The position numbers were made by a program, and so were the translations under genes. DNA of 64,000 nt from an uncultured delta proteobacterium (GTDB taxonomy: Bacteria; Myxococcota_A; Polyangia; Polyangiales; Polyangiaceae): contig CAVQUB010000005.1 of assembly GCA_963716725.1 (NCBI GenBank), positions 672,001 through 736,000 of the forward strand. The letters run 5' to 3'. The notes beneath the pieces are model-generated. The model worked only from the letters and a program-made list of their open reading frames with translations. It made no database searches and had not been told where the DNA came from. Every line of letters starts with the position of its first letter. Within the stretch, counting starts at the first letter, position 1. Of this stretch, positions 1 to 64,000 are shown one piece after another.

Positions 1-2
1 GC

Positions 3-596
3 AACGGTCTGGGTGCGAACGTGGTCGTGCGGGTTCCCGATCAGTTCGATGGACCGATCACCATCGTGAACAAGGGCGGCGGACCCATCAACAACTTCGA
101 CGTCAAGGTCCAGGCCGTGGGCCGGGCCACCGCGCTCGCGGTCACCAACCAGTCGTCGCTGGGCGCGTGCTTCATCCAGGGCGCGCCGACTGTGCGAAGC
201 ACCACCGTGCAATGCGGCGCCGGCGTCAGCGTGTTCGACGTCAGCGACGAGGTGAACCTCACGAACCTCGATCAGAGCCACGATGGCCCCAACCCCGCCA
301 TCACGCTGCGGCTCGCGGCGGTGAACCCAGGCAGTCGGGGCGGTCGCGTCTCGAGCGCGTCGGGCAGCGTTGCGGTCACCTTCCCGCGGACCCTGGGATT
401 TGTCGTCAACGCGAAATCTCCCGTCAAGGGCACGGTCAACGACGGCGCGCTGCCGCCGAGCTGTCAGCGCCAGGGCGCAGCCAATCAGAAGACCGTCGCC
501 TGCGGCGCGGGCCCGACCTACGAGGTCGTGGCGGGCACTCAGCCCAGCAGCTTGGGCCAGCCCCGGGACCACGACGTCGTGCTCGCCGCGCAGTAG
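3..596 (+). CDS. Hypothetical exported protein, C-terminal part (5' end outside window)
   Basis: Frame is open from the window edge (NGLGANVVVRVP...) to TAG at 594-596; Asn/Gly/Val-rich beta-type composition. Confidence 0.6.
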   Translation, partial: NGLGANVVVRVPDQFDGPITIVNKGGGPINNFDVKVQAVGRATALAVTNQSSLGACFIQGAPTVRSTTVQCGAGVSVFDVSDEVNLTNLDQSHDGPNPAITLRLAAVNPGSRGGRVSSASGSVAVTFPRTLGFVVNAKSPVKGTVNDGALPPSCQRQGAANQKTVACGAGPTYEVVAGTQPSSLGQPRDHDVVLAAQ

Positions 597-644
597 TCGT
601 CAATCTCGCGCCGCCAGCCCAGCTGCGGTACGACGGGGCGGCCG

Positions 645-2588
645 ATGCTCGTCCTGGGCCACGCCGTCGTGCTTCTCTTGGTCGCCATCGCGGCAGTTTC
701 CGCGTCGTCGCTGGCGCGCTGGGCCAGGGTCGAGAGCGGCGCGGAGCACCTGCTCGCCACCATGCTCGGGGGCGCGGCGCTGCTGCTGCTTGGCATCCAT
801 GGCCTCGGCGTGGCCGGTGCGCTGTGGCCGACCACGCTCTTCGCCGCGGTCGCGGTCCTGGCGGTTGTGATCGTTGCGCTCACGCGGGACGGCGAGACCC
901 TGGCCGGCCGCTGGCTGAGCAGCGCCCGGGCGCTCGGGCAGAGCGTTGCCCGAGTCGTGCCCCTCGCGCGCGAGCTCCGCGAGGCCGGGCCCCTCGTCGT
1001 CATGGCGGCCGCCGTGCTCGTCGCCGCCATCGCCTGGGCCACGCTGTTGACCTACCTCTGTCCCTCCGACAGCTGGGACGGGGTTTGGTACCACGACCTG
1101 ATGGTGGGCTACGCCATCCAGCAGCACGGCTACGCTCCCATCGAGCTGCCGAGCCTGGGCATCGCTCCGCTGTTTCAGCAGGCCAACGGCTACCCGCGCA
1201 ACTCGGAGATGCTCTCGCTCTTCTTCGCGATCTACACCGGCCGCACGTGGCTCGAGCTGCCCAGCGTGATCGCGGCGATCCCGCTGGCGCTCACGACCTA
1301 TCTGTTCGTGCTCCGGGTCAGCCCCTCGAGCCGGGTGGCGGCGCTGGTGTGGGCGGCGGCCATCGTGGTGCTGCCGGGGGTGAGGCTGCAAATGCGTTCG
1401 ACCTACGTCGACAACGCCTTCGCGGCCTTCAATCTGGCGGCCTTCTACTTCGCCTCCGATCCAAAGCTCTGTCGTCGGCGCGCGGTCGTGGCGGCGCTCT
1501 GCTTCGGTCTCGCGCTGGGCACCAAGGGCATGGCGTTGCTTTCGGTGCCGCCCCTGGCGTTGCTCGCGGTGCTGGTGCTCGTGGTGCGGAGCGGGCGCCG
1601 CGAGCTCGGCAAGACCCTTGGGGTCATCGCCCTCGCCGGGCTCTTGGTGGTGGCCGTGGGGGGGGTCAGCTACCTCATGAGCTACTTGCGCTACGACAAT
1701 CCCTTCTGGCCCGTCACGGTGAAGGTCGGAGGCCTGAATTTCCCCGGCGCCGTTTCGACCGTCACGGTGATGGTCAGCGAGAAGGGCGACGTCATTGCCA
1801 ACCTGTTTGCGGTGCCCGTACCCGGGCGCGACTACGTCGATACCCGCGCGAGCGGTTACGGCATCGCCACCGGTGTGCTGCTCCTGCCGCTGGCTGCTCT
1901 GGGCGCACTGACGACGCTCTGGCGTTCGGGTCTGGCATTGGTGGCCAAAGCCCGCGAGCGCCGAGCGCTGACGGACGAAGAGCGCGGCACCTTGCTGCTG
2001 GCTGCCGTCGGCGCCATCGCCGCGTTCACGCTGTGGAAGTCTCCGGCGCTCTGGGGCGCGCGCTACAACCTGCATGGAATCGCGATGCTGATGGTGTTCG
2101 CGGCAGCGGCGGGCGCTCTGACACCCAAGGCCGAACTCTCGCGAGTCGGCGCAGCGGCGGCGGTGCTGGTCGCCAACGTGCTGATGTGGTTCTGGGCGGA
2201 GCCGGGCTGGGGAGTGAAGTGGGGCGAGGCCGTGGCCCGCCTCAGGAGCACTTCGTTGGAGCGCGAAGCCGAGTCGCCGCTCTTCGTGAAGCGGACCGTC
2301 CTCGCTCGCGACAGCGAGCTGGGCCGCGGGGATCTGGTGGTATGGAGCGGCAACCTCGATTTTGCATCGGCGCTGCACAACCGCAGCTACTCGAATCGGC
2401 TGAAGTACGTGGGGCAAGCCCCGGTGGACCACGCGGAAGCGGAGGGCGCGCGCTGGCTTGCCCTGCCAGCCGCGAGCGGCGAGGCCGCCCTGGCCCGATC
2501 GCGCGGCGATCGCTGGCAGTCCGTCGGGATGCTGCACAACCATCCGCAGATGCCGACGATGGTGTTCCGGAGTCTCTCGCGGCGTTAG
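645..2588 (+). CDS. GT-C fold integral membrane glycosyltransferase (ArnT/PMT-like)
   Basis: 647 aa with many TM helices; DSWDGVWYH acidic motif in first external loop, YPRN, YVDN, LGTK and DNPFWP motifs typical of the family. Confidence 0.7.
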   Translation: MLVLGHAVVLLLVAIAAVSASSLARWARVESGAEHLLATMLGGAALLLLGIHGLGVAGALWPTTLFAAVAVLAVVIVALTRDGETLAGRWLSSARALGQSVARVVPLARELREAGPLVVMAAAVLVAAIAWATLLTYLCPSDSWDGVWYHDLMVGYAIQQHGYAPIELPSLGIAPLFQQANGYPRNSEMLSLFFAIYTGRTWLELPSVIAAIPLALTTYLFVLRVSPSSRVAALVWAAAIVVLPGVRLQMRSTYVDNAFAAFNLAAFYFASDPKLCRRRAVVAALCFGLALGTKGMALLSVPPLALLAVLVLVVRSGRRELGKTLGVIALAGLLVVAVGGVSYLMSYLRYDNPFWPVTVKVGGLNFPGAVSTVTVMVSEKGDVIANLFAVPVPGRDYVDTRASGYGIATGVLLLPLAALGALTTLWRSGLALVAKARERRALTDEERGTLLLAAVGAIAAFTLWKSPALWGARYNLHGIAMLMVFAAAAGALTPKAELSRVGAAAAVLVANVLMWFWAEPGWGVKWGEAVARLRSTSLEREAESPLFVKRTVLARDSELGRGDLVVWSGNLDFASALHNRSYSNRLKYVGQAPVDHAEAEGARWLALPAASGEAALARSRGDRWQSVGMLHNHPQMPTMVFRSLSRR

Positions 2589-2621
2589 ACGTAGCGGCGC
2601 CGGCGGTGTAAGAACGCCGCG

Positions 2622-3914
2622 ATGCTTCGGTTCCCGGGCTGGAAGCGCGTCGTCCAGTCGATCCCCTTCCGGCTGCTGGTTGCGGCCCTCGTGCTCGCGG
2701 TGCACCTCGGGGCCTTCGCGCACATGGCGCAGAGTCGGTACGGCTTGCCCTTCAACTCTGCGCCCGGCGAGGCCCCCGCCCTCGAGGAAGTGACGCAGCA
2801 CCGGCCGACCAACTGGGATCGGCTGGTGGTGTCGCGCTGGGACGCGGCCCACTACATGTCCATCGCGATGCGAGGCTACTCGCAGTGCCCGTCGGGTTCG
2901 CTGGCTGGCACCGATCTGCGCCCCATCTTCACGCGCTGCGACATCACCTTCTATCCGGGGTACGGCCTGCTCGGCAAAGCCATGATGTGGGCGACTGGGT
3001 GGCCCATCGACTACTCGCTCTTCGCGGTCTCGCTGCTCTGCAGCTTCCTCTTCTTGTTCATCTGGACCGGGCGATCCGTGGTCGAGATCTTCGGTCTGCG
3101 GGTGACCTGGCTCGCCTTCCTGCTCTTCAACGCGTTCTCGACGGGCTACACGCTGGTGGCCATCCTGACCGAGCCGCCGGCGTTGCTCTTCACGCTCTGT
3201 GCGTTCTTGGCGCTGCGCCGACGCTGGTGGCTGCTGGGCGCCATCTTCGCTGGCGCCGCCACCGGCTTGAGGATCAACGCCGCGAGTACGGGCCTCGCGT
3301 TCGCGCTGACCGTCTTCGTCTCGTTGTTCGTGCTCCGCCCCAAGGGCATCTGGGACTGGTTTTCCCGCATCGTGGCCTTGCCGGTCTCGGGCTGGGGCGT
3401 GATGAGCATGATGGGCTATCACTGGTGGCGCTTCGGCGATCCGCTGCTCTACTCCAACGCGCACTCTCAGGCCTACGCGCATTCCGCGGATCCGCTGACC
3501 GCGCTCACGCCCAAGCTGCTCTGGATCTTGCGGGCCATCGACCACCCCCTGCACGAGGGCGTGGTCGTGCTGCTGGTGACCATCGGCTTTTTGCTGGGTC
3601 ACCGGCGCGCGATGCGCGGCGTGCTCTTGCCCGAGCAGGTCTTCTTCTACGCTCAAGCGGGCTTCTGCATGGCGATCAGCCTCTTGGGCTCCTCCGGCAT
3701 CGCCTTCGCCGGGCTCAATCGCTACACGCTGATGGCGCTGCTCGTGTTCTTTGCCATCGCGGCGGCGTTGCAGCGACGTCCGCTGCTGCTGGCCGTCTGG
3801 CTCGCGGCGAGCCTGTTCCACTATTGGCAGGTGGACATGTGCGACTTCATCGGCGGCGTCGGGCCCAATAGATTGGTCAAGTGCCACGTGCCGCAGTGGC
3901 TCAAGAGTTGGTGA
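2622..3914 (+). CDS. PIG-V-like (GT-C) mannosyltransferase-family membrane protein
   Basis: RWDAAHY, FYPGY and TEP motifs with multi-TM topology. Confidence 0.75.
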   Translation: MLRFPGWKRVVQSIPFRLLVAALVLAVHLGAFAHMAQSRYGLPFNSAPGEAPALEEVTQHRPTNWDRLVVSRWDAAHYMSIAMRGYSQCPSGSLAGTDLRPIFTRCDITFYPGYGLLGKAMMWATGWPIDYSLFAVSLLCSFLFLFIWTGRSVVEIFGLRVTWLAFLLFNAFSTGYTLVAILTEPPALLFTLCAFLALRRRWWLLGAIFAGAATGLRINAASTGLAFALTVFVSLFVLRPKGIWDWFSRIVALPVSGWGVMSMMGYHWWRFGDPLLYSNAHSQAYAHSADPLTALTPKLLWILRAIDHPLHEGVVVLLVTIGFLLGHRRAMRGVLLPEQVFFYAQAGFCMAISLLGSSGIAFAGLNRYTLMALLVFFAIAAALQRRPLLLAVWLAASLFHYWQVDMCDFIGGVGPNRLVKCHVPQWLKSW

Positions 3915-3966
3915 CGCCGACGCTTCCAAGGCCGGGGTGAAAGTGCCAGTATCCCGGCACACACCG

Positions 3967-4753
3967 ATGCCCGCCGTGACCCAACACCTGCTGCGGCTGG
4001 CGCGCCTTCCGGCCGACTTCGTCGACATGCACTTGACCTGGCAGCGGCGAGTGCTGCCGCCCGTGGCGCCGCTGGCCCACGGCCGCCTGATCGACGTTGG
4101 CTGCGGCGAAAAGCCCTACCTGGAGCTGTTCGCGCCTTACGTCGACGAGCACGTCGGGGTCGAATACGGGACGGCGTTCGAGCTCACCGACGCCGCGCAT
4201 CGTGAGAGAAAACCCGATCTCTACTACGACGGCGTGACGCTGCCCTTTCCCGACGCGAGCTTCGACACGGCCATCAACATCGACGTGCTGGAGCACACCG
4301 AGGACCCGGCGACGGTGGTGAAGGAGATCGGTCGAGTGCTGAAGGGTGGGGGGAGTCTTGATCATGACCGCGCCCTTCTCGTTTCGCATTCACGAAGCGC
4401 CCCACGACTACTTCCGATTCTCCCCCCACGGGCTCCGACTGCTGTGTGAACGAGCGGGTTTCGAGATCGAGACCATGCAGCCCTACGGCTCGCTCCCGAG
4501 CCTGATCGCGCACAAGGTCAACAGCTACCTCGCTTTCCGAGTGGCGCGCCTCCAGGCCCTGGGCCAGCTGGTCGGCAAGTTGCCCCACGAAGCCACCACC
4601 CGCTCGGGACCCAACCTGGCGGCGCTGCCCCTGGTCGTACCCGCGATGCTCCTGACCGCCGCCACCGCCCGCGTGCTCGAGCACGTCGTGAAGGATCCCA
4701 CCGAGAGCTTGGGCTACCTGGTGGTGGCGCGGCGCCGCTCGACCGCAGGCTGA
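3967..4753 (+). CDS. Class I SAM-dependent methyltransferase, frameshifted at G6 run 4348-4353
   Basis: LIDVGCGEKPY, LPFPDASFD and VLEH in one frame; GGVLIMTAPF...HEAPHDYFRFS in the next; removing one G joins them. Confidence 0.75.
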
Positions 4754-4763
4754 GCCCCGACTC

Positions 4764-4790
4764 AAGAGCTGTCGAAATTCGACAGCTCTT
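4764..4790. terminator. Perfect 13-bp inverted repeat, terminator-like or protein-binding palindrome
   Basis: AAGAGCTGTCGAA-A-TTCGACAGCTCTT, 10 bp after the methyltransferase stop and followed by TCACTTT. Confidence 0.55.
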
Positions 4791-4803
4791 TCACTTTGTC
4801 ATC

Positions 4804-4887
4804 GGGGAGGCACGCGCCTCCCCGCCCCACCGAAGTGAATTCGTTGGGGCCCCACCCCACGCGACGCGCTTCGCGATACCCGACGGG
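4804..4887. repeat. Cluster of GC-rich hairpins (REP-like) forming the IS insertion site
   Basis: GGGGAGGC-ACGC-GCCTCCCC; GCCCCAcCGAA-GTGAA-TTCGtTGGGGC; CCCACCCC pairs with GGGGTGGG on the far side of the IS. Confidence 0.5.
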
Positions 4888-6354
4888 CTCATGATCAAAC
4901 ACATCTCATTGCGAGCGGACGGCGCGTGTGATCTACGGGAGAAATGCCGGCAACAGAATGGTTAGGGCGGTCGATTTCGGACGAGTTCGAGGGCTCTCAG
5001 CTCGGCGATAAGCGGCGCAGTGACAGGCTCGGTTGGCTCGCTGAGAAACTGATGGCGGCGCCCGGTGTTGGGTTTCCGCAGGCTGTCGACACTCCGTCCG
5101 AGCTTGAGGGAGTCTACCGATTCCTGCGCAACGAGCAGTTCGACGCGGAGCAGATCCTTGACCCGCACCTGTCGGCGACGGTGGAGCGTGTGAGTTCCGC
5201 TGGCCTGTGTATCGTCGCGCACGATACGACCGAAGTATCGCTCGGCGGCGCCAGTCGGCGAGCTGGGTTGGGCGTCACGTCCGGCGGCAGCCAGGGGTTT
5301 CTCGCACACGTGGCGCTGGCCGTGCTTCCCGGCGAGGAGCGAGTGCCACTCGGAGTTCTGGGTCTACAGCGACACGTCCGCCTCGTACACAAGGGTGGAC
5401 GCGGGCGCCGCCGGTCTGTCAGTCGGAGAGACCCCGAGCGCGAATCACTGCGCTGGCCGGCCATGCTCGAGGCCGTCCATGCACGCTGCCCCGGCAGCGC
5501 GCTCATTCACGTGATGGACCGCGAAGCGGACATTTTCGAGGTCCTGGCGAAGGCGCAGGAACTCGGTGCGCGCTACGTCATCCGTTCGGCTCACGACCGA
5601 GTAACTGAGGAAATAGGCATCTGCTTGCGCAGTGCAATCTCAACGCTCGAACCGCAGTTTTTTCGCACGATCTCGGTGTCATCGAGGAAACCGAGCAGTC
5701 GCGCGCATGCTGCAAAAGAGCACCCGTCTCGCAACGCCCGGAGCGCGGAGGTCGCCGTGGCAGGCAAACGTTTGACTGTGCTGCGCCCCCGCAACACTCG
5801 ACATGAGACGCGCAGCATCGAACTCAACGTGGTTCGAGTCTGGGAACTCCAACCACCAGAAGGCGAGCCGTCGGTCGAGTGGGTGCTGCTCACTACCGAA
5901 CCCATTGACACCGTCGCCGAACTCGCGACCGTCGTGGACTGTTACCGCAGTCGGTGGGTGATCGAAGAGTTCTTCAAGGCACTCAAGCAAGGGTGTTCTC
6001 TCGAGAAACGACAGCTCGAGTCGTATCAGGCACTGAGCAACGCGCTCGCCGTGTTCCTGCCCATCGCCTGGCGCCTGTTGCTCATGCGCTCGTTAGCCCG
6101 CGTCGCACCCGAGCAACCGGCAACAACGATCCTGAGTGAGCCCCAGTTGCTCCTCATAAAGTTCAAGCTCCGCCTCCCGGCCGTCCCGCAGACCATTGAG
6201 CAAGCGCTATTCGCTGTCGCGCGACTCGGCGGGCATCTGAAGAACAACGGCGCACCCGGGTGGCAAACGTTAGGACGGGGCTACCAGAAGCTCCTCGACT
6301 ACGAGATCGGCTTCCGAGCTGCCCGGTCCCAGATGGGATCCGATCAATCATGAG
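4888..6354 (+). mobile_element. IS4-family (IS50/Tn5-like) insertion sequence, apparently intact
   Basis: 19-bp ends CTCATGATCAAACACATCT (4888-4906) and CTCATGATTGATCGGATCC (reverse complement of 6336-6354); 8-bp direct repeat CCGACGGG at 4880-4887 and 6355-6362. Confidence 0.9.
4944..6353 (+). CDS. IS4-family DDE transposase
   Basis: LGDKRRSDRL N-terminal motif, HDTT, DREAD, YRSRWVIEEFFKALK (YREK signature), LGG...PGWQTL. Confidence 0.95.
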   Translation: MPATEWLGRSISDEFEGSQLGDKRRSDRLGWLAEKLMAAPGVGFPQAVDTPSELEGVYRFLRNEQFDAEQILDPHLSATVERVSSAGLCIVAHDTTEVSLGGASRRAGLGVTSGGSQGFLAHVALAVLPGEERVPLGVLGLQRHVRLVHKGGRGRRRSVSRRDPERESLRWPAMLEAVHARCPGSALIHVMDREADIFEVLAKAQELGARYVIRSAHDRVTEEIGICLRSAISTLEPQFFRTISVSSRKPSSRAHAAKEHPSRNARSAEVAVAGKRLTVLRPRNTRHETRSIELNVVRVWELQPPEGEPSVEWVLLTTEPIDTVAELATVVDCYRSRWVIEEFFKALKQGCSLEKRQLESYQALSNALAVFLPIAWRLLLMRSLARVAPEQPATTILSEPQLLLIKFKLRLPAVPQTIEQALFAVARLGGHLKNNGAPGWQTLGRGYQKLLDYEIGFRAARSQMGSDQS

Positions 6355-6409
6355 CCGACGGGGTGGGCCGGCTCCGCCGGCCTGCGCTCCGCCATTCTTC
6401 GACAGACCT

Positions 6410-7393
6410 TCAGCGCGCCGGTCGACCGTAGATTTCGACCTCGCTCAGCGCGATGTAGGCGTTCTTTCGGTCCACGCGCACACGCACGTAGCGAGCGGTC
6501 TCGCCCTTCAAGCTCGCGGTCCAAGGCTGCTTGTGGGTGAAGGTGCCGTCTCGGGAGGCCGCGCGATCGAAGCTGCGAGCGTCCAGCGAGAGCTCGACCA
6601 CCAAGGGGAGCATGTCCGCGAAGTAGCCGTCCCCGCGGTTGTAGACCACGACGCGGCTGAGGCGATGTGGTTTGCCCAGGTCGATGGTGAACCAAGCCTT
6701 GCCATCGATCTCGGTGTGAGCCCCGAAGGTGTCCGTCACCGAACCATCGACGAGGCCGGCGGGCGGCGGCGTACCGGGCCACATGCTGCTGGCCGTGACG
6801 GGTCTTCCGCGGGCGAGGTTCTGCGGCAAGAACAGCCAGAGCGCCGCGGCGGCCAGCGTCCCCGCAAACGCAAGCGCGAGAGCGGCGAGCCGGAGCCAGC
6901 GCAGCACGCGGATGCGCCGACGGGTCCGCACTTCGTAGAGCTTGCGCACACGCCGCAGCGCGGCCGTGAGCAGGTCGACGGATTTCGTCCGCTCGGTAGG
7001 GCTCAGGCGATCCGTCACCGAGGCATCGTCGGCGACAAAGACCACGCGAAGCTCTGCGTAGTCCGCCGCAGGTCCCAGCGCCGGCAGCTCGCCCGAGTCG
7101 ATGAGCTGCATGAGCTCCGCGCTGCCGAGGGCGGTGCCCGCGGGGCGCGTGCCCCGACCGACGAGCGCCGCCGTGGTCGCGAGCCGCAGGGCCTGTCCGT
7201 ACAGCACGATGGCGACGGGGTCGAAATGCTCGTCTGCCGCCTCGCGGGCCATCTTCGCCCGAGCATTCACCCCGGTGGCCAATACACGCACCTCGCCCCG
7301 GGCGTCGTCCGTGCAGCCCTCGGCCAAGCGCTGCGCTTCACCGAGCCAGAACCACTCGCGGACGCTACGGAGCCAGTGCCTCACGATGAGCAA
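6410..7393 (-). CDS. Membrane-anchored discoidin (F5/8 type C)/fucolectin-like domain protein
   Basis: TM helix, then NLARGRPVTASS, WFTIDLG, VYNRGD, ARYVRV, LSEVEIYG; start approximate (TTG 7393). Confidence 0.75.
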   Translation of the reverse strand: MLIVRHWLRSVREWFWLGEAQRLAEGCTDDARGEVRVLATGVNARAKMAREAADEHFDPVAIVLYGQALRLATTAALVGRGTRPAGTALGSAELMQLIDSGELPALGPAADYAELRVVFVADDASVTDRLSPTERTKSVDLLTAALRRVRKLYEVRTRRRIRVLRWLRLAALALAFAGTLAAAALWLFLPQNLARGRPVTASSMWPGTPPPAGLVDGSVTDTFGAHTEIDGKAWFTIDLGKPHRLSRVVVYNRGDGYFADMLPLVVELSLDARSFDRAASRDGTFTHKQPWTASLKGETARYVRVRVDRKNAYIALSEVEIYGRPAR

Positions 7394-7443
7394 CCTCGGC
7401 CCGAGAGCGCGACCCCACTCTGACGCATCGCCGGCTGTGCCCC

Positions 7444-8784
7444 TCAGCTCCGCCGGCAATCGAAGCGGCTCTGGGGGCCGCCCACCCGCTGACCGTGCCC
7501 AAACGCGCCGGCGATGCGGATGTACGTCCACAGCACGCCGCGGACCTTGGCGAGCTTCGAGACGCCCATGCGTTCTTTGTAGTCGATGGGAAACTCGACG
7601 ACCTTGTAGCCGCTCTTGGCCGGCAAGATCAGCGTGTCGAGCGGGATGGCGTCGCCCGACCCGTCGAAAGAAAACCCCCGGATGACCGACGAGCGGTAGC
7701 CGCGCATCCCGCTGTGCACGTCCGTCGTCGGCAGACCGTGCGCCACCTGGGCAGAAGCGGCCATGAAGCGATTCGCGAGGAAATTCTGGAGCGGCATGGC
7801 GTCTTGGAACTTCGCCGTGCGACTGGCATTGACCACGTCGGCGCCGTCTTCGAGCACCTTGCGGATGACCGGGATCTTGTCGATCGGGTAGGTGAAATCG
7901 CAGTCCAGGTAGATGAGCGCGTCGCTGTCCTGCGCGGCCTCGTACATCAGGCGCTCCATGGCCGGGCCATGGCCTTGTGGCGGCAGCTGCCGTACCACCC
8001 GGGCTCCCTTGGCCTTCGCTAGCTCCGGCGTCCGGTCGCTCGAGCTGTCGATCAGCAGGATCTTCGCGTCCGGCGCCACCGCGCGGATATCGTCGATCAT
8101 GCGCTCGACGCTCTCGATCTCGTTGAGCGTCAGCATGCCCACGGTCAGCGAGAGGGGACCGCGCTTCGGGGGAACGCGCGCTACGAACACGTGGTCCGCC
8201 GCGAACCGGTCGGGGTCGCGCATGGCGACGAGCTTTTCCATGGGCCGCGCGAGTTGCCGCGTGGTGCGGAACGAGGTGGTGTACCGGATGCGCAGGTCGT
8301 CCACGGCCTTCGCGGTTCGAGTCAGCTCGGCCCGGAGGAAGCGCGGGTTCATGTCGTAGCGCATCACCTCGAACCCTGCCGTCTCGAGCGCCGCCCGGAC
8401 CGCGGCTCGAGTCGGACCGGCTTGGGCCTCGAACGAGACGACCAGGTGACCCCCGTCGACCAGATGTGAGCGTGCGTCCTCGAACAACGCCACGAGGCTG
8501 GGTACGCGCTCGCAACCACCTTCGATGGCCACCAAATCGAAGCTTCGCCCCTCGGCAGGGCGAAACAGATCGGGCTGTGTCAGATCGACCGCGTGCACTT
8601 CTGGCACTAGATCCATGGCTCGATCGAGCAGCTCGTCGCAGCCCTCGAGGGCGACGACCTTGGTGCCGAGAGTGCGGAGCGCGGTGGCACTCTCGGCGAC
8701 GCCGAGGCCGACGAAGAGCGCGGTGCGCGGCCGACCCAGGTTCTCGACCAGGGCGAAATTCATTTCCTTCAGAAGGGGGACCAT
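7444..8784 (-). CDS. Methyltransferase-like domain fused to GT2 (polyprenol-phosphate sugar synthase-like) glycosyltransferase
   Basis: TLNE, IDSSSDRT, LDCDFTYP (DxD), DVHSGMRGY, YKERMGVSK; degenerate Rossmann MTase N-terminal domain. Confidence 0.8.
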   Translation of the reverse strand: MVPLLKEMNFALVENLGRPRTALFVGLGVAESATALRTLGTKVVALEGCDELLDRAMDLVPEVHAVDLTQPDLFRPAEGRSFDLVAIEGGCERVPSLVALFEDARSHLVDGGHLVVSFEAQAGPTRAAVRAALETAGFEVMRYDMNPRFLRAELTRTAKAVDDLRIRYTTSFRTTRQLARPMEKLVAMRDPDRFAADHVFVARVPPKRGPLSLTVGMLTLNEIESVERMIDDIRAVAPDAKILLIDSSSDRTPELAKAKGARVVRQLPPQGHGPAMERLMYEAAQDSDALIYLDCDFTYPIDKIPVIRKVLEDGADVVNASRTAKFQDAMPLQNFLANRFMAASAQVAHGLPTTDVHSGMRGYRSSVIRGFSFDGSGDAIPLDTLILPAKSGYKVVEFPIDYKERMGVSKLAKVRGVLWTYIRIAGAFGHGQRVGGPQSRFDCRRS

Positions 8785-8855
8785 TGGGACCGGCGGCTCA
8801 TAACATGGTCTAAATCCGCGGTCGCGATCCGCGTTCCGTCCCGGGGATCCAGCCC

Positions 8856-9485
8856 TCAAGCGCTTCGGAACGGCACCAGCTTGGCCGTGAACTGCAGCTC
8901 GGACCAAGCCACCAGGCGCCAGGGCAGGTCGTGCATCTTCATCGGCCAGCTGAGTTCGGCGATACGGGCGCCGGCAGCTTCGGCCATCTCGACCCAGCGG
9001 TTGGGCGAGAAGTAGGTGCCACGAACGTGGATGGCCTCTTTGGCGTTACCGAAGAGGTCCATGAAATGCAGGATCTTGTGGCTCAGCGGACCGAAGGCAA
9101 AGTGGTCCTTCACGACCACCATGTGCTTGGCCACCCGCACGCACTCGCTCAGCACGGCCACAGGATCCTCGCAGTGGTGCAGCACGTCGACGATCATCAC
9201 GGCATCGAAGGACTGATCCGCGTGGGGCAGCGACTTGCCGTCGTAGAGCTTCACGTCGATGTACTTCTCGCGTCGGAACACCACGTCGACACCTTCGATG
9301 CGCGTGGCCCCGACCCGCTTGCCGACTTCCAGGGTCAGCGCGCCGTTTCCGCAGCCCACGTCCAGCAGCGAGCTCGCCGCGCCGATGTGAGTCGCCAGCG
9401 CCGACGAGATGCGCGCGTTGCGCGGCGCCGGATTGGTCCGGTGGTAGTGGTCGAAGACGACTCGGAAGGGGTTCAGACTCGCCAT
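8856..9485 (-). CDS. Class I SAM-dependent methyltransferase
   Basis: [26 protein letters not shown]. Confidence 0.9.
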
Positions 9486-9538
9486 CGCGCGGGATTGGGT
9501 AGCAGGGCGGCGCGGCGCTGGCCAGCGCGTTCAACGCA

Positions 9539-10708
9539 TCACGATCGTGGCGGCGCCTTCGAGCGGCGCATGCCCTTGAGCGTCGGCGTGCGTTTGGGTC
9601 CGACGGTCTCACGTTTGTCTGGGCTGGCCGTCCCCCGAGGGCCGGTCTTGCTCTTGGGTCGCACACTCGGAGTGACGCGCCCCGCGATACCCGGAGGGGT
9701 GCACCCGGGCTTCACCGTGGCCTTGTTCGCGTTCGAGATTGGGGCGGGGCCGTTCCGAAGCTCCAGACTCGGCCGGACCTTCGGCCGCAGTTCGTCGCTG
9801 TGGGAGACCCGCACCACCTCTTCGATGGTGATCCGCGGAGTGCTGGGGATGGAAACCTTGGGCATGCCCGCCGGTAGCGTCGGCGCGCGGCGGCTCGTGG
9901 AGTTGCGCGACAGCGGGGCGCGGTCCGGCGCCGCGACCCGCACCACCCTGCCCATCTCGTCGGGCCAGTTCACCTTCGGCGGCGGGTTTGCCGGGCGGGC
10001 CAGCAGGAAGCCCTGAGCCAGCTGAACGCCGAGATCGCGCAACGCCAGGAGTTCCCTCACCGTCTCGATGCCCTCGGCCACGACCTGACAGCCGAGGTCG
10101 CGACACAGCGCGACCATGTGCGCGACCACCGCACGCTGCCGCGGCTTCTGATCGATGTCGCGGATCAACGCCAGATCGAGCTTCACCACCGCAGGCTCGA
10201 GATCCAAGATGCGCGAGATGTTGGAGTAACCCGCACCGAAGTCGTCGATGACCAGGTGCGCGCCCGTCCGCGCGCAGAGCTCCTTGAGCACGCTCGTGCA
10301 GAGATCGAAGTGGCTGAAGGCGGCCGTCTCCGTGATTTCCAGATATACGCCCGAGTCGTGGAACCCGATGGGGTCGTCGGGCTGAATCAGCCAGCGTGAG
10401 CTCAGCTCGTCCGGGTGGATGTTCACGAACAAGGGGAGCGACGGTTGCTCTGAGAACGCCACGTCGCGGATCAACCGACCGAGGCGGCCCGTTGCTCGCT
10501 CAGCGACCGCGCGCGCGAAGAGCTCGAGGGGCGAGGCCAAGCTCGCGCGCTGGCACCGCACCAGCACCTCGTGAGCGAAGGTGACGCCCGTGCCCATGTC
10601 CACGATGGGCTGGTAGGCGACTTTGACGTCCTCGCGTCCGATCTCTCGCACGCCGGGAGTGACCGCGCTCAGCGCGTCGGACGTCCAGGTCAGCTTGGGT
10701 TTGGACAT
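9539..10708 (-). CDS. Stand-alone EAL-domain c-di-GMP phosphodiesterase with Pro/Arg-rich C-terminal tail
   Basis: YQPIV, EVLVR, FVN, LEITE, DDFGAGYS, VKLD, AEGIET, QGF. Confidence 0.9.
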   Translation of the reverse strand: MSKPKLTWTSDALSAVTPGVREIGREDVKVAYQPIVDMGTGVTFAHEVLVRCQRASLASPLELFARAVAERATGRLGRLIRDVAFSEQPSLPLFVNIHPDELSSRWLIQPDDPIGFHDSGVYLEITETAAFSHFDLCTSVLKELCARTGAHLVIDDFGAGYSNISRILDLEPAVVKLDLALIRDIDQKPRQRAVVAHMVALCRDLGCQVVAEGIETVRELLALRDLGVQLAQGFLLARPANPPPKVNWPDEMGRVVRVAAPDRAPLSRNSTSRRAPTLPAGMPKVSIPSTPRITIEEVVRVSHSDELRPKVRPSLELRNGPAPISNANKATVKPGCTPPGIAGRVTPSVRPKSKTGPRGTASPDKRETVGPKRTPTLKGMRRSKAPPRS

Positions 10709-10886
10709 GAGCCGGGAAGGGTACGCAGGCGCCGAAGGTGAATCAAGGCCCCTGGGTCTCGGTGGTCTCGGTCGATGCCGCTTTGCGTCGGCGAGGCGGG
10801 GGCCGCATGATGAGCACAGTCGAGTGCAGGAACGAGCAGCGGTATTGTCGACGGTTGCGTCGAGCGTTCCCGGGGGCGCGCCGGAC

Positions 10887-12188
10887 GTGGAGCCGTGGAT
10901 CGGGCTGCTGGTCGCCTTGGTCTTGGTGTTGGTGAACGGGTTTTTTGTCGCCGCGGAGTTCGCGCTGGTCAAGGTCCGACCGACCCAGATCGAGCCTTTT
11001 GTCGAGCGCGGTGAGCTGCGAGCCAAGGTCGCGCAGAACATGATCACTCACCTGGACGCCTACCTGTCCGCGACCCAGCTGGGCATCACCCTAGCGAGTC
11101 TCGCGCTCGGGTGGATCGGTGAGCCGGCGTTCGCGTGGTTGCTCGAGCCCGTTCTCTCTCGGATCCCCGGCATGACCCCAGCCTTGAACCACTCGGTGAG
11201 CCTCAGCGTTGCCTTCATCACCATCAGCGCCCTGCACATCGTGCTGGGCGAGCTCGCGCCCAAGTCGCTGGCCATCCGCAAGCCGGAGCCCACCACTCTC
11301 TGGGTGTCGCTCCCGCTCTACGCGTTTTACAAGCTCACCTATCCAGCAATCTGGGTCCTGAACCACGCGGCCAATGCGCTGCTCAGGCTGGTGGGCATCG
11401 AGCCGGTGAGCGAGGCGGACGGCGCGCAGGGGGAAGACGAGCTTCGGCGCCTGCTCGGCTCCAAGCACGCCGCGGGAATTTCCCACGCCAAGCGAGAGAT
11501 CATCGACAACGTCTTCGATCTCTCGCGCCGCACGGCCCGGCAGGTGATGGTGCCGCGCGCCGACGTGGTGTTTCTCAGCACGAAGAACTCGCTGGAGACC
11601 AACCTGAGCGCCGCCCGCGCCAGCGGCCACACGCGATTCCCGGTGTGCCACGGACAGCTCGACAGCGTCTTCGGGCTCCTCCACATCAAGGACCTGTTCC
11701 AGAGCGCTGCGCCCCCCGACTCCATAGAAGAGCTGGCTCGCGGGATTGACTGCGTCCCGGAGACGACGACGCTGGAAGCATTGCTCCGCCAAATGAGGAG
11801 TCGGCACGCCCACATGGCCGCAGTCGTCGACGAGCACGGCGGCGTCAGCGGCATCATCACTCTCGAAAACGTGATCGAGGAGATAGTCGGTTCCATCGAG
11901 GACGAGTTCGATCAGGAGCTGCCCGAGGTCGTGCAGCTGACCCCCGGTGTCTATCGCGTGGCGGGCAAGGTCTTGGTCCAGGATCTCGAGCGCGAGATCG
12001 GGATCGAGCTCAGCGATCGGGACGAGGACACGATCGGCGGGGTCGTGTTGAGTGAGATCGGACGCAGCCCCAAGGTTGGCGACCAGGCCACCCTCGGCTC
12101 GGTTCGTTTCGAGGTGCTCGTGGCCCGAGCGCACCGGATCCTCTGGCTCGAGGTGCGGGTCACGCCCGGTGAAGAACCTGGTCGCTGA
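10887..12188 (+). CDS. Hemolysin-family/CNNM (DUF21-CBS-CorC) membrane protein
   Basis: NGFFVAAEFALV, QLGIT, GELAPK, CBS pair, VDEHGG, CorC-type C-terminus; GTG start 10887. Confidence 0.92.
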   Translation: MEPWIGLLVALVLVLVNGFFVAAEFALVKVRPTQIEPFVERGELRAKVAQNMITHLDAYLSATQLGITLASLALGWIGEPAFAWLLEPVLSRIPGMTPALNHSVSLSVAFITISALHIVLGELAPKSLAIRKPEPTTLWVSLPLYAFYKLTYPAIWVLNHAANALLRLVGIEPVSEADGAQGEDELRRLLGSKHAAGISHAKREIIDNVFDLSRRTARQVMVPRADVVFLSTKNSLETNLSAARASGHTRFPVCHGQLDSVFGLLHIKDLFQSAAPPDSIEELARGIDCVPETTTLEALLRQMRSRHAHMAAVVDEHGGVSGIITLENVIEEIVGSIEDEFDQELPEVVQLTPGVYRVAGKVLVQDLEREIGIELSDRDEDTIGGVVLSEIGRSPKVGDQATLGSVRFEVLVARAHRILWLEVRVTPGEEPGR

Positions 12189-12322
12189 CGCGCAGAGCGC
12201 CCGAGCCTCAGCTTCGCGTGGAACGTCGGTGGGCCCGGAACCAGCGCTGATTTCCGGAACCGGCGACTCCGTGGACGCACGGTTGCTTTTCCCCCATTGT
12301 CTCGGCGGCGGAGGCCACGCAG

Positions 12323-13240
<918 letters not shown>

Positions 13241-13264
13241 GGGCTCGAAGCGCGCGCGGCGCCT

Positions 13265-13585
13265 CTACTTCTTGCGCGACGACTTCTTCGCAGCGGGCTT
13301 CTTCGCAGCGGGCTTCTTCGCAGCGGGCTTCTTCTTGCCGGGCACCTGCGCGAGGGCGCTCGCCGCGGCAGTTCTGCCGGCCGGGCTGGTGACCGTGCGG
13401 GCGAGTGCTCGCCCCGCCGCGCTCGCGGCCTTCGAACCGGTGCGCGCAGGGCGTCCGGTCTGAGAAAGCGCGCTGCCGGCCGCGATCTTCGCCGCCTTTG
13501 TCGCCTTCGGGTTGCGCAGCGTCTTCGATGCAGCGCTGGCTGCTTGCCCGTGGGTACGCCCCGTCCTCGCCTTTGCTCGTGCCAT
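13265..13585 (-). CDS. Small very basic protein with histone H1-like (KPAAK)3 tail
   Basis: 106 aa MARAKART...; two internal repeats; TAGTGT -10-like box 7 nt before ATG. Confidence 0.7.
   Translation of the reverse strand: MARAKARTGRTHGQAASAASKTLRNPKATKAAKIAAGSALSQTGRPARTGSKAASAAGRALARTVTSPAGRTAAASALAQVPGKKKPAAKKPAAKKPAAKKSSRKK
13283..13333. repeat. 15-bp tandem repeat x3 (encodes PAAKK on minus strand)
   Basis: CTTCTTCGCAGCGGG x3 plus a partial copy. Confidence 0.9.
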
Positions 13586-13699
13586 GTGCCGGACACTAGC
13601 AACGTCGTCGCGCCAAGGTCCAGCAGTCCCGCCCGATGTGCGCTCACCCCTGTCGGAGGCGGGGTGGCGGCAGGTCCCCAGCAAGCGTAAGGTCGTGGC

Positions 13700-14998
13700 A
13701 TGCGCCGCGCGGTGTTCGTCCTCGTCGTGACCGGGGGTCTGACGCCGGCGTGCGCCGCGTTCGACGGCGCCGAGGAGCTCTTGCCGACCTCCGACGCCGG
13801 CGCCGACGGATCCTTCGGCGGGACTGGGGTATCGGGCAACGCGGGTTGGCCCGGCACGGGCGCCGCTCCGGCCGGAGGAACGTCGGGAAACGGAGCCACC
13901 GGCGGAGGCGGGACGACCAGCGGAGGCGGCACGACCAGCGGAGGCGGCACGACCAGCGGAGGCGGCACGACCAGCGGAGGCGGCACGACCAGCGGAGGCG
14001 GCACGACCAGCGGTGGCGGCACGACCAGCGGTGGCGGCACGACCAGCGGTGGCGGCACGACCAGCGGTGGCGGCACGACCAGCGGTGGCGGCGGCGCTCC
14101 GCCTCAGTGCACCGGGAACGCCGATTGTGCCGATGGCAATCCGTGCACGAACGAGATCTGCTCCGCCGGGAAATGCGGCAAGACCTTGGTGGCCTCGGGC
14201 ACGGCGTGCGGGAACAATACCGTCTGCGATGGCGCCGAGACCTGCGACGGGAGCGGCAATTGCAAGGCGGGTGCTCCGCCTCAGATCAACGACAACAACG
14301 CGTGTACCGTGGACAGCTGCGACCCCGTGAGCGGGGTGAAGCACACGCCGGTCAACGTCAACGACAACGATGCGTGCACGACTGACAGCTGTAACCCCCA
14401 GACCGGGGTCATCTCCCACGTTCCGGTCAATGTCGACGACGGCAACTCCTGCACCGTCGACAGCTGCGACCCGGTCACCGGTGTCAAGCACCAGGCGGTT
14501 TCCTCCATCAGCCAGTGCGGGCTGTCGTGTCCGAGCGGCTACCACCCGAGCTCGTACAGCTACTCGAGCGGGTGCGGCGGCAGCTGCTGCTCCAACAATC
14601 ACGCCACTTGCGCTCACAATTGCGGCACGTCGTTCAGCCAGTGCGGGTTGTCGTGTCCGAGCGGCTACCACCCGAGTTCGTACAGCTACTCGACCGGGTG
14701 CGGCGGTAGCTGCTGCTCCAACAACTCGGGCACCTGCCAGGCGGACAGCGGGACCTTCTCCCAGTGCGGGCTCTCGTGCCCATCGGGTTGGCACCCGACC
14801 TCGTACAACTACTCCAGTTCCTGCGGTGGCAGCTGCTGCTCCAACAACTCCGCCAGCTGTGCGCCCAATACCGGAACCACGTTTTCGCAGTGTGGGACCT
14901 CGTGCCCGTCGGGGTACGTCGCGCAGTCCTACAACTACTCGAGCTCGTGTGGCGGCAGCTGCTGCTCCAACAACTCCGCCAGCTGCAAGAAGATCTGA
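13700..14998 (+). CDS. Cys-rich lipoprotein: Gly/Thr/Ser linker, Dictyostelium-like DDxNxCTxDSC repeats, four C-terminal 6-Cys repeats
   Basis: Signal ending TPAC; (GGGTTS)10; 3x D-N-CT-DSC-P--G; 4x SQCG.SCPSG......Y.YS..CGGSCCSNN...C. Confidence 0.85.
   Translation: MRRAVFVLVVTGGLTPACAAFDGAEELLPTSDAGADGSFGGTGVSGNAGWPGTGAAPAGGTSGNGATGGGGTTSGGGTTSGGGTTSGGGTTSGGGTTSGGGTTSGGGTTSGGGTTSGGGTTSGGGTTSGGGGAPPQCTGNADCADGNPCTNEICSAGKCGKTLVASGTACGNNTVCDGAETCDGSGNCKAGAPPQINDNNACTVDSCDPVSGVKHTPVNVNDNDACTTDSCNPQTGVISHVPVNVDDGNSCTVDSCDPVTGVKHQAVSSISQCGLSCPSGYHPSSYSYSSGCGGSCCSNNHATCAHNCGTSFSQCGLSCPSGYHPSSYSYSTGCGGSCCSNNSGTCQADSGTFSQCGLSCPSGWHPTSYNYSSSCGGSCCSNNSASCAPNTGTTFSQCGTSCPSGYVAQSYNYSSSCGGSCCSNNSASCKKI
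13904..14093. repeat. 18-bp coding tandem repeat x10 (GGGTTS)
   Basis: GG(A/T)GGCGGCACGACCAGC units; early copies use GGA, later copies GGT. Confidence 0.95.
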
Positions 14999-15116
14999 GC
15001 GAGTAGAGGCGCGTGGCGCCGACCCCGCCTCGACGACGAGCCCCCGGGGCGCCGAAGCTCCGAAATACGAGCCCTCACCCCTACCGCTTCGAGCCGTATT
15101 GCCCCCAGAATGAGCT

Positions 15117-17096
15117 GTGGCCGAGACTCTCCCCCTGCCGCCGGATCTCGCGCAGACCCTCGAGGCCTGCATGCGCACGCTCTCGGCCGACGTTAGCGCG
15201 GGTGTGGAGCGAAACCCGAACTCCACCATCACGCCTGCCCAGCACACGCCTGATCCCGAGATGGCCGCCGCCATCGAGCTGTTGCGTCAGATGGGCCCGG
15301 AGCTCGGGGCCGACAAGGCTCTCGACATCGAGGGCACCCTCGGGGAGGGCGGCATGGGCGTCGTTCGACTCGCGACGCAACGCTCCGTCGGGCGCAAGGT
15401 CGCGCTGAAGACCCTGCGCGACGGCATCGACTCGAAGACCGCTGCGGCAAAACTGCTGTACGAGGGTTGGACGACGGGGGCCCTCGAACACCCGAACGTT
15501 GTGCCCGTTTACGACGTGGGCACGAGCAAGAACGGCACGCCCTTCATCGTGCTCAAGCGAATCGAAGGCGAGCACTGGGGTCAGATCATGACCAACGCCG
15601 CCGCCGTCGAGGAGCGCTTCGGCGTAACCAACCTCGTGGAATGGAATCTCCGCACGCTGATGCAGGTGTGCAACGCCGTGCATTTCGCCCACCGTCGCGG
15701 CATCGTGCACCGGGATCTGAAACCCGAGAACGTGATGATCGGCCAGTTCGGCGAGGTCTACGTCGTGGACTGGGGCATCGCCGTGAGCCTCCGCGACGAC
15801 GAGGGCGGGCGCCTGCCGCTGGCTTCGCGCACCACGCGACTGGCCGGCACTCCCTGCTACATGCCGCCGGAGACCATCGCCGAAGAGATCGGGCCCATCG
15901 CTGAGGTCTCGGACGTGTACCTGCTCGGAGCGGTGCTCTTCGAGATCCTCACGGGGCACCCGCCCCACGAAGGCTCCGAGCTGGTGGCCATCCTCGCCAG
16001 CGTGCTCATCAGCGACCCGCAGCTGCCCGACGAAGTCCCCAAAGAGCTGGCGCGGATCTGCACCCAGGCCATGGCGCGTCGGCAAGCGGACCGCTTCGCG
16101 ACCGCCGAGGATTTCCGCCTCGCCCTCCAGGACTACCTGAGTCACGCCGGATCCGTTCGGCTGGCGGCTGGCGCCGAGCAGAGCCTCGAGCGACTGCGCG
16201 CCGCCACGGCGGGCTCGACCGACGGCCTGGAGCGGACCCACCTCTACGACCTGCTGGGCGAGTGTCGCTTCGGATTTCGGTCGGCCTTGCAGGCTTGGTC
16301 TGGGAACGACGATGCGCGGCGAGGTCTGGCCGCGGCCATCGCGGCGATGACCAAGTACGAGCTCTCGCGCGGCGACGCCCGGTCGGCTCAGCTGCTGCTC
16401 TCCGAACTCGAGGAGCGTCCGGAGGATCTGGCCCGGCAGGTCGCGCGCGCGCTCCGCGAACAGGAGCAGGCCGAGCGCAAGGCGGAGGAGCTCCGCCAAC
16501 TGGGCGCGAGCCTGGATCCGACTGTCGGCCGGCGGACGCGGGTCGCAGCCGGCAGCATCTTGGGGGTGTTCTGGACCGCAGCCCCCATCATCGGGCACTA
16601 CTCGATGAACGGTGGGCGCGACCTGACCTCGAGATCTGCGCTGATCTTGGACGCGAGCGTATTCCTGATCATGGGCGCGCTCTTCATCTGGGCGCGCGAC
16701 TCGCTCACGCGCAGCGTGTTCAATCGTCGAGTGAACTCGACAGTGGCGGTGGCGATGTTGCTGAAGACCAGCATCGACCTGTGGGTGATGTGGCAGGAGA
16801 GACCGCCCGAAGAAGGCTTGCGTGCCGCGGTCTTGCTCTTCAGCGCCGTGGCAGCGGTTACGGCGATCCACCTCGGTTGGAAGCTACTGCCGCTGGCATT
16901 CGCCTACCTCGGCGTCGTCGCGCTTTCCGAGCTCGTGCCGGGCTCGATCTTACTGGGACTCTCTGGTGCCAACTTGGTGCTCACCCTGTGCATGCTGTGG
17001 ATTTGGCTGCCCAATCGGCGTTTGGGACGCGGCTTTTGGGGCGACGAGTCGCCGGAAGTCGAGAGCGCTCGCGGCGGGGATAGAGGCGGCGGGTAG
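15117..17096 (+). CDS. Hanks-type Ser/Thr protein kinase with C-terminal multi-TM domain
   Basis: GEGGMG, VALK, HRDLKPEN, DWG, GTPCYMPPE; about 5-6 hydrophobic helices at C-terminus. Confidence 0.92.
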   Translation: MAETLPLPPDLAQTLEACMRTLSADVSAGVERNPNSTITPAQHTPDPEMAAAIELLRQMGPELGADKALDIEGTLGEGGMGVVRLATQRSVGRKVALKTLRDGIDSKTAAAKLLYEGWTTGALEHPNVVPVYDVGTSKNGTPFIVLKRIEGEHWGQIMTNAAAVEERFGVTNLVEWNLRTLMQVCNAVHFAHRRGIVHRDLKPENVMIGQFGEVYVVDWGIAVSLRDDEGGRLPLASRTTRLAGTPCYMPPETIAEEIGPIAEVSDVYLLGAVLFEILTGHPPHEGSELVAILASVLISDPQLPDEVPKELARICTQAMARRQADRFATAEDFRLALQDYLSHAGSVRLAAGAEQSLERLRAATAGSTDGLERTHLYDLLGECRFGFRSALQAWSGNDDARRGLAAAIAAMTKYELSRGDARSAQLLLSELEERPEDLARQVARALREQEQAERKAEELRQLGASLDPTVGRRTRVAAGSILGVFWTAAPIIGHYSMNGGRDLTSRSALILDASVFLIMGALFIWARDSLTRSVFNRRVNSTVAVAMLLKTSIDLWVMWQERPPEEGLRAAVLLFSAVAAVTAIHLGWKLLPLAFAYLGVVALSELVPGSILLGLSGANLVLTLCMLWIWLPNRRLGRGFWGDESPEVESARGGDRGGG

Positions 17097-17148
17097 AAAC
17101 GCCGCCAACTTCCCGGACCCTGTCCGACGCCGCACAGCCCCGCGCTCG

Positions 17149-17781
17149 TTACTGCTTCGCGCTCTTCTGCTTTTTCTTCTTGGCGGCCCAGATCTTCTCG
17201 GACCGATCACGCGATCCGATCACGGCTTCGTCGGCGGCGTAGGAGGCCTCCCCCGTCACCACCGAGCCCGGCACGGGAAGCTTCGACACGATCAAGAGCT
17301 CGAGGTTGAGCTGGGTGTTGTCGTCGTCGATCTCTTTGATGCGCCACCACGCGTCCAATCGAGAAACGTTGCCCTTGATCATGTGGCCTTCGAGCACCTC
17401 CTCGCCGTCGACCGACTTGATGGGGCCGAAGCGCACGACGGCCCACACCTTCGCCGCGCCCTTGAGGATCGGGACCTGAAGGTAGACGTCGGTGTTCTTG
17501 CCGTCGCGTCCCACGACCTTCGACTTGTCGAACTTGCCGATGAACTTGGAGTAGTTCTTGAAGTCGGTGACGACCTTGCGCAGCTCCGATTTCGGCGTCG
17601 CCACGTGCACGCGCGCTGCGCCCGCCTTCGTGCTGCTGTGCGCCGTCTTGACCTGGTACCGCTCCGAATCACGGAGCTTCATCAAGCGCTTCGCCTCATC
17701 TGTGGGCTCGGCTGCGGCGGTTGGAACGCTCAGCGCGAGGGCGAGGCCCGCGACGGAGACGAGGAGTGTGCGCCAGCGCAT
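17149..17781 (-). CDS. Exported SRPBCC/START-like (cyclase/dehydrase) domain protein
   Basis: Signal peptide MRWRTLL...AAA; VVTDFKNYSKFI motif, GNV, C-terminal helix. Confidence 0.65.
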   Translation of the reverse strand: MRWRTLLVSVAGLALALSVPTAAAEPTDEAKRLMKLRDSERYQVKTAHSSTKAGAARVHVATPKSELRKVVTDFKNYSKFIGKFDKSKVVGRDGKNTDVYLQVPILKGAAKVWAVVRFGPIKSVDGEEVLEGHMIKGNVSRLDAWWRIKEIDDDNTQLNLELLIVSKLPVPGSVVTGEASYAADEAVIGSRDRSEKIWAAKKKKQKSAKQ

Positions 17782-17919
17782 CGTCCCCAGTATGCCTCCC
17801 CACGAAGCCGAGCCAAACGGGAGCGGCATCCCGTCAGTGATTCTCGGTGGTTGAGGCGGCGCAGCAGACGAAGCCGCGCTCGGAATGCGCCGGCGCGAGG
17901 CATGCGCGCCGCACGCGGT

Positions 17920-18312
17920 TCACCACTCGTCGATCTTCAGGTATTCCGCCGCCTGGCGATCGGACGACTCCTCGTGCTTGGAGAACCACGAGTGCAGCGT
18001 GTCCGCCAGCACCCCCATCAGCTCGCTGCTGGAGTCGTCGCCCCGCGCGCGCATCGCCCGGATCCTCTCCAAGAACGAAGCGTGCTCTTGGCGATGCCCG
18101 ATGATGCCCGGATACCCCCCGCGGTCCATCAGCCGCTCTTCGAGGGCGAAGTGCTGCCCAAAGTCCCCGAGCAGCGCGTCCAGCAGCGTTCCCGCGGCGG
18201 GCTCGCTTCCTCCCAAACTGCGCCTCAGCTGCTTGATCCCATCAGCGAGGTAGCGGTGCTGCGCTGCGACGCCTTGGGGAAGCCCGCGGCGTTCGGGGAC
18301 CTCGTCGTTCAT
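17920..18312 (-). CDS. Hemerythrin-family protein
   Basis: QH, HFALEERLM, YP, HRQEH, WFSKHEESSD iron-ligand pattern. Confidence 0.85.
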   Translation of the reverse strand: MNDEVPERRGLPQGVAAQHRYLADGIKQLRRSLGGSEPAAGTLLDALLGDFGQHFALEERLMDRGGYPGIIGHRQEHASFLERIRAMRARGDDSSSELMGVLADTLHSWFSKHEESSDRQAAEYLKIDEW

Positions 18313-18357
18313 ACAGCGCCAGTTTCGCTCCAGGACGCCTGCCCGGTCAACGAACAC

Positions 18358-18567
18358 TTAGTCGTTGAGCCCCGCCAAGATATCGGCCGGTGGGGGCCAC
18401 TGCGCTTCGGTCGCCGGGTCGAGCCAGTCCATGCCGAAGTCGTGGCCGTTCTCACAGCGGTAGCGGTCGGTTTCATCGCCTTCATAGATCCGTTGGGCGC
18501 GGGTCAGCACTCGATCGTCGAGGCAGACCATGCAGGCGACCACTCGAGCGAACTCTCCACCGGCCAT
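18358..18567 (-). CDS. Small zinc-ribbon-like protein (69 aa)
   Basis: MAGGEFARVVACMVC...YRCENGH..., CxxC-x22-CxxxH. Confidence 0.6.
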   Translation of the reverse strand: MAGGEFARVVACMVCLDDRVLTRAQRIYEGDETDRYRCENGHDFGMDWLDPATEAQWPPPADILAGLND

Positions 18568-18685
18568 GCCAACACATACCTCGAATCGGCCCGCGCCCGG
18601 AAGGCAGTCTGGCCCCGGAAGCGCGCGTCCGCAGAATCTGCGTGCGCCGACTCCGGGTGTCGTCATCATGGTATGAGCTCTTCCC

Positions 18686-19513
18686 ATGAAGACGCGCATT
18701 GCCGGCATTGCCGTGATGGTTCTTGCCGCGTGTGGAGGCCCACCGGCGGAGCCAGCAGCGGCCCCCGCTGCACCCGCAACGCCCGAGCCTCCCGGGACGG
18801 CGAAGCCGGCGGAGTCGGCGTCGCCTCCCGCAGAGCTGACGCCCCCGTCCGAGTCGGCGCCCGAGCCGATGGGCAAGATCGAAGAGCCTCCGCCGGGATC
18901 GCCGCGCGAGAAGCTGATGCGCGCGCACTTCAAAGAGACGGAGCTGATCCGCGCCGCGATCATCACCGGAAAGCTGAACAACGCGGTGGCTCCTGCCAAG
19001 GCGCTCACCAACACGGAAGGCATGGGAAAGATCCCGCCGAAGGGCGAGCCCGCGGTGGAGCTGATCAAGGCGGCGTCGGGTCGGATCGGCAACAGCCCGG
19101 ACGCGCCCGCGGTCGCCGCTGCCACCGCAGACATCGGAGTCGCCTGTGGCAACTGCCATCGGTCCACCAACGGTCCCAAGCTGCAGGTCGGCAAGCCGCC
19201 GGCGGCTGGAACCACGGTGGCGAGCCGTATGGCGCGCCACGTGTGGGCGACGGACCGTCTCTGGGAAGGACTCTACGTGCCGTCCGATGCCGCTTGGGCC
19301 GCAGGGGCCGATGCACTCGGGGGCGATGCGTTCCCCGAAGAGGTGCGCAAGAAGGGCGGCGTGCACGGGCGCGCCGCCGCGGATCGTCTCGCGACGCTGG
19401 TCGCGACTGCGGGCAGCAAGAAGACCCCCGCGGACCGCGCCGCGGTCTACGCGTCGATGCTCGAGACTTGCGCCGCGTGTCACGGCGTGATGGGCGGCGG
19501 GCAGAAGAAGTAG
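18686..19513 (+). CDS. Di-heme c-type cytochrome lipoprotein (two helical-bundle-like halves)
   Basis: Lipobox LAAC, Pro-rich linker, CGNCH and CAACH, each at the end of a helical repeat. Confidence 0.8.
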   Translation: MKTRIAGIAVMVLAACGGPPAEPAAAPAAPATPEPPGTAKPAESASPPAELTPPSESAPEPMGKIEEPPPGSPREKLMRAHFKETELIRAAIITGKLNNAVAPAKALTNTEGMGKIPPKGEPAVELIKAASGRIGNSPDAPAVAAATADIGVACGNCHRSTNGPKLQVGKPPAAGTTVASRMARHVWATDRLWEGLYVPSDAAWAAGADALGGDAFPEEVRKKGGVHGRAAADRLATLVATAGSKKTPADRAAVYASMLETCAACHGVMGGGQKK

Positions 19514-19536
19514 GCGTCAGCCTGCCGGACGAGGCG

Positions 19537-20409
19537 TCAGGGCCCGCGCTCGGACAGCACCTGACCGAGCTTCGCGGGGTCGTCGCTCATGATGCCGTGC
19601 GTGCCGAGGTCGAGCAAGCGCTCCATCTCTTCGCGATCGTTGACGGTCCAAGCGTGCAGCCGCAAGCCCAGGCGCTTGGCGCGAGCCACCGACTCTGCGT
19701 TGACGGAGCTCGCGGGCGGCTGCACGAGGCGGGTGGGCGCCTGGTAGTCTCTCTCGCTCTCGTCAGTCAAAGAACTCAGGGCCAGCATCTCGCCCAGCCC
19801 CATGCCCGTGAGTACGTCCGGGCGTTTCTGGCGAACCTCCTGCACGATCGCGTCCGAAAACGCGACCACCACTGCCCGCGAGGCGGCGCCCTTGGCATCG
19901 AGCACCTCGAGGACTTCATCGACGATGCTCGGTGAGCTCTGCTTGATCTCGATGGACCACCACGCCTGGGGATGCGCGTCGAGCACTTCGGCCAAGGTTG
20001 GCACCGTGACGCCCTGGCCCCGCGAGGGAAATGTCGCGCCGCCGTCGGTCGTGAAGTCGTAGCCCGCGTCGAGCTCCTTCACTTCCTTCAGGGTCAGGGC
20101 ATGCACGGGCCCGGTGCCGTTGGTGGTGCGATCCACCGTCGCGTCGTGCAGACAGACTATCGTGCCGTCCGAGGTCGAATGCACGTCGAGCTCGAGTATG
20201 TCTGCCCCGAGGGCAGCTGCGTTTCCGAACGCCGACAAGGTCTCTTCTGGCCTGAGCGCGCCGCCCCCGCGGTGCGCTATCAGGAGCGGGGCCCCGCACA
20301 GCAGGCGGTTGTCGGCGGGGCTGCAGGTGGCCTGCTGGTCTGCGGCGGTGTCGTCGCCACAGCCGGTGAGCGCGAGCGCGAACAGCGCGACCAGGAGCCT
20401 CGGGGCCAT
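19537..20409 (-). CDS. Glycerophosphodiester phosphodiesterase lipoprotein
   Basis: Lipobox LTGC; AHRGG, PEET, ELDV, HDATVDRTT, IEIK, WTVN. Confidence 0.92.
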   Translation of the reverse strand: MAPRLLVALFALALTGCGDDTAADQQATCSPADNRLLCGAPLLIAHRGGGALRPEETLSAFGNAAALGADILELDVHSTSDGTIVCLHDATVDRTTNGTGPVHALTLKEVKELDAGYDFTTDGGATFPSRGQGVTVPTLAEVLDAHPQAWWSIEIKQSSPSIVDEVLEVLDAKGAASRAVVVAFSDAIVQEVRQKRPDVLTGMGLGEMLALSSLTDESERDYQAPTRLVQPPASSVNAESVARAKRLGLRLHAWTVNDREEMERLLDLGTHGIMSDDPAKLGQVLSERGP

Positions 20410-20472
20410 CACGCCGAGCTTGCACCGAATCGCGGCTTCGGTCGACGCTCGCTTTCGACGAGCCTCGAGGGA

Positions 20473-21849
20473 TCAGACGATCGAGACCCGCCCCTCGCTG
20501 AAGTCGGCGGCGCCGTTCAGGACGTCCTCGAGCTCCCGCAGGCGGCGCTCGGAGTAGTCCGAGAGGAAGGACAAGAGCCGGGGGTCCGTCATCGCCATCT
20601 TCTTGAATTCGTCGTTGTCGAGCACCAGCACCAGACACTTGGTGTCGCAGCGGACCGAGGTCGGCGCGGGCCAATTGCTGAGCAGCGAGGCCTCACCGAA
20701 GATCGCCCCGCTGTTCAGGGTACCCAAGAGCCTGCGCTGCTCGCGGTCGCCACGGATGACCGAGGCGCGACCGGTCAGGAGCAAGAACAGTCCCGGGGAG
20801 ATCCAGTTTTCGGTCACCAAGACCGCCCCGGCAGGCGCTTCCAGCAGCCGAAATCGGCCGACCAGGTCCTGGCGCTCGTCGGGTGCGAGCTGGGTGAACA
20901 TCGGATGCGTAGACGTCAGCGCATTCACCAACCGCTCGCGCACCTCTTGCAACAGCGCGTTGAGCACCTCGGGCTCGCGCTCGATCAACTCGGTGACAGC
21001 GACTCTGGAGAGCTTCAGCAGCTTGCACTCGTCGAGAGCCACCGCGGTGTAGGGCCGCGCGTCGTCCGAGAGGACGCCGACGACGCCCAGCACTCCGCCC
21101 GACTCCAGTCGTGTGAGCTCGACGCTGCGCTGAGCGTCCGCCCACAAGACCACTCGACCGTCGGCGACGACGTACATCGCGTCGGGAACTTCGCCGCGCT
21201 CGAAGACCACGCTCCCCCGCGGGCAATCGATCAGCTCGAGGCGGTCGATGAGCAGCTTGAGGGTCTCGGGGCTCACGCTGCGGAAGAGCGGCAGCGACTC
21301 CAGGACTGCTCCCGGATCCAGCGGGTAGTCCACGAAGTACTCGATCTCTTCGATCTGGATCTCGTAGGCGCCGGACTCCTTCTTGACCGCGCCCGGCACC
21401 GCGTCCCGCAGTGACATCGTCTCGAGGGGTGCGCCGGACCGGATGCTCCTCGGCCCCTCGGTCGACACGGCCCCGTCGCTCGCCAAGATCTCCGCCGCCG
21501 CGCGGGGAACGCGGTCGAGCCCTCGCACCCGCTGGCCTTGCAGCTCGGCGAGGCGGTCCTGCGTCCGGGTGTGGTCCGGATCGAGAGCCAGAATCATCTT
21601 GCAGATCGCCACGGCCTTGAGCGTGAACCCGCGGTCGGCGTAGCCCGTCGCGGCCCGCTCCAGCGCCGCCTGTTGCTCGCGACCCTTGCCGAGCTGCCGA
21701 TAACACTCGGCCGCGCGTTGGGGCCAGCTGGCGTCGCGTGGCTCGAGACGCTCGAGCTCGAGGTAGGCGTCGAGGGCCTGCTCGAGGCGGCCTTTCTCGC
21801 GTGCTTCGGCCGCTGCTTGGCGCAAGCGCCTGATCTGCTCCTTCGACAT
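20473..21849 (-). CDS. TPR-like N-terminus plus two cyclic-nucleotide-binding domains
   Basis: Helical TPR-like region; LPLF...FERGE...MYVVADG and FGEASLL...SVRC CNB signatures. Confidence 0.85.
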   Translation of the reverse strand: MSKEQIRRLRQAAAEAREKGRLEQALDAYLELERLEPRDASWPQRAAECYRQLGKGREQQAALERAATGYADRGFTLKAVAICKMILALDPDHTRTQDRLAELQGQRVRGLDRVPRAAAEILASDGAVSTEGPRSIRSGAPLETMSLRDAVPGAVKKESGAYEIQIEEIEYFVDYPLDPGAVLESLPLFRSVSPETLKLLIDRLELIDCPRGSVVFERGEVPDAMYVVADGRVVLWADAQRSVELTRLESGGVLGVVGVLSDDARPYTAVALDECKLLKLSRVAVTELIEREPEVLNALLQEVRERLVNALTSTHPMFTQLAPDERQDLVGRFRLLEAPAGAVLVTENWISPGLFLLLTGRASVIRGDREQRRLLGTLNSGAIFGEASLLSNWPAPTSVRCDTKCLVLVLDNDEFKKMAMTDPRLLSFLSDYSERRLRELEDVLNGAADFSEGRVSIV

Positions 21850-21951
21850 GCTCCTCCGATTTCTATAGCAGACCTGCGCGGGGACCCCTTGCTGTCCCGG
21901 CGCCTCAGCGCAGCGCAGATTTGGTGCTAAGCAAGCTGCGTGGGCGGTTCC

Positions 21952-22941
21952 ATGAGCACTCGGGCAAGGCGTGAAGGATTGGCGTGCGCAGTGCTCGCAA
22001 CGGCAATGGCGCTCGCGTGCTCGGGTTCGTCGGACGACGATCCGGGATCGGGCGGTGCGGGTGGCGCCGCCGGAGGTGTTGCGGGCATGGCCGGTACCGG
22101 CGGGACGCCTGCGGGAGGTTCGGCCGGGGCTGTCACCGGAGGAAGCGCGGGTGCCGCCGGAACGGGCGGCGCCTCGTCGAGCGGTTCCTTCTCGGTCCTG
22201 ACCTACAACGTTGCAGGGCTGCCTCAAGGCATCAGCGGCGGCAATCCCACCGTCAACACGCCGCTGATCAGCCCGCTCTTGAACCCATTCGACTTGGTCT
22301 ACGTGCAGGAGGACTTCAGCTTCCACGCGGCGCTCGTCTCTGCGGTGACGCATGCCTATTTGTCGCTTCCGCTCGCCACGGGTGGCGCGCTTGGCGACGG
22401 GTTGAATCGCCTGGCGCGCTTCCCGTTCTCCGGCTTTGCCCGGGAAGCGTGGCAGGTCTGTTACGGGACCATCGATTCTGGGAGCGACTGTCTGACCAAG
22501 AAGGGCTTCTCGGTCGCTTCGCACCAGTTGGCGGAGGGCGCGAGCGTGCACGTCTACAACATGCACATGGACGCCGGCCACAAGAGCCAAGAAGACTACA
22601 AGGCTCGCCAGGCGCAGGTTCAGCAATTGCTCGCGGCAATCCAGAAGCGTTCGCTCGGACTGCCCGTGATCGTCGTGGGCGACACCAATCTGAAGGACAC
22701 GCAGGATGAAACGATGCTCCAGGCGCTGCTCGACGGCGCCGGACTCGAGGACGCCTGTCGCGCGCTCGGTTGCCCGGAGCCCGCTCGTATCGATCGCATC
22801 ATGTTCCGCAGCAGCGTCACCTTCACGCTCACGCCGAAGAATTGGCGCGTGGATCCGAGTTTCGTCGACGGCACGGCCAAGCCGCTCTCGGATCACGAGG
22901 CCGTCGCCGTCGACTTCGACTGGTCTGGCAAGTCGGAGTGA
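21952..22941 (+). CDS. Endonuclease/exonuclease/phosphatase (EEP) family lipoprotein
   Basis: Lipobox ALAC; LTYNVAGLP, VQEDF, KG, NMHMDAG, GDTN, IDRI, LSDH. Confidence 0.88.
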   Translation: MSTRARREGLACAVLATAMALACSGSSDDDPGSGGAGGAAGGVAGMAGTGGTPAGGSAGAVTGGSAGAAGTGGASSSGSFSVLTYNVAGLPQGISGGNPTVNTPLISPLLNPFDLVYVQEDFSFHAALVSAVTHAYLSLPLATGGALGDGLNRLARFPFSGFAREAWQVCYGTIDSGSDCLTKKGFSVASHQLAEGASVHVYNMHMDAGHKSQEDYKARQAQVQQLLAAIQKRSLGLPVIVVGDTNLKDTQDETMLQALLDGAGLEDACRALGCPEPARIDRIMFRSSVTFTLTPKNWRVDPSFVDGTAKPLSDHEAVAVDFDWSGKSE

Positions 22942-22992
22942 CGAGGCACGAAGCGATCAGGCGCCGGCGACGGCGTCGCGGGGAATTCGGGG

Positions 22993-23769
22993 TCAGCGCC
23001 CGCCGCGGTCGGCCGCGTCGACGATGGCACTGAACCCCGCGGCGTCGAGGGACGCGCCGCCCACCAGGGCGCCGTCGATGTTCGGTTGCCCGAGCAACTG
23101 CGCTGCGTTGTCGGCCTTCACGCTGCCGCCGTAGAGGACGCGGGTCGCTTTGGCCAACGCGCCCGACTGCTGGGCCAGGAGCGCCCGGATCGCCGCGTGC
23201 ACGGCCTCCGCGTCTTCGGGGCTGGCGACCTTGCCGGTGCCAATGGCCCACACGGGCTCGTAGGCGATGGCGCCGAAGCCCGGTTGTCGGGCCAGCACGT
23301 CGATCACGGCGCGGACCTGACGCCCGACTACCTCGAGCGTGGTGCCGGCGTCGCGCTCGGCCAGCGTCTCGCCGACGCACACCATCGGCCGCGGGCCCGT
23401 CGTCAGCGCGCGTTGGGTCTTCTTCGCGACGACCGCGTCGGTCTCGCCGCAGAGTTGACGTCGCTCACTGTGGCCGACGAGGACCCACGTCACGCCCGTC
23501 GCGAGCAGCATCCCGCTGGAGATTTCACCTGTGAACGCGCCGTCGTTGGCATCGCTCATGTTCTGCGCGCCAAGCGCGACGCGGCTCCCGGTGGCGTCGA
23601 GCGCTGCGCGAACCGCAGCGAGCGCGGTGAAGGGCGGCGCGACGAGCACGTCGACGCGATCGCGGTCCCGCACGCTCCGCGCTACGGCGGCCGCCAACTC
23701 AGCGGCCTCCGGCCCGCCGACGTTCATCTTCCAATTGCCGGCGATGAAAGGCCTTCGGTCGGGGTTCAC
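22993..23769 (-). CDS. tpiA: Triosephosphate isomerase
   Basis: [36 protein letters not shown]. Confidence 0.98.
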
Positions 23770-23853
23770 GAGTTCCTGCCTACGGCTTGGGCCGCGCGAC
23801 GGTCAAGCCCGCTTCCATGGCCGCCCTGCTTGGGATACGGTCGCCATTCTCCG

Positions 23854-25287
23854 ATGAGTACCTCCTTCCACGCGGCTGGGCCTGTCGTCCTCGCCAGCGA
23901 TCATGGGGGTTTCGAGCTGAAACAGGCGCTGCTTCGCCACCTAGCGCGGGCTGGGGTGCGCACCTTGGACGCGGGCACCCACAGCAAGGAGGCCTGCGAC
24001 TACCCCGTGTTCGCGACCGCCGCCGCGCTCGCGGTGGCGCGCGGTGAGGCGTGGCGTGGCGTGGTGATCGACGGCGCCGGAATCGGCTCGGGCATGGTCG
24101 CAAACAAGATCCCGGGCGTGCGCTCGGCGATGGCGTTCAACGAGGCCACCGCGCGGAACGCGCGTGAGCACAACAACGCCAACGTCATCACCTTGGGAGC
24201 GGGCTATCTCAGCGAAGAAGCGGCCATCAAAGTCCTTGACGTCTTTCTGGCTACCGATTGTACTGAAGACCGCCACAAGCGCCGTGTGGCGATGATCGAC
24301 GCACTCGACGCCGGGCGCAGCTTGCCCGCGTCCCCACACCTCACGAGGATCAGCGAGCCCATGGCAAGCACCGACCGCGCGGCGCTCGTTCAAGCGATCG
24401 TCGACGTCCTGACGGCGAACCCGTCGTTGCTCGCGGGCGCCGGCGACATGCCCGGCGGTGCGCCCAGCTTGTGCGAGAACGGGCGCTGCGTCGCCTGTGG
24501 GCACTGCATCTCCAAGCGAACCGACAGCGTGCGGGCCATCGTCGGCGCTGGCCGCCCCATGCGCCTCGCCAGCGCGCCGGGGTTGGGCGCGGTTCCCGAG
24601 GACATCGCCAAATACATCGACCACACCCTGCTCAAGCCCGACGCGACCTACGCCGACATCGACAAACTCTGCGACGAGGCGCGGCGGTTCGGCTTTGCCT
24701 CGGTCTGCGTCAATCCGGTGCACGTCAAGCGCTGCGCGGACAAACTCCGGGGCTCGTCCTCCCTCGTGTGCACGGTGATTGGCTTCCCGCTCGGTGCCAC
24801 GCCGCCTGAGGTCAAGGCGCTGGAGACTCGCCGCGCGATCCGCGATGGCGCTCGCGAGATCGACATGGTCGTCGCCATCGGCGCGCTCAAGTCCGGGGAC
24901 CACAAGTACGTGTACGAAGACATCCGTACCGTGGCTGAGGCAGCCCACGACGGCCGCGCCATCCTCAAGGTCATCCTCGAGACGGCACTGCTGACCGACG
25001 AAGAGAAGATCGCCGGCTGCGTCGCCGCCAAGAAAGCGCGCGCCGACTTCGTCAAGACTTCGACCGGCTTCGCCAAGGGTGGGGCGACCGTGCACGACGT
25101 CACGCTGATGGCCACGGCCGTCGATCAGAAGCTCGGCGTCAAGGCCTCCGGCGGCGTCGGTTCGGTGGACGACGCGCGCAAGATGATCGAAGCCGGTGCG
25201 ACTCGCATCGGCGCGTCCGTCGGTGTGAAGATCGTGCAAGAGTCACGTGGGCAGAAGTCCGACGAGACCGCGAAGGCTGCGTACTAG
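23854..25287 (+). CDS. deoC: RpiB-family sugar-phosphate isomerase / deoxyribose-phosphate aldolase (DeoC) fusion with internal encapsulation peptide
   Basis: N-half: [31 protein letters not shown]-half: [39 protein letters not shown]; no stop between them. Confidence 0.93.
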
Positions 25288-25313
25288 CAGCCTCGAAAGG
25301 TGAGAGCAGCCAG

Positions 25314-25949
25314 ATGGCCGACCTCCGAAGCTTCGTTTTCCTCGATTCGCTCCAACCACAGCTCGCGGCTTACCTCGGCACCATCGCCAAGGGCTTCTTG
25401 CCCGTGGCGGGCGAGGCGTCGCTGATCGTCGAGATCTCTCCCGGCATCGAGATCAACCGCTGCACCGACATCGCGGTGAAGGCGACCGACGTTCGGCCGG
25501 GCATGCAGATCGTCGAGCGCTTGTACGGCATGCTCGAGCTGCACAGCCCCTCCCAAGCCGACGTGCGGCAGGCGGGCAGCGCCATCCTCGAAGCGTTGGG
25601 GCTGAACGAAGAAGACCGCATCAAGCCCCGGGTGCTGTCCTCGCAGGTCATCAAGCACGTCGACGACCTGCAGGTGCAGCTGATCAACCGCAGCCGCCAA
25701 GGCATGATGCTGATCGCGCAGGAGTCGCTCTTCATCATGGAGGTCGAGCCCGCGGGTTACGCGGCGTTTGCCGCCAACGAAGCCGAGAAAGCCGCCGAGA
25801 TCAACGTGGTCGACGTGCGCATGACCGGCGCCTTTGGCCGCATCTATTTGGGTGGCGAGCAGCGCGACATCGACGTGGCCAGCGTGGCCGCGGCGAAGGC
25901 GATCGAGTCGCTGAAGGGTCGCGAGGCGAAATCCTCGCGGAAGGACTGA
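25314..25949 (+). CDS. BMC shell trimer, permuted double-layer type (BMC-Tdp, CcmP/CsoS1D-like)
   Basis: [46 protein letters not shown]. Confidence 0.92.
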   Translation: MADLRSFVFLDSLQPQLAAYLGTIAKGFLPVAGEASLIVEISPGIEINRCTDIAVKATDVRPGMQIVERLYGMLELHSPSQADVRQAGSAILEALGLNEEDRIKPRVLSSQVIKHVDDLQVQLINRSRQGMMLIAQESLFIMEVEPAGYAAFAANEAEKAAEINVVDVRMTGAFGRIYLGGEQRDIDVASVAAAKAIESLKGREAKSSRKD

Positions 25950-25952
25950 GCC

Positions 25953-26573
25953 GTGATCGACCTCCGAAGTTTCGTATTTTTGGACTCGCTGCAGCCGCAG
26001 CACGCCGCATTTCTCGGCACCGTCGCCAAGGGCTTCTTGCCCGTGCGCGGCCAAGCGTCGCTGCTGATCGAGATCGCGCCGGGCATCGAGATCAACCGCC
26101 TCACCGACATCGCGGTCAAGACCACCAGCGTGCAGCCGGGCATGCAGATCGTCGAGCGCCTCTACGGCCTGCTCGAGTTCCACCACGATCAGCAGGCCGA
26201 GGTGCGCCGCGCGGGCGAGGCCATCCTCAAAGAGATTGGCGCCGAGGAGTCCTCGCGCATCAAGCCGGAGATCTTGTCGTCGACCGTCATCCGCCACCTC
26301 GACGACCGGCAGACGCAGCTCATCAACCGCGTGCGTCATGGCCATATGATCGTCGCCGGTCAGACGCTCTACACCCTGGAGGTGCAGCCGGCGGCCAACG
26401 CCGCCCTGGCCGCCAACGAAGCCGAGAAAGCGGCGAACATCAAGGTGCTCGAGATCGTGAGCTTCGGCTCCCTGGGTCGCGTCTACTTGGCGGGTGACGA
26501 CCGCGACATCGACGTGGCTGTGCCCGCGGCGGAGCGGGCGCTCGCGGGGCTGACGGGCCGCGCCGGCAAATGA
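25953..26573 (+). CDS. Second BMC-Tdp shell trimer
   Basis: Paralog of the preceding gene: [38 protein letters not shown]. Confidence 0.92.
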
Positions 26574-26620
26574 ACGAAGGCTTTGGGAAGAACAACGCGT
26601 CAGTACAACGGAGAACGTAA

Positions 26621-26938
<318 letters not shown>

Positions 26939-27001
26939 GAGACCTCTCGAGCCCCCGTGTCTCGCGCCGCGGCGCGGCGCGGGGGAAGTCAGGATCGGAC
27001 G

Positions 27002-27316
27002 ATGCTCCTAGCAAAGGTGGTCGGGACTCTGGTCGCGACGCGCAAGGATCCGAAGCTCGACGGGCTCAAATTCATGCTGCTCCGGCAGGTGAACCCAGAG
27101 AGCCTGGTCGAAGGCGGTTACGTGGTGGCCAACGACGCCGTCGGCTGCGGCGTTGGCGAATACGTGCTCTACGCGTCGGGATCGTCCGCCCGTCAGACCG
27201 AGGTCACCAAGGATCGGCCCTGCGACGCGGTCGTCATGGCCATCGTCGATACCTGGGAGATCGGCGGCGAGACGCGCTTCGAGAAGCACGGACAGGAACA
27301 CGGCTATGCGGACTAG
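27002..27316 (+). CDS. BMC vertex pentamer (BMC-P, EutN/CcmL family)
   Basis: [38 protein letters not shown]. Confidence 0.95.
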
Positions 27317-27340
27317 CGCTCCGGATCGGCAAGCGTCGCG

Positions 27341-28783
27341 ATGAACCCGGAGGAAATCAGGCGCATCGCCGAGTCCATCGCCGACCGGCTCGCCGGGGGC
27401 GGTGGTGTTTCGGCCAACGCGCCCGCGCCGCTCGCGACCGCTGCGCCCTCCCCTTCTGCTGACGGCATCTTTGCCAACGTCGACGACGCCATCAAGGCCG
27501 CCCGGGCAGGGTTCATCGCGCTGTCGGCCCTCGGCCTCGAACAGCGCAAGCTGATCATCGAGTCCATGCGCGTCGAGATGCGCCGCCAGGCCGAGCCCCT
27601 GGCGCGCATGGCCAATGAAGAGACGGGCCTCGGGCGCTTCGAGGACAAGGTCCAGAAGAACCTGCTGGTCACCAACAAGACCCCCGGAACCGAAGATCTC
27701 AGCCCCATTGCCCACAGCGGCGACGACGGCTTCGCGCTGATCGAGCCGGCGCCCTTCGGTGTCATCGGAGCCATCACTCCGGTCACGAACCCGCCGTCGA
27801 CGATCATCTGCAACTCCATCGCCATGGTGGCCGCGGGCAATGCCGTCACTTTCAACCCGGCTCCCGGCGCGAAGCGGGTCTCGGCGGAGACGATCCGCTG
27901 CTTGAACCGCGCCATCGTTGCGGCGGGTGGGCCGGCAAACGTGCTGACCGCGGTGGCTGAGCCCACCATCGAATCGGCGACGGCGCTGATGAAGCACCCG
28001 CTGACGCGGCTGATCGTCGTGACCGGCGGGCCCGGCGTGGTGCAGGCCGCGATGAACTCGGGCAAGCGCGCGATCTGCGGTGGCCCGGGCAATCCGCCGG
28101 CGGTGGTCGATCCGACCGCTGACATCGACAAGGCCGGGCGCGACATCGTGCTGGGCCACTCCTTCGACAACAACGTGATTTGCGTCGACGAGAAGGAGGT
28201 CATCTGCGTGGACTCCGTCGCCGACTCGCTGAAGGCGGCGATGAAGCGCAACGGCGCGGTGGAGCTCAAGGCCACCGACATCCCGCGCCTCGAAAAGGTG
28301 ATCTTCGAGAAGAACGCCGGCCCTCGGGGCCACGCCGTCGTGAACCGAAAGTTCGTCGGCAAGAACGCCTCGCTCATCTTGCAGGAGCTCGGCATCCCCG
28401 GCGGCCCCGAGGTGCGCTGCATCCTCATCGACGTGCCCAACGACCATCCTCTGGTCTGGACCGAGCAGATGATGCCGGTGCTGCCCCTCACGCGCGTCAG
28501 GACCGTGGACGAGGCCATCGACCTCGCGGTGGAGGCCGAGGGCGGCTGCTTTCACACGGCGACCATGCACTCCCATGACATCGCGGCGCTCTCCCGCATG
28601 GCGCGCAGGTGCAACTGCAGCATCTTCGTCAAGAACGGTCGCGCCATCGCCGGGCTTGGCGCGGACGGCGAGGGCTACACCTCGTTCACCATCGCGTCGC
28701 CGACCGGGGAGGGGCTCACCACGGCGCGCTCGTTCTCGCGCTGGCGACGCTGCACGATGGTCGATCACTTCCGCATCGTCTGA
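27341..28783 (+). CDS. CoA-acylating aldehyde dehydrogenase (EutE/PduP family) with N-terminal encapsulation peptide
   Basis: MNPEEIRRIAESIADRL amphipathic helix and linker; ETGLG, PVTNP, TGGPGVV, GPGNPP, FDNNVIC, EQMMP, TIASPTGEG. Confidence 0.95.
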   Translation: MNPEEIRRIAESIADRLAGGGGVSANAPAPLATAAPSPSADGIFANVDDAIKAARAGFIALSALGLEQRKLIIESMRVEMRRQAEPLARMANEETGLGRFEDKVQKNLLVTNKTPGTEDLSPIAHSGDDGFALIEPAPFGVIGAITPVTNPPSTIICNSIAMVAAGNAVTFNPAPGAKRVSAETIRCLNRAIVAAGGPANVLTAVAEPTIESATALMKHPLTRLIVVTGGPGVVQAAMNSGKRAICGGPGNPPAVVDPTADIDKAGRDIVLGHSFDNNVICVDEKEVICVDSVADSLKAAMKRNGAVELKATDIPRLEKVIFEKNAGPRGHAVVNRKFVGKNASLILQELGIPGGPEVRCILIDVPNDHPLVWTEQMMPVLPLTRVRTVDEAIDLAVEAEGGCFHTATMHSHDIAALSRMARRCNCSIFVKNGRAIAGLGADGEGYTSFTIASPTGEGLTTARSFSRWRRCTMVDHFRIV

Positions 28784-28793
28784 GCCCCGGCCG

Positions 28794-29405
28794 ATGCTGT
28801 CGGAAATTCAGGCTCTCGGACCCGCGCTCGCGATGGTCGAGCTGTGTGACATTCCGTCAGGGCTGGTGGCGCTCGACGCCCTCGCCAAAGAGGCTCCGGT
28901 CGTGGTGGTCGGGGCGGGCACCATCCACCACGGCCATTTCTTGATCGTGTTCGCGGGTTCGGTCGCGGAGGTCGAGATGTCGTATGCGCGGGCGATCGAG
29001 CGCACCGAGGCCGCGATCGTCGACCGCGTGCTCTTGCCCGACGCCGAGCCTCGGCTCTTGCCCGCGCTCTCTCGCGGCGAGCGTCGCCCGCCGCTGGTCG
29101 GAGACGCGCTGGGCATGCTCGAGGCGCGTTCGTCTCCGACTCTGGTCGGCGCCGTCGACGCCGCGCTCAAAGGCACCGACGTCGAACTCGTCGAGTTGCG
29201 CCTCGCGGAGGGCCTGGGAGGCAAGGCCCTGGCGTCGCTCTGGGGCTACCAACACGATGTCGACGCGGCCGTCGAGCTCGCGGCAAAACGGCTGGAACGG
29301 GGCCGCTTCGAGGGCTCGTCCACCACCGTCATCGCCAACGCGCATCCAGAGGTGACGCGCGTGCTCGGCGGGGGTACGCGATTCTTCAAGGAGCAATTCG
29401 GATGA
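28794..29405 (+). CDS. BMC tandem-domain single-layer trimer (BMC-Ts)
   Basis: Two BMC domains: ALAMVE...DALAK and ALGMLE...DAALK, GLGGK, IANAH. Confidence 0.88.
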   Translation: MLSEIQALGPALAMVELCDIPSGLVALDALAKEAPVVVVGAGTIHHGHFLIVFAGSVAEVEMSYARAIERTEAAIVDRVLLPDAEPRLLPALSRGERRPPLVGDALGMLEARSSPTLVGAVDAALKGTDVELVELRLAEGLGGKALASLWGYQHDVDAAVELAAKRLERGRFEGSSTTVIANAHPEVTRVLGGGTRFFKEQFG

Positions 29406-29716
29406 AGCTCGGTCGCGTCATCGGCACCCTGGTCGCCAGCGTGAAGCCCGAGGCCATGAAGGGTCTCAAGCTGCTGATCGTGCGTCCGCTCACCTCGACG
29501 CTCGAACCCGGCGGAGAGGCCTTCGTCGCGACCGACGCATCGGCTCAAGCTTCGACCGGCGATCTCGTGACTTGGGAGGCATCGCGGGAGGCCGCACTGC
29601 TCCACGATCCCTGGTTCGTGCCGGTGGATCACGCGGTCGTAGGCATTGTGGACCAACACCACTACGACGAGACGGGTACCGCCGATCCGCGCACGCGGCG
29701 GGGGACAGGCTCGTGA
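29402..29716 (+). CDS. BMC vertex pentamer (BMC-P)
   Basis: MKLGRVIGTLVASVK, SREAA, PVDHAVVGIVD; ATGA overlap with previous gene. Confidence 0.92.
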   Translation: MKLGRVIGTLVASVKPEAMKGLKLLIVRPLTSTLEPGGEAFVATDASAQASTGDLVTWEASREAALLHDPWFVPVDHAVVGIVDQHHYDETGTADPRTRRGTGS

Positions 29717-29994
29717 TCCTGGGTCGCGTCACGGGGACCGTCGTCTCCACGGTTCAGCACGCATTCTACTCGGGAAAGAAGCAGCTCATCGTTCGTGCCT
29801 GCACGCCCGACGGCGCCTTCGATGGTGAGTCCTACGTCGTCGCCATCGATCTGGTCGGCGCCGGAGTAGGCGAGATGGTGATCGTGCAAGACGAGGGCAA
29901 CAGTGCGCGGCAGTTGCTCGGCCTCGAGGGCGCTCCGGTTCGATCGGTGGTCGTGGGCATCGTCGACCAGGTGACCGATTCGTCAGAACGCTGA
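29713..29994 (+). CDS. BMC vertex pentamer (BMC-P)
   Basis: MILGRVTGTVVST, DLVGAGVGE, EGNSARQ, VVGIVD; GTGA overlap. Confidence 0.92.
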   Translation: MILGRVTGTVVSTVQHAFYSGKKQLIVRACTPDGAFDGESYVVAIDLVGAGVGEMVIVQDEGNSARQLLGLEGAPVRSVVVGIVDQVTDSSER

Positions 29995-30008
29995 GGCGCA
30001 GGCCCTGG

Positions 30009-30368
30009 TCACATCCAGACGGCCCAGGCCCGGTCCAGTGGATCCTGCTGCGGCTCGAGCTCGAGCCTGGATGACGAGACCGAGTCGGACAGCCGCAGCG
30101 TCGGCGCGTCTGGGCGGCGCCACCCCTCTTCGTCCACCCGAGTCACTCGTTCGACTTCCTCGTCGAGAGTGCCGGACAAGAGCTTGCCCAGAGCGAGCAG
30201 CGCCGCCGCGATGGCCCAGCGCCACTTCTCTGGCGCGCCGCGCCCGAAAGCCGAGCGCGTGAGGGACATGCCCACCCGCGCGACCTGCAACCTGCCCCGC
30301 GACGACGCGCAGTGCCGGAGCACGAAGCCCGCCCAATACTCTTCGAATGACCGATGTTCGGTGCTCAT
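30009..30368 (-). CDS. Hypothetical protein, weak DUF962/Mpo1-like N-terminus
   Basis: MSTEHRSFEEYWAGFVLRH resembles the FEEFWxxYLxEH start of DUF962 proteins; GAGG RBS. Confidence 0.4.
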   Translation of the reverse strand: MSTEHRSFEEYWAGFVLRHCASSRGRLQVARVGMSLTRSAFGRGAPEKWRWAIAAALLALGKLLSGTLDEEVERVTRVDEEGWRRPDAPTLRLSDSVSSSRLELEPQQDPLDRAWAVWM

Positions 30369-30517
30369 GGTGACCTCGGGCGCCTTCGCCCTATCCACCG
30401 GATACCTAGCCCGGCGCGACCGGGCCAAGTGTTGGGCGAACCCGAGTGGGCGGCGGCTCAGCGGGGGCGCAGCCGCTCAGAGAGAAACCTCCGGCCCCGC
30501 GATCCGGCTCCCAGTGT

Positions 30518-30830
30518 CTAGATCGGATAGGGCGACGCGCCGATCGCGTAGGTGTGCGTGGCGAGCGCGAGCGCGTAGATCACGACGCCGAGCAGCAGGC
30601 GCCAAGCCCCGATCTCCGAAACGCTCAGGCGATTGCGCCCCTCCAAGATCGCGGCGAAGGGCACGATGGACGTGGCGCTTGCGAACTTCTCCCAGTCTTC
30701 GCCGTGGGTTTCGCGTCGACGCCGCTCGATATGGAGCGTGCCGAGGATGGCGAGCGCGGCGGCCCCTGCGGCGAAGGACGCGGTCCCGCGAAGCAAGCCA
30801 CCGAACACGCAGCCATGCGTATCACGACGG
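30518..30830 (-). pseudogene. C-terminal fragment of an NnrU-family membrane protein
   Basis: TSIVPFAAILEGRNRL...EIG.WR...H....G.SP; N-terminal half not recognisable. Confidence 0.6.
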
Positions 30831-30897
30831 GGGGCGACACGGCGACGACCAGCGCCGCATTTGCGCTCCCGCACGCCTTGACGCATCATGCCGGGTC

Positions 30898-31341
30898 ATG
30901 ACGGACGGGGACAGCAAACGCTTGGTATTGGCTCGGCGCGCTCGCTTCGTGGCGATGGCGCTCGCGAGCGCGGGCATCGCCTCGGCGACCACTACCGCCT
31001 GCGGCGGCGATTCCGATGGCGGCGGCAGCGGAGGAAGTGCGGCCGCCTCGGGCGGAGGCGCAGGCGGTACGGGCGGCGCGAACACCGGCGGCGCGAGCGG
31101 ATCGGGCGGCGCGAGCGGATCGGGCGGCGCGAGCGGATCGGGCGGCGCGAACACCGGCGGCGCGAGCGGATCGGGCGGCGCGAGCGGATCGGGCGGCGCC
31201 AATACCGGCGGCGTTGCCGGCGATGCGGGCTTCGATGCCGACGCGGGGCCCCAGCCCTGCCTCGCGCCACCACCCGCAGATGCGAGCACTGATGGACCGC
31301 AGGTGTGTCTGTCGCTCCCGCCCCCCGACAGCGGGAGCTGA
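30898..31341 (+). CDS. Small Gly-rich lipoprotein with twin PQxCL motifs
   Basis: LARRARFVAMALA...TTAC leader, GGASGS repeats, PQPCLAPPP and PQVCLSLPPP. Confidence 0.7.
   Translation: MTDGDSKRLVLARRARFVAMALASAGIASATTTACGGDSDGGGSGGSAAASGGGAGGTGGANTGGASGSGGASGSGGASGSGGANTGGASGSGGASGSGGANTGGVAGDAGFDADAGPQPCLAPPPADASTDGPQVCLSLPPPDSGS
31072..31212. repeat. Coding tandem repeat (18-bp GGASGS units interspersed with GGANT)
   Basis: GGCGGCGCGAGCGGATCG x5. Confidence 0.85.
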
Positions 31342-31438
31342 CGAGCTACGCCTCACGGATCCCGGGCTATCGTGCGGGACAACGAAGGCAACCGCGTCGC
31401 GCTGCACGCGAGCTGAAGCGGCCGCGACCGGCAGACAA

Positions 31439-32512
31439 TCAGTTCGTCGCCGCGCCCTTGAAGGTCGCGATGACGCCCGCGGCCCCGCGGCTCGGCGCTG
31501 CATGAGTCCAGGTGTGAGAGGCGGTGCCGGTGCTGTTCAGCACCTTGGAGACCATCGAGTGCGCTGGTGGGCCGTTCGCGTTGTCTTGGTGGATCTGATG
31601 CGGAGACCAGCCCGCGCTGGGCTGGATGTTCGCGTAGGTCTGATCGTGTCGAACTGACAGCACCGCGACCGCGAGCTCGTTGGCCTGAGTCGTGACTTGG
31701 AAGGTGCTGGCATTCGTCGTCGTTCCCGAGGCGGCCGCGGTGTAGCCGCTGGCGTCCAGGCTGGGCGGTGCGCTCAAGCCCGAGACCTCGATCACGCCCC
31801 ATGCGATGGCCTGAACGTTGGAGGTGCCCACGGGATCCACCTTGATGGCGAAGGGGCTGCTCGGAACAGTGATGGTTTGGGCGATGAAGATGTAGCCGCG
31901 CGCTGCTTGGTGACTCGACTTGATGGGAGAGCCCTGAACGACCTGCGCGTAGCTGTTCCCGTGGTTGTCGGTGACCGAGCCGGTGGGCACCAGGCAATCG
32001 CCGTTCTGGGTCGCCCCGGTGCCAGCGTCGTTCATGATGACTCCGTGGTCGCTGACGCAGGTGATGCCGACGATGATCGAGTTGCCTGCGTTTGGCGCGG
32101 TGGCAAACGTGATCGTGGAAGTGAGCTCGCCCGGCATGCTGAGCTTCAGAGGCGAAGCCTGAACGACGACGATGGGCGGAGGGCCCGCGTCCGAGGCCGC
32201 GTCGGTGCTGCCATCGACGGTTGCGTCGCCAGCCGAGCCGTCTGCCCCCGCGCTGCCGCCGGCTCCGCCGGCTCCGCCGGTGGCGCCTCCGGTGCCGGCA
32301 ACTCCGCCGCTGCCTGCTGCGCTGCCGCCGGTGCCTCCCACGCTACCTCCCGATCCGCCGACGGTGCCCCCCGATCCGCCGACGGTGCCGCCGGTTCCCC
32401 CCGTGGCGCCGCCGGTGCCCCCGGAGTTCTTTGCGTCGTCCGAGAACTCCTCGCCACCGCAGGCGTGAACGATCAAGACCAGTGCCGAAAGCAATGCGAC
32501 CCGCGCGCCCAT
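31439..32512 (-). CDS. Lipoprotein with Gly-rich linker and beta-rich C-terminal domain
   Basis: VHAC lipobox-like signal, GGTGG repeats, Thr/Ala-rich domain. Confidence 0.75.
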   Translation of the reverse strand: MGARVALLSALVLIVHACGGEEFSDDAKNSGGTGGATGGTGGTVGGSGGTVGGSGGSVGGTGGSAAGSGGVAGTGGATGGAGGAGGSAGADGSAGDATVDGSTDAASDAGPPPIVVVQASPLKLSMPGELTSTITFATAPNAGNSIIVGITCVSDHGVIMNDAGTGATQNGDCLVPTGSVTDNHGNSYAQVVQGSPIKSSHQAARGYIFIAQTITVPSSPFAIKVDPVGTSNVQAIAWGVIEVSGLSAPPSLDASGYTAAASGTTTNASTFQVTTQANELAVAVLSVRHDQTYANIQPSAGWSPHQIHQDNANGPPAHSMVSKVLNSTGTASHTWTHAAPSRGAAGVIATFKGAATN

Positions 32513-32582
32513 TCGACAAGTGTGACACAGCGACGGGGTGGCTGATAGCCGCCGACAAGTCATCGATCGATGCGCAGTCGGT

Positions 32583-33380
32583 TCAGCTCGTGCCCACGGC
32601 CTCCGGGGTTGGGCCCCGTCCGGTGATGCGCGCCACGCTGAACCCCGCGGACCTCCCCAAGCCTTCTGGGGACGGGCGGCCGCAACCCGAGCAGCCCCGA
32701 CAGTGGACGGGCAGCCCGCCCGCTACCGGCGGGCCCCCGTAGCGGGCCAGCCCCATGCCGCGGAGCGCCTTCGCTTCGTCCGCGGGCAGTTCGCGGACCT
32801 GCCCGAGCTGTCGCGCGGCCAGGAGCACCTTCGCCGTGTGCTCCATGGTCTCGAGCTTGCAGAACGCATCGAGCAGACTCTTGCCCACGCAGACGGCCCC
32901 GTGGCGATCCATCATCACGGCGTCGTGGGTGCGGATCGCGTCGCCCACTTGGTGAGCGAGCTCCTGCGTGCCCGTTCGTTCGTAGCCAAGGGTGGGGATG
33001 CTGCCCATGGTGAGCACGACCTCGGGCAGCACGCACTGCGCGAGGGAGACTCCGGCGACGGTGAACGCGACGCAGGTCGGGGGATGCGCGTGCACGACGG
33101 CTTGGGCATCCGGGCGGGTCTCGTAGCAGGCAGCGTGCATCGCCATTTCGCTCGTGGGCTCGCCGCGGCCGCGTACTTTCCGACCGCGCAGGTCGATGAC
33201 GACCAAGTCGTCGTCGGTCAGGAGCCCTTTGTGGCAGCCCGCGCGCGTGCAGAGCAGGAGCCCGTCGCTCAGGCGGACCGAGAGATTTCCGTCCAGCCCC
33301 ACGAGCAGCTGGCGCTCGTAGCAGAGGCGCGCGAAGCGCACGATCTCGCGCCGCAGCGCCGTCTCTGGAAGCGGAAGCAT
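32583..33380 (-). CDS. Class II aldolase/adducin family protein (FucA-like), probably BMC-associated
   Basis: DGNLSVR, PTSEMAMH, HAHP, HG, ETMEH; C-terminal extension with CRGCSGC. Confidence 0.92.
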   Translation of the reverse strand: MLPLPETALRREIVRFARLCYERQLLVGLDGNLSVRLSDGLLLCTRAGCHKGLLTDDDLVVIDLRGRKVRGRGEPTSEMAMHAACYETRPDAQAVVHAHPPTCVAFTVAGVSLAQCVLPEVVLTMGSIPTLGYERTGTQELAHQVGDAIRTHDAVMMDRHGAVCVGKSLLDAFCKLETMEHTAKVLLAARQLGQVRELPADEAKALRGMGLARYGGPPVAGGLPVHCRGCSGCGRPSPEGLGRSAGFSVARITGRGPTPEAVGTS

Positions 33381-33952
33381 CGAGGGGCGGATGCTAACAG
33401 GCAACCGGACCGAGCGGAATTGATCACGAAGCTCGGCGCTCGCCGGCATGGGTCGCCGGCGGGCTAGGGCGGCACGAGCCACTTCTGGGACTGCGCCGGG
33501 AGGCAGACGTCCTGGGCGGCCCGCCGGACGCACGTCTGGTGCTGCGGCTGGACCAGGCGAACGCCGATCCGGTGTACGGCGGGCCCGCCACCGCCTACGA
33601 CAAGCGCAGCGCCTCGGATCCAGAGCTCGAAGCGCTGTTCCGGGACGTCAAAACCATCGAGCTCTGGTTCGTCGTCATTGTCGCCTGGACGGCGCAGCCG
33701 GGGTCCCGCCTCGTCGAGCAGGCGCCACGCGTGGCAAGCTTCTTCATCAACGGCGTGAGCGGAGGCGGCGGGTGAACGCATCCACGAAGGATCGAGCGCG
33801 CGTCGAATCCCTCTGGGCGGCCCGGGCACGCCTGGTGAGGACCTTCTTGGTCGCGCGCTCGACAAACACCGCCAGTCCCTTCGGTGCCTTGCTCGACTCC
33901 TTTGTCGATCGTTTCGCCGTCGCAGCGCGTGATTTCGCAGCGGCTCGCCGAC

Positions 33953-34699
33953 TCAGTCTTCGCAGGGGATGGTGCAGATGCAGATGTGGTTGTCCAAGCA
34001 CTTGAAGTTCTTGGGACAGGGCCCCATCGTCTCGCAGGCCATCGGGAAGCCGCGATCGCCGCCGCATGCGTCCCGGCACTTGGGCTTGCCACCCGCGCTC
34101 TTCGCCGCCGTGCCGTCGTTCGCGGACTGGTCGAAATAGATCCCCGGCGCCGGTGCGCCCTTGGGCCAGGTTGCCGTCAGCACTCGCGTTCCCCGCTCCG
34201 TCCAGTTGAACGCGACCTTGGCGTTCATGGCCTCCCGCAGCGGGAGCACGATGGAGGCCACTCCCTTGTTCTCGTAGGTGAAGTACTCCGGGTTCTTCTT
34301 CGCCGGTTCGCGAATGGCCACGGTCTGGATCTGCGGCCCGCTCTTGCCGGGCGTGCGACAGCTCACTCGCAGCCACTCGCGGACGCGTTTGGTCTCGCAG
34401 CCCAACGGGCCGGAGTGGCGCACGCTGATTTCCGATGCCGCATTCCACTCGGCGACCGTGGGCGGCTTGCTGCGCTCCGTGGGGATGCCCTGGGGCACCA
34501 TCTCTTTGGCGATCTTTTCGATCTCGGGATCCAGCGCCGCGCTGGCAGCGGGTGAGGGCGCAGCCCCACTGGCAGCGGGTGCGGGCGCGCTGGCGGCGGG
34601 TGCGGTTGCCGTGGGCGAGGCTTCGGCGGAGCCTTGCTTGCACGCCGGCAGGGCGGCGAGCACCAACGTCAGGGAAACAGCGGCGGAAAGTCTGAGCAT
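33953..34699 (-). CDS. Hypothetical lipoprotein with C-terminal Cys-rich module
   Basis: LPAC lipobox, Ala/Pro linker, 7 Cys in the last about 40 aa. Confidence 0.75.
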   Translation of the reverse strand: MLRLSAAVSLTLVLAALPACKQGSAEASPTATAPAASAPAPAASGAAPSPAASAALDPEIEKIAKEMVPQGIPTERSKPPTVAEWNAASEISVRHSGPLGCETKRVREWLRVSCRTPGKSGPQIQTVAIREPAKKNPEYFTYENKGVASIVLPLREAMNAKVAFNWTERGTRVLTATWPKGAPAPGIYFDQSANDGTAAKSAGGKPKCRDACGGDRGFPMACETMGPCPKNFKCLDNHICICTIPCED

Positions 34700-34839
34700 G
34701 ATGGCAGACGCTAGCCTTCCCGCTGCCGCCCGAAAATGGCTTTTCGGCGACCTCGCCCAGGAGACCTCGCCCCAAGGTCGGGTCTGCGCCGAAGAGCGCC
34801 GCCGCAGCTGATCCTACGCATCCTCGAGCGTGCGGGACT

Positions 34840-37800
34840 TCACTCGCCCGGACTCTCGGCGGGAGCCAAGGCCGACGCGGAGAGCGGCGTCGGCGCGCGC
34901 CTGCGCGACAGCAGCGCGTACGTGCCCGGCACCACGAACAGGGTCAGCAGCGTGGACAGCGTGAGGCCGCCGACCACCGCGACGCCCAGGCTCTGGCGGC
35001 TGCCCGATGCGCTGCCGAGCGACAGGGCGATGGGCAAGATGCCCAAGACGGTGGTGAGCGTGGTCATCACGATGGGGCGGAAGCGCGCGACCGCGGCCTC
35101 CAGGACTGCGTCTTTCGGCAGCAGGCCTTCGGCTTTCTGGTGGTTGGCAAACTCGACGATCAAGATGCCGTTCTTGGTCACGATGCCGACCAGCATGATG
35201 ATGCCGATCTGGCTGAAGATGTTCAGGGTCTGACCGGTGAGCCACAGGCCCAACAGGGCGCCGAGCAGCGACATGGGCACAGTGAACAAGATGATGAGCG
35301 GATCGATGAAGCTCTCGAACTGCGCCGCCAGCACCAGGTAGATGAGCAAGATGGCGATACCGAAGGCGAAGTACAGGCTGGTCGCGCTTTCGGAGAAGTC
35401 CCGGGCCTCACCCGCCAGCGCGGTGCGGTAGCGCTGATCCAGCGTGGTCGCGGCCACCGCGTCCATGGCCTTGATGCCGTCGGCGAGGGCGTAGCCCGGG
35501 GCGATGCCCGCCGAGAAGGTCGCCGAGACGTAGCGATCGTAGCGATAGATGGCGGCGGGTGCGGTGCCTTCGTCGATGCTCACCAGGTTGTCGAGCGGGA
35601 CCATCTGCCCGGAACGCCCGCGCACATGCAGCTTGCGGACCGCTTCCGGGGCGCTGCGGTCCGCCGCTTCCACCTCGCCGATCACCTGGTACTGCCGCCC
35701 GTTCATCACGAAGTAGCCGTAGCGGCGCCCGCCGTAGGAAAGCTCGAGCGAGCGGGCGATGTCGGCCACGCTGATGCCGAGCTCGGTGGCCTTGGCGCGG
35801 TCGATGCGGATCACGCCCTCGGGACGGTTGAACTTCAGATCCGAGTCGACGAAGCGCAAGACAGGGCTCTTCGAGGCCTGCTCGAACACCTTCGGGAGGA
35901 CCTCGGCCAAGGCCTCCAGGTCGGGAGCCTGAATCACGTACTGAAGCGGCAAACCCGAGAAGCGCGCGCCGATGGTGGGCGGCTGGGCGGGGAAGGTGCG
36001 GAGCTCGGTGAAGCCGTTGAGCTTCTGGGACAACGACTGGAAGATCTGCTCTTGCGAGCGCTGCCGCTGGTTCGGTTCCTTGAGGTAGAGGTTCTGCACG
36101 CCGGTATTCACCGGACCGCCCCAGAGCCCGGTGATCGAGTACGTTCGCGACAGCTCCGGAACGCTTTCGGTCAGCAGCACCGCCAGCTTGTCGAGCTGCG
36201 CGGCGGTGTACTGGTAGGTGGCGCCTTCTGGAGCGCGCACCCCCACCCGAATGTTGGAGCGGTCTTCGAGCGGCGCCAGCTCGCTCTTGAGCTTGCCGCC
36301 GACGAAGACGGCGAGGGCCACGACGCCCACGACCAGCGGCGCGGACACGATCCGAACGCGCAGAAAGGCGCCGAGCGCGCGGCGGTACAGGCCATTGAGC
36401 CCCGCGAAGAAGGGCTCCGTCACGCGGTAAAACCAGCTGGGTTTCGCCTGGCGCTTGAGCAAAAAGCGGCACATCACCGGCGACAGCGTCAGCGCCACGA
36501 AAGCGGAGATGAGCACCGAACCGGCCACCACGATGGCGAACTCGCGGAACAGACGCCCGGTGAGCCCCTCCAGGAACACGATGGGCAGGAACACCGCGGC
36601 CAGGGTGATGGTGGTGGAGATCACCGCAAAGTAGATCTCCCGGGAGCCCGCCATGGCTGCGTCGAAGGGCGCCATGCCCTCCTCGATCTTCGCGTAGATG
36701 TTCTCGAGCACGACGATGGCGTCGTCCACCACCAGGCCAATGGCCAAGACCAGCGCCACCAGCGTCAGGATGTTGATGGTGAACCCCGCCACGTACATCA
36801 CGAAGAAGGTGGAGATGATGCTGACCGGGATGGCGATCAACGGGACGAGCGTCGAGCGGAAGCTACGCAAGAAGACGAAGATGACCGCACCGACCAACAT
36901 GAACGCGGTGCCGAGGGCCTCCTCCACCTCGCGGATGGAGCGTCGCACGTAGGTCGTGAAGTCGTAGCCCACCTCGACTCTGAAGCCCGGCGGCACGGAC
37001 TTCTGGATCTCGGCGAAGCGGCGGTAGAACTCGTCGGCAATCTCGATGGCGTTGGTGTTCGGCTGCGGCACGACGGCGACGCCGACCATGGGCACGCCGT
37101 TCTGCTTGACGCCGGTGCGCAGGTTCTCGGCGCCGAGCTCGGCGTGGCCGATGTCGCGAAACTCGATCTGCCGGCCGCCCTCTTGGCGGATCACCATGCG
37201 ATTGACCTCCTCGGCCGTGGTCAGGCGCCCCACCGCCCGCAGGCCGATCTCCACCGCGCTGCCCTCGACGCGTCCCGCGGGCAGGTCCACGTTCTCGCGC
37301 AGCAGCGCGTCCTGCACGTCTTGCGGCGTGACGCGGTGAGCCGCCATGCGCTCGGTATCCATGCCAAGGCGCATGGCCCAGCGTTTCTCGCCGAAGATGC
37401 GCACCGTGCTCACGCCGGGGATGGTCTGCATCCGCTCCTTGATCAGCGTGTCCGCGATGTGGTTCACCTCCAGGATGCTCTTGTCGTCGCTCTGGACCGT
37501 CATGAACACGATCGGCGATGCGTCGGCGTCCGCCTTCTCGACAATGGGCGGATCGACGTCGGCGGGCAGGCGGCGCACCGCCCCGGCGACCTTGTCGCGG
37601 ATGTCGTTGGCGGCGGCGTCTACGTCGGTGCCAATGGTGAACTCGACCCGGATCACGCTCTGACTCTCCCGGGAGGTGCTCGCGATGTTGCGCACGCCGG
37701 CCACTCCGTTGACCGCCTGCTCGAGCGGCTCCGTGATCTGAGAATCCATGACCTCCGGGTTGGCGCCCGGGTAGTTGGTGGTGATGGTGACGATGGGCGG

Positions 37801-37923
37801 GTCCACCGCGGGGTACTCGCGCACGCCCAGGAAGCGGAAGCCCACGACGCCCAGCACGACCAAGATCAGCGACGCCACCAGCGCGAGCACCGGGCGGCGC
37901 AGGCTGATTTCTGCGACGTTCAC
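34840..37923 (-). CDS. RND efflux transporter permease subunit (AcrB family)
   Basis: 1027 aa; RRPV, YPGA, IGLVVDDAIVVLEN, QFES, KNGILIVEFAN, RFRPIVMT. Confidence 0.97.
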   Translation of the reverse strand: MNVAEISLRRPVLALVASLILVVLGVVGFRFLGVREYPAVDPPIVTITTNYPGANPEVMDSQITEPLEQAVNGVAGVRNIASTSRESQSVIRVEFTIGTDVDAAANDIRDKVAGAVRRLPADVDPPIVEKADADASPIVFMTVQSDDKSILEVNHIADTLIKERMQTIPGVSTVRIFGEKRWAMRLGMDTERMAAHRVTPQDVQDALLRENVDLPAGRVEGSAVEIGLRAVGRLTTAEEVNRMVIRQEGGRQIEFRDIGHAELGAENLRTGVKQNGVPMVGVAVVPQPNTNAIEIADEFYRRFAEIQKSVPPGFRVEVGYDFTTYVRRSIREVEEALGTAFMLVGAVIFVFLRSFRSTLVPLIAIPVSIISTFFVMYVAGFTINILTLVALVLAIGLVVDDAIVVLENIYAKIEEGMAPFDAAMAGSREIYFAVISTTITLAAVFLPIVFLEGLTGRLFREFAIVVAGSVLISAFVALTLSPVMCRFLLKRQAKPSWFYRVTEPFFAGLNGLYRRALGAFLRVRIVSAPLVVGVVALAVFVGGKLKSELAPLEDRSNIRVGVRAPEGATYQYTAAQLDKLAVLLTESVPELSRTYSITGLWGGPVNTGVQNLYLKEPNQRQRSQEQIFQSLSQKLNGFTELRTFPAQPPTIGARFSGLPLQYVIQAPDLEALAEVLPKVFEQASKSPVLRFVDSDLKFNRPEGVIRIDRAKATELGISVADIARSLELSYGGRRYGYFVMNGRQYQVIGEVEAADRSAPEAVRKLHVRGRSGQMVPLDNLVSIDEGTAPAAIYRYDRYVSATFSAGIAPGYALADGIKAMDAVAATTLDQRYRTALAGEARDFSESATSLYFAFGIAILLIYLVLAAQFESFIDPLIILFTVPMSLLGALLGLWLTGQTLNIFSQIGIIMLVGIVTKNGILIVEFANHQKAEGLLPKDAVLEAAVARFRPIVMTTLTTVLGILPIALSLGSASGSRQSLGVAVVGGLTLSTLLTLFVVPGTYALLSRRRAPTPLSASALAPAESPGE

Positions 37924-37930
37924 CCTGCGC

Positions 37931-39017
37931 TCACTTCTCGAGGGTCACGGGAGCGCCCTCGCGCAGCCGGAGCAGGTTGTTCACCAGCACCGTGTCCCCG
38001 GCGGAGAGGCCGGAGACGATCTCGACGTCGTCGGCCGTGCGCTGGCCGATCTCCACGGGGCGCAGGCTGGCTTTGCCGTCGGTGAGCACCCAGATCCCGT
38101 GGCCCTTCACGCTGGGCACGAGCGCTTGGGCCGGGACGGTCAGAGATCGGTTTGTCCGCGCCGATGGGGACCTCGACGTTGGCGAAGGCTCCGCTCGCGA
38201 GCTCGCCCTCGGCGTTTTCGGTCAGGCCGCGCACGCTGACGCTGCGGGTCGCGCGGTCGATCTCTGGCTCGATGGCGATGACCTGCCCCTTGAAGCGCTC
38301 CGGGCGCCCCGTCACTTTGAAGAAGAACTCGTGTCCCACGCGCACGTCCGCCACGTAGCGCTCGGGCAGTGCGAAGTCGACCTTCAGCTTCGAGGTGTCC
38401 GAGAGGGTGGTCAGCACCGTTTCGGGTGTGACCCAGGCGCCGGCGCTCACCCGTCGAAGGCCGACCTTGCCAGCAAAGGGAGCGCGGATGCGCGTCTTCT
38501 GCAGGGTGACACCGCGCATGCCCATTTCCGCCCGAAGCTCATCGAGCTCGCTCTTGACTCGGTCATACTCGGCCTGGCTGAGCAGGTTCTGTGAGAGCAG
38601 TTGCTTCGAGCGTGCCTCCTGGGAAGCCAGGAGCTTCTTCTTGACCTCGAGGCGGCGGAGGTCAGCGCCGAGATCCGAGGAGTCCAGGCTGAACAGCAGC
38701 GCGCCCTTCTTGACCAGGGCGCCCTCCTCGACGTGGACTCTGGTCAAGCGTCGCGAGATCTCGCTCACGACTTTGATGGATTCGTTCGCTGCCAGCGTGC
38801 CGACCGTGGGCACAGTGACGCTGACGGTCTTCGGGCTGACCACGTGCCCTCGGGCCAAGAGTGGGGCCCCCGCCGCTCCGCCGCGCGCGCTGGCCGAGCC
38901 TGCCGTGGGCTCGGGCTTGGTCGCCGGCGCCTGGTTGCACCCGTACGCGGCGAACACCGCGCAGGCGAGTACGTTACGAAAACCTGCTGAAGTCACCACG
39001 GCGGCCGGCTCTCTCAT
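37931..39017 (-). CDS. RND periplasmic adaptor (MFP) subunit, frameshift near 38145
   Basis: IRAPFAGKVG, LKVDFALPE, ID..TRS; continues in another frame as LTVPAQALVP...EIVSGLSAGDTV. Confidence 0.88.
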
Positions 39018-39206
39018 AGCACCCGGCGCCGCCGAACGGCACCTGCCGGATGCTCGGCACCCCTGCGTTTGCGCCAATTTCAGTGCCTTGCGCGCCCCCG
39101 CCCAGGGTGGCAGCGCCGCGCAAGCGCGACGAACGCGGGCAAGATGGGAATTGTCGCTGACGAGGTGGGAGCACGGAGCTTTCGAGTGCTGCTATCTTGA
39201 GCAGCA

Positions 39207-40355
39207 ATGCGCCGCTCCTTCGCCTGCGTGATCTCGCTCCTGCTCTCGATCGCGTGCTCGTCCGACGACTCGACACCGAAAGCGACCGGGACCGGCGGGG
39301 CAGGTGGGGCCGGCGGGGCGGACTCCGGCGTGGGCGGAGGTGCGGGCGCGGATGCCGGTGCGCTTCCGTACTCCGTGTCCGCCTTCGACGCGATCCGCAT
39401 CCGGAGCAAGAGCGAGCAGCCGAACTTTCAGCGGGCTAGCGCGACCCTCGATTTCGGCGCCGGACCCTTCCAGAAGGCGACGCTGGTCGTCGATCTCGCC
39501 ACGACGTGCTTCCCTTTCGAGAAGTGGAAGGCAAATCCGCCCCCGCCAGGTCAGAACTGGCCCGCGGACTGCGACGCCTTCGATCGCAACTTCGAGTTCG
39601 TGCTCGATCGTCCGGCCGATCCCAAGGCGGGCCCGCCCGGCATCGAGTTGGTCCGCGCCATCACCCCTTTCGGTGGCCCCATGCACCTAGAGATCGACGT
39701 GACCGACGTCGTCAACGGCCGCCCGGGCAAGCACACGCTGGACGTCCACATCGGCACCTGGTCGGACGGTGCCGGCAAGGTCTCGGGCTCGAACGGCGGC
39801 TGGAACGTGACCGCGCGCGTCGACCTCGTGCCCGGCGCCCCGCCGCGGAAGGTGCTCGCCGTGCTGCCGCTCTTCGATCACTCGAACGGTGACCCCGCTC
39901 CGCTCGCGCCCGTGCACTTCGAGGTCCCGGCCGGAACCAAGGGGTCGCGGCTCGAGTACCGTGTGACGGGGCACGGCGGGGTGACCGGCGCGGCCGGCTG
40001 CGGCATGGCGCCGGCCGAGGAGTTCTGCTCGCGCACGCACGCGCTCTACGCCGACGAGATCGAGTTCGACAGCCTGAACCCCTGGCGCGACGACTGCGCC
40101 ACGTTGTGCACGATCGCGCATCAGGACGGGTCCAACGGCGGCTTCGACTACTGCAAGGAGAACCCCTGCGGAGCGATCTCCAGCGTCAAGGCGCCCCGCG
40201 CCAACTGGTGTCCGGGGAGCGTGACCCCGCCGCTGGTCTGGGAGCCGCCCGCCTGGGCAACGCCAGGCCAGCACAGCTTCCGCTATCAGGTGGACGACAT
40301 CGCGAGCGGAGGCTCCTGGCGTGTGTCCGCGGTGTTGTTCGCGTTCGGCGCCTGA
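39207..40355 (+). CDS. Peptide-N-glycosidase F-related lipoprotein
   Basis: SIAC lipobox; CDAFDR, ELVRAITPFGG, TGHG, EEFC, RANWCPG match the PNGase F motif order. Confidence 0.85.
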   Translation: MRRSFACVISLLLSIACSSDDSTPKATGTGGAGGAGGADSGVGGGAGADAGALPYSVSAFDAIRIRSKSEQPNFQRASATLDFGAGPFQKATLVVDLATTCFPFEKWKANPPPPGQNWPADCDAFDRNFEFVLDRPADPKAGPPGIELVRAITPFGGPMHLEIDVTDVVNGRPGKHTLDVHIGTWSDGAGKVSGSNGGWNVTARVDLVPGAPPRKVLAVLPLFDHSNGDPAPLAPVHFEVPAGTKGSRLEYRVTGHGGVTGAAGCGMAPAEEFCSRTHALYADEIEFDSLNPWRDDCATLCTIAHQDGSNGGFDYCKENPCGAISSVKAPRANWCPGSVTPPLVWEPPAWATPGQHSFRYQVDDIASGGSWRVSAVLFAFGA

Positions 40356-40416
40356 CGCGCCCGACGCGCCTGACGCGCCTGACGCGCCCGACGCGCCCGA
40401 CGCGCCCGACACTCCC
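40354..40416. repeat. Intergenic 9-bp tandem repeat
   Basis: GACGCGCC(C/T) x6 plus degenerate GACACTCCC. Confidence 0.9.
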
Positions 40417-40629
40417 GACGGCCGCTCGGTGACCCAGGCGAGGCACCGATTCTCGCGTGCCGATCTCCGAATCACGCCCATCGAACAGACACCCACACTG
40501 CCCGACATGAGGGGCTCGTGTCAGCTCGGACGGCGCGCGGCGATCCGACATTGGTGCGCTCAAGCGGCGTCGCGTTGGTGTAGATTTCCAAGTTGGCCCT
40601 GCGCTCAGTTGCGCGGCCAAGGAGTCCGC

Positions 40630-43600
40630 ATGCTTGGCTTTCAATTCGCGCGCCGTGTCTCGGTCCTCACGCTCTTCGTCTTGGTCGTCGGCTGCGGAGG
40701 GAATCCGGAGGTCGCGAGCACTGACACCGGAGGCACGGGCGGATCGACGGGTGGCGCGGGAGGTGCCGGCGGCAACGGCGGCTCCGGCGGAGGTATCGTT
40801 CTCGACGCGGGGCCGGACGCCGACGATGGCAGCGCCGGCGACGCCTGCATCGATTGCGACGCCGCCCCCATCTGCGGCGATGGCGTGATCGAGTCGCCGG
40901 AGCTGTGTGACGACGGCAACGCCACGCCCGGCGACGGATGCTCCGGCATCTGCGCGATCGAACCCGGGTACAGTTGCCCCACGGCCGGCCAGCTCTGCAT
41001 TCCCGTCCAGGCCGTGTGTGGCGACGGGAAGATCAGCGGCGCCGAAGCCTGCGACGACGGCAACGCAACAGCGGGCGACGGCTGCAGTGGCACCTGCGAC
41101 GTGGAACAAGGCTATGCGTGCCAGACGCCCGGGCAGCCCTGCACCCCGGTGCAGACGGCCAAATGCGGCGACGGCGCCGTGAACTCCGGCGAGCAGTGCG
41201 ACGACGGGAACACGACACCGAACGACGGTTGCGATGGGAGCTGCAAGCTCGAGCAGGGCTACATCTGTCCGACGCCGAACCAAGCCTGCGTGAAGAACGA
41301 GTACTGCGGCGACTCGATCGTTCAGCCGAGCAAGGGCGAGACCTGCGACGACGGCAACGGCACGCCCGGCGACGGTTGCTCGGGGATCTGCGCTCTCGAA
41401 CCCGGCCACGTTTGTCCGAACCCCGGCAAGCCCTGCGTGTCGATCTGGGTCTGCGGCAACGGCAAGGTCGATCCGGGAGAGACCTGCGACGACGGCAACA
41501 CGAGCCCGAGCGACGGCTGCGCGGCCGATTGTACGCAAGTCGAACCGGGCTATACCTGCCCCGCCACGGGCGGCCCCTGCATCAAGGTGCCGCCGAATAC
41601 TTGTGGGGACGGCATCGTCGCCGGCCTCGAGCAGTGCGACGACGGCAACACCGCTTCGAGCGACGGCTGCTCGGCCACCTGCCTGGCGGAGCCCGGCTTC
41701 AACTGCCCGACGCCGGGCAAGCTCTGCGTGCCAATCGCGGTCTGCGGCAACGGCAAGCTCGAAGCCGGTGAGGGCTGCGACGATGGCAACACGCTGCCGG
41801 GTGATGGTTGCGGCGTCGCTTGCCAGATCGAGCCGCTCTACGTCTGTCCGACGCCGGGTCAGCTCTGCGTGTCCACGGTGAAGTGCGGCGACTCGGTGGT
41901 GGCGGGCAGCGAGCAGTGCGACGACGGAAACACCACGAGCCTGGACGGCTGCGGCTCGACCTGCAAGCTCGAACCCGGCTGGATCTGTCCAAATGCGGGC
42001 GCCAAGTGCGTCGCCAAGCAATGCGGTGACGGCATCATCGCCGGGCTGGAGCAATGCGACGACAACAACACCGCGGCGAGCGACGGGTGCAGCCCGACCT
42101 GCAAGCTCGAGCAGGGCTGGGCATGCCTGACCGTCGGCACCAAGAGCGTGTGCCATGCGACGACCTGCGGCGACGCGGTCAAGGAGGGCTTCGAGCAGTG
42201 CGACGACGGCGGCAAGATCCCCTATGACGGCTGCTCCCCCTACTGCAAGGTCGAGCCCGCCTGCGCCAACGGGCAGTGCACCCCGGTCTGCGGCGATGGC
42301 CTGAAGTTCCCCCAAGAGGCCTGCGACGACGGCAACAAGTCGAATGGCGACGGCTGCAGCGCCAGCTGCCAGATCGAGAGCGGCTGGACCTGCAACGTCG
42401 AGATCGAAGCGCCGCCTCCGAAGCTCGATATTCCGATCCTCTACCGTGACTTCTTGTACCGAGGCACCTCGAGTCCCGGCGCCGGACATCCCGATTTTCA
42501 GTGGAACATCGCGGCGGCAACCGGCCTGGTGAAGGCCGCGCTCGGCGTCGATGGCAAACCGGTCTTCAATTCATCGACCGGCAGCGGCTCGACCCAGCTG
42601 ATCACGGACGCGACCTCGCTCTGCTGGTGGTACCACGACACCGGCTGCTCCGGAGCCGGCTCGACCAACCCGTATTCCAAGCTGGTGTACACCACCAACG
42701 GGCTGCCCAACGGTCCACCGACGCTGCTCACCCTGAACCAGGGCACCGGCAACACCTATCAATTCAGCAGCACCGCGTTCTTCCCGGTCGACGGCTTGGG
42801 TTGGGGCAACGCGCAGACCTACAACAACCACAACTTCGCCTTCACCAGCGAGCTCCGCTATCAGTTCACTTACCAGGGCGGCTCGACCCCCGAGGTATTC
42901 GACTTCACGGGCGACGACGACGTGTACGTCTTCATCAACGGCAAGCTCGCCGTCGAGCTCGGCGGAGTGCACGGCGCGACCAACGGTAGCGTCACGCTGA
43001 ACGCAGCCCAGGCGACGGCGCTCGGCCTGACGGTTGGCGGCATGTACGAGATCGCGGTCTTCCAAGCGGAACGTCACACCACTCAGTCGAACTACAAGCT
43101 GACCCTGAGCAACTTCGTGCACGCCAAATCCGTGTGCAAGACCTTCTGCGGCGATGGCATCGTCGCGGGCATCGAGGTGTGCGACGACGGGACCGCCAAC
43201 AACACCGGCGGCTACGGCAAGTGCAAGCCCGACTGTTCACGGGGCCCCTTCTGCGGCGACGCGGCGGTGCAAAACCCGCCCGAGACCTGCGACGACGGTT
43301 CGAACGCGGTCACCTACGGCGGCAGCAGCAAGCAGTGCGGTCCGGGCTGCGGCTTCGCGGCGTATTGCGGCGACGCGGTGGTCTCGAATGGCGAGCAGTG
43401 CGACGATGGCACCGCCAACAACACCGGCGCCTACAACAAATGCGGCCCCGGCTGCACACTGGGACCGCGCTGCGGCGACGGCGCGCTCCAGGCCGGCAAC
43501 GGCGAGCAGTGCGACGAAGGCGCAAACAATGGCGCGACGAGCAGCAAGTGCACCAGTGCCTGCCAGCTCAAGTGCGGCAACGGCGTCGCCGATCCGGGCG

Positions 43601-44409
43601 AAGAGTGCGACAACGGTGCGGCCAACAACACCGGTGGCTACGGCAAGTGCAACCCGGACTGCAGCTCTGGGCCGCGCTGCGGCGACGGTGTCAAGAACGG
43701 CGCGGAGCAGTGCGACGACGGCAAGAACGACGGCAGCTACGGCGGTTGCAACCCCGGCTGCACGCTGGCCAACTACTGTGGCGACGGCCAGCTGACCAAC
43801 CCACCCGAGACCTGCGACCAAGGCGCCGCCAACAGCGCCACCGCCTACGGCAAGTCCCTCTGCACCAACGCCTGCAAGCCGTCGCCCTACTGCGGCGACA
43901 AGGCCGTCGACGCGGTCTTCGGCGAGACCTGCGACGACGGGGTGAACAGCGGCCAGGCGGGCTCGTGCACCACCGACTGCAAGGGCTTCGTGCCGCTGGT
44001 CAGCTGCGGCGATGGCGTGGTGCAAGCTCCCGAGCAATGCGACAAGGGCGCCCAGAACGGAACGCCCGCGAGCAACTGCGACACCCACTGCCACATCCGC
44101 TGCGGCAACGGCGTCAAAGAGAGCGGTGAGCAGTGCGACAACGGAGTCAACGACGGCAGCTACGGCACCTGCAACCCGGACTGCTCCCTGCCCGGGTATT
44201 GCGGTGACGGCATCAAGAACGGGACCGAAAAGTGCGACAACGGCGGTGCAAACGCCCCGGTAGGTTCGGCCTACGGCAGCGGAACCTGCACCCTGATCTG
44301 CCAGTGGGCCCCCTACTGTGGTGATGGCTACGTGCAGGCCGGCTTCGGAGAGCAGTGCGATGGCCAGGCCGGTTGCGGCCCGACCTGCAAGTGGACCAAC
44401 CCCAAGTGA
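40630..44409 (+). CDS. Large lipoprotein with many Myxococcus Cys-rich (DUF4215) repeats and a fibro-slime (PA14-like) domain
   Basis: VVGC lipobox; repeated CGDG...E.CDDGN...DGCS..C; YRDF, HPDF, FFPVD, HNFAFTSE, FTGDDDVYVFING, FQAERH. Confidence 0.93.
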   Translation: MLGFQFARRVSVLTLFVLVVGCGGNPEVASTDTGGTGGSTGGAGGAGGNGGSGGGIVLDAGPDADDGSAGDACIDCDAAPICGDGVIESPELCDDGNATPGDGCSGICAIEPGYSCPTAGQLCIPVQAVCGDGKISGAEACDDGNATAGDGCSGTCDVEQGYACQTPGQPCTPVQTAKCGDGAVNSGEQCDDGNTTPNDGCDGSCKLEQGYICPTPNQACVKNEYCGDSIVQPSKGETCDDGNGTPGDGCSGICALEPGHVCPNPGKPCVSIWVCGNGKVDPGETCDDGNTSPSDGCAADCTQVEPGYTCPATGGPCIKVPPNTCGDGIVAGLEQCDDGNTASSDGCSATCLAEPGFNCPTPGKLCVPIAVCGNGKLEAGEGCDDGNTLPGDGCGVACQIEPLYVCPTPGQLCVSTVKCGDSVVAGSEQCDDGNTTSLDGCGSTCKLEPGWICPNAGAKCVAKQCGDGIIAGLEQCDDNNTAASDGCSPTCKLEQGWACLTVGTKSVCHATTCGDAVKEGFEQCDDGGKIPYDGCSPYCKVEPACANGQCTPVCGDGLKFPQEACDDGNKSNGDGCSASCQIESGWTCNVEIEAPPPKLDIPILYRDFLYRGTSSPGAGHPDFQWNIAAATGLVKAALGVDGKPVFNSSTGSGSTQLITDATSLCWWYHDTGCSGAGSTNPYSKLVYTTNGLPNGPPTLLTLNQGTGNTYQFSSTAFFPVDGLGWGNAQTYNNHNFAFTSELRYQFTYQGGSTPEVFDFTGDDDVYVFINGKLAVELGGVHGATNGSVTLNAAQATALGLTVGGMYEIAVFQAERHTTQSNYKLTLSNFVHAKSVCKTFCGDGIVAGIEVCDDGTANNTGGYGKCKPDCSRGPFCGDAAVQNPPETCDDGSNAVTYGGSSKQCGPGCGFAAYCGDAVVSNGEQCDDGTANNTGAYNKCGPGCTLGPRCGDGALQAGNGEQCDEGANNGATSSKCTSACQLKCGNGVADPGEECDNGAANNTGGYGKCNPDCSSGPRCGDGVKNGAEQCDDGKNDGSYGGCNPGCTLANYCGDGQLTNPPETCDQGAANSATAYGKSLCTNACKPSPYCGDKAVDAVFGETCDDGVNSGQAGSCTTDCKGFVPLVSCGDGVVQAPEQCDKGAQNGTPASNCDTHCHIRCGNGVKESGEQCDNGVNDGSYGTCNPDCSLPGYCGDGIKNGTEKCDNGGANAPVGSAYGSGTCTLICQWAPYCGDGYVQAGFGEQCDGQAGCGPTCKWTNPK

Positions 44410-44424
44410 CGCCCCTCGGCATGC

Positions 44425-44523
44425 ACCACGGCCATCGACCTCGAACCGCTCTCGTTGCTCTGTCGACTCGCGGCATCGGTGCCACCGCCGCGCACGCATC
44501 GGGTTCATTACGCTGGGGTGGTC
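44425..44523 (+). pseudogene. C-terminal fragment of an IS91-family transposase
   Basis: Translates TTAIDLEPLSLLCRLAASVPPPRTHRVHYAGVV (not in the ORF track). Confidence 0.7.
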
Positions 44524-44601
44524 ACCGACGCCGAGGAGACCGACGCGCCCCGTGACGCTCCTTGAAAGTCCCCGACGGGCCGACGGGGGATCCCCGGAGG
44601 G

Positions 44602-44881
44602 CTCATGATTGATCGGATCCCATCTGGGACCGGGCGGCTCGGAAGCCAATCTCGTAGTCGAGGAGCTTCTGGTAGCCCCGTCCTAACGTTTGCCACCCGG
44701 GTGCGCCGTTGTTCTTAAGATGCTCGCCGAGTCGCGCGACAGCGAACGGCGCTTGCTCAATGGTCTGCGGGACGGCCGGGAGGCGGAGCTTGAACCCCAC
44801 GAGGAGCAACTGGGGCTCACTCAGGATCGTTTTCGCCGGTTGCTCGGGTGCGCCCGGGCTAACGAGCGCATGAGCAACAGG
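44602..44881 (-). mobile_element. Truncated 3' end of the same IS4-family element as 4888-6354
   Basis: Near-identical to reverse complement of about 6074-6354, including the 19-bp end CTCATGATTGATCGGATCC at 44602-44620. Confidence 0.92.
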
Positions 44882-44884
44882 GTG

Positions 44885-45445
44885 TCACTTGGGCGGAGGG
44901 AGCGACTGCCACCAGGGCCGGCAGCAGTACTCGCCGCCGTCGAGGTGGCTGCAGCCGGGCGACTCCGGCGGCTTGTATCCCAGCTCGGGATCGAAGTGGC
45001 TGCTACAGTAGTAGCGGTCCGGCTGCTCGTCCGGACACGCGCCCTGCGCGAGGGAAGGGAACCGCTCGCACTCGCTCATCGCCTCGGCGGTCTCGATGGC
45101 GGCCTGGTCGCACCCTTTGACGCTCGGAAGCTCGCCAAAACCGCAGTCGATCTGCTTGCTGAGAATGCAGAGGTAGAGCGAGCGATACTCGGGCGGGTTG
45201 CTGAGGACGAACTCCTCGCAGCTATCGGCGTCGCAGTTGGGTTGTGCGACGTAGTCGACTGCTGCGTGAAAGTCCCCAAGCGTGGCGCACCCCCCCGACT
45301 TGAAGTCCGCGCAGAAGCGGGCGCAGAGCTCGTGGAGGGAAGCGGGATCCGATTGCGTCTCGCCGGAGCATGCGGCAAGCGCCACCCCGAGGGCCAGCCC
45401 CGCAGCGCCGAGCGGGCGCGTGTGTCTAGCTGCCACCGGCGCCAC
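44885..45445 (-). CDS. Cys-rich hypothetical lipoprotein
   Basis: LAAC lipobox, multiple Cys; stop abuts the IS remnant. Confidence 0.65.
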   Translation of the reverse strand: MAPVAARHTRPLGAAGLALGVALAACSGETQSDPASLHELCARFCADFKSGGCATLGDFHAAVDYVAQPNCDADSCEEFVLSNPPEYRSLYLCILSKQIDCGFGELPSVKGCDQAAIETAEAMSECERFPSLAQGACPDEQPDRYYCSSHFDPELGYKPPESPGCSHLDGGEYCCRPWWQSLPPPK

Positions 45446-45869
45446 CCATCGGCCCTTCGGAGATGTAGTTGAAAGTGAACCTCGCTTCCGTGAACGCGCA
45501 GCCGGACCTGGTCTTTGTGCGCCCAGCCTCTTTGGCGGTGTAGATCACCTTGCCGTCGGCATCGAGCGCAGCGAGCGTGACGACATCGAAGTACCCCTCG
45601 ACCGGGATGTTGAGCCGAACCGTGCCCGTGTCGCAATTCACGCTCGAGACCGCGCCCTCGACCACCTTGCACGCACGGGTGAGAGCGACGCACTGCTCGC
45701 CGAAGCAGATCCGGACGCGGTCGAAATCGACCGCGGGCTCCGCCGTGCCGTCGAACAGCCAAACCTCCAGGCGGTTCGGGCAAGGCTCCGCCGGCTGGCC
45801 GACGCCACACGCCACCAGAGCAAACGCCAGCAGGCTAGTTGGCAACCGGTGCGTTCTTCTTGGCCACAT
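45426..45869 (-). CDS. Hypothetical lipoprotein
   Basis: LVAC lipobox; overlaps both neighbours. Confidence 0.6.
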   Translation of the reverse strand: MWPRRTHRLPTSLLAFALVACGVGQPAEPCPNRLEVWLFDGTAEPAVDFDRVRICFGEQCVALTRACKVVEGAVSSVNCDTGTVRLNIPVEGYFDVVTLAALDADGKVIYTAKEAGRTKTRSGCAFTEARFTFNYISEGPMGGAGGS

Positions 45870-48546
45870 TCTGCCACCCACAGATCGGAGAGTTGACCAC
45901 CGTTGTCCACGCGGGCGCCCGGACGCCCTGCCCGATGAAGCCCATGGGGCCGGACCCGAGAGGTTTCAGCGGATCCCCGAGGTCGCTGTCCACGGCCTCG
46001 GGGTTCAGACCGCCCACCACCTCGTCCCGCGAAGGGAAACAGCCAGGCGCATCGAAGCCCGGCGCGGCCAAGCCGACCCCAAACGTGCCCGCCAGCGCCA
46101 CGAGCTCGCTCCAGAACACCGCGGCGGACTCTGCGTCCGTCGCGGCAGCGACGTTCGCGACTCGGCAGGGCGGCGAGGTCCCGTTGGGGCAAGGGAAGGC
46201 CTCGGCCAACACCGCGTCCAGCCGGTCTGGTTCGACCTCGAAGCGCGAAAACGGGAGCCGCAGCGCGCACCGAGCCGGGGTGGTGATGCGAACGTCGGAA
46301 GGGACACCGAGCAGGACGTCGCTGGCGTTCGTCGCGTCGCAGGTGGGCTCGGGGTTGACCGTTCCGACCGGCGTTCGGCAGTAATCGGGCGCGTCGAGGC
46401 ACGCTGCCACCTTGGCTTTGAGCTTCGGAGCCGCGGCCAAGGCCCCTGGCGTGACCGGCGACGTGAATTCGAGGCACGGGGCGCACGCAAGATAGGTCGC
46501 CGCGGTCTGCTGCATGGGCACGCACATGGAGTTGCGTTCGCTTCCCTTTGTAAACGGCCCGGGGGGCGGCCCGGGGTGGAACCGAGGAACGCAAACCGCC
46601 GAGGGAGGAGCGCCGGGTGCGAGCTTGCAGGACACCTGCGGTACCGGTGGCGTCGCGTACCCGATGAACGGCGGTCGGTCGATGGACGTCGCCAGGCAAC
46701 CCTCGGCACGGAGTTGGGAGATGTTGCAGTGAGTTCCGCCGTCCTGCTTGGCGAAGCAGGCCTTGCAGTGCGTCCCCCCACCCTTGGTCAGGCAGCCCTG
46801 GAAGATCTCACCGTCGTGAGCGAAGAGGCGAGCAGCCTCGCTCGGGTCACATCCGCTGATGAACGTGGCGAAGGTCCGTTCGCTCCCGTTTGGTTTTGGC
46901 ATTGGCGGACTCCAAAACGCCTTGGCGTGGGTGGCGTCGCCTCGAATTGGCCGACACTCCAGCATTTCCGGGTTGCTTTGGATCAGGTTGGTCACCGCAG
47001 CGGCGAGACGTGGACTCAGCTCCTGCAGCCGGGCCAGCACCGGCGCGATCGACGCGAGCGTGCACATGGTGTTGTCGGGTTGGCGCAGATCGGGCGCCAG
47101 GCAGGACGACGCGGGCCCCGCCGCAGCGGCGTGAAGCGGCAAGCTCACCTGGCGGTGGTCCTGCCACTCCTCGAAAAAGGTCTGGGGGAGCGGGGCTCCG
47201 ACCCCGAGTCTCAGCGCAACCACCGATGGAACGGGCATGACCAGCGCTTCATTCAGCTCCGATTCCAACTGGCGGAATTGCGACATGATGTCGCCGCGCA
47301 GCTGCTTTCCGCTGACAAACCCGCTGACCAGATCGTTCAGATTGACCGTGACGTTGCCGAGGGTGAGAAGCTTGGTGATCGAATCCGTGAGCGCGAGGAG
47401 GAGATTCGTGGCGGTGCTTCCGCTGCAGCCGGACAGGCTAACGTACGGTTTCTTGTCGTTGACCTCGAGCTTCACGCGCTCGAAGTACGGCATTGCGCTG
47501 GGCGATGCGACGAGGCTGAACCCGACCTGGCAAGTGGCGCTGAACTTGCAACTCACGTCCGAACCGAGCCAGGTCCCCGTCCCGACGCCCTTCGCGTCGA
47601 CCCGAACGTCGACTCCCTCATCGGCGGGCGTGCGGAAGGGGCTCGTGCCGGGTGCATCGGGGGAGAAGCTGGGCACATCGGAGAGCCGAGGCACCAGCAC
47701 GGTTCGAATGTCGTTGATGCGAATGGTGACGGTGTCGCCCACGCCGGGGAAGCTGTCTCCGGTCGGCACCTGGCGAGGGGCGGCGGCATCGTCGAGGGCT
47801 GTCTGAACGAACTTGCTCAGCCGCGCGCTCGCCGAGCACGCGCCGAGGTCATACTGCCGCAGATACCGAAGGTGTCAGCCTGGGGCTTGAAGAAGAAGTA
47901 GTCGCCGTACATCCCGAAGTGGGGCGGGTCGGTCGTGAACAATCCGCCGCCGAGTTCATGGCACTGGGTGACACCGACACCGCGCTTCACGGCGATCGGG
48001 TCGAACTCGCCGAGATGATCGGCTGCGTTGTCGTTCGCAAACAAGACCGAGCGCCACGAGTACTTCACGAAGGAGCCTCGCTTTCGGCTCCGGTCCCCCG
48101 AGGCCATCGCAAGCGCGTCGGCGATCGTGGGACTGATCCGACCGGATTTGTCTGTTAGATCCCACTGCCCCTTGTCGCTCTTCGTTGGCATCTCGACCGC
48201 GACGAGCAGGCCAGCCCCGTCGCCGGCCCACTTCAGGTGGTACCCGTCTTCGGCTTGCTCGAGGTATCCATCGATGGTCGGCCCGACGCCGTTGCGCCCC
48301 CGCAGGTCGATGCCGATCGTTTGCCCGAGCGGGAGCAGCCAGTTCTCGTCGATCGACGTGCGCAGCGCGAGTCTGCGAGCCGTCAGATCAGCCCCCCCCC
48401 CCCCCGGGGGAACCGCCGCAATCGCAGCCGCTGGGGGAAGTCGTTCTCCACAGCGGTGTGTAGTGGTCGCTGTATGCGGCCAGCAGCCCAGCTGCCACAA
48501 CCGTTGCCGCCGCGACACGAACGCGCCCCACTCCGTTTCGTCCCAT
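45835..48546 (-). pseudogene. Large (about 900 aa) exported Cys-rich protein interrupted by two frameshifts (G14 tract and about 47820-47875)
   Basis: MGRNGVGRVRVAAATVVAAGLLAA leader from 48546 joins ORF 47817-48400 if the tract is G13; downstream frame is open from about 47875 to 45835. Confidence 0.55.
48392..48405 (-). repeat. G14 homopolymer (C14 on plus strand)
   Basis: Read directly from the sequence. Confidence 0.9.
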
Positions 48547-48789
48547 TTCGTTCCCTCCCGGATCGAATGCCCAGACACGCTAGCACGGTCGGTCGCGCAT
48601 CGGGAGGCGGAGGGTCGAAGGCGTCGAAGGCGGGCGAGATCAACGCCTGTGCCTGGCGGAGGCCCGGGGCTCGGAGTGTTGTGACTCCGAGCCCTACTCT
48701 TTGGTGGGCGGCCCGGAGATCGTCGGCGGCCTGCCACACCGGGGCCAACTACGCCGTCAGTTCGGGCTGCTCAGAATTCCGCGGTTTCC

Positions 48790-49135
48790 GCTGGCTGCCG
48801 ACACGGTACTCGCGTGCCGCGAAAAAGCTGCTCCTGATGTAGCGGATCGCACGTTCGACGCGGCCCTTTTCGTTGCCACGCGCCACCGCCACTGGGCGCG
48901 GCTCGTAGCGATAGTGCGCGGACAGTTCTAGCAACATCGGGCTGAAGTGGACCGCGTCGCCCTTGCGCTCCAACACCGCGCTTTTCAAGTTGTCGTACAG
49001 AAGCACGCGCGGGACGCCGTTCCAGAAGTCAAACGCCGACACGTGGCCGTGCAAGAAGCTCGACATGGTTGCGTTCAGGTAGAAGCGGAGGAAAACCATC
49101 CGCGACCAACTCAGCAACCATCACAAACGCCATCA
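48790..49135 (-). pseudogene. istA: IS21-family IstA transposase core fragment
   Basis: [34 protein letters not shown]. Confidence 0.9.
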
Positions 49136-49636
49136 TCAGTTCGAAGCGTTCGAGCTTGGAGCGCTTCTTGCGTCTGGCGAGGCCGCGCACCGCGCGGTCC
49201 TTCTCCTCGATGTCCGCGATGTGCTCGAGCAGCTCGGTGGCACCCCAGCGCTTCTCGGTCGCGAGCGCGACGATGTCGGCGAGCGCGGCGGCCGTGGCGA
49301 GGAGTCCGAGGCTGCGCATGTGCGTAGCGAGGCCGGTCCTGACGGGTCCCTTTCGTTGGGGTTGTTTGTTGGCGCGCTGTCGTCGTCGATCCGCGTGGGA
49401 GTGGTGCGTCCGATGCGGTCGTAGGTGTCGAGCGAGTGGGGCGTGAGCACGAGGTCGCGCACCCGTGGATCGGCCGGCAGCACGACGTCGAGCGGCACGG
49501 GAGCGCCGCGAACGCGCCGCCGCTGGTCGAGCACGTGAGCCACCGAGTGCGCCGCGAACGCGCCGCGCTGGTGAGCCTCGTGCAGGGCGGCATCCAGCTC
49601 GACGGCGCCGTACTGATCGAGCAGGCGGAGCAGCAC
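49136..49636 (-). pseudogene. IS21-family IstA C-terminus followed by IstB N-terminal fragment
   Basis: LLRLLDQYG...PHSLDTYD, then in another frame MRSLGL...LLEHIADIEEKDRAVRGLARRKKRSKL. Confidence 0.65.
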
Positions 49637-49680
49637 TCATCACCGTCGATAACACGCTGCATTTCGGCTTCGCCCGCGTT

Positions 49681-49695
49681 TGGCACGCGGCGTGC
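49681..49695 (+). promoter_or_regulatory. Sigma-54-like -24/-12 motif upstream of the IS91-family transposase remnant
   Basis: TGGCAC-GCGGC-GTGC versus consensus TGGCAC-N5-TTGC. Confidence 0.4.
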
Positions 49696-49709
49696 GCTTG
49701 GGCGCGCTG

Positions 49710-50460
49710 ATGGCCGCCGTGCAGCCGCTCTTGGACTCGGGTTTGGACTCGGACGGTGCCGGTGTCTCGTACCGTCGGCGCCGGCCCGAGCTCAGCGCGC
49801 TCTACCAGATCATCGCCGACAACTTCCGCACGCTGGAAGCCGCGGTCGATCAAGGCATTGTCGCGCCATTGCCGTCGTTCGTGAGGGATGAACTCTTGGG
49901 CTATCTCGATTGCGGCGTCCCCGCGCGAGGCTTCGGATTTCTTCAATGCCAGAACCCGGAATGCCGCGAGAAAATTCTCGTCGCTTTTTCCTGCAAGGGC
50001 CGCGGTTGGTGCCCGTCCTGCCTGGGCAGAACGATGGCCGAGACGCCAGCAAATTGGATCGATCACGTTTTGCCGTTGCAAGCACAGCGTGCTCGGCTTC
50101 TACCGCCGCACGATGCGCGACCTTCACCTCGTGGGCAAAGGGCAGAGCGGGGCGATCACCGTCTTGCAACGCGTAGACTCTGACTCGCGACTGAACCCCC
50201 CATCTTCATCTGATCGCCTTAGATGGCGTCTTCGTCGAGAGCGAACCCGAAGGGGGACATCGTCGGGTTCCTCGAGCGTCACGGCGTGGTCGAAAGGGAC
50301 GTCGCGCTCCGTCTCACCGACGACGGCTTTGCCGAACGCGAGCCGGAGGTCGCCGCGCTCGCCGCCGCTGCCGTCACCGGCAACCCTCCCGCAGGGCCCG
50401 AACACCGGCAGCGTCCCGCCATCGCCTACGACCCGCCGGGCGCGCTCGGCCGATGCGCTG
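49710..50460 (+). pseudogene. IS91-family (HUH) transposase, N-terminal zinc-binding domain and deleted core
   Basis: YRRRRPE, YLDCG...GF...C...C, VAFSCKGRGWCPSC, then GAITVLQR...LNP-HLHLIALDGVF across frameshifts. Confidence 0.88.
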
Positions 50461-50483
50461 AGCCGGCGCCGAGCTCGCGCGGA

Positions 50484-51116
50484 TCAGTGAGCCGACGGAC
50501 TCGGGGAAACCGGCGCGGGGTCGGTGGGCGGAACAGCTACACTCGGCTGTGTCCGCGGCGCGGGCGGCGGCTGTGGGTCTGCAGTTCCGGGCGGCGCACC
50601 GGGTGGGGGAGGGCCCAATGCACCTTCGCGAGTGGAGTCCGTGTTCAGCACCCACGTGCACTGCTCCGACCACACGTCGTGGTCGTGCGGGCAACGTGAC
50701 ACGTAGGTCGCGCGCCGGCCACACCCCGCAACTCCCGTCGACAATTGATCGAGCCACGTGAGCTGGAGTTGTGCAGGACCGCATTGCAGGTCGTAGGACG
50801 CGCGACGCTTGAGCGCGTCCGCGCTCAGCGCTGAAGACGAGAACCACGAACACTTGGAGGAATTCTGCGCCACGCCCGACGGACAGCGTTCGACGTAGAT
50901 GACCTCCTTGCCGCACCCCGTTGCAATTCGATGATTCGGCAATCGCGCGATGTCCGCGTGCATTGCCTGAAGTTGCGTCTGGTGCGGTTTGCGCACCTTG
51001 ATTCCCGATTCGGGGCACCCAAGCTCGGTAGTCGCTTGGGAGCGAATCTCCGTCGCCACCGGATGGCACGCAGCCGCTGTCGCCAGTGCCCACGCGCCCC
51101 CCAAGATCAGTCGCAT
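50484..51116 (-). CDS. Hypothetical lipoprotein with two internal A..(E/D)L.C...G..GCG....YV..CP repeats
   Basis: AAAC lipobox, duplicated Cys domain, Pro-rich tail. Confidence 0.7.
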   Translation of the reverse strand: MRLILGGAWALATAAACHPVATEIRSQATTELGCPESGIKVRKPHQTQLQAMHADIARLPNHRIATGCGKEVIYVERCPSGVAQNSSKCSWFSSSALSADALKRRASYDLQCGPAQLQLTWLDQLSTGVAGCGRRATYVSRCPHDHDVWSEQCTWVLNTDSTREGALGPPPPGAPPGTADPQPPPAPRTQPSVAVPPTDPAPVSPSPSAH

Positions 51117-51259
51117 CTGGGTTCAGTACTTCGCGCGTGCTGCTGGCGCAACCCCGTGCGGCGCGCCTCGCTCGCGGTGCGCGGATCGCCCGTCAGGCCC
51201 CACGCGAGCGTGATACGTCTGGGGCCGGAGGCCGCATGGGTGGCGGCCCGTCGGCACGA

Positions 51260-51556
51260 ATGAACAAGCTCCGCTCGCTCTCGATCTTCGTCCTCGCGCT
51301 CGGACTCGTGCCGTGGCTGCCGCTCTACGTCGAGCGCACGATGACCCGCGCCTCGGTCGTGGGACACGGCGGCGACGTCATTACCTACGGCTGGAGGCTC
51401 CGTGCCCTGGTCGGATTCTGGCAGGACCTCGGTTACATGCGCGCCGAGCAGTCGCCCGCGGTCTATTTCGGCTTCAACCTTGCGTTGGCGCTGGCCTATG
51501 CGGCAGGCGCGACGGCCGCCGTCCGCGCGCTGCTCCGCCGCGCGTCCAAAGCGTGA
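51260..51556 (+). CDS. Small two-TM membrane protein
   Basis: MNKLRSLSIFVLALGLVPWLPLY...; two hydrophobic segments. Confidence 0.55.
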   Translation: MNKLRSLSIFVLALGLVPWLPLYVERTMTRASVVGHGGDVITYGWRLRALVGFWQDLGYMRAEQSPAVYFGFNLALALAYAAGATAAVRALLRRASKA

Positions 51557-51858
51557 GCTGCGCTCGATCTCGACGCGCGAAAATGACCAGTCGCCCGGAA
51601 CTCACCACCACCGAGCCTGAGGACCATCGACGATGGCGTTAGCCCGGCGCCACCAGACCCCGCGCGATCTTCTTCCAGGCCCGGGCGTAGAGCTTCGGCG
51701 AGCCGAAGAGACCGAGGGTGAGCACGGCTCGGCCGTGGACCACTGCGAGGCCGATCTGCCCCGGTCGCGGTTCCAGCAGCGCCCTTCGACGCAGCTCACG
51801 GGCACGTCGACCGGCTGACCTGGGGCTCCGCTCCGCATCCCGTAGTATCCTCGCGCCC

Positions 51859-53540
51859 GTGTCCGCCACCGGGCTCTTTCCCCGCGGTGCGCCGCGCCCG
51901 ACCAGCAGTGCTGGGGAGCAGGCCCTGCATCGCGCGCTCGAGACCGGCCTGCCGCAAGGCTGGACCGCGTGGCACTCGCTTCGCGTTCGCTCGGAGTCGG
52001 GTTGGGAGGGGGAGGGCGACTTCGTCGTGGCGATCCCCGATCGCGGCTTGCTCGTGATCGAAGTGAAGAGCGGCGCCATCGAGGTGCGCGACGGGCAGTG
52101 GCTGCAGAACGGCAAACAGATGGACCGCGCGCCGCGGGAACAGGGCCACTCGTTCGCGCGTCTGCTCGTGCGAAAGCTCGAAGAGCGCGGGCTCGCACAT
52201 GCGCCGCCCTTCGAGGTCGCCACCGCGTTTCCGAGTTGCCCGTTCAGCAATCCGCCGAGGCAAGGCGATCTCGAGGGCGCGGTGCTCGGTCAGCAGGATC
52301 TGCCCTACCTGCGGCGAGGCCCTCGAGGCGATGCGAGAGCGGCTGTTCGGCACGCGCCCGCCGCCTCGGGATCGGCGTTTCGTCCATGCGCTCCACGAGC
52401 TCTGGGGCGAGAGCTGGACCCCTCGCCTCGCGCTCGGGCGACCACGCACGGCTCCGCGCGCAAGAGCTCGTGCCGCTCGATGAGCAGCAACTGCACGTGC
52501 TCGACATGCTTCGCAAGAACCAGCGCTGCCTCGTGACGGGCGGCCCGGGCACGGGCAAGACGCTTGCTCGCGTGCGAGATGTGGCGACGGCTCCGCGAGC
52601 GCGGTGCCCGTCCCGTGCTGTTGTGCTGGACGACCGCGCTGGCGAGGGCGCTGCGCGCGACTGACATTGGTGAGGCGTTCACCGTGCGCGAGCTGGCGGC
52701 TGAGCTGGTCATGAACGCCGGGATCGATCTTCAGGACGGCGCTCCGCCGAGCGCGTGGACCTCGGAGACCTGGGACGCGGCTCCACTGTACGCCGCGGCC
52801 GACGCGCTCGACGGGGCGCGAGTCCGCTTCGATGCGGTCGTCATCGACGAAGCACAGGACCTCTCTCCGAACGACTGGGAGCTCGTGCGAAGTCTCGCCG
52901 AAGGTCGGCCGCTCTGGGGTTTCGCCGACGACGGTCAAGGGTTCTGGAGCGACCGCCACGTTCCGAAGGAGACGTTCGGGCGCTGTTCGAGCTGTGGGAG
53001 CGCTACCGTTGCCCCGAGCCCCTCGCGGCCTTTGCCGATCACTACCGAGTGAGGCGCACTCCGTCGGTACCGCCGCCGGGCATGCCGCCGCGAGTTTCTT
53101 CGGCGCCCCCGCCCGGACCCGTCGAGCCCTTCGACGAGCTCCGGGTGGTGCGCCTGCCCAGCGCGACCGCGCTCGAGCAATACGTGGCGCGCGAGATCCA
53201 CAAAGCGCTCGCGGACGGCCTGCCCGCAGGGTCCATCGCCGTGCTTTCGCTCGGGGGCCAGCTCAAGACCGAGCTCTGCACCCGCGACCGTATCGGCGAT
53301 GTGCCCGTGCGCCGAGCCGATGCCTCCGACGCCGATGAGCACGTCGTCGCTGACACGTTCCTGCGCTTCAAGGGCCTCGAGCGACCGTTGGTCTTGGTGG
53401 TGGAGCTCGACCGCGGGCGGCATCGGTACGACGTGCGGATGCACGTAGCGCTCACGCGCGCGAACGTGCGCTGTGTGGTCTTGGCAACGAAGGAAGAGAT
53501 CGAGGCGGATCCCAGACTCTCGGCGGCCGTGGGGACGTGA
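51859..53540 (+). pseudogene. NERD nuclease fused to SF1 (UvrD-like) helicase, about four frameshifts
   Basis: EGDFVV...LLVIEVKSG; GGPGTGKT; VVIDEAQD; FKGLE; VALTRA, spread over frames with shifts near 52313, 52440, 52563 and 52978. Confidence 0.85.
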
Positions 53541-53989
53541 TGCGCCTCTATTTCGCCTACGGCTCCAACATGGGCCTCGATGAGCTGAGCAAGCCCAACC
53601 GCTGCCCGAATGCGCGCCAGGTGGGCATCGCTCGGATCGACGACTCTCGGCTCGGTTTCACCCGGTATTCGGAGAAACGCGGCGGCGGCGTTGCGGATCT
53701 CGTCGAGGCGCCGACCGGGGTCGTGTGGGGCGCGCTGTTCGAGATCAGCGACGACGAGCTCGGGCAGCTCGACCGGGTCGAGGGGCATCCGCGCGCGTAT
53801 GTGCGACGTCCTTGGACCGTCACTAGGCCCGACGGGGTCGCCATGGAGGCCTGGGTGTACACCGTCGTCGACAAGAAGCTCGAACAAAAGCCCAGCCACG
53901 AGTACTGGCGGCTGCTCGTCGACGGTGCCACTCAAGCCGGACTGCCCGCCGCTTACGTCGCAGAGCTCGAGAAGCTCGACCACCTCTGA
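53540..53989 (+). CDS. Gamma-glutamylcyclotransferase family protein
   Basis: YFAYGSNM, VWGALF, LDRVEG, PS.EY; TGATG overlap with the helicase stop. Confidence 0.9.
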   Translation: MRLYFAYGSNMGLDELSKPNRCPNARQVGIARIDDSRLGFTRYSEKRGGGVADLVEAPTGVVWGALFEISDDELGQLDRVEGHPRAYVRRPWTVTRPDGVAMEAWVYTVVDKKLEQKPSHEYWRLLVDGATQAGLPAAYVAELEKLDHL

Positions 53990-54122
53990 AAGTGCGGCGA
54001 CCCCGAGGAATCCCTGACCAGGGACGCGCGCGTGCTGCTCCGAGCCCTGGTCACCGCCGCCAAGACCGACGCGCTTCGTGACGAGTCGGCGTCGAGCTGC
54101 AGGCGCTCAGCTACCACCGAGC

Positions 54123-55250
54123 CTACGGCGTGGGGCAACCGGTGACTACGTGGTCGGCGCCGGCAACGCGGTCGACGCCCGAGTCCATCTCAACGACCAA
54201 AGATCCGTCCTCGAGCCGATTGCACACGAAGCTCGAGGGTTTCGCGGATGTAGCCATCATGAATAGTAGTTTTCCGTTCCAGCCGGGTTGGTTCATTTGT
54301 TGGAATCCTTGCGCGAACACGTTGTGTTTCACGAGACACTGCGAGTCGCCGCCGCAGCGCAGGGTCTTTAGCCCCCAAATGGCGAAGAAGTTATCCTCGA
54401 TGACGATTTGGTTTTTCGCGTGAGTGGTTGCGAACATGACGTCGGTCTTGCCGCCGGTCGCGTCCGGGTCGATGTGGTTGCCACGGATCGTGATTTGTCC
54501 GGTTGTGGCAGAGGCTTCGCCGACCTGGAAGCCATCTGCGTGGGCGTCGGAAGTCAGGTTCAGCGTGTGCATGTAGTTGTAGGTAACGTTCAGGCCGTCC
54601 ACTTTGCCGCCGACGAAGAAGAAGTCCTCGCAACCGGTGATCTCGTTCCGGTTTACCGTCATGTTTTGGTAGTCTTGCACCAAGAACACCTTGGACATGC
54701 TGCTGCATTTGATGGTGCTGTATTCGATGGTGAGATTCTTGTGGCCGGTGGCTTTGACGGGATACAGGCCGTTGCAGTTGATGACCACATTGCGAATGGT
54801 CACGTCGTCGGAGTTGACTTCCAAGCAGCCGTTGATGACGACGTTTTCGATGACCGCGGGGCTGGTGACGGTCATTGGCCCTGAGTAGACGCTCGTCGGT
54901 GCTGCGCCGGTGACACCGGAGCCTAGAGACACGCCCACGTCGCTTGGCTTTACGTGACCGTAGGGTTTTCCAGTGGCGCCGCCTGCTCCGCCGCTTCCGC
55001 CCGCCGTTCCACCGCTGCCCGCCGTTCCACCGCTTCCGCCCGCCGTTCCACCGCTGCCCGCCACACCGCCGCTTCCGCCCGCCGTTCCACCGCTGCCCGC
55101 CACACCGCCGCTTCCGGCGCCGCTCGAACCTGCCGCGCCACCTATGCCGCCCCCTGCCGTGCCCCCGGTGGCACTCGGACCTGAATCATCCCCAGAACAG
55201 CCGAGAGTGAACGCCAAGAGCAATGTCGCGGGCAGGAACGTGTAGCGCAT
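54123..55250 (-). CDS. Right-handed beta-helix lipoprotein
   Basis: TLGC lipobox, Gly linker, stacked VTI.N/Y repeats, HADGFQ; visibly lower GC. Confidence 0.8.
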   Translation of the reverse strand: MRYTFLPATLLLAFTLGCSGDDSGPSATGGTAGGGIGGAAGSSGAGSGGVAGSGGTAGGSGGVAGSGGTAGGSGGTAGSGGTAGGSGGAGGATGKPYGHVKPSDVGVSLGSGVTGAAPTSVYSGPMTVTSPAVIENVVINGCLEVNSDDVTIRNVVINCNGLYPVKATGHKNLTIEYSTIKCSSMSKVFLVQDYQNMTVNRNEITGCEDFFFVGGKVDGLNVTYNYMHTLNLTSDAHADGFQVGEASATTGQITIRGNHIDPDATGGKTDVMFATTHAKNQIVIEDNFFAIWGLKTLRCGGDSQCLVKHNVFAQGFQQMNQPGWNGKLLFMMATSAKPSSFVCNRLEDGSLVVEMDSGVDRVAGADHVVTGCPTP

Positions 55251-55410
55251 ACCGCCCAGGTTAGCTCAGCGCTGGTGGGGGCTACTTACGAAGCCTGCGC
55301 GCATTTCTCTGCCGCGCCCAGATCCGCAGCAACTGAGGCACTTTCCGCAGGATCGCGGCGGTCGCTGGTACAGTCCAGCCATGCCGATGCGGCCCAGGGG
55401 CCACGGCCTC

Positions 55411-56937
55411 TCAAAACGAACCCTGGAGACCAAAGCTGCCCGCGCTCGGTCCCAGCAGCAGCGTGGGAAAGACCCGGGGGCGCGCCAGCTCCGGGCGCTC
55501 GTGGGTATAGCGATCGGGATCGTCACCGGTCAGGAGCAAGACCGACCCCGTCACCAAGGCAGCGGCCCCCACTCCGATCCCGAGGTAGCCGTAGAGATCT
55601 CGCGCCTTGGCCTGGTCGTAGTCGTCGAGCGCGAGCCCCTTTCGGCGATTGCACTCTTCCGCCGAGGGAGCGCTGATGACTGGTGGGTTGCACTGCTTCT
55701 TGTCGATCTTGTCCTGCCAGCCCTGGGCTTCCGAGATCAAGTCGTCCTTCTTGCCCTTGTTCCAGATCAGGTATCCGGCGCCGGCGCCTGTCACCACCGC
55801 GCCACTGATCACGCCGACCCAGCCCCAAGTCTTGAACAGCCTCGCCTTGTTCTCGTAGCGCTGTCGGTACTCGGGCAGCGGCTCGAGCGCGATGCGAACG
55901 GTCGTGGTTCGCCCCCTGGCCACCTCCACCCGACGCTCGACGGGCTCGAAGCCGTCGCGTTCGACGCGCAGCAGGTGGGGGCCCGCCGGAACCGCGAGCG
56001 CGTTCAGGTACTTGCCTTGGGTGACGCCGTCGACGCCGAAGGTGCAGTCGGGCTCGCTCAGGTCCAGGGCCAGCTGGCCGCCTTCGCTGGGCAGGGCGCT
56101 GCTGTCCACGCTGGGCTCCAGAGTCACCTCGCCGCGGACTGCTTCGCCGAGCTCGACCGCCTGAGACACGGTGACGTAGCCCGCGCGCCGGAGCGCGATG
56201 CTGTGCTTGCCCGGCGCGACTACCAACGGAGCTGGGAGCGGCGTCGTCCCGGCCCGCTTGCCGTCCACGAGCACGTCTGCCCCTACGATCCGCGATTTGA
56301 CCCCGAGCTGCGCGAGCCGACCTTCGAAGGCACGCAGCTCCAACGACAGCGTCTTCTGGGTGGCCCCGGCCAGCGTGATCTCACGCCGTTCCGGGATGTA
56401 GCCCGGCGCCGTCACACCCACTACGCGTGAACCACTGGTGACCTTGATCGGTTTGCTGAGCGGCAGCTTTCCGACCGGCAGGCCGTCGATCTCGAGCTCG
56501 GCGCCTTCCACGTTGGCCTTGACCTCGAGCTCCGCAATGCGCTGCGCCTGCTCGTCGCGGGTGCGTCCGGCCCGCTCGAGCTTGTCTCTAGCCAAGGTGC
56601 CAGGGTTCTTGATCACCTCGTCGAGGGTGGCCACGGCTTCGACCGCGCGACCCATCGCGGCGTAGACCAAGCCGATGTTGTAGGCGACGACCGGATGCGG
56701 CGAGAGCTCGTTGGCACGCTTGAACTCGGCGAGGGCGCCCGCGTTGTCACCGTCGTTGAACAGGCGAAGCCCGCGGCCGAAGCGATCACGGGCCTCGGTC
56801 TTTGCATCCGGAGCCTCGTCGGCGTGGGCAGGGGTGGAAACGAAGAGCAGGCAGGGCGAGAGCGCGAGCCCGAGCGCGATCAGCAGAGCGCGTGATGAAG
56901 CCCACCGATTGGATCGGCGCACAGGTTCGTCACTCAT
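55411..56937 (-). CDS. TPR + PEGA domain protein
   Basis: Signal ...AHA; ARDRFGRG...ALAEFKRA...YNIG; three DG..G..P....V..G.H....GY PEGA repeats; ends LQGSF. Confidence 0.88.
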   Translation of the reverse strand: MSDEPVRRSNRWASSRALLIALGLALSPCLLFVSTPAHADEAPDAKTEARDRFGRGLRLFNDGDNAGALAEFKRANELSPHPVVAYNIGLVYAAMGRAVEAVATLDEVIKNPGTLARDKLERAGRTRDEQAQRIAELEVKANVEGAELEIDGLPVGKLPLSKPIKVTSGSRVVGVTAPGYIPERREITLAGATQKTLSLELRAFEGRLAQLGVKSRIVGADVLVDGKRAGTTPLPAPLVVAPGKHSIALRRAGYVTVSQAVELGEAVRGEVTLEPSVDSSALPSEGGQLALDLSEPDCTFGVDGVTQGKYLNALAVPAGPHLLRVERDGFEPVERRVEVARGRTTTVRIALEPLPEYRQRYENKARLFKTWGWVGVISGAVVTGAGAGYLIWNKGKKDDLISEAQGWQDKIDKKQCNPPVISAPSAEECNRRKGLALDDYDQAKARDLYGYLGIGVGAAALVTGSVLLLTGDDPDRYTHERPELARPRVFPTLLLGPSAGSFGLQGSF

Positions 56938-58366
56938 ACGGGTTCTTCTCGTCCAGACCTGTCTTCTTCGCTTTGGACGACGGCGCAGGCGCTGGTTCCT
57001 TGCTGGGCGCCGGACCTGCCGGGAGCGGTCTCGGGGTGGGTTCGGCGCTGGCCGAAGCCGACGGTGGAGCCATGGGTTCGGGGGCAGGGCTCGCTGCCAG
57101 GCCGGCGGCGGGCAGGACCGGCCCGCTGGTGGCTGGCACTGTCGCCTCCGCGCTGGCCGAAGCTCCATCGCTCGAAGGATGGGATCCGAGCGCGAGCAGC
57201 CCGATCGCAACGACGCCCGCCAAGGCGGCGGCCACAACCGCCACCACTCGCCCACGCGACGTCCCGCTGCCCTGGCTCAGGGTGCGGCCCAGCGCCGCGG
57301 CGTCGATCGATGACGGGCGTCCGGCCGCGTTGACGGGGACGGCGCTCGAGTGCGGATCCGCCGTCATGGCCCGCGCTGGCGGCATGGCCAGCATTCCTGA
57401 GGCCGCCATCGACGCCGGGGCGTCGGCTGCGGCGGGCGTGACCGCGCTCTCCTCTGCCAGGATGGTGGCCGCGTAGGCAGCGCGAGCTTCGGCGCGCTCG
57501 AAGGGCTCCAGTGCAGCGGAAAGATCTGCGGCGGTGGCGAAACGCTCTTCGCGATCGCCCGCCATGGCCTTTTCCACCAGCCGATGGAAGGCGAGGGGCA
57601 GCTCCGGACAAAAGTCGCTGAGGGGAGCGGCCTTGCCCTCATGGATTCGGAGCGCGAGCTCGGGCAGCGTTTCAGCGTCGAAGGGCCGGCGTCCGCTCGC
57701 GCATTCGTACAGGATCACGCCCAGCGCGTACACGTCTGCGCGTGCGTCGAGATCCTTCGCACCGCGCACCTGCTCCGGCGGCATGTAGTAGGGCGTGCCC
57801 AGCATCGAGCCCTCGCGGGTGACGGCGTGATCGTCGGTGAGGGCGCTGGCGAACTTCGAGATGCCGAAATCCAGGACCTTCACGAAGGGGCGGCCGTCGC
57901 GCTCGGTGACGAACAGGTTGTCGGGCTTCAGATCGCGGTGCACGACGCCCGCGTCGTGGGCTGCCTGGATCCCGCTGCAGGCTTGACGCATCAAATGCGC
58001 CAGGTGGTCGAGGGCGAGTCTTCCGCGCGCTGCAATCTGTCGAGTCAGCTCTTCGCCGCGCAGGAGCTCCATGACCAGGTACGGGTCGCCGGTTGGGAGC
58101 GTCCCGGCGTCGTAGGTCTCGACGATGTGTGGGTTTCCGATGCGGCCGGCGGCGGAGGCCTCGCGGAGGAAACGCTCGACCACCGAGGCATTGCCCAGCA
58201 CGTTCTTGTGCAAGAGCTTCAGCGCGCGGCGGTGGTGAGTGAAGACGTGCTCAATCTCGTACACGGCGCCCATGCCGCCGCTGCCGAGCTCCCGGATGAC
58301 CTTGAACTTCCCTCCGATGACGCTGCCGGGGGCCGGCGTTTCCGCGGGCGTGTTCACGGCTGGCAT
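56930..58366 (-). CDS. Hanks-type Ser/Thr protein kinase, single TM, ends ..NPYE
   Basis: GSGGMGAVY, ALK, HRDLKPDN, DFGISK, GTPYYMPPE. Confidence 0.95.
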   Translation of the reverse strand: MPAVNTPAETPAPGSVIGGKFKVIRELGSGGMGAVYEIEHVFTHHRRALKLLHKNVLGNASVVERFLREASAAGRIGNPHIVETYDAGTLPTGDPYLVMELLRGEELTRQIAARGRLALDHLAHLMRQACSGIQAAHDAGVVHRDLKPDNLFVTERDGRPFVKVLDFGISKFASALTDDHAVTREGSMLGTPYYMPPEQVRGAKDLDARADVYALGVILYECASGRRPFDAETLPELALRIHEGKAAPLSDFCPELPLAFHRLVEKAMAGDREERFATAADLSAALEPFERAEARAAYAATILAEESAVTPAAADAPASMAASGMLAMPPARAMTADPHSSAVPVNAAGRPSSIDAAALGRTLSQGSGTSRGRVVAVVAAALAGVVAIGLLALGSHPSSDGASASAEATVPATSGPVLPAAGLAASPAPEPMAPPSASASAEPTPRPLPAGPAPSKEPAPAPSSKAKKTGLDEKNPYE

Positions 58367-60840
58367 TTCACCAGGCGCGCCCTCAGCGCGCCATCTTGGT
58401 ACACGATGGCGAAGCTCGAGGCGTCCACCGGCGCGATGCTGATGCCGCTCATGGTGCTGGCCGGCGCCAGATCCGTGAAGATCAGCGACGCAGCGTCCAG
58501 GCTCTCGGGGATCCAGAGGTAGGAGAGGTACAGGCCGCGGGCCGCGGTCAGCGCCACGCCGCCCGCCACCGCCGCGACCCGCAGGTCGCCGCCGCCCAGC
58601 GGGGATACGAGCGAGATCGTCTTCAGGACGGCGCCGGTGGTCTCGTGGAAGCGCGTCAGGCCGAGCGTGGTCCCGTGCTGCCAAGCGACGATGAAGCTCG
58701 AGCCCACGTGGGTCACGCTGGTGGGGAAGGTAGAACCCCCCGTGCTCTCCCAGGCTTTGAGCGGTGGGGTGGTGAGGCTGGCCAGGTTCTTCTGGGCGAC
58801 GGCGGTGCAGAGGTGCCAGCCGCCGGCGTCGGGGCACGACCAGGCGACCAGCGCTGACGAACCGCCCACCGCAACGGCGGGCTGCGCCAGGGACACCGTG
58901 TAGGAAGTCACCGCGAGCGGAGACACCGGGTCGAGCAGGTGCTGCGTGGAGACCAGGCCGGCCGGGCTCATGGTCGCGGCGTAGAGCCGGTGGGTCGTGC
59001 CGTCCGCGTGGCTGTCCTGCCAGACCAGCACGTAGTCGCTGCCGTTCCATGCGAGAGCGGGCCGCGAAGCCCCGATGAGCCCCCCGCTCGTGTAGTTCCA
59101 GTTCGCCAAGGTGTTGAGTGCGGTCGTGGTCGGAGTCCCCAGCGCCGAGTCGGTTCGGAACACGGTGGTCTTCTGGGTGACGACGGTGGTGGTGTTCACC
59201 ATCGCACCGAAGGCGATCCCCGTCCCGTCCGTCGCCGCCGTGAGCCCGGCGAAGAAATTGTTCCCCGAAGCGAACTCAACGGCAGAGCCCTGGACCGCCA
59301 GGTTCGCGTCGAGCTTGAAGGCGCGGATGCTGGTGGTGCCCGTGCCGTTCTGATTCGGGCCGTCGTTCAACGCAAAGACTCGGAAGCTGCCGTCTGGCAG
59401 GCGGATGAGCACCGGCGCACCCGGCACGTTCTCGAAGACCTGTTTGCCGGCGTACTCGGGGCCCGTCGCGATCGTCGTCGCGGCCTGGGCCTTCCACAGC
59501 CCTTCGTCCACGTGGCCGTTGCAGTTGTTGTCCTTCTGATCGCAGAGCTCCGGCGCGCCGCCATAGACCTTGGGGTCGGCGTCGTCGCAGTCGTCCGCGC
59601 CGCTCCCGCAAGCCACCGCGAAGTGTCCGTCCTTGTCGACGTCCTGGGGACCGGTCGGGGTGTGGGTGCAGCCCGCCGTCTCGCTGCAGGTGTCGGCGGT
59701 GCAGGGGTTCAGATCGTCGCAGGGCGGCTCGCCGAGGTAGCAGTAACCCTTCACGCACTGCTCGATGCCGTTGCAGAGCGAGTTGTCCTGGCACTCGAGA
59801 TCACCCCCGCAGGTCTTGCCCGTGCTGGCGTCCGGCGGCGGCCCGCCGTCGCCGGATCCGGCGTCGGCGTTGCACAGCGCACCGCCCTTGAGGCACGAGT
59901 TTTGCGCGCAGCAGTAGCCCGCGTTCACGTTGCAATCGAGGTTGTTCACGCACTCGAACACGCAGGCGCCGGAGATGCAGTAGAGCCCGCCCGGGCATTG
60001 GCTGGTGAGCGCGCAGGCTTGACCGTACCCCGGCGGGGCGCCGACCGGCGCCTCGAACAGGCAGCGATTGCCGACGCATTGCTTGCCGGGCGGACAATCC
60101 ACCGCGGTCTTGCACTCGAGCTCGCAGGATCCGACGGAGCAGATCAGCGGCGCGGTGCAGTCGCTGTTGAGCTTGCAGGGGGCGCCCGTCTGCACCGGTG
60201 AGTCGGCGCTCGCGTCGGAAGGCCACCCCGCACCGCATACGTTCCCGACGCAGCTGGTGCCGGGCGAGCAGTCCTTGTTGCCCAAGCACTGGAGCACGCA
60301 GCTTCCGCTCTTGCAGATCTGATTACCCGGGCACTCGGAGCTGTACGAGCACGACGCCCCCGGCGGCGCCGAGTCCTGGCCGCCGTCTCCCAGCTTGGAC
60401 GGGAGCTTGCCGTCCACCAGCTCGACCTTGTCCGCGCAGAGGCCCTGGGTGCAGATCTGGCCCAGGACGCAATCGTTGTCGCTGCTGCATTTGTCCCGGC
60501 ACTCGCCGTCCGGTCCGCAGGCCAGCTCCTCGGGGCACGAAGCGCTGGACTTGCACGTCTGCTCATCAGGCAAGAGACAGACGTGCTCGGGCTTGGTGCC
60601 GAGCACGCAGCGCAGGTCCTTGTCGCAGTCTGCGCTGGTGTTGCACTGGACGTGACACAGCCTGAAGGCGCAGATCAGCGGATCGGGCTTCTGCCCGCAG
60701 TCGCTGTTGACCACGCAGCCTTCGGCCAGCTTGCCCCGCCGCAGAGCGTCGGCCGCGTCGTCACCGCCACACGCAGTGGGCAAGACGAAGGCCAGAACCA
60801 GCACACACCCGAGCTCCCGACCCCAGCGCCCCGTTCGCAT
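58354..60840 (-). CDS. Cys-rich lipoprotein with MopE-like metal-binding motif and C-terminal beta-propeller-like domain
   Basis: PTAC lipobox; C...SDC repeats; DVDKDGH...DCDD...GAPELCDQKDNNCNGHVDEG. Confidence 0.85.
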   Translation of the reverse strand: MRTGRWGRELGCVLVLAFVLPTACGGDDAADALRRGKLAEGCVVNSDCGQKPDPLICAFRLCHVQCNTSADCDKDLRCVLGTKPEHVCLLPDEQTCKSSASCPEELACGPDGECRDKCSSDNDCVLGQICTQGLCADKVELVDGKLPSKLGDGGQDSAPPGASCSYSSECPGNQICKSGSCVLQCLGNKDCSPGTSCVGNVCGAGWPSDASADSPVQTGAPCKLNSDCTAPLICSVGSCELECKTAVDCPPGKQCVGNRCLFEAPVGAPPGYGQACALTSQCPGGLYCISGACVFECVNNLDCNVNAGYCCAQNSCLKGGALCNADAGSGDGGPPPDASTGKTCGGDLECQDNSLCNGIEQCVKGYCYLGEPPCDDLNPCTADTCSETAGCTHTPTGPQDVDKDGHFAVACGSGADDCDDADPKVYGGAPELCDQKDNNCNGHVDEGLWKAQAATTIATGPEYAGKQVFENVPGAPVLIRLPDGSFRVFALNDGPNQNGTGTTSIRAFKLDANLAVQGSAVEFASGNNFFAGLTAATDGTGIAFGAMVNTTTVVTQKTTVFRTDSALGTPTTTALNTLANWNYTSGGLIGASRPALAWNGSDYVLVWQDSHADGTTHRLYAATMSPAGLVSTQHLLDPVSPLAVTSYTVSLAQPAVAVGGSSALVAWSCPDAGGWHLCTAVAQKNLASLTTPPLKAWESTGGSTFPTSVTHVGSSFIVAWQHGTTLGLTRFHETTGAVLKTISLVSPLGGGDLRVAAVAGGVALTAARGLYLSYLWIPESLDAASLIFTDLAPASTMSGISIAPVDASSFAIVYQDGALRARLVKCQP

Positions 60841-61012
60841 AGCGGTCCAGACTAGCCAGTTTCACGGACACGGACCACTGCTGGCCCACGTCGAATCCGA
60901 TCGGCGTCTGCCAGGTTGCAGCGCTGCCAACCTCTGGTTGGCGGCATCGGCAAAGAGCACCCGAAAAAGGCTGGAGTACGAGCTGGTCCGTTGCTTGCTC
61001 AGTGGTGCGCTG

Positions 61013-61891
61013 ATGACTGCGAATCCGCCTTGGAGATGCGCAAGCTGGCTGATCCTGCTGGGGATCCTGGCCGGGTGTCGGCAGGAGCCTCAGGAGCAGA
61101 CCCTGGAGGAGCCGGAACCCGCGGGCTGGAGCTCGGGGCGACTGGGCGGAGAGATCCTTCAAGACCTGCGGGAAGACGGCAGCCGCCTGTTCGCGCGGGT
61201 GCAACCGGTGCCGCCCAACTCGGATGCGCCGCGCGCGCTGGTGGTGCGCTGGCTCGGAGCTGCGGGAGCGCCTGCGAAGTGGGAGTTCGCCGACCAGGCC
61301 GTGTTGGACGCTCGCTTGGTACCGCGCAGCGGGGGCGCGCTCGTGATCACGATGGCACGCAAGTTGTTCTGGCTGGCGTCACCCGAAGCCCGACCGAGCG
61401 AGCTGGACTCGCAGGTGAACGCGCCGCTGAGTCTGTCGGCGGACGGGCGCTTCGTGGCCTACGCACGGGGCGAGATCCCGGATCTGGAGATCGTGCGCTT
61501 TGGCCTAGAACATCGGGCCGTCGACGCCGTGACCGAAGGCATGGCTCCGGCGTGGAGTCCGGCGTTGTCCGAGGACGGATCGCGTTTGATCTTCGTCTCC
61601 GGCGCCCGCGGGTATCCAGACTTCTGGGAGATGAGCCGGGGAGGGCAGGTCGCGCGCCTCAGCGATCGCCAGATCGATCCGCTGCCCTTTCCCTCGGGGC
61701 CGTCCGCGCCCATCTGGACCGCGAACGCCCTGACCTTCGAAGACGCCGAGCGCGTGCACGTGGTGGCGCTGGGGCCCCTGCGGCTCTTGCGATCGATGCC
61801 AGGCAGCTTGCCGGTGGCCGCTCCCCAACGCAACGCGCTGCTGCTCCAGGGGCGCGCCGAGGCTGACTCGCGCTGGGAGCCGGTGCAGTGA
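61013..61891 (+). CDS. TolB/PD40-like beta-propeller lipoprotein
   Basis: LAGC lipobox; LSADGRFVAY and PALSEDGSRLIFVS repeats. Confidence 0.7.
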   Translation: MTANPPWRCASWLILLGILAGCRQEPQEQTLEEPEPAGWSSGRLGGEILQDLREDGSRLFARVQPVPPNSDAPRALVVRWLGAAGAPAKWEFADQAVLDARLVPRSGGALVITMARKLFWLASPEARPSELDSQVNAPLSLSADGRFVAYARGEIPDLEIVRFGLEHRAVDAVTEGMAPAWSPALSEDGSRLIFVSGARGYPDFWEMSRGGQVARLSDRQIDPLPFPSGPSAPIWTANALTFEDAERVHVVALGPLRLLRSMPGSLPVAAPQRNALLLQGRAEADSRWEPVQ

Positions 61892-64000
61892 GCCGCGGCA
61901 GCCTTCTGCTTTCGCTGAGCCTCGCTGGGCTGGGCCTCGCGACGACGTTGCCGGCTTGGGCGACCAAGGTGCGCCGACCCTTCGCCGAGGCCAAGACCTT
62001 TGGCTACGGTTTCGACAACAACGGCTCAGCTGGCGGCTGTACCGATCACGAATGCGGCGGCCGCTGCTACGACGGTCACGGGGGCACGGACTACCCGGTG
62101 GTCGTGGGCACCCAAGTGCTGGCCGGGGCCGATGGCAGCGTCGTGGCGACCAACAACGGCTGCGCCAACACCGGCGGCCTGGGCAACACCTGCGGTGGCG
62201 GCTGCGGCAACTACGTGAAGATCGCGCACGCCGACGGCCACTTCACCCTGTTTTGCCACCTGCAGCTGGGCTCCCTGAAGGTGGCGACCGGTCAGGCGGT
62301 GAAGTGCGGTCAAGCGGTGGGCAACTCCGCGAGCTCGGGCAACTCCAGCGGCCCGCACCTGCACTTTGCCTGGCGCACCAGCGGCAACGCCAACATCAAC
62401 TCTTACAGCGGCAAGTGCTCCAGCTCTCTCAGCGCCTGGGTCGAACAGGGCAGCTACAACGGGCCGACCGGCGCCCAGTGTGAATGCGCGGCGGGAACCG
62501 AGACCTGCAACGGCAAGGACGACGACTGCGACGGCCAGGTGGACGAAGGCGACGTCTGCGAGATCCAGATGCTGCAGCGATCGCAGTTCTGGCTCGCGCC
62601 CGCGCGCACCACGGACATCGATGGAGACGGCCGGGCAGACGTGTGTGGCCGGGGAGGCGCAGGAGTCTGGTGTCACCTTTCGCAGGGCAGCAGCTGGTCC
62701 GACAAGGGACCCACCCTGGCACTCGCTGACAGCCAGGGCTGGGACGACGCGACGAACTGGGGCACCCTGCGCATGGGCGATCTGGACGGCGACGGCCGAG
62801 CCAATCTGTGCGCCCGCGCCAACGCCGGCGTGACTTGCTGGAAGTCGGACGGCGCCGGACTGAGCACGAAGATCGAAGGGCCCGCCTGGGCCGACGACAA
62901 GGGCTGGTCCGGCGTCCAGTTCTACAGCACCATGCGTTTGCTGGACGTCGACGGCGATCACAAGGACGACCTGTGCGCGCGCGCGGCCAAGGGCATCGTC
63001 TGCCTGAAGTCCACGGGCAGCGCCTTCGGTGAGGCCTTCGACGGACCCGCCTGGTCCGACGACGCCGGCTTCGGCGCCGCACGCTACTACGCCACCCTAC
63101 GGACCGGCGACGTCAACGGCGACGGGATGCAGGATCTCTGCATCCGCACCAAGGACGGCATGGAGTGTCGGCTGTCCGAGGGCACGGGCTTCGGCGACGC
63201 CGTGGCCGGCCCCGCCTGGAGCGACGACAACGGCTGGGGCGCCATGAAGTACTGGAGCACCATTCGCCTGGTCGACGTCGACGGCGACGGTCGCGCGGAT
63301 CTGTGTGCGCGGGACTCCAAGGCCTTGCGCTGTCACCTGTCGACGGGCACGTCGTTTGGCGAGGCCATCGAAGTGGCGCCGCTGGGAGACGACACGGGGT
63401 GGGACGACGAGTCGAACTACCTCACGCTGCGCAGCGGTGACATCGACGGCGACGGAGCCCAGGATCTGTGCCTGCGAGCCGACGCCAAGGTGCTGTGCTT
63501 TCGGCTGAAGGCCGGCGTCTTCGAGAAGGTGGAGGGGCCCGCCTGGTCCGACGAGAGCGGCTGGAACAAGCCCGAGTACTTCCACACCATCCAGCTGGGG
63601 GACATGAACGGCGACGCCAAGGCGGATCTGTGTGCTCGTCACTCGGGGGGATCGATGTGCCTGCCTTCCACCGGTGATGGCTTCGGAGCGCCGGTGCAGC
63701 TGGATGAGTTCACGGACCAAGGCGGCTGGGCCGCCGAGCGCTATTACGCGACCATCGCGATTGGCGGCCCGGTCTGTGTGCCCCAGGACGAGATCTGTAA
63801 CGGCAAGGACGACGACTGCGACGGCCAGATCGACGACGGCGTGTGCACCATCGACGCCAGCCCCTCCACCGGAGGCAGCGGCGCCATGGATGCCGGCCTG
63901 CCCACGGGAGGCAGCGGTGGGAGCAGCTCCGGGACCGATCCCGGCAAGGAGAACGCGGAAGGCTCCTGCAGCTGTCGCGCTGTTGGCGGTCGAGACAAAC
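61888..64000 (+). CDS. M23 peptidase + FG-GAP repeat + MopE-motif exported protein (runs off window)
   Basis: Frame open from GTG 61888 to window end; signal peptide, HGGTD and GPHLHF Zn motifs, repeated D.DGDG.ADLC.R, CNGKDDDCDG x2, ends GSCSCRAVG. Confidence 0.88.
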   Translation, partial: MSRGSLLLSLSLAGLGLATTLPAWATKVRRPFAEAKTFGYGFDNNGSAGGCTDHECGGRCYDGHGGTDYPVVVGTQVLAGADGSVVATNNGCANTGGLGNTCGGGCGNYVKIAHADGHFTLFCHLQLGSLKVATGQAVKCGQAVGNSASSGNSSGPHLHFAWRTSGNANINSYSGKCSSSLSAWVEQGSYNGPTGAQCECAAGTETCNGKDDDCDGQVDEGDVCEIQMLQRSQFWLAPARTTDIDGDGRADVCGRGGAGVWCHLSQGSSWSDKGPTLALADSQGWDDATNWGTLRMGDLDGDGRANLCARANAGVTCWKSDGAGLSTKIEGPAWADDKGWSGVQFYSTMRLLDVDGDHKDDLCARAAKGIVCLKSTGSAFGEAFDGPAWSDDAGFGAARYYATLRTGDVNGDGMQDLCIRTKDGMECRLSEGTGFGDAVAGPAWSDDNGWGAMKYWSTIRLVDVDGDGRADLCARDSKALRCHLSTGTSFGEAIEVAPLGDDTGWDDESNYLTLRSGDIDGDGAQDLCLRADAKVLCFRLKAGVFEKVEGPAWSDESGWNKPEYFHTIQLGDMNGDAKADLCARHSGGSMCLPSTGDGFGAPVQLDEFTDQGGWAAERYYATIAIGGPVCVPQDEICNGKDDDCDGQIDDGVCTIDASPSTGGSGAMDAGLPTGGSGGSSSGTDPGKENAEGSCSCRAVGGRDK

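Follow-up and report, generated by a model that had tools for sequence, protein, structure and literature searches.

A probable SPU3 sugar-phosphate-utilising metabolosome locus in a Polyangiaceae-like myxobacterium

Introduction

Which type of bacterial microcompartment (BMC) is encoded by a compact shell operon that also carries RpiB-like and DERA sequences, and on which substrate would it act? The question is raised by a locus at 22993-33380 of a 64,000-nt window, the whole stretch of DNA that was analysed. A preliminary description regarded the locus as Haliangium (HO)-type and its consolidated arrangement as a new link between the HO shell and a substrate. In fact, the idea that HO is a sugar-phosphate-utilising (SPU) organelle was already expressed in one sentence by Sutter 2021 (PMC8217296), where the native job of HO is called enigmatic, and the present locus most probably does not belong to HO. 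Our analysis assigns it, with a probability of roughly 0.88, to an SPU3 metabolosome of a Polyangiaceae-like myxobacterium; it is thus a further instance of a known and catalogued type, SPU3 being already listed in this family.

Results

Layout of the locus

Pfam confirmed the gene order along the locus (Table 1), including the series Tdp, Tdp, H, P, aldehyde dehydrogenase (AldDH), Ts, P, P of the preliminary description, the divergent tpiA and the class II aldolase, which lies 2588 bp beyond the last BMC-P gene. The rpiB and deoC sequences described earlier are also both present, but as one open frame of 477 aa rather than two genes. From the fusion to BMC-P 3 the distances between genes are only -4 to 63 bp, as would be expected of a single operon. 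The block kept across the genus spans about 23005-29977 and ends at BMC-P 3, and none of the four ORFs between BMC-P 3 and the aldolase has a match to an NCBIfam family. The flanks of the locus differ in three genomes of the genus (G001, G002 and G003); since flanking genes are generally scattered in these genomes, the difference gives little reason to regard the locus as a mobile cassette.

Table 1. Features of the locus, with positions in the window
Feature	Position	Strand	Basis
Extra triosephosphate isomerase (TPI) gene tpiA, catalytic motifs intact	22993-23769	-	Pfam TIM; divergent from operon
RpiB-DERA fusion, 477 aa	23854-25287	+	Pfam LacAB_rpiB and DeoC
DERA N-terminal extension: internal Met, putative encapsulation helix, Cys motif	24361-24603	+	Sequence, AF2 model
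BMC-Tdp 1, CcmP-like gated trimer	25314-25949	+	Pfam BMC, PDB matches
BMC-Tdp 2	25953-26573	+	Pfam BMC, PDB matches
BMC-H hexamer protein	26621-26938	+	Pfam, PDB match
BMC-P 1	27002-27316	+	Pfam EutN/CcmL
CoA-acylating AldDH (EutE/PduP-like), N-terminal amphipathic helix, Cys281	27341-28783	+	Pfam Aldedh, NCBIfam PRK15398
BMC-Ts, two-domain, PduT-like fold	28794-29405	+	Pfam
BMC-P 2	29402-29716	+	Pfam EutN/CcmL
BMC-P 3	29713-29994	+	Pfam EutN/CcmL
FucA-family class II aldolase, C-terminal CxxCxxC	32583-33380	-	Pfam Aldolase_II (PF00596)

PduS, which is frequent in all SPU subtypes except SPU6 (Dwyer 2024, PMC11585597), was not seen among the operon ORFs. A promoter and terminator scan of the locus gave matches at chance level. 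In one wastewater RNA study 0-7% of the words were present, but its contigs are short and derive mostly from relatives, and expression of the locus is not established by it.

The RpiB-DERA fusion and the SPU3 assignment

The fusion contains an RpiB-like domain at about aa 11-152 and a DERA domain at about aa 251-462. The DERA half (PF01791) reaches 257 bits with TIGR00126 (cut-off 117), and its catalytic residues Asp337, Lys401 and Lys430 are all intact. In the RpiB half Asp73 replaces the catalytic Cys (Cys66-to-Asp), and Asp stands at this place in 79 of 83 RPI matches; His106, Arg140 and Cys136 are invariant. According to Dwyer 2024 (PMC11585597), RPI-DERA fusion is an SPU3 trait and the Cys-to-Asp change is present in all SPU RPIs, and in vitro the SPU6 DERA is active on deoxyribose-5-phosphate (dR5P) and the SPU6 RPI nearly inactive. 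For the RpiB half, a non-catalytic role in packing or ligand binding is the most likely one, though the invariant His, Arg and Cys136 suggest that it may have an activity. A role as housekeeping isomerase is unnecessary, since the genome encodes its own rpiA.

Between the two halves, a helix at aa 175-188 is likely to be an encapsulation tag. A Met occurs at most 16 aa ahead of this helix in 40 of 56 fusions, where about 29% would be expected, and the DERA extension carries a Cys motif, C-x4-C-x2-C-x2-C, at 24472-24507; an ESM Atlas search with this extension gave no usable match. The AF2 model of the fusion, built on a 56-sequence alignment, has a pLDDT of 85 (40 for single-sequence AlphaFold) and resolves both domains, with an rmsd of about 1.1-1.2 Å for the DERA fold, and among the Foldseek matches listed all are DERAs. 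The linker of this model, Cys motif included, is of low confidence (pLDDT about 45-65).

The features by which Dwyer 2024 defines SPU3, namely the RPI-DERA fusion, the CcmP-like Tdp and BMC-Ts, are all present, as are two SPU features, three BMC-P genes and the N-terminal DERA extension. The AldDH scores 626 bits with PRK15398 (cut-off 403), and its N-terminal hydrophobic moment is 0.70 against a 95th percentile of 0.54. Among the best 80 AldDH loci, the order RPI-DERA-(Tdp)n-H-P-AldDH-Ts-P-P is complete in 56, and RPI or DERA occurs in 67. The nearest named loci are from Polyangiaceae; one of them, Minicystis rosea, is listed as SPU3 (Dwyer 2024, PMC11585597, Supplemental Dataset S1), and its locus is the only BMC-H match in its genome. 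The AldDH of the window falls in a clade with that of M. rosea in both trees (33 rows at 100 in one, 9 rows at 99 in the second). The portion searched of the Sutter 2021 tree archive held no Minicystis or Haliangium match.

The extra TPI and the FucA-type aldolase

A housekeeping TPI gene lies in pgk-tpi-secG on another contig, and the TPI count is 2 in the four BMC-bearing genomes of the genus and 1 in the BMC-less G005, which rules out tpiA as a housekeeping gene located here by chance. The aldolase was found in 4/4 BMC-bearing and 0/3 BMC-less genomes of the genus (two of the latter only 73-84% complete). In this genus the presence of the extra tpiA and of the FucA-type aldolase goes with that of the organelle, and the adjacency of the aldolase occurs only in this genome. 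The aldolase is not a constant member of the locus, as it is on other contigs in G001-G003 and the conserved block stops before it; it is probably organelle-related, outside the operon.

Regarding its function, the best NCBIfam equivalog gives 136 bits of a cut-off of 250, and none reaches its cut-off. The fructose-bisphosphate aldolase type we take to be PF01116. Since the aldolase here is of the PF00596/FucA family and not of that type, the FBP-forming role proposed for the aldolase by Dwyer 2024 (PMC11585597) is doubtful. A tentative and rather unlikely alternative, which would add to the SPU3 explanation and not replace it, is that the aldolase provides the organelle with a second input by cleaving a ketose-1-phosphate to DHAP and an aldehyde for the AldDH, with TPI converting DHAP to GAP; candidate substrates would be 5-deoxyribulose-1-P, from 5'-deoxyadenosine salvage, and 6-deoxyhexulose-1-P. 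The family of the enzyme and its distribution in the genus are consistent with this, as are the presence of mtnA in the genome, the terminal helix of the satellite homologs in M. rosea and others, and a related aldolase that, according to PMC6079011, converts 5-deoxyribulose-1-P to DHAP and acetaldehyde. However, besides the equivalog scores and the incomplete BMC-less genomes, the genus copy is without the terminal helix, this aldolase was not found in the BMC-bearing G012, G034 and G445, and the aldolase tree leaves both its base and the placement of this aldolase unresolved.

HO and other organelle types

That a consolidated HO-type locus has captured sugar-phosphate enzymes is very improbable. 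The inventory of 1H+3T+3P with AldDH and aldolase, on which the preliminary description relied, is indeed present and its shell count is identical to that of HO, but it is not diagnostic of HO, as the shell set is the same in SPU3 relatives; HO-like loci likewise have the core order Tdp-H-P-AldDH-Ts(-P-P-aldolase). The best natural PDB matches of BMC-H (86% to M. rosea) and BMC-P 1 are HO-5815 and a chain of 5v74, both from the HO shell, and the best PDB match of Tdp 2, which is 64% identical to Tdp 1, is 5v76, presumably an HO trimer (250 bits; CcmP 244 bits). Such matches are expected, because no SPU-labelled chain is among the PDB matches listed. Tdp 1 favours CcmP (265 bits) over HO-5816 (241 bits), whereas the Tdp of an HO-like locus (L157) favours HO-5816 (305 bits) over CcmP (234 bits). 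What is more, the signature fusion heads the main operon here, while the HO main locus is without RPI and DERA. The HO-like loci that have no DERA group separately in the AldDH trees (28 rows at 98 and 17 rows at 96), and a tree constrained to place the AldDH of the window among them is worse by 165 lnL (p-AU 8.4e-5), where the HO-like group is defined by gene order and one Tdp anchor and the AldDH of H. ochraceum itself is absent from the tree. The AldDH trees, this test and the Tdp scores largely rule out the HO-type assignment; the Haliangium label gives way to synteny with the SPU3 locus of M. rosea and to an AldDH outside the HO-like clade.

An organelle of PVM/Eut/Pdu type with the DERA fusion as mere bystander is less probable still: the class II aldolase and AldDH make a PVM-like pairing and weak tandem matches suggest an EutL-like tandem-BMC satellite in some related genomes, but most related loci, from many phyla, have the fusion at the head of the operon, and neither EutB, an EUT satellite nor any BMC-domain or BMC-P match outside the locus was found in this genome (84% complete).

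Discussion

Proposed chemistry of the SPU3 organelle

The chemistry given in the preliminary description, in which deoxyribose-5-P is split to GAP and acetaldehyde and the latter converted to acetyl-CoA, is probably correct, being supported by the intact DERA residues and by an acylating AldDH with Cys281 and an N-terminal amphipathic helix. In this scheme, dR5P from deoxynucleoside breakdown would enter the shell, and the encapsulated AldDH, judging from its family, would convert acetaldehyde, CoA and NAD+ to acetyl-CoA. Because neither PTAC nor alcohol dehydrogenase is in the locus, cofactors and acetyl-CoA would have to cross the shell, presumably via the two gated CcmP-like Tdp trimers. 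GAP and DHAP would be balanced by the extra TPI, which is probably cytosolic, and the class II aldolase would be an accessory satellite enzyme. The genome has a pyrimidine-nucleoside phosphorylase; canonical deoB was not found in it and is above cut-off in 0/61 genomes, although three PGM/PMM-family genes could substitute for it in supplying dR5P.

The scheme itself was already published (2014, 2021) and assayed on the SPU6 DERA in 2024. One more SPU3 locus, in a family that already holds a listed one, matters little. In the SPU literature examined we found no assay of any SPU3 protein; the enzymes tested so far are those of SPU6, and the compact one-H operon is therefore a convenient construct.

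Link to the function of the HO organelle

The HO shell serves as a main model for structural studies and engineering. Of 401 genomes from the phylum, 165 have a BMC-type AldDH and 236 do not; the tagged DERA extension is present in 88 of the former and in 1 of the latter, and one HO-clade operon (L206) adjoins a tagged DERA. This co-occurrence and the bridging locus make the suggestion of Sutter 2021 directly testable. A 3-4-Cys motif is common to the extension of the DERA and the tail of the aldolase. More speculatively, and on balance we think it unlikely, SPU3 and HO might be one lineage of acetaldehyde-trapping nucleoside-sugar organelles, with a large part of HO using this chemistry through a helix-and-cysteine-tagged DERA in trans, where the shared motif would be a Zn or Fe-S assembly/redox module and the FucA-type aldolase would feed a second aldehyde stream, e.g. 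from 5'-deoxyadenosine salvage.

Comparison with known systems

The locus resembles most that of Minicystis rosea DSM 24000 (A7982_), with divergent tpiA followed by RpiB-DERA, Tdp, Tdp, H, P, AldDH, Ts, P and P; identity is 62-93% per domain and 55% in the linker, and the fusion there has 478 aa against 477 aa. The M. rosea aldolase, which has a terminal helix and only 43% identity, is about 3.2 Mb from its locus instead of 2.6 kb, and M. rosea also carries a tandem-BMC satellite at a distance from the locus, whereas none was found in the present genome. With the SPU6 locus of Chloroflexi GWB2_54_36 (Dwyer 2024) it shares the N-terminally extended DERA, the Cys-to-Asp RPI, AldDH, three BMC-P and Tdp; that locus, however, has RPI and DERA as separate genes, with a single Tdp and a GntR regulator, while here RPI and DERA are fused and two CcmP-like Tdp are encoded. 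The SPU-type BMCs of Hodarchaeales and deep Myxococcota described in the preprint PMC12747264 likewise have a DERA and AldDH core, and the Myxococcota loci have TPI and class II aldolase; the loci described there carry two H genes and PTAC, whereas the present locus has a single H gene and two Tdp and lacks PTAC. With the HO BMC (Sutter 2021, PMC8217296) the locus has in common 1 H, 3 T, 3 P, AldDH and class II aldolase, as well as the core order of HO-like loci, but HO loci are without RPI and DERA, have a different Tdp and a separate AldDH clade, and in HO genomes the DERA, where tagged, is encoded elsewhere in the genome.

Gene layout and surroundings

A Pfam run on 31 ORFs bore out the gene layout of the preliminary description, with all listed genes in order, except that rpiB and deoC, described there as separate genes, are both present as domains of one frame. 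Intergenic distances within the operon are -4 to 63 bp, and every BMC-domain and BMC-P match of the genome (84% complete) lies inside this locus. The four ORFs between operon and aldolase have no NCBIfam match and two of them are Gly-rich and lipoprotein-like. In G001 and G002, two genomes of the same genus, P3 is also followed by a homolog (36-38%) of the first of these ORFs, and the AcrB-family pump is again in the neighbourhood, at 20-25 kb from the BMC block.

Features of the locus and its surroundings in the window
Feature	Position	Strand	Remark
tpiA	22993-23769	-	Pfam
DNA block conserved in the genus	about 23005-29977
RpiB + DeoC, single frame	ATG at 23854	+	477 aa
Part of the fusion with Cys136	23854-24310
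In-frame ATG before internal helix	24335-24363		purine-rich stretch upstream
C-x4-C-x2-C-x2-C on DERA extension	24472-24507
Two tandem-BMC genes, then BMC-H, BMC-P, AldDH, BMC-Ts, two BMC-P	last ends 29994	+	Pfam
Four ORFs	30009-32563
Class II aldolase	32583-33380	-	Pfam; CxxCxxC in tail
AcrB-family efflux pump and membrane-fusion protein	34840-39077

Assignment to SPU3

We consider the locus a new member of SPU3, with a probability of nearly nine in ten for type and core mechanism taken jointly. Polyangiaceae head the best 80 of 551 relatives of its acylating aldehyde dehydrogenase (AldDH) in the genome collection; among these 80 loci the order RPI-DERA-(Tdp)n-H-P-AldDH-Ts-P-P is complete in 56, and RPI (RpiB) or DERA (the deoC product) is present in 67, contig ends cutting many others. 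Double Tdp was counted by script in 14 of the best 80, or 13 once an overlapping-hit artefact (L062) is removed; the records concerned are from Myxococcota, unclassified deltaproteobacteria or Acidobacteria. Across the phylum, AldDH matches at E<=1e-60 were obtained in 165 of 401 genomes. Of 40 such loci examined, 39 carry shell genes, the nearest ones being SPU-like, and those at about 50-56% AldDH identity are mostly Tdp-H-P-AldDH-Ts, some with P-P-aldolase added, RPI/DERA being absent.

The rival reading, that the locus is of the Haliangium (HO) type as first labelled, draws on the PDB, where the best matches of BMC-H and P1 are HO-shell chains and Tdp2 has a slight preference for 5v76 over CcmP; however, no SPU-labelled chain was among the matches listed. 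Tdp1 scores 265 bits to CcmP versus 241 to HO-5816, and the Tdp of the HO-like locus L157 scores 305 bits to HO-5816 versus 234 to CcmP. In a FastTree of AldDH (121 rows, 4 identical rows removed), the window and Minicystis rosea, an SPU3 carrier, fall into a 33-row clade with support 100, and 25 of 26 no-DERA loci into a separate 28-row clade with support 98; a second tree of 40 hand-picked rows (IQ-TREE, LG+G4, quick) gave the same grouping, both trees being built without H. ochraceum's own AldDH. Constraining the window into the HO-like rows was rejected (p-AU 8.4e-5, for a group picked after the first tree was known), and the HO label is therefore dropped in favour of SPU3.

Among other loci, L207 (G262:C323) is SPU-like but rearranged (P, AldDH, Ts, P, RPI, P, H, DERA), and its AldDH forms a long branch outside both main groups of the 40-row tree. 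L118 (G034:C17) is frameshifted in its RPI, its linker, its DERA and its AldDH, and L196 (G295:C12) in its DERA, reflecting either sequencing errors or decay.

RpiB-DERA fusion and AldDH

The DERA half scores above the TIGR00126 cut-off and keeps D337, K401 and K430, and its model lies about 1.1-1.2 A from DERA structures. The RpiB half has Asp73, an Asp shared by 79 of 83 RPI matches; the two matches with Cys instead are both unlinked RpiBs. Since His106, Arg140, His141, Arg144 and Cys136 are invariant among 56 fusions, sequence comparison suggests that the RpiB half retains its ligand site. Cys136 adjoins the conserved Arg-His-x-x-Arg, in a half whose usual catalytic Cys is Asp. An rpiA is found elsewhere in the genome. 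The AldDH scores above the PRK15398 cut-off, has Cys281 and bears a strong amphipathic helix at its N-terminus. The internal helix of the fusion is predicted in the structure model, with an unremarkable hydrophobic moment of 0.33; because Met precedes it in 40 of 56 fusions versus about 29% expected, translation from the internal ATG may additionally yield a tagged DERA that stands alone.

At least three Cys occur in the 65 aa upstream of DERA in 46 of 76 SPU loci and in 27 of 27 satellite DERAs, the latter mostly chosen by a Cys-bearing profile. Many SPU and HO-like genomes retain the Cys clusters of the DERA extension and the aldolase tail, which may form a metal site. Zinc, iron and Fe-S do not come up in the main text of Dwyer 2024 (PMC11585597), where cysteine is mentioned four times, each time in another connection; a literature search on the extension motif found nothing at the listing level, and supplements may describe it.

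Extra tpiA, aldolase and location of the block within the genus

The window tpiA is an extra copy, the housekeeping pgk-tpi-secG lying on contig C20. Within the genus, each of the four BMC-bearing genomes has two TPI copies and G005 has one; the search gave no match in G004 (84% complete) or G006 (73% complete). As to deoxyribose-5-P supply, the window's genome has a pyrimidine-nucleoside phosphorylase and three PGM/PMM-family genes; deoB was not found in it and is above cut-off in 0 of 61 genomes.

The aldolase is FucA-family, below every NCBIfam equivalog cut-off. Among the 7 genus genomes it accompanies the fusion, being present in the four that have one and absent from the other three; in G001-G003 it sits on a contig other than that of the BMC locus. 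Of eight further SPU3-like genomes, five have a homolog of 43-79%, two one of about 30%, and one none. It is probably organelle-related, its encapsulation being uncertain. A related aldolase is described as splitting 5-deoxyribulose-1-P into DHAP and acetaldehyde (PMC6079011); such cleavage, if run by the window aldolase, would suit the AldDH and the extra TPI. A second copy of the window aldolase, truncated at its 5' end, lies close to a contig end in a stretch of about 5 kb (L113, G000:C8:417538-422508) that is 96-98% identical to G003, versus 67-82% for other compared regions, through either bin contamination or recent transfer.

Within the genus, the 7-kb BMC block has either changed its place or been acquired and lost. 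It is present in 4 of 7 genomes, in G003 at another site, and the genes flanking it in G001 and G002 lie about 180 bp apart at G000:C15:170778-170960.

Extension-bearing DERA and the HO type

A DERA-extension profile (71 positions, 21 rows), run on the same 401 genomes, matches 89, namely 88 of 165 AldDH-positive versus 1 of 236 AldDH-negative, and 74 of 147 AldDH-positive once 18 hand-listed SPU genomes are removed, counts in which kin are not independent and several tested genomes also helped build the profile. All 20 of these 89 matches that were inspected are in frame upstream of a DERA domain. In 19 of them the three catalytic residues share a single frame, the remaining one has a frameshift, and no shell genes occur within the 3.5-5 kb examined. 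At L206 (G196:C60:1711-6023), an extension-bearing DERA and a Tdp-H-P-AldDH-Ts operon are convergent, with about 400 bp between them, and the AldDH of this operon falls within the HO-like clade of the 40-row tree; this is a physical link of the HO type to the SPU signature enzyme. Whole families with AldDH give no profile match (f41, 12/12 versus 0/12; f36, 8/9 versus 0/9), and the genome that carries L157, whose Tdp provides the HO-5816 anchor, is among those without one; the profile also overlooks Cys-free tags such as that of G052. Sutter 2021 (PMC8217296) calls HO function enigmatic, reports DeoC with an EP-like extension elsewhere in the genome of some HO carriers, describes type II HO with two BMC-P and an aldolase inside the main locus, and suggests an SPU-like role for HO in myxobacteria; the support that the co-occurrence lends to this suggestion is limited to part of the HO type.

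Comparison with known SPU loci

The SPU was named, with fusion and TIM mentioned, in Axen 2014 (PMC4207490), and a 2025 preprint (PMC12747264) treats SPU loci of Myxococcota that include TPI and aldolase. Dwyer 2024 describes seven subtypes of SPU, whose signature enzyme is DERA, 20 SPU3 loci with the RPI-DERA fusion, a Cys-to-Asp change common to all SPU RPIs, and an SPU6 DERA active on deoxyribose-5-P beside a nearly inactive RPI; the pathway it proposes, TPI and class II aldolase included, is the one at which the preliminary description had arrived. The window locus is real, well supported and ordinary. Its Dataset S1 counterpart is M. rosea (Myxococcales), listed under SPU3, and because the only BMC-H match of M. 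rosea is in L026, this is very probably the published locus. Synteny across Myxococcota, a comparison proposed earlier, gave the window the order of L026, divergent tpiA included, with 62-93% identity per domain, 55% in the linker, and fusions of 478 aa in M. rosea and 477 aa in the window. The M. rosea aldolase carries CxxCxxC followed by a terminal helix, whereas in the window's genus the CxxCxxC stands without the helix.
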